5,088 nt of DNA. Origin: an uncultured Bacilli bacterium. Lineage in GTDB: Bacteria; Bacillota_I; Bacilli_A; RF39; UBA660. Below the pieces are notes generated by a model. It was given only the letters and a program-made list of their open reading frames with translations. It was not told the DNA's origin and made no database searches. The position numbers and the translations under genes are program-made. Positions 1-5,088 of the stretch are shown here, piece after piece (positions within the stretch are counted from its first letter, which is position 1; each line of letters begins with the position of its first letter). The stretch is taken from positions 1 to 5,088 of the forward strand of contig CAJTSN010000027.1 of the NCBI GenBank assembly GCA_910578745.1, given 5' to 3'.

Positions 1-176
1 CCCCTAAATTTGTCAAGATAAAAAGTGGTTATACTAGAATAAATTGTTACAGTTTACGATTGATATAAAAATTTATAAAATTCGAATATTCAATAAATCA
101 CGAATCATAAACTACGACAGAATTGTTTTACAATAAAATGAATGTTGTATAAAATTGTTCCACGCCAAAAAGAAGC

Positions 177-199
177 AAAAAAAATCGCATTTCTGCGAT
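177..199 (-). terminator. Rho-independent terminator-like hairpin, strongest on the minus strand and possibly bidirectional
   Basis: ATCGCA-TTTC-TGCGAT (184..199) forms a perfect 6-bp stem with a 4-nt loop. On the minus strand it is followed by a T run of 7-8 (A run 177..184 on the plus strand). On the plus strand it is followed by GATTTTATT. It lies ~280 nt downstream of the stop at 481. The stem is short, so confidence is moderate. Confidence 0.45.
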
Positions 200-480
200 G
201 ATTTTATTACGAATTTTCAAAATCTATAATAGTCATTTTCTTTATAAAATAAGGAATAAAACGTTTACTGTTCTATCAAAATGTAATGATATTAGGAATA
301 TTTAGTTCGTTTAGGTACTATTCCCTTTTTATTGTATGAGATCTGTTTCATCTATATACATTGTACTCGATTTTTTTATGCTATGCAAGTTTCCGATTTG
401 GACAGATTTTGCTTATGAAAATGCTAGGTTATTCTAGAAATTTTTATTTTGATAAATTCATTCACATACCCTTTAAACGA

Positions 481-1764
481 CTATTTTTTATCTTCTAAAA
501 TATATACATTTCCTGGATTGATTTGGAAAGCGTCCTCATAAATAATCCAATCCGTAACTTCCCCTATTTTGTAGAAACCTTCATCTCCTTCATGCATATT
601 TTTTACATGATAAGGTTCCTGTAAAAGCTTACAGTGTAATTTTCCTTCCTTTATTTCTAAAAGTTCAAACCAAATGTGTTCTAAATGATCCTCATCCGCT
701 TCCTCTGTCTGCAATCCAATTTTAACAATCACTTGATTTTTCTTATTTTTAAGTGCTTCTTCCACATAAGAAAATCTTTCAATAGCAAGGGATTTCATTC
801 GATCTGTTTCTTCATTACTCAAAAAGAAGATTGGATTTTCACCCCATAAATCATTATACACAGAAACTTTGCTTAAAACTTGTTTTTTCTCATCTTCTTC
901 ACTTTGATAAATAAAAATTAAACTTGTTTTACTATTATGACCTGTTTTACGGTCCTCTAAATTACCTAGCTTCAATTTTTTATATTCATGCAAACCCAAC
1001 GTCCAAGAAATGCAAGTAGCAACGACAGGTTGTCCGTTATTTAATAGACCAATATAAATTCCTTCTTCTGGAAAATGGGTTTCATTCTTTTTATCTAAAA
1101 GATAACTTGCAAAAGTGGCTATCAAATTATAATGATTATTGTAATTTTCTGTATCAGATTCAAGAATTTCTAATTCTGTTAAACCACAACGACATAATCC
1201 ATGCGTATGCAACCAAACCTCCCCATTTTTACCTGATACTGCTTGTACAGTATATAAATCATTCGCACTTGGATATACTTCTGTACGAATTGACATTCGA
1301 ACCCAATTCGCTGGCAATAATTTTTCTGCACTTTCATCCATTACAGCCAATAAATTTGGCATGATCGCATGTATCAGTTTTAATTGGAGATGAAAGGACT
1401 TTTTTGCATTCTCATTAAATTTCATATAGATAGTAAGAGCAATTTTTGTATTTTTTAACTTTTCAATATCTTCTGCTTTAAAAAAATAAGTAGGTAAAAC
1501 ATAATAATCTTCAAAATGAAAATTCGTTGGGAAAAAACCGACCTCAAATTCTTCTGCCTTATAACGTATTTTCATATACCCATCCGCTTGATCACTCATA
1601 TCTCTCTTCTCAAGAATTTCTACTCCAGAAATAGTCTCTACACGGTCAAAAATGCCTTCTAAAGGATTCTCCTCTTCATGTTCTGGAATTGCTAACATGT
1701 AAGATTTTTCCTCCCAATATCCCAAAGGTGCTTCTGTATATGATACTTTCGTTTTTTTAAACAT
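481..1764 (-). CDS. Uncharacterised protein resembling DUF4026 (central WLHTHGLCRCGLTELE block) with a C-terminal DUF2314-like domain
   Basis: 427-aa ORF with a perfect AGGAGG RBS and its own promoter. The C-terminal EHIWFELLEIKEGKLHCKLLQEPYHVKNMHEGDEGFYKIGEVTDWIIY matches my recollection of the DUF2314 pattern (E-h-h-W-h-E ... G-x-L-x-N/Q-x-P ... G-D ... DW). The central GEVWLHTHGLCRCGLTELEI block matches my recollection of DUF4026. I saw no signal peptide, transmembrane segment or known catalytic motif. The family assignment is from memory and was not searched. Confidence 0.55.
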   Translation of the reverse strand: MFKKTKVSYTEAPLGYWEEKSYMLAIPEHEEENPLEGIFDRVETISGVEILEKRDMSDQADGYMKIRYKAEEFEVGFFPTNFHFEDYYVLPTYFFKAEDIEKLKNTKIALTIYMKFNENAKKSFHLQLKLIHAIMPNLLAVMDESAEKLLPANWVRMSIRTEVYPSANDLYTVQAVSGKNGEVWLHTHGLCRCGLTELEILESDTENYNNHYNLIATFASYLLDKKNETHFPEEGIYIGLLNNGQPVVATCISWTLGLHEYKKLKLGNLEDRKTGHNSKTSLIFIYQSEEDEKKQVLSKVSVYNDLWGENPIFFLSNEETDRMKSLAIERFSYVEEALKNKKNQVIVKIGLQTEEADEDHLEHIWFELLEIKEGKLHCKLLQEPYHVKNMHEGDEGFYKIGEVTDWIIYEDAFQINPGNVYILEDKK

Positions 1765-1771
1765 ACTTTTG

Positions 1772-1777
1772 CCTCCT
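1772..1777 (-). promoter_or_regulatory. Shine-Dalgarno site for the DUF4026/DUF2314-like gene
   Basis: The minus strand reads AGGAGG, followed by a 7-nt spacer and then the ATG at 1764..1762. Confidence 0.75.
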
Positions 1778-1798
1778 CGTATTTATTTTTCTACATTT

Positions 1799-1827
1799 AT
1801 CATACAAAAAAAATGTCTTTTTTTCAA
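1799..1827 (-). promoter_or_regulatory. Candidate sigma-A-type promoter for the DUF4026/DUF2314-like gene
   Basis: The minus strand reads TTGAAA (1827..1822), a 17-nt spacer, then TATGAT (1804..1799). This lies about 35 nt upstream of the ATG at 1764. Confidence 0.5.
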
Positions 1828-1849
1828 GTCATTTTCTTTTAAAGCCTCC

Positions 1850-1858
1850 ATTATAACA
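1850..1858 (-). promoter_or_regulatory. Alternative extended -10 element (TGTTATAAT) upstream of the same gene
   Basis: The minus strand reads TG-T-TATAAT, a perfect extended -10. There is no recognisable -35 at 17-nt spacing (GCGTGT). Confidence 0.3.
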
Positions 1859-2033
1859 AAACAAATCCAGAGACACGCCTTCATTTTTTCTCTTAAATGC
1901 ATCCTCATTTCTATTCATATACTTTGTCCTATGTACAGTTAAACCTACTTTTTTATAAAAAAGATACCTCTATCTGAATTACTTCCTTATTCCTCTATTT
2001 TCAATCGTATTTACTCAAACTTCTAATCGTTAC

Positions 2034-2795
2034 TCAATTTAACGATTTAGAATCATAAATAAAATGATAAGGATATCCTCTTTTATCTATATTATCTAAG
2101 TTCAAATTTAGTTGTTTAGCTAATTCAAGTAATTTATCATATTCTTCCATAATAGAAGTATCGTAGTTTTTTACTTCTATTTCTATGAAATATCCCAAAT
2201 TTTGAACATAATCAAGGGCAATTTCATACTTATTAAGATAGAAATATGTTTTCCTTATTTTATTTACAATTGCTATGATTTCTAAATCTAAAACTTTAAA
2301 AATCTTATCTAAATTTTTCTCATCATCTACTTCAACCTCATATTCATCACAATACTTATTATCATACCATTTTTTATAATTCACTATTTTTTTATTTCCC
2401 CTTACTCCAATTCTTAGCCATTCATCAATACTTTCATTATCACTTTTTAAAAATTTTCTATAAGTAGGTTGATAATATTGGTCGACCTGTCTACTTTCAT
2501 TCAAAAATACAGCACACTTTTTCATAAATGATTCTATAGTTTCAAATTCTTCTTTTGAAAGTCTTACCTTTATTTCTGTTTCAATATCACTTTTTTCTAT
2601 ATCCCCGTAAATAAGATAACTTATACTACAAGAAAATAATTCACTTAATTTCATTAGCACCTCTAAACCAGGCTCTGTTCGATTCAACTCCCAACTTGAT
2701 ACCGTTTTATCAGTTACAAAGATTTTATCTGCCAACTCCGTTTGTGTCCACTTCTTCCTTTTCCTTAAATCCGCTATTCGTTCACCTAAATTCAT
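2034..2795 (-). CDS. XRE-family HTH fused to a CYTH domain (CyaB-like class IV adenylate cyclase / triphosphate tunnel metalloenzyme fold)
   Basis: The ORF track gives 2034..2804, but codon 1 there is GTG. I favour the ATG at 2795 (MNLGERIADLRKRKKWTQTELADKIFVTDKTVSSWELNRTEP...), which is a canonical XRE N-terminus preceded by GAGGTG. The C-terminal ~180 aa carry the CYTH charge pattern: ETEIK, the ExExK signature (track aa 75-79, nt 2568..2582, verified); QVDQYY; LRIGVRG; NYKK; EYEVEV; KIRKTY; ALDYVQNLGYFIEIEV (FIEIEV at nt 2172..2189, verified); and a GYPY tail. Confidence 0.8.
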   Translation of the reverse strand: MNLGERIADLRKRKKWTQTELADKIFVTDKTVSSWELNRTEPGLEVLMKLSELFSCSISYLIYGDIEKSDIETEIKVRLSKEEFETIESFMKKCAVFLNESRQVDQYYQPTYRKFLKSDNESIDEWLRIGVRGNKKIVNYKKWYDNKYCDEYEVEVDDEKNLDKIFKVLDLEIIAIVNKIRKTYFYLNKYEIALDYVQNLGYFIEIEVKNYDTSIMEEYDKLLELAKQLNLNLDNIDKRGYPYHFIYDSKSLN

Positions 2796-2801
2796 TTTCC
2801 T

Positions 2802-2807
2802 CACCTC
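2802..2807 (-). promoter_or_regulatory. Shine-Dalgarno site for the HTH-CYTH gene
   Basis: The minus strand reads GAGGTG, followed by a 6-nt spacer and then the ATG at 2795..2793. This RBS lies inside the first codons of the ORF-track model, which starts at GTG 2804. That placement argues for the ATG start. Confidence 0.6.
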
Positions 2808-2830
2808 TTAAATTAATGATACCATAGTAT

Positions 2831-2883
2831 AGATTCAATCGTTCTCTACATTTTGTAGAATAATAATTTGATCTATTGAATCT
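2831..2883. repeat. Nested inverted repeats (operator-like) overlapping the HTH-CYTH promoter
   Basis: The outer repeat is a perfect 9-bp inverted repeat, AGATTCAAT (2831..2839) and ATTGAATCT (2875..2883). The inner repeat is a perfect palindrome, TCTACA-TTT-TGTAGA (2845..2859). The inner palindrome sits immediately downstream of the putative -10, at the predicted TSS. The right outer arm abuts the putative -35. Confidence 0.45.
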
Positions 2884-2888
2884 TTCAC
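2860..2888 (-). promoter_or_regulatory. Candidate sigma-A/sigma-70-type promoter for the HTH-CYTH gene
   Basis: The minus strand reads GTGAAA (2888..2883), a 17-nt spacer, then TATTAT (2865..2860). The predicted TSS near 2853 gives a ~58-nt leader to the ATG at 2795. Confidence 0.4.
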
Positions 2889-2911
2889 TTATGAAATAAT
2901 CGATTTTCCAT

Positions 2912-2951
2912 AAAAAAAACATCGAAATTATTTTGAATATCAATGTTTTTT
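2912..2951 (-). terminator. Possible weak intrinsic terminator downstream of the HerA/XRE operon
   Basis: The minus-strand RNA would read ACAUUGA-(14-nt loop)-UCGAUGU, a 7-bp core stem including one U-G wobble, followed by a U run (A run at 2912..2919 on the plus strand). Flanking A/T runs can extend the stem to 2914..2925 / 2940..2951. The stem is AT-rich and the loop is large, so predicted stability is low. Confidence 0.3.
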
Positions 2952-3025
2952 ACAGAAATACCTTAGAGTTCATTTCATTTTTTAACAATTCCACCTTATA
3001 GTAATCCAGATTTTTTCAAAAAAAT

Positions 3026-3292
3026 CTATTCTTCCCTTAAAAAAGCATCTAAAGGTTTTTCAAAAAGAATACTGAACTTTATAAGAAGTTTTAAAGAACA
3101 ACTTTTTGTCAAATCGTTAAAAGACTCAATTCTTCTTAAATAGTCATAAGAAATATCTAATCGTTCGGCTACTTCCATGCCCGAAAGTCCACTTTCCCTT
3201 CTAAACTTCTTTATATTCTTATAAATAATGGGCATATAATCCCGATGCAATTGCTCTTTTTTTGTATCCATAAGAAAATTTAAGCCTTCCAT
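3026..3292 (-). CDS. Small XRE-family (HTH_3-like) DNA-binding protein, likely translationally coupled to the HerA-like gene
   Basis: 88-aa ORF. IYKNIKKFRRESGLSGMEVAERLDISYDYLRRIES...LKLLIKFSILFEKPLDAFL fits the Cro/C1/XRE helix-turn-helix pattern. The ATG at 3292..3290 overlaps the HerA stop (3280..3282) by 13 nt. The start is uncertain: an in-frame ATG at 3271..3269 (MDTKK...) is an alternative, and neither has a strong SD. Confidence 0.7.
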   Translation of the reverse strand: MEGLNFLMDTKKEQLHRDYMPIIYKNIKKFRRESGLSGMEVAERLDISYDYLRRIESFNDLTKSCSLKLLIKFSILFEKPLDAFLREE

Positions 3293-5031
3293 CTCGCTTC
3301 TACATCACAGTTACTGCTATGTGGTGGTGGAGCAGGTGGATCCATTTTTATAATAATAGGAATTCGAAAAGCCTTACCAAATCCTACACAAGTACCAGGT
3401 TGTAAACTTTTTTGTTTTTCAATAATTTCTTGATTAATATTGGGAAGCATTTTTGCAATATAATCTAAATCTCTTGGATGATTCATTTTAAAAATTAAAA
3501 AATTAGAACACTGTGAAATAACGGTTTCTGAAATTTCAACTGGTCTTTGCGAAATTAAATTGAAAACCAATCCATATTTTCTTCCCTCTTTCGCAACTCG
3601 ATCAAAAATATTATAACCAAGTAAAAATTTATCATTATCATTTTGAACATAACGATGTGCTTCTTCTAAAAAAATATGAAATGGAATAGAGGCTCTCACT
3701 TTTAAAGATTTCGTAAACGTAAATAACATTTTTGTATAAATTTTCGTAATCACTTTTGCAATACGATCCTCAATATCCTCCAAATTAAAGTTAATAATCT
3801 GTGCTTTTTTCCCGGGTGCATAAGTAACAAGAGAAGCTATATAATTTTCTAAAGTGATATATTGTGGGTAATGAAAATACTTTGCATTTTCGCCAATCAC
3901 AATCGAATGGAGTCTTACCTTTAAAGCAATTGCTTCACTATATGTTTTCTGGTTTCTTAAAAGACCTTCTGATATTAAAGTAAAACTTAAGGCTTTTTCC
4001 AAATCTTCTAAAGTAAAATAATGACTTTCTTTTGCTTCATATTTATCTAAGCTATCATCAATAAAATCAGAAATATATTGTGTAACTAAAATACTTTCTG
4101 TAAAATTTCCTTCTTTATCGATAATAAAACAATCTCTAAATTTACGAACATAGCCAATTCCTTGTACAGGAGCCTCTAAATTAAACGCTTCTGTCGAACA
4201 AGTGGCAAGGATAGAAAAAATATCATTTCTCTTTGCTGTTGCACTTTGATTTGTATATAAAATTGTCATAATTGCCTTTGCAATTAAATGATTTTTATAA
4301 TTAACAGACATTTCATCTGATTCAGAGAAAATTCGTACCAATTTAAGCATTTCTTCTATAATCGGTAATTGCGAATGATCGGTTGCATCTAGTAATAAAG
4401 CCATATCATCGACATCTAGAAGCCATAAAGGAATAGAAAGCAAATTCCCTTCTGTATCATTTACATTGGTCGTATAGTATTTAAAATAAAAATTGGGATT
4501 GATTTTATTAATATCTCGAAAAGCTGTATGGTATTCACCATATGCATCAAAAATAAAAAAATTAGAACGAATTGGAACTACATTTTTGTTTGTAAACACA
4601 TTCTGCATCAACCTTGCAAGTCCCCAAGATTTACCACTTCCTGTATTTCCAAAAATAGCAGAGTGATTCGAAAACATATCATTTACATCAATATAAAGGG
4701 GAAAATCATTATAAAGAGGCGATCTTCCTATTAACATACTACTTTGCGTTTCTCTTCCGACAATCAGTCCAAATTCCTCTTCTGTAATGATACGAACATT
4801 TGCAGATAAACTTGGTTTACGAATGACACCACCTAAAAAACGGTTATTTTGAATTTCTCCTAAAAAACGAACTTTAATGAGTTCCATATCCATATCTTCA
4901 ACTTCACCAATAATTTTCTTTTTGTTGTCCTCAAAGACAATATGCATATTCATCATATCTTGCGCTAAAACATTACCTTCTATTTTGATATGTGCTACAT
5001 TATCAGATATATATATAATTTTACCTATCAT
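3280..5031 (-). CDS. HerA-like / DUF87-family P-loop ATPase (FtsK-HerA superfamily) with an N-terminal barrel-like domain
   Basis: 583-aa ORF with a good RBS. Walker A GNTGSGKS is at aa 128-135 (nt 4627..4650, verified by back-translation). Walker B FHIFLEEAH is at aa 451-459 (nt 3655..3681, verified). NLISQRP...VISQCSNFLIFKMNHPRDLDYI at aa 491-525 matches the arginine-finger/sensor block typical of HerA/DUF87. The N-terminus MIGKIIYISDNVAHIKIEGNV... resembles a HAS-barrel. About 315 aa separate Walker A from Walker B, implying a large insertion. I saw no transmembrane segment. Confidence 0.85.
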   Translation of the reverse strand: MIGKIIYISDNVAHIKIEGNVLAQDMMNMHIVFEDNKKKIIGEVEDMDMELIKVRFLGEIQNNRFLGGVIRKPSLSANVRIITEEEFGLIVGRETQSSMLIGRSPLYNDFPLYIDVNDMFSNHSAIFGNTGSGKSWGLARLMQNVFTNKNVVPIRSNFFIFDAYGEYHTAFRDINKINPNFYFKYYTTNVNDTEGNLLSIPLWLLDVDDMALLLDATDHSQLPIIEEMLKLVRIFSESDEMSVNYKNHLIAKAIMTILYTNQSATAKRNDIFSILATCSTEAFNLEAPVQGIGYVRKFRDCFIIDKEGNFTESILVTQYISDFIDDSLDKYEAKESHYFTLEDLEKALSFTLISEGLLRNQKTYSEAIALKVRLHSIVIGENAKYFHYPQYITLENYIASLVTYAPGKKAQIINFNLEDIEDRIAKVITKIYTKMLFTFTKSLKVRASIPFHIFLEEAHRYVQNDNDKFLLGYNIFDRVAKEGRKYGLVFNLISQRPVEISETVISQCSNFLIFKMNHPRDLDYIAKMLPNINQEIIEKQKSLQPGTCVGFGKAFRIPIIIKMDPPAPPPHSSNCDVEARWKA

Positions 5032-5039
5032 TCATGTAT

Positions 5040-5046
5040 CTCCTTC
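5040..5046 (-). promoter_or_regulatory. Shine-Dalgarno site for the HerA-like gene
   Basis: The minus strand reads GAAGGAG, followed by an 8-nt spacer (ATACATGA) and then the ATG at 5031..5029. Confidence 0.7.
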
Positions 5047-5088
5047 TTATAAAATTTCTTCTATTTTTTCTTTTAATTCTTTCTCTTG
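5047..5088 (-). CDS. 3' end of an upstream gene truncated by the window edge. It is the candidate partner or effector of the HerA-like ATPase. Product unknown.
   Basis: The reverse complement of 5088..5047 reads CAA GAG AAA GAA TTA AAA GAA AAA ATA GAA GAA ATT TTA TAA, which translates to ...QEKELKEKIEEIL*. The stop at 5047..5049 directly abuts the HerA RBS, leaving a 15-nt gap to the HerA ATG. A second reading frame is also open over these 42 nt, so the frame assignment is tentative. Confidence 0.3.
   Translation of the reverse strand, partial: QEKELKEKIEEIL

Follow-up and report, generated by a model that had tools for sequence, protein, structure and literature searches.

The closest described systems to the protein studied here are SaTTM (Saci_0718) of Sulfolobus acidocaldarius and, grouped with it, the Pyrococcus CYTH proteins PH1819, PH1012 and Pfu-838710. 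SaTTM is a dimeric triphosphatase acting on PPPi and NTPs, which was found experimentally to make no cyclic nucleotide and whose tunnel closes in the product state. It is a standalone protein of ~180 aa without a DNA-binding domain. The class IV adenylate cyclases, such as Yersinia pestis AC-IV (PDB 3n0y/2fjt), belong to the same superfamily and have the same fold. Vogt et al. 2021 described residue determinants that separate these cyclases from the triphosphate tunnel metalloenzyme (TTM) phosphohydrolases (PMC8233210). In cyclases an HF motif lies four residues ahead of ExExK (HFxxxxExExK), the first Arg of the xRxR strand is replaced by a small neutral residue (Val, Cys or Leu) and the last strand carries ExA; hydrolases carry ExE, the second Glu of which binds metal 2, and their conserved strand Arg contacts the gamma-phosphate (PMC8233210). 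Our literature search found no description of a helix-turn-helix (HTH)-CYTH fusion or of a CYTH-based regulator. Regulators which join an HTH to an enzyme or enzyme-like domain are known from other folds, namely the biotin ligase BirA, the NMN adenylyltransferase NadR and the Nudix protein NrtR. In these, occupancy by substrate or product sets DNA binding, often with autoregulation.

We analysed an HTH-CYTH gene in a 5,088-nucleotide stretch of DNA (the window) from an uncultured Bacilli bacterium (Table 1). Our main reading, to which we give a probability of roughly 60%, is that it encodes a one-gene, autoregulated regulator which responds to a triphosphate ligand and is also a triphosphatase. 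Behind this reading stand the two domains, the intact catalytic motifs, a hydrolase-type signature, a conserved operator at fixed spacing and the finding that no partner gene is conserved.

The open reading frame 2034..2804 (-) is present in the window and, as the sequence-only reading had it, joins an XRE HTH to a CYTH domain, but its start probably needs to be moved. The true start is probably ATG 2795 (253 aa) rather than GTG 2804, because the GTG falls within the ribosome-binding site GAGGTGAGG, the orthologues start with MNLG in the alignment and only the shorter form is on record. The exact 253-aa product was found on 60 blocks of public contigs, from which the 256-aa version was absent. 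The in-frame upstream GTG (2802-2804) is thus probably unused, and GGTGAT or AGGTGA stands at the place equivalent to the ribosome-binding site in orthologues. With the start moved, the residues earlier called E75 and E77 become E72 and E74. For a terminator 3' of the gene, the fold of 1930-2045 was no better than those of shuffled sequences; the 269-nt downstream gap suggests that the gene is transcribed alone.

Table 1. Features of the HTH-CYTH locus, with positions in the window and residues in 253-aa numbering.
Feature	Position	Strand	Details and basis
HTH-CYTH coding sequence	2034..2795	-	253 aa + stop, probable start ATG 2795; ORF list, public contigs, orthologue starts
CYTH / triphosphate tunnel metalloenzyme domain	2073..2585	-	residues 71-241; Pfam CYTH, phmmer, Foldseek
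E205-I-E207 (in FIEIEV), last tunnel strand	2175..2183	-	both metal-binding glutamates; aligned to SaTTM FIEIEG
WLRIGVR strand, W126-L-R128-I-G130-V-R132	2400..2420	-	aligned to SaTTM, human ThTPase, AC-IV
ExExK hallmark E72-T-E74-I-K76 (ETEIK)	2568..2582	-	read from sequence
Short linker IYGDIEKSD	2586..2612	-	residues 62-70, HTH to first tunnel strand; domain limits
XRE/Cro-C1 type helix-turn-helix domain	2613..2777	-	residues 7-61; Pfam HTH_3
Ribosome-binding site AGAGGTGAGG	2799..2808	-	upstream of ATG 2795; read from sequence
Extended -10 element TGgTATCAT	2816..2824	-	hexamer 2821..2816, TG 2824-2823
Palindrome TCTACA-N3-TGTAGA, 15 bp, centre 2852	2845..2859	.	predicted operator; conserved upstream of orthologues
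A-tract / hairpin / U-tract, terminator-like	2905..2958	-	after 88-aa gene; RNA fold

Both domains were recovered by profile searches at nearly full profile length and well above cut-off. Pfam HTH_3 matched residues 10-64 (7-61 in 253-aa numbering; E 6e-14, 52.2 bits against a cut-off of 23) over profile positions 1-55 of 55. Pfam CYTH matched residues 74-244 (71-241 in 253-aa numbering; E 1.4e-17, 64.6 bits against 23.2) over positions 2-179 of 179. The architecture first read from the letters, an XRE HTH joined by a short linker (~9 residues) to a CYTH domain, is therefore confirmed. The nearest solved sequence for the HTH is the P22 C2 repressor (1.5e-9). In the AlphaFold2 monomer model (pLDDT 86.6, pTM 0.80) five helices, which fall in residues 3-63, are followed by a beta-barrel, with residues 61-70 modelled at lower confidence (block mean pLDDT 73). 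Foldseek comparison of this model with CyaB and TTM structures matched the CYTH/TTM fold, with SaTTM best (7nsf; TM 0.80, E 3e-13) and Yersinia AC-IV at TM 0.70.

Conservation was assessed in an alignment of 44 orthologue sequences of 62-94% identity. In the HTH, Q18, K30, S34, E36, R39, T40 and P42 are invariant and the recognition helix, DKT(V/I)SSWE, is almost unvarying across the family. In the tunnel, the motifs NYK, DEYEVEV, KIRK, ALDYV and FIEIEV were all found alongside those in Table 1. Fifteen of its residues are invariant, namely E72, E74, D105, Y107, R128, R132, K141, E151, E153, K179, R181, E191, D195, E205 and E207, whilst K76 varies between K, R and N. The charged tunnel lining was thus rightly described as intact, with every named motif present and its residues conserved among orthologues.

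Whether such a domain is a cyclase or a phosphohydrolase had been held to be beyond sequence alone. That view is outdated, as the published determinants (PMC8233210), which we compared against PDB-verified sequences, place the protein with the phosphohydrolases. The HF motif is absent before ExExK, where I66 and E67 stand; Yersinia AC-IV has SEHFVGKYEVELK in the alignment. The gatekeeper Arg, R128, is present and invariant, whereas AC-IV has V61 there and its strand aligned with the WLRIGVR region reads ISMVLRE. The last strand is FIEIEV, against FAEIAI in AC-IV. Judged by these residues, the protein is a phosphohydrolase-type tunnel enzyme, nearest to SaTTM, and not a CyaB, because it lacks HF, keeps the gatekeeper Arg and carries ExE rather than ExA. 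Unlike AC-IV, it has an N-terminal HTH and retains the Arg that blocks the cyclase orientation.

In public databases the protein nonetheless goes by 'predicted adenylyl cyclase CyaB' or 'class IV adenylate cyclase'. The name arises because NCBIfam TIGR00318 (cyaB) scores above its cut-off (68.1 against 57.95 bits), but the three residue-level determinants weigh more, and the label is probably a misannotation. A class IV (CyaB-type) cyclase tethered to DNA and making cAMP, as the annotation would have it, could draw on that score, on the public names and on the fold shared with AC-IV. All three determinants for it fail, however, and by sequence the protein is only marginally similar to AC-IV (E 0.04), against 7e-14 for SaTTM (phmmer, 7ns8), which makes no cyclic nucleotide. 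A cyclase is thus very improbable.

SaTTM is also the closest solved relative by identity (~32%). It has in common with the HTH-CYTH protein the ExExK hallmark, DxY, the Arg strand and the last-strand ExE. The two differ within the Arg strand, where SaTTM (DEALRLRN) has Ala in place of the Trp invariant in the HTH-CYTH family, and keeps the canonical second Arg. In the window clade the second Arg of xRxR is an invariant Gly (G130), with an Arg (R132) two residues on. Given this displacement, the phosphate contacts may differ from those of characterised enzymes. Divergent fused members carry the full W-x-R-x-R motif (WLRIR). Mammalian thiamine triphosphatase (PDB 3tvl, 5a64) offers a second comparison. 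W126 and R128 align with its W53 and R55 (human DHWLRRRE), which puts W126 where that enzyme has its thiazolium-stacking Trp; the first Arg and ExE are common to both, and G130 takes the place of the second Arg. Overall identity to this enzyme is only 13-19% (TM ~0.5), and it has no DNA-binding domain. Trp or Tyr also occupies the W126 position in 49 of 54 standalone bacterial relatives. The residue makes an organic triphosphate (such as an NTP or thiamine triphosphate) more likely as the putative ligand than bare tripolyphosphate.

The sequence-only reading had proposed a survey of the architecture and its neighbours. The fusion occurs across uncultured gut Bacillota, in at least 186 species, and no neighbour, HerA included, is conserved with it. 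ORF clustering in 80 orthologous loci yielded a largest neighbour cluster of 8 loci, and the genes concerned are functionally unrelated (glycosyltransferase, ABC transporter, histidine kinase, aminopeptidase and others). That no neighbour is conserved across 80 species fits a self-contained module.

Among representatives of the HTH-fused lineages at the 50% identity level, the metal-binding acids were lost in 5 of 16, compared with 0 of 54 standalone relatives (Fisher p 4e-4), and the phosphate-binding K141, K179 and R181 were kept in all 16. This pattern suggests that what the whole fused family has in common is ligand binding. Given the lost catalytic acids, hydrolysis is, as far as residue conservation tells, not essential across the whole of it.

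Upstream of the gene we found a short palindrome which is conserved in 73 of 81 orthologues, with its half-site bases invariant in 72-73 of the 73. Across 0.99 Mb of orthologous loci it is almost confined to this promoter, with 67 copies at the start of the gene against 8 at other places; the window contains one exact copy. Its centre lies 31 nt from the -10 element in 59/73 orthologues and 30 nt in 7, and the TG extension of the -10 is present in 61/73. The spacer sequence between them is not conserved, and the distance from the -10 to the ATG ranges from 13 to 23 nt. No -35 was recognisable in this promoter. The 31-nt spacing to an extended -10 places the palindrome centre near -43 relative to the predicted transcription start. 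Changes within the palindrome are non-compensatory (position 10 G>A eight times, position 9 T>C nine times, with invariant partner positions), indicating a protein site rather than an RNA hairpin. A riboswitch or other RNA element was rejected on the same variation and on the absence of any Rfam match upstream. In divergent orthologues of 42-48% identity (loci L084 and L092), the same palindrome heads an operon with the gene at its end; small Zn-ribbon-like ORFs upstream of divergent orthologues matched no Pfam family.

We therefore take the palindrome as the putative site where an HTH dimer of the encoded protein binds, and the gene's promoter is apparently controlled by its own product in this way. 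This strengthens the earlier idea of ligand-controlled transcription, for which a conserved operator is now predicted at the gene's own promoter. The inverted repeat 2831-2844/2870-2883, previously put forward as the target for mobility-shift assays, does not serve. It is missing even in the nearest species and is not unusual for AT-rich DNA, as 1.3 kb contains 31 comparable inverted repeats, this one among them. The conserved palindrome is situated between its arms.

We also searched for further sites, covering ~12 kb per genome (<1% of each genome). With up to one mismatch allowed, 1.25 Mb of loci held no convincing second intergenic palindrome. The lack of a good extra site in ~0.57 genome-equivalents would bound the number of additional sites at roughly five or fewer per genome. 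In metagenome contigs the exact 17-mer had 117 matches, only one of which lies upstream of an HTH-CYTH gene. These matches were rejected as a regulon, being mostly within genes or on high-GC contigs and hence chance matches. One exact copy, in a bacterium related to the window organism, lies between tRNA-Glu and the gene for a 126-aa membrane protein, 32 nt from a TATACT box; as it is followed by a U-run, it may simply be a terminator.

These data bear on an alternative in which the protein senses a ligand and, as a transcription factor, controls a wider regulon. Its CYTH domain would then be mainly a triphosphate sensor, with hydrolysis irrelevant or serving as a reset, and its own promoter would be one of several targets. 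The tRNA-adjacent copy, the small part of each genome covered and the fused lineages that have lost catalytic acids yet kept the basic residues all speak for it. Against it, every catalytic residue is invariant in the window clade, arguing for retained chemistry; 0.99 Mb of loci gave no second good site, and the tRNA-adjacent copy precedes its U-run. We regard a wider regulon as unlikely, though it is the likeliest of the alternatives.

In the window the gene adjoins one for a HerA-like ATPase and another for a small HTH protein, and a role linked to HerA, in nucleotide signalling or depletion during infection, had been suggested. The link to HerA did not survive comparison. Of 80 other species only one, a close relative, has HerA near the HTH-CYTH gene; 54 of the 80 have enough upstream sequence in their loci to be informative. 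HerA homologues of 72-77% identity follow ftsY-ylxM without any HTH-CYTH gene nearby, and the HerA-like gene is slow-evolving, 72-100% identical across many genomes and always after ftsY-ylxM. In the window it has ylxM upstream and the 88-aa HTH gene downstream. With no adjacent Sir2, DUF4297 or nuclease effector, it belongs to neither the Sir2-HerA nor the DUF4297-HerA systems. Thus HerA is, on these comparisons, a conserved gene of the ftsY-ylxM operon unrelated to HTH-CYTH, and the adjacency is incidental. The terminator-like element after the 88-aa gene appears to separate the HerA operon from the HTH-CYTH promoter, with modest support (fold of 2895-3030 on the minus strand, total -22 kcal/mol, z -1.55). 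A consensus terminator scan did not pick it up, its stem being AT-rich.

If the protein served a HerA-based anti-phage system as an accessory regulator or effector, the adjacency in the window would be accounted for. PADLOC HerA models do match the ATPase (best 354 bits), and jumbo phages are known to carry CYTH domains, which also occur joined to CARF/SAVED domains. The NCBIfam HerA_antiphage models, however, gave 147-171 bits, far under their cut-offs of 800-850, PADLOC matched the HTH part only of the HTH-CYTH protein, and the terminator-like element and separate promoter split the two units. Together with the single co-occurrence and the diverged HerA loci, the comparative data already largely refute this reading, which we consider most improbable.

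A phage or defence origin was rejected more generally, as no relative of the protein was found on 2.9 million viral contigs and PADLOC and PHROGs matched its HTH part only; viral-structure searches likewise gave the family no link to infection. It is equally hard to credit that the protein is the immunity-type repressor of a prophage or an integrative element and uses its CYTH domain as the sensor. The HTH is most like P22 C2 and ICEBs1 Xre-type repressors and phage repressor PHROGs, and the operator geometry is like that of lambda OR2/PRM. Yet besides the empty viral contigs, viral structure matches span the HTH or the CYTH domain, never both, and the gene lies in housekeeping neighbourhoods with no integrase, phage genes or conserved neighbour.

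In the autoregulated regulator and triphosphatase that we favour, the protein very likely acts as a dimer, since SaTTM, to which it is structurally closest, forms dimers, as do the class IV cyclases. Its two XRE HTH domains would read the two TCTACA half-sites ~43 bp upstream of its own predicted transcription start. The CYTH tunnel would bind a triphosphate-bearing ligand with a divalent metal and, in the window clade, hydrolyse it. Ligand occupancy, or the product state that closes the SaTTM tunnel, may then alter operator binding or contact with RNA polymerase. Expression of the enzyme would in this way track the level of its substrate, giving a loop in which a single gene is sensor, regulator and effector. 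As to the sign of regulation, the fixed spacing and missing -35 resemble activation by lambda cI at PRM or by ComR and PlcR, so activation is suggested by analogy, with repression nearly as likely.

More tentatively, these proteins may form an undescribed class of one-component regulators in genome-reduced gut Bacillota. In this class a tunnel enzyme joined to an XRE HTH would sit at -43 and, by binding and then hydrolysing an organic triphosphate (an NTP, thiamine triphosphate or an alarm metabolite related to these), would switch its contact with RNA polymerase in a timed manner. If true, this would be a transcriptional read-out for a triphosphate metabolite without a known bacterial sensor. 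A CYTH domain wired to a DNA-binding module with a sharply defined operator would also give a direct handle on the ligand sensed in vivo. The analysis further corrects a probable systematic 'CyaB adenylyl cyclase' misannotation across the species carrying the family, and removes as unfounded a tempting link to HerA-type phage defence.

The predicted promoter arrangement has well-known counterparts. Lambda cI and P22 C2 at OR2-PRM, and ComR and PlcR, act from a palindrome which abuts the place where a -35 would lie; it is centred near -42/-43 and keeps a constant distance to the -10. Like the HTH-CYTH protein, these phage repressors and the RRNPP regulators ComR and PlcR have an XRE-type HTH, and in the RRNPP regulators a C-terminal ligand-binding domain controls activity, a layout similar to that found here. 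The C-terminal domain itself differs, being a CYTH tunnel rather than the S24 peptidase-type or TPR domain of cI and the RRNPP proteins, and the HTH-CYTH promoter has a single operator in place of the tripartite operator of the lambda-type system. With BirA, NadR and NrtR the protein shares the logic of its fusion, whilst their effector folds are unrelated to CYTH.

The minus strand of the window, which has a G+C content of 29%, carries four consecutive genes (see table). The HTH-CYTH ORF matched Pfam HTH_3 over residues 10-64 (E 6e-14) and CYTH over residues 74-244 (profile 2-179 of 179; E 1.4e-17), both well above cut-off. This bears out the sequence-only reading that an XRE HTH is joined to a CYTH domain, and every tunnel motif named there was found in the protein. 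The start codon probably needs a small correction from GTG 2804 to ATG 2795, because the GTG falls within the Shine-Dalgarno GAGGTGAGG, the orthologue alignment places the shared first residues MNLG at ATG 2795, and the exact 253-aa product is recorded on many public contigs but the 256-aa version on none. From this point residues are numbered on the 253-aa product, in which the earlier E75 and E77 become E72 and E74.

Features of the window and the evidence for each
Feature	Coordinates	Strand	Basis
DUF87/HerA-like ATPase, 583 aa	3280-5031	-	ORF + Pfam
HTH protein, 88 aa, overlapping ATPase stop	3026-3292	-	ORF
Terminator-like element between HerA unit and HTH-CYTH gene	2905-2958
Palindrome (candidate operator)	2845-2859		conservation upstream of orthologues
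TG extension of -10	2824-2823	-
-10 TATCAT	2821-2816	-
HTH-CYTH ORF (from GTG)	2034-2804	-	ORF + Pfam
DUF4026/DUF2314 protein	481-1764	-	ORF + Pfam

An AlphaFold2 model built on an alignment of 44 orthologues (pLDDT 86.6, pTM 0.80) has five helices at its N-terminus and a beta-barrel after them. Foldseek against the PDB matched it to the Sulfolobus tunnel enzyme SaTTM (TM 0.80, E 3e-13), Pyrococcus CYTH proteins (TM about 0.80), the Yersinia class IV cyclase (TM 0.70) and thiamine triphosphatases (TM about 0.5). Sequence search likewise put SaTTM (E 7e-14) ahead of the Yersinia cyclase (0.04), and the nearest sequence match of the HTH part was the P22 C2 repressor. All tunnel residues were invariant in orthologues at 62-94% identity (E72, E74, D105, Y107, R128, R132, K141, E151, E153, K179, R181, E191, D195, E205 and E207), and the recognition helix was nearly so. 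Since the fold matches and these residues are conserved, the comparisons indicate that the observation is real and the protein is under purifying selection. Two loci of one species, L010 and L008, differ by 1-3% in nucleotides in the genes on either side but by 6-10% at 12501-13250 (window roughly 1780-2530), which takes in the spacer downstream of the HTH-CYTH gene and that gene's C-terminal half. Substitutions in the protein are concentrated in residues 138-180 and leave tunnel residues untouched, and this peak suggests a recombined allele.

The view that sequence cannot separate cyclase from hydrolase did not hold. Vogt et al. (2021; PMC8233210) derived three determinants of true class IV cyclases from structures and a family-wide network: HFxxxxExExK, a small residue replacing the first Arg of the xRxR strand, and a last strand with ExA rather than ExE. 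In an alignment of the HTH-CYTH family with the PDB-verified Yersinia class IV adenylate cyclase (AC-IV) and human thiamine triphosphatase, the window protein carries none of the three and has hydrolase features instead. AC-IV reads SEHFVGKYEVELK before ExExK, ISMVLRE in the Arg strand and FAEIAI in the last strand, where the window protein has IEKSDIETEIK, DEWLRIGVRG and FIEIEV. Judged by these motifs, a class IV cyclase is unlikely. Databases nevertheless name the protein 'predicted adenylyl cyclase CyaB' or 'class IV adenylate cyclase' because it scores 68 bits on the NCBIfam cyaB model (cut-off 58), which evidently takes in non-cyclases too.

W126 aligns with W53 of thiamine triphosphatase, which stacks the thiazolium ring (PMC8233210), whereas SaTTM has Ala54 there. 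Trp or Tyr occupies this position in 49/54 standalone CYTH relatives, so W126 is not peculiar to the fusion; it gives a hint of an aromatic group on the ligand and is not evidence for thiamine triphosphate. The full W-L-R-I-R motif is found in divergent fused members, while in the window clade Gly invariably takes the place of the second Arg, with Arg two residues further on.

Sixteen fused sequences were compared, namely the window protein and 15 fused representatives at 50% identity. At least one of the metal-binding acids E72, E74, E151 and E207 has been lost in five of them, and K141, K179 and R181, which bind phosphate, are present in all 16. No key acid was lost in the 54 standalone relatives (Fisher p 4e-4, ignoring phylogeny). 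Loss of acids in some lineages alongside retention of the basic residues in all points to ligand binding as the function common to the fused family, with hydrolysis probably retained in the window clade because its catalytic set is intact. The five acid-losing representatives (P0128, P0138, P0157, P0162 and P0207) may carry a CYTH domain that senses without catalysing.

When the 110 nt preceding the start codon of every orthologue were aligned (81 regions), the palindrome TCTACA-N3-TGTAGA emerged in 73, its half-site bases invariant in 72-73 of these copies. An extended -10 box, TGnTATAAT, lies downstream of it at a constant distance, and the TG is present in 61/73. The palindrome centre and the first base of the -10 are 31 nt apart in 59 of the 73 regions and 30 nt apart in seven; the 23-nt spacer lacks both sequence conservation and a -35 hexamer. 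The -10-to-ATG distance varies from 13 to 23 nt, showing that indels occur nearby, and against this the aligned operator-promoter spacing stands out as held constant. If transcription is taken to begin about 7 nt beyond the -10, the palindrome would be centred near -43. Half-site changes (position 10 G>A eight times, position 9 T>C nine times) are never followed by the partner half, a pattern that identifies the palindrome as a protein site and not an RNA hairpin, and an Rfam search of the region gave no match. The repeat at 2831-2844/2870-2883, earlier proposed as the DNA target, flanks this palindrome; it is missing even in the nearest species, belongs to a set of 31 similar repeats within 1.3 kb, and was rejected as operator.

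Across 0.99 Mb of orthologous loci, the palindrome (≤1 mismatch) occurred 67 times at the gene start and eight times elsewhere, three of the eight at the head of longer operons in L084 and L092, whose last gene is the divergent orthologue. Such operons in orthologues of 42-48% identity (L084 7383-7995, L092 6264-7974 and L089 32-1050) place small ORFs before the HTH-CYTH gene, none with a Pfam family match; one, of 150-192 aa with CxxC...CxKCGL zinc-ribbon-like motifs, overlaps its start. The span searched, about 12 kb per genome or roughly 0.57 genome-equivalents in all, contained no good extra site, implying about five or fewer additional perfect sites per genome. A metagenome scan gave mostly chance matches. 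The exact 17-mer CTCTACAAAATGTAGAG lies at L111 821-837 (also L126, L157, L176, L179 and L201), 13 nt downstream of tRNA-Glu and 34 nt upstream of the gene for a 126-aa membrane protein, in a host akin to the window organism (L157 vs L010, 66-74% nucleotide identity). A TATACT box 32 nt away would yield a leaderless mRNA, and a terminator-like U-run follows; this copy may be a second operator, a coincidence or simply a terminator.

When one genome from each GTDB species was scanned, the family turned up in at least 186 species, almost all of them uncultured gut Bacilli, 'Tenericutes' or Erysipelotrichales-type MAGs, plus a few Clostridia. In a word-indexed search the best 120 of 480 clusters all had the fused architecture, and exhaustive search of 50%-identity representatives gave about 15 fused clusters, with standalone CYTH proteins of about 190 aa (35-45% identity) as nearest relatives. 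The viral contigs searched held no relative, no viral structure match covered both domains, and PADLOC and PHROGs recognised only the HTH part. No description of HTH-CYTH fusions was found in the literature searched.

The survey of neighbours yielded no conserved partner: among ORFs called in 80 fetched loci, the largest family occurred in ≤8, with unrelated functions. HerA, the 88-aa HTH and the DUF4026 protein adjoin the gene in the closest relative (L015) only; 54 of the 80 loci had enough upstream room to reveal HerA. The 427-aa DUF4026/DUF2314 protein (DUF4026_N, DUF4026_C and C-terminal DUF2314; no match in NCBIfam, PADLOC or PHROG) adjoins it in the window species only. The 43%-identity orthologue in L085 (5091-8735) lies in the order ftsY, ylxM, 73-aa ORF, ffh, Dam-like methyltransferase, HTH-CYTH gene, which hints at loose ancestral synteny with the ftsY/ylxM region; insertions there vary (HerA and the 88-aa HTH in the window, Dam in L085).

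A shared role with HerA, read from adjacency, was not supported. The terminator-like element and a separate promoter set the HTH-CYTH gene apart from the HerA unit, and the adjacency is incidental. HerA evolves slowly: homologues are 72-100% identical and a constant 583-587 aa in many gut Bacilli MAGs. The gene is always the next one after the series ftsY, small ORF, ylxM, in diverged genomes too (L212-L215, 6001-7764), which have neither the 88-aa HTH nor HTH-CYTH gene downstream. The neighbourhood holds no Sir2, DUF4297 or nuclease partner, and anti-phage HerA equivalogs score 147-171 bits on the ATPase against cut-offs of 800-850. The HerA gene is a conserved chromosomal gene and not a defence island. 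It takes the place that ffh usually has in Firmicutes and, as it has no defence-type partner, may have a housekeeping role tied to that operon. The 88-aa HTH gene, overlapping the HerA stop codon by 13 nt, is confined to the window species and closest relative; its product has weak HTH_3 matches and a 34-bit PADLOC 'HTH_VI' match. About 7-10 kb upstream, strains with identical HerA protein differ (L008 93-3105 vs L009 1-3105). Some have a 340-aa reverse-transcriptase (RVT_1) gene and, after it, an ORF that varies (in L008, 645 aa; in L011, L012 and L014, 75-81 aa together with the 536-aa ORF), others 194-aa and 536-aa ORFs beside ftsW, a variable spot beyond the window.

What stands of the sequence-only reading is ligand-controlled transcription, which is plausible and now anchored to a defined candidate operator. 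In the simplest account, an HTH-CYTH dimer would bind the palindrome and so control its own synthesis; both SaTTM and AC-IV form dimers, and a pair of HTHs fits the two half-sites. Ligand occupancy of the tunnel would be coupled to DNA binding, so that enzyme expression follows substrate level. The outcome would be a single-gene homeostat under either activation or repression, in line with the lack of a conserved partner gene. The system's main value is that it offers an unusually clean, testable route to the ligand that a bacterial CYTH tunnel senses. Sensor domains derived from enzymes and attached to an HTH are a well-known principle. Repressors make up the majority of XRE autoregulators, and a promoter with an extended -10 needs no activator; activation is only slightly ahead. 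It is favoured, by analogy, as stereospecific contact with RNA polymerase because the palindrome abuts the place of the missing -35 at fixed spacing, the arrangement seen with lambda cI at OR2/PRM and with ComR/PlcR-type activators.

What the first reader, a model, noticed from the sequence alone, without database searches (positions are those of the whole stretch)
3280..5088. HerA-like ATPase whose probable effector partner lies just outside the window
Seen in sequence: the Walker A, Walker B and SQRP blocks are intact, there is an N-terminal barrel-like segment, and the Walker A to Walker B spacer is unusually long (~315 aa). An upstream ORF ends 15 nt before the HerA ATG, with the HerA SD abutting its stop codon, so the two are almost certainly co-transcribed. 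Established knowledge: in SIR2-HerA and DUF4297-HerA systems the effector gene immediately precedes herA, and in HerA-NurA pairs the nuclease is adjacent. Only 13 C-terminal residues of the partner (QEKELKEKIEEIL) are visible, and they identify nothing. The partner's identity decides whether this is a known system or a new HerA pairing.
Basis: partly seen in the sequence, partly recalled or inferred. Interest (0 to 1): 0.65.

Follow-up and report, generated by a model that had tools for sequence, protein, structure and literature searches.

The report
Partnerless, lineage-wide HerA ATPase after ylxM
The gene is a real HerA-type ring ATPase, but the gene in front of it is the housekeeping gene ylxM and not a toxin or nuclease, and this HerA is a strongly conserved, partnerless core gene of a large group of uncultured gut Bacilli, not a two-gene anti-phage system.

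Summary
A 583-aa HerA/DUF87 ATPase lies on the minus strand (3280..5031) with intact Walker A, Walker B and SQRP motifs. An upstream ORF ends 15 nt before its ATG.

The window is 100% identical to part of a 101-kb scaffold. There the upstream ORF is the 94-aa SRP accessory gene ylxM (UPF0122), preceded by ftsY. No SIR2, DUF4297 or NurA gene lies within 10 kb.

The order ftsY-ylxM-herA recurs in 62 of 68 related species sampled through ftsY alone. The gene after HerA varies (92 families in 171 loci), and ffh often follows further on. HerA has diverged in step with RNase J and FtsY (r = 0.94 and 0.79). Its dN/dS of 0.02-0.05 is lower than theirs.

More distant members of the same clade sit beside dnaA, recA, rmuC, a parA-like gene, or near rarA and a xerD-like gene. 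The nearest partnered relatives (29-37% identity) are SIR2-linked HerAs scattered across phyla. All 23 of those examined had SIR2 directly upstream. The partnerless clade lacks three insertions in the N-terminal beta-barrel, the domain where SIR2 docks.

Best reading: a partnerless housekeeping DNA motor. Its exact role is untested.

The parts
3280..5031 (-). herA-like gene: 583-aa HerA/DUF87-family ATPase. Predicted domains are an N-terminal beta-barrel (aa ~1-97), a split RecA-like core (aa ~98-205 and ~403-565) and a helical-bundle insertion (aa ~206-402).
   Evidence: ORF. Pfam DUF87 77.9 bits. PADLOC HerA PDLC04102 4e-106. AF2 model pLDDT 87.7. Foldseek top hit 8yhx, a HerA, TM 0.73/0.76.
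4627..4650 (-). Walker A / P-loop GNTGSGKS (aa 128-135)
   Evidence: G128, G131, G133 and K134 are at least 98% conserved over 199 distinct clade members.
3655..3678 (-). Walker B HIFLEEAH (aa 452-459), with acidic residues E456 and E457
   Evidence: E456, E457, H459, R460 and Y461 are at least 98% conserved.
3541..3552 (-). SQRP motif (aa 494-497). The EGRKYG block just upstream (aa 482-487, 3571..3588) holds the invariant R484.
   Evidence: Q495, R496, P497 and R484 are at least 98% conserved.
5047..5088 (-). 3' end of ylxM (UPF0122, SRP accessory protein): 13 codons plus the stop TAA at 5047..5049
   Evidence: The window is 100% identical to L003 9944-15031. The full 94-aa gene ends QEKELKEKIEEIL*. 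For the 98%-identical L001 copy (L001:9701-9985): Pfam UPF0122 73.1 bits, Sigma70_r4 29.1 bits.
5032..5046 (-). 15-nt ylxM-herA spacer with the Shine-Dalgarno sequence AAGGAG (5040..5045), 8 nt before the ATG
   Evidence: No terminator-like site lies here. The median ylxM-herA gap is 15 nt over 135 loci.
3026..3292 (-). Small HTH ORF (88 aa) whose ATG overlaps the herA stop by 13 nt. It is a variable accessory gene, not a conserved partner.
   Evidence: Pfam HTH_3/HTH_31 hits are below their cut-offs. PADLOC HTH_VI 5e-9. Found in 8 of 87 loci, which are 7 same-species contigs plus one other genome (L008). In L008 the orthologue starts 40 nt after herA.
2034..2804 (-). XRE-type HTH fused to a CYTH domain (class IV adenylate cyclase-like). 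It belongs to the variable block downstream of herA.
   Evidence: Pfam HTH_3 52.2 bits and CYTH 64.6 bits. NCBIfam cyaB TIGR00318 68.1 bits against a cut-off of 57.95. Found in 8 of 87 loci only.
481..1764 (-). DUF4026_N + DUF4026_C + DUF2314 protein (427 aa), the last gene before the only terminator-like site in the window
   Evidence: Pfam. Found in 7 of 87 loci.
176..199 (-). Terminator-like hairpin ATCGCAGAAATGCGAT followed by a T run. It is the only such site in the window.

Best explanation
The 583-aa protein is a HerA-family ring ATPase of the FtsK-HerA superfamily, and no effector gene is encoded beside it.

Genomic setting. The gene is the third in an ftsY-ylxM-herA transcription unit. 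Ancestrally this unit sat as ftsY-ylxM-herA-[variable genes]-ffh. It is inherited vertically as a core gene in a large radiation of low-GC uncultured gut Bacilli, deposited under names such as 'Tenericutes', 'Mollicutes' and 'Bacilli'.

Proposed mechanism. These steps are inferred from family membership, not shown here:
- The invariant Walker A lysine K134 and Walker B acidic residues E456/E457 drive ATP hydrolysis. By analogy with other HerAs, the invariant R484 and the SQRP motif (Q495-P497) probably serve as arginine finger and sensor.
- ATP hydrolysis pulls double-stranded DNA through the central channel.

Proposed role. The protein most likely serves chromosome maintenance (repair, recombination or segregation). 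It would act on its own or with a nuclease encoded elsewhere in the genome. It is not an anti-phage abortive-infection trigger.

Relation to defence HerAs. It shares a branch with the SIR2-associated defence HerAs. It has a trimmed N-terminal barrel, and that barrel is the surface on which SIR2 and NurA dock in the solved complexes.
For: Identity of the protein:
- DUF87 77.9 bits; PADLOC HerA 4e-106.
- The AF2 model and Foldseek hits point to HerA of SIR2-HerA, DUF4297-HerA and HerA-NurA complexes.
- Ninety-four columns are at least 98% conserved across 199 distinct clade members, including every catalytic motif.

No effector partner:
- The true extension (L003, 100% identical) shows ftsY-ylxM-herA. 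No gene with a SIR2, NurA or DUF4297 Pfam hit is called within 10 kb.
- YlxM and FtsY are confirmed by Pfam.
- Over 202 unique loci, the upstream gene is ylxM in 135 of 189, on the same strand, with a median gap of 15 nt. The downstream gene falls into 92 families over 171 loci, the largest being ffh with 26.
- SIR2-like ORFs were found near none of about 250 loci of the clade.

Core gene, inherited vertically:
- Sampling through ftsY alone, 62 of 68 species carry herA right after ylxM.
- HerA identity tracks RNase J (r = 0.94, n = 113) and FtsY (r = 0.79, n = 174). In the four comparisons with enough divergence, dN/dS is 0.017-0.048, against 0.036-0.078 for FtsY and 0.038-0.072 for RNase J.
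- No close relative occurs in phage records, viral contigs or plasmids.

DNA-metabolism flavour. In other sublineages the same partnerless HerA lies:
- between rpmH and dnaA;
- directly after rmuC;
- after a parA-like ATPase;
- between rny and recA;
- in a gatCAB...thiF-gpsA-rarA-xerD-like cluster.

Contrast with defence HerAs:
- SIR2-type relatives are scattered over Bacteroidota, Proteobacteria, Actinomycetota and Firmicutes. All 23 examined have SIR2 immediately upstream.
- They match PDLC04102 end to end (576-805 bits). The partnerless clade matches only from profile position about 87-113 onward (245-363 bits).
- The partnerless clade lacks three barrel insertions. SIR2 and NurA dock on that barrel (PMC11472057).
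Against: - No function was tested. The DNA-maintenance role rests on family membership and on gene neighbourhoods that are themselves core regions, so part of that association may be chance.
- A partner (nuclease, SIR2 or other) encoded elsewhere in these genomes cannot be excluded, because only about 10 kb on each side could be read.
- In most species the gene sits in an SRP operon, not a DNA-metabolism operon.
- The closest characterised relatives are all immune proteins, and one paper reports intrinsic nickase activity for a defence HerA alone (PMC13434337). A stand-alone defence role is therefore conceivable.
- The neighbour-joining tree has no bootstrap support.
- Most genomes are MAGs, so 'absent' cases may be assembly gaps.
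Confidence: 0.6

Rival explanations
1. Defence function retained. The HerA would still act in anti-phage immunity, either alone (for example as a DNA-nicking or ATP-consuming sensor) or with an effector encoded elsewhere in the genome.
For: The best profile and structure matches are all to defence HerAs. The clade is sister to SIR2-linked HerAs in the tree. Intrinsic nickase activity has been reported for one defence HerA alone (PMC13434337).
Against: The gene is near-universal and syntenic in the lineage: 62 of 68 species in ftsY-anchored sampling. Its dN/dS is lower than that of FtsY and RNase J, and it has co-diverged with host genes. It is absent from plasmid, phage and viral collections at more than 31% identity. 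There are no neighbouring defence genes apart from a strain-variable reverse transcriptase about 9 kb away. The barrel segments present in SIR2-linked relatives are deleted.
Confidence: 0.12
2. SRP-linked or membrane-linked function. HerA would work with FtsY, YlxM and Ffh, for example by powering export or import of a macromolecule at the membrane.
For: The order ftsY-ylxM-herA-(ffh) is conserved, with a median 15-nt gap to ylxM in 135 of 189 loci. There is a weak NCBIfam hit to the archaeal DNA-translocating ATPase CedD (51 bits against a cut-off of 600).
Against: Sublineages at 49-64% identity, and more distant members, keep the same partnerless HerA away from any SRP gene, next to recA, dnaA, rmuC, gatCAB or a parA-like gene. 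The AF2 secondary-structure read-out shows no helix longer than about 20 residues, but transmembrane segments were not specifically tested. YlxM is known to bind Ffh and the SRP RNA (PMC8546722), which explains its own position without HerA.
Confidence: 0.08
3. New local pairing. In this species HerA would work with the downstream genes (88-aa HTH protein, HTH-CYTH protein, DUF4026/DUF2314 protein) as a novel multi-gene system.
For: The 88-aa ORF overlaps the herA stop by 13 nt. There is no terminator-like site until after the DUF4026 gene. The CYTH domain passes the NCBIfam class IV adenylate cyclase cut-off. There are PADLOC HTH hits.
Against: These genes occur in only 7-8 of 87 loci (the same species and one close relative). 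Genomes with 89-95% identical HerA have other genes there. In L008 the small ORF starts 40 nt after herA, so the overlap is not conserved. HerA itself is conserved far beyond the reach of these genes.
Confidence: 0.06
4. One reading: a two-gene HerA system whose effector (SIR2, DUF4297 or NurA) is the upstream ORF just outside the window.
For: Tight 15-nt spacing and a Shine-Dalgarno site abutting the upstream stop codon. In genuine SIR2-HerA loci the effector does lie immediately upstream.
Against: The upstream ORF is the 94-aa YlxM. It has no PADLOC hit.
Confidence: 0.01
5. A conjugative or secretion ATPase (VirB4/TraC/TrwB type) or an FtsK/SpoIIIE-type translocase that has been mislabelled as HerA.
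For: There are marginal P-loop-region hits to FtsK_SpoIIIE (22.7 bits), TrwB_AAD_bind (18.5 bits) and AAA_10 (13.9 bits).
Against: All of these are below their Pfam cut-offs and cover only about 50 residues around the P-loop. DUF87 and the HerA profiles score far higher. The top 50 Foldseek hits are all HerA chains. There are no conjugation genes nearby.
Confidence: 0.01

Closest known systems
HerA of SIR2-HerA anti-phage systems (E. coli Nezha 8j4u/8sub; Paenibacillus 8wiv/8wld; 8yhx; PADLOC model PDLC04102)
   Same: Closest in sequence and fold. The best PADLOC model is PDLC04102 (354 bits). Identity to SIR2-linked proteins P0133 and P0135 and to the Listeria plasmid HerA is 29-37%. Foldseek TM is 0.73/0.76 to 8yhx. 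The domain order is the same (beta-barrel, then a RecA core split by a helical bundle) and the catalytic motifs are identical.
   Different: There is no SIR2 gene (0 of about 250 loci, against 23 of 23 in the SIR2-type group). The barrel lacks three insertions, and the first ~90-110 profile positions are unmatched. The protein has no equivalent of the Paenibacillus C-terminal arm domain (aa 576-696); it ends at residue 583. It is a core, syntenic, vertically inherited gene under strong purifying selection, not a patchy, mobile island gene.
HerA of DUF4297-HerA systems (9c1m, 8xau, 8ziq)
   Same: The fold, and the best PDB sequence hit (9c1m, E = 3.2e-39).
   Different: No gene with a DUF4297 Pfam hit is called within 10 kb. 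The match to the PADLOC models originally built for that system is weaker (PDLC02185 and PDLC02188, 156-158 bits).
HerA-NurA end-resection complex (archaea; Deinococcus-Thermus)
   Same: A housekeeping HerA motor that acts on chromosomal DNA, which is the functional class proposed here. The fold is the same (4d2i sequence hit at 5.5e-25; 9x1m in Foldseek).
   Different: No gene with a NurA Pfam hit is adjacent or within 10 kb. The sequence relationship is more distant (NCBIfam HerA_Thermprot 99.9 bits against a cut-off of 800). The lineage is bacterial, low-GC and mesophilic.
FtsK/SpoIIIE DNA translocases
   Same: Same superfamily of ring-shaped P-loop DNA pumps, with a housekeeping chromosome function (established knowledge).
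   Different: The Pfam FtsK_SpoIIIE hit is below its cut-off and limited to the P-loop. The protein has no N-terminal membrane domain and no gamma domain. Whether these genomes also have FtsK could not be tested.
ftsY / ylxM-ffh SRP gene cluster of Firmicutes
   Same: The genomic setting: ftsY, ylxM and (in many species) ffh flank the gene.
   Different: By general knowledge (not tested here), ylxM is normally followed directly by ffh. Here a 1.75-kb herA gene is lodged between them.

Membership tests
HerA / DUF87 family (FtsK-HerA superfamily) | Match to the HerA central-domain profile above the curated threshold | tested here: met
   Pfam PF01935 DUF87 77.9 bits against a cut-off of 23.2. 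Fourteen PADLOC HerA models match, the best at 4e-106.
HerA / DUF87 family (FtsK-HerA superfamily) | Intact Walker A, Walker B and downstream arginine/SQRP catalytic motifs | tested here: met
   GNTGSGKS at aa 128-135, LEEAH at aa 455-459, R484 and SQRP at aa 494-497. All are at least 98% conserved in 199 sequences.
HerA / DUF87 family (FtsK-HerA superfamily) | N-terminal HAS-type beta-barrel followed by a RecA-like core with a helical insertion, and overall fold similarity to solved HerA structures | tested here: met
   AF2 model, pLDDT 87.7, with strands at aa 3-115 and helices at aa 207-402. Foldseek TM 0.73/0.76 to 8yhx, and all top 50 hits are HerA chains. This is a prediction, not an experiment.
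HerA / DUF87 family (FtsK-HerA superfamily) | Hexameric ring with DNA-stimulated ATPase or translocase activity | not testable with these tools
   Needs biochemistry or a multimer prediction. Only monomer prediction was available.
SIR2-HerA defence system | SIR2-family gene immediately adjacent to herA, usually overlapping it | tested here: not met
   The upstream gene is ylxM. tblastn with three SIR2 proteins found no hit in about 250 loci of the clade, against 23 of 23 in SIR2-type loci.
SIR2-HerA defence system | HerA matches the SIR2-linked subfamily profile end to end, including the N-terminal barrel that binds SIR2 | tested here: not met
   PDLC04102 matches aa 49-581 to profile positions 87-637 at 354 bits. 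SIR2-linked proteins match positions 1-7 to 639-649 at 576-805 bits. Three barrel insertions are missing.
SIR2-HerA defence system | Patchy, island-associated or mobile distribution typical of defence genes | tested here: not met
   Sixty-two of 68 related species carry the gene at the same locus. dN/dS is 0.017-0.048 and identity correlates with RNase J at r = 0.94. None is found on phages or viral contigs, and plasmid matches are at most 31% identical.
NCBIfam HerA_antiphage / HerA_antiphage_2 equivalogs | Score above the curated equivalog cut-off | tested here: not met
   171.2 bits against a cut-off of 850, and 146.8 bits against a cut-off of 800.
DUF4297-HerA defence system | Adjacent DUF4297 / Cap4-like nuclease gene | tested here: not met
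   No such Pfam family appears among the called genes within 10 kb in L001-L007. The neighbour families in the census are housekeeping or unrelated.
HerA-NurA repair complex | Adjacent nurA gene (often with mre11-rad50 in archaea) | tested here: not met
   No gene with a NurA Pfam hit lies within 10 kb. No conserved neighbour other than ylxM was found. A nurA elsewhere in the genome could not be checked.
VirB4 / TraC / TrwB / FtsK-type ATPases | Better score to these profiles than to HerA/DUF87, and conjugation or division gene context | tested here: not met
   FtsK_SpoIIIE 22.7 bits (cut-off 24), TrwB_AAD_bind 18.5 (cut-off 20.5), AAA_10 13.9 (cut-off 27.5), VirB4 TIGR00929 16.2 (cut-off 643). 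No conjugation genes are nearby.
UPF0122 / YlxM (the upstream ORF) | Match to PF04297 above threshold, and position next to SRP genes | tested here: met
   73.1 bits against a cut-off of 22.7, with ftsY (SRP54 domain, 257 bits) immediately upstream. ffh follows herA in at least 31 loci.

The most novel reading that the evidence does not exclude
A HerA motor of the SIR2-HerA branch has become an indispensable, partnerless chromosome-maintenance ATPase in a whole radiation of reduced-genome gut Bacilli. It has been fixed inside the SRP operon and trimmed of its effector-docking barrel loops. It may have taken over a job that other bacteria give to FtsK-type or end-resection machines. The reverse is also possible: this clade could preserve the ancestral housekeeping form from which the SIR2-HerA immune ATPases were recruited. 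Either way, it would be a documented direct evolutionary link between a core DNA motor and an abortive-infection system.
Probability: 0.3. Interest if true: 0.7.

Novelty: new variant of a known kind. Interest (0 to 1): 0.48.

Why it matters
HerA ATPases are currently understood as one half of a pair, working with NurA in repair and with SIR2 or DUF4297 in phage defence. The partner always docks on the N-terminal barrel. Here the nearest relatives of the SIR2-linked HerAs form a clade with these properties:
- no adjacent partner;
- a pared-down barrel;
- core-gene population genetics, with dN/dS below that of FtsY and RNase J;
- fixed positions in housekeeping operons across hundreds of uncultured gut species.

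If the role is in chromosome maintenance, the clade offers a natural, effector-free version of a defence motor in which to study what the HerA ring does by itself. It would also be a concrete case of traffic between immunity and housekeeping.

There is a practical point as well. HMM-based defence finders will flag this gene as 'HerA' (PADLOC E = 4e-106), so it should not be counted as a defence system in gut MAG surveys. No paper in the searched library mentions HerA together with ylxM, or an orphan or solo HerA.

Tried and rejected
- Effector upstream: rejected once the flanks were retrieved.
- Conserved downstream partner: rejected. The ~300-aa ORFs that abut herA in some species are L-lactate-dehydrogenase-like proteins by sequence (not profile-tested), or membrane proteins. 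The others are GtrA-like, zinc-ribbon or unknown proteins. There are 92 families in 171 loci.
- Fusion proteins: the long representatives P0121 (829 aa), P0122 (940 aa) and P0128 (943 aa) carry no Pfam domain in the extra part. They look like gene-calling read-through and were not pursued.
- FtsK replacement idea: I searched six-frame translations of about 250 held loci for FtsK Walker A and B signatures and found none. Large ORFs near herA turned out to be Lon, a class A PBP, and an EssC-like protein with FtsK/SpoIIIE domains. Whole genomes could not be read, so presence or absence of ftsK in the lineage remains untested.
- P0133 alone as a genome-scan query found nothing. The alignment A4 worked.
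- P0127's own lineage (herA beside dnaA) has no close relative among the species-representative genomes, with a best match of 44%. The conservation of that context could therefore not be measured.
- Prophage or plasmid origin: no support.
- Diversity-generating retroelement around the upstream reverse transcriptase: no template/variable repeat pair was found in L004 1-5200.
- Order-level taxonomy (RF39 or RFN20) could not be tested. It is inferred only from record titles and PMC7301438.


Full report
**1. The observation**

The ORF lies on the minus strand at 3280..5031 and encodes 583 aa.
- Walker A (GNTGSGKS) is at aa 128-135, Walker B (HIFLEEAH) at aa 452-459 and SQRP at aa 494-497.
- K134 and E456 are 321 residues apart.
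- The upstream partial ORF reads QEKELKEKIEEIL*. Its TAA stop is followed by 15 nt that hold AAGGAG, and then by the herA ATG.

The profile hits leave no doubt about the family:
- Pfam DUF87 scores 77.9 bits against a cut-off of 23.2.
- FtsK_SpoIIIE (22.7 bits), TrwB_AAD_bind (18.5) and AAA_10 (13.9) are all below their cut-offs and confined to the P-loop region.
- PADLOC HerA PDLC04102 scores E = 4e-106.
- NCBIfam VirB4 scores 16 bits against a cut-off of 643.

An AlphaFold2 model built on a 33-sequence alignment has pLDDT 87.7 and pTM 0.86. It shows an N-terminal beta domain, a RecA-like core and a helical insertion of about 200 aa (aa ~206-402) between the two Walker motifs. Its 50 best Foldseek matches in the PDB are all HerA chains. 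The top hit is 8yhx (TM 0.73/0.76), followed by HerA-DUF4297, SIR2-HerA, Nezha and, at rank 49, HerA-NurA of Thermococcus kodakarensis.

The long Walker A to B spacing is this helical bundle. SIR2-linked relatives and Paenibacillus HerA have it too (PMC11472057), so it is not a peculiarity of this protein.

**2. The flanks**

The exact HerA protein is on record on many metagenome contigs. The whole 5088-base window is 100% identical to L003 9944-15031, which is part of a 101-kb scaffold, and to L006.

In that scaffold the upstream ORF is a 94-aa protein that ends in exactly the 13 residues visible in the window. The 98%-identical L001 copy scores 73.1 bits on Pfam UPF0122/YlxM (cut-off 22.7) and also matches Sigma70_r4. 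The gene before it is ftsY (SRP54 domain, 257 bits). YlxM is an SRP accessory protein of Gram-positive bacteria that binds Ffh and the SRP RNA (PMC8546722).

No gene with a SIR2, DUF4297 or NurA Pfam hit is called within 10 kb on either side. No terminator-like site separates ftsY, ylxM, herA and the three downstream genes. The only such site in the window is at 184-199, after the DUF4026 gene.

The HerA call and the likely co-transcription are right.

**3. Distribution**

A scan of one genome per species found 277 relatives. The best 80 are 59-97% identical over the full length. Nearly all come from uncultured low-GC 'Bacilli', 'Tenericutes' or 'Mollicutes' gut MAGs, including Mycoplasma sp. 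CAG:877. The window itself is 29% G+C.

- tblastn with the proteins of L001 showed ftsY-ylxM-herA in 82 of 87 loci. The three genes downstream in the window appear only in the 7-8 closest loci.
- To avoid sampling through HerA, I repeated the scan with FtsY as the query. Of 68 species loci with at least 2.8 kb after ftsY, 67 have ylxM and 62 have herA directly after it. At least one of the six exceptions has herA on another contig of the same MAG (L059 and L209).
- A census of 202 unique loci gave ylxM as the upstream gene in 135 of 189 (same strand, median gap 15 nt). The downstream gene fell into 92 different families over 171 loci, the largest being ffh with 26.
- ffh lies 50-3000 nt downstream in at least 31 loci. 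The ancestral order is therefore ftsY-ylxM-herA-[variable]-ffh.

**4. Mode of evolution**

Against the same-species and sister-species contigs, NG86 estimates give dN/dS of 0.017-0.048 for herA in the four comparisons with enough divergence. The values are 0.036-0.078 for ftsY and 0.038-0.072 for the RNase J gene.

Across all loci, HerA identity correlates with RNase J identity (r = 0.94, n = 113) and with FtsY identity (r = 0.79, n = 174).

Over 199 distinct sequences, 94 columns are at least 98% conserved. The barrel and the helical insertion are nearly as conserved as the ATPase core (0.64 and 0.69, against 0.71-0.79).

No close relative exists in phage records or viral contigs, and plasmid matches are at most 31% identical. 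This is the profile of a vertically inherited core gene, not of a defence gene.

**5. Wider relatives**

An exhaustive representative search gave a graded series of full-length relatives. Their contexts are as follows.

Partnerless proteins of 576-593 aa at 36-47% identity:
- P0127 lies between rpmH-rnpA-yidC-jag and dnaA-dnaN-recF-gyrB.
- P0126 lies directly after rmuC in all three contigs shown.
- P0132 lies after a parA-like ATPase.

Sublineages at 49-64% identity:
- One carries herA in gatCAB-x-herA-thiF-gpsA-rarA-xerD-like. Coprobacillus sp. CAG:605 belongs here.
- One carries it between rny and recA.
- One carries it among sortase and surface-protein genes, on the opposite strand.

The next relatives, P0133 (37%) and P0135 (33%), have a SIR2_2 gene abutting herA inside defence islands. 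So does the best annotated plasmid hit, Listeria pPIR00540.

A neighbour-joining tree puts all the partnerless proteins in one clade, sister to the SIR2-linked group. It has no support values.

As a control, I scanned genomes with an alignment of the SIR2-type proteins. Full-length relatives turned up in Flavobacteriaceae, Capnocytophaga, Sphingomonas, Agrobacterium, Afipia, Microbacterium, Porphyromonas and others. All 23 had a SIR2-like ORF ending at the herA start. The Bacilli-MAG loci returned by the same scan, and about 250 loci fetched earlier, had none.

**6. What differs in the protein**

- SIR2-linked HerAs match PADLOC PDLC04102 from profile position 1-7 to 639-649, at 576-805 bits.
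- Members of the partnerless clade match only from position about 87-113 onward, at 245-363 bits.
- The alignment shows three insertions in the N-terminal barrel of the SIR2-linked proteins that the partnerless clade lacks.
- In the solved complexes, SIR2 is held between two HerA beta-barrels, and NurA sits on the same N-terminal face (PMC11472057).
- The partnerless clade therefore lacks parts of the domain that carries the docking surface. This is consistent with having no such partner, but does not prove it.

**7. Explanation**

Shown:
- HerA-family membership and intact catalytic motifs.
- ylxM as the upstream gene, and no adjacent effector.
- Lineage-wide synteny, strong purifying selection and co-divergence with host genes.
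- SIR2 linkage in the nearest outgroup only.

Inferred:
- The protein forms a hexameric, ATP-driven DNA motor, by homology.
- Its role is in chromosome maintenance. This rests on the family's known substrates and on the repeated placement next to dnaA, recA, rmuC, rarA, a xerD-like gene and a parA-like gene in lineages where it is not in the SRP operon.
- Its position after ylxM reflects an old insertion into a constitutively expressed operon, not an SRP function.

I put about 0.6 on this package. Nearly all the uncertainty lies in the functional role. The rivals (retained defence role, SRP-linked role, a local pairing with the downstream HTH/CYTH/DUF4026 genes) are listed with their evidence in the rivals section.

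**8. Novelty**

The family is known. The variant is not described in the searched literature: a partnerless, core, barrel-trimmed sister of the SIR2-type HerAs, fixed in housekeeping operons of a large uncultured lineage. It is also a foreseeable false positive for defence-system annotation.

Noticed in passing
window 3026..3292 (-): An 88-aa HTH-like ORF starts 13 nt before the herA stop codon. It occurs only in this species and one close relative. In that relative (L008) it is 82 aa and starts 40 nt after herA, so the real start here may be the second Met (residue 8).
   Followed up: partly
window 2034..2804 (-): An XRE-type HTH is fused to a CYTH domain. The CYTH domain passes the NCBIfam class IV adenylate cyclase (cyaB) cut-off (68.1 bits against 57.95). 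This is a DNA-binding regulator joined to a possible nucleotide cyclase or triphosphatase. Its function is unknown.
   Followed up: no
window 481..1764 (-); variable block L001 11740-17105: In this species the HTH88, HTH-CYTH, DUF4026/DUF2314, 109-aa and 469-aa genes fill the space between herA and gtrA. In genomes with 89-95% identical HerA (L009, L010) they are replaced by other genes. The region downstream of herA is therefore a variable spot.
   Followed up: partly
L001 93-4980 (about 5-10 kb upstream of herA, outside the window): A 340-aa reverse transcriptase (PADLOC RT 4e-37, with weaker DRT UG17/UG4 hits) lies next to 536-645-aa and 133-aa ORFs of unknown function and a DUF2201 protein. 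The RT is present in some contigs (L001, L004, L005, L007) and absent in others (L002, L003). No template/variable repeat pair was found.
   Followed up: partly
L114 and L115 (ylxM about 1.8-1.9 kb upstream of the matched herA): Two species carry a tandem duplication, ylxM-herA-herA', with the second copy at 55-57% identity to the window protein.
   Followed up: no
L163 2488-7095: In one sublineage, a 1535-aa EssC-like protein with FtsK/SpoIIIE domains (type VII secretion type) lies three ORFs upstream of the partnerless herA.
   Followed up: no
record titles: Many contigs that carry this Bacilli-type ftsY-ylxM-herA locus are deposited as 'uncultured Muribaculaceae', 'Roseburia sp.', 'Ignavibacteriales', 'Sphaerochaetaceae' or 'Clostridia'. 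These are probably mislabelled or contaminated MAG bins.
   Followed up: no
P0121 (829 aa), P0122 (940 aa), P0128 (943 aa), P0124 (753 aa): These cluster representatives of the same HerA have extensions of 165-360 aa with no Pfam domain. They may be read-through or alternative-code gene calls, not real fusions.
   Followed up: partly
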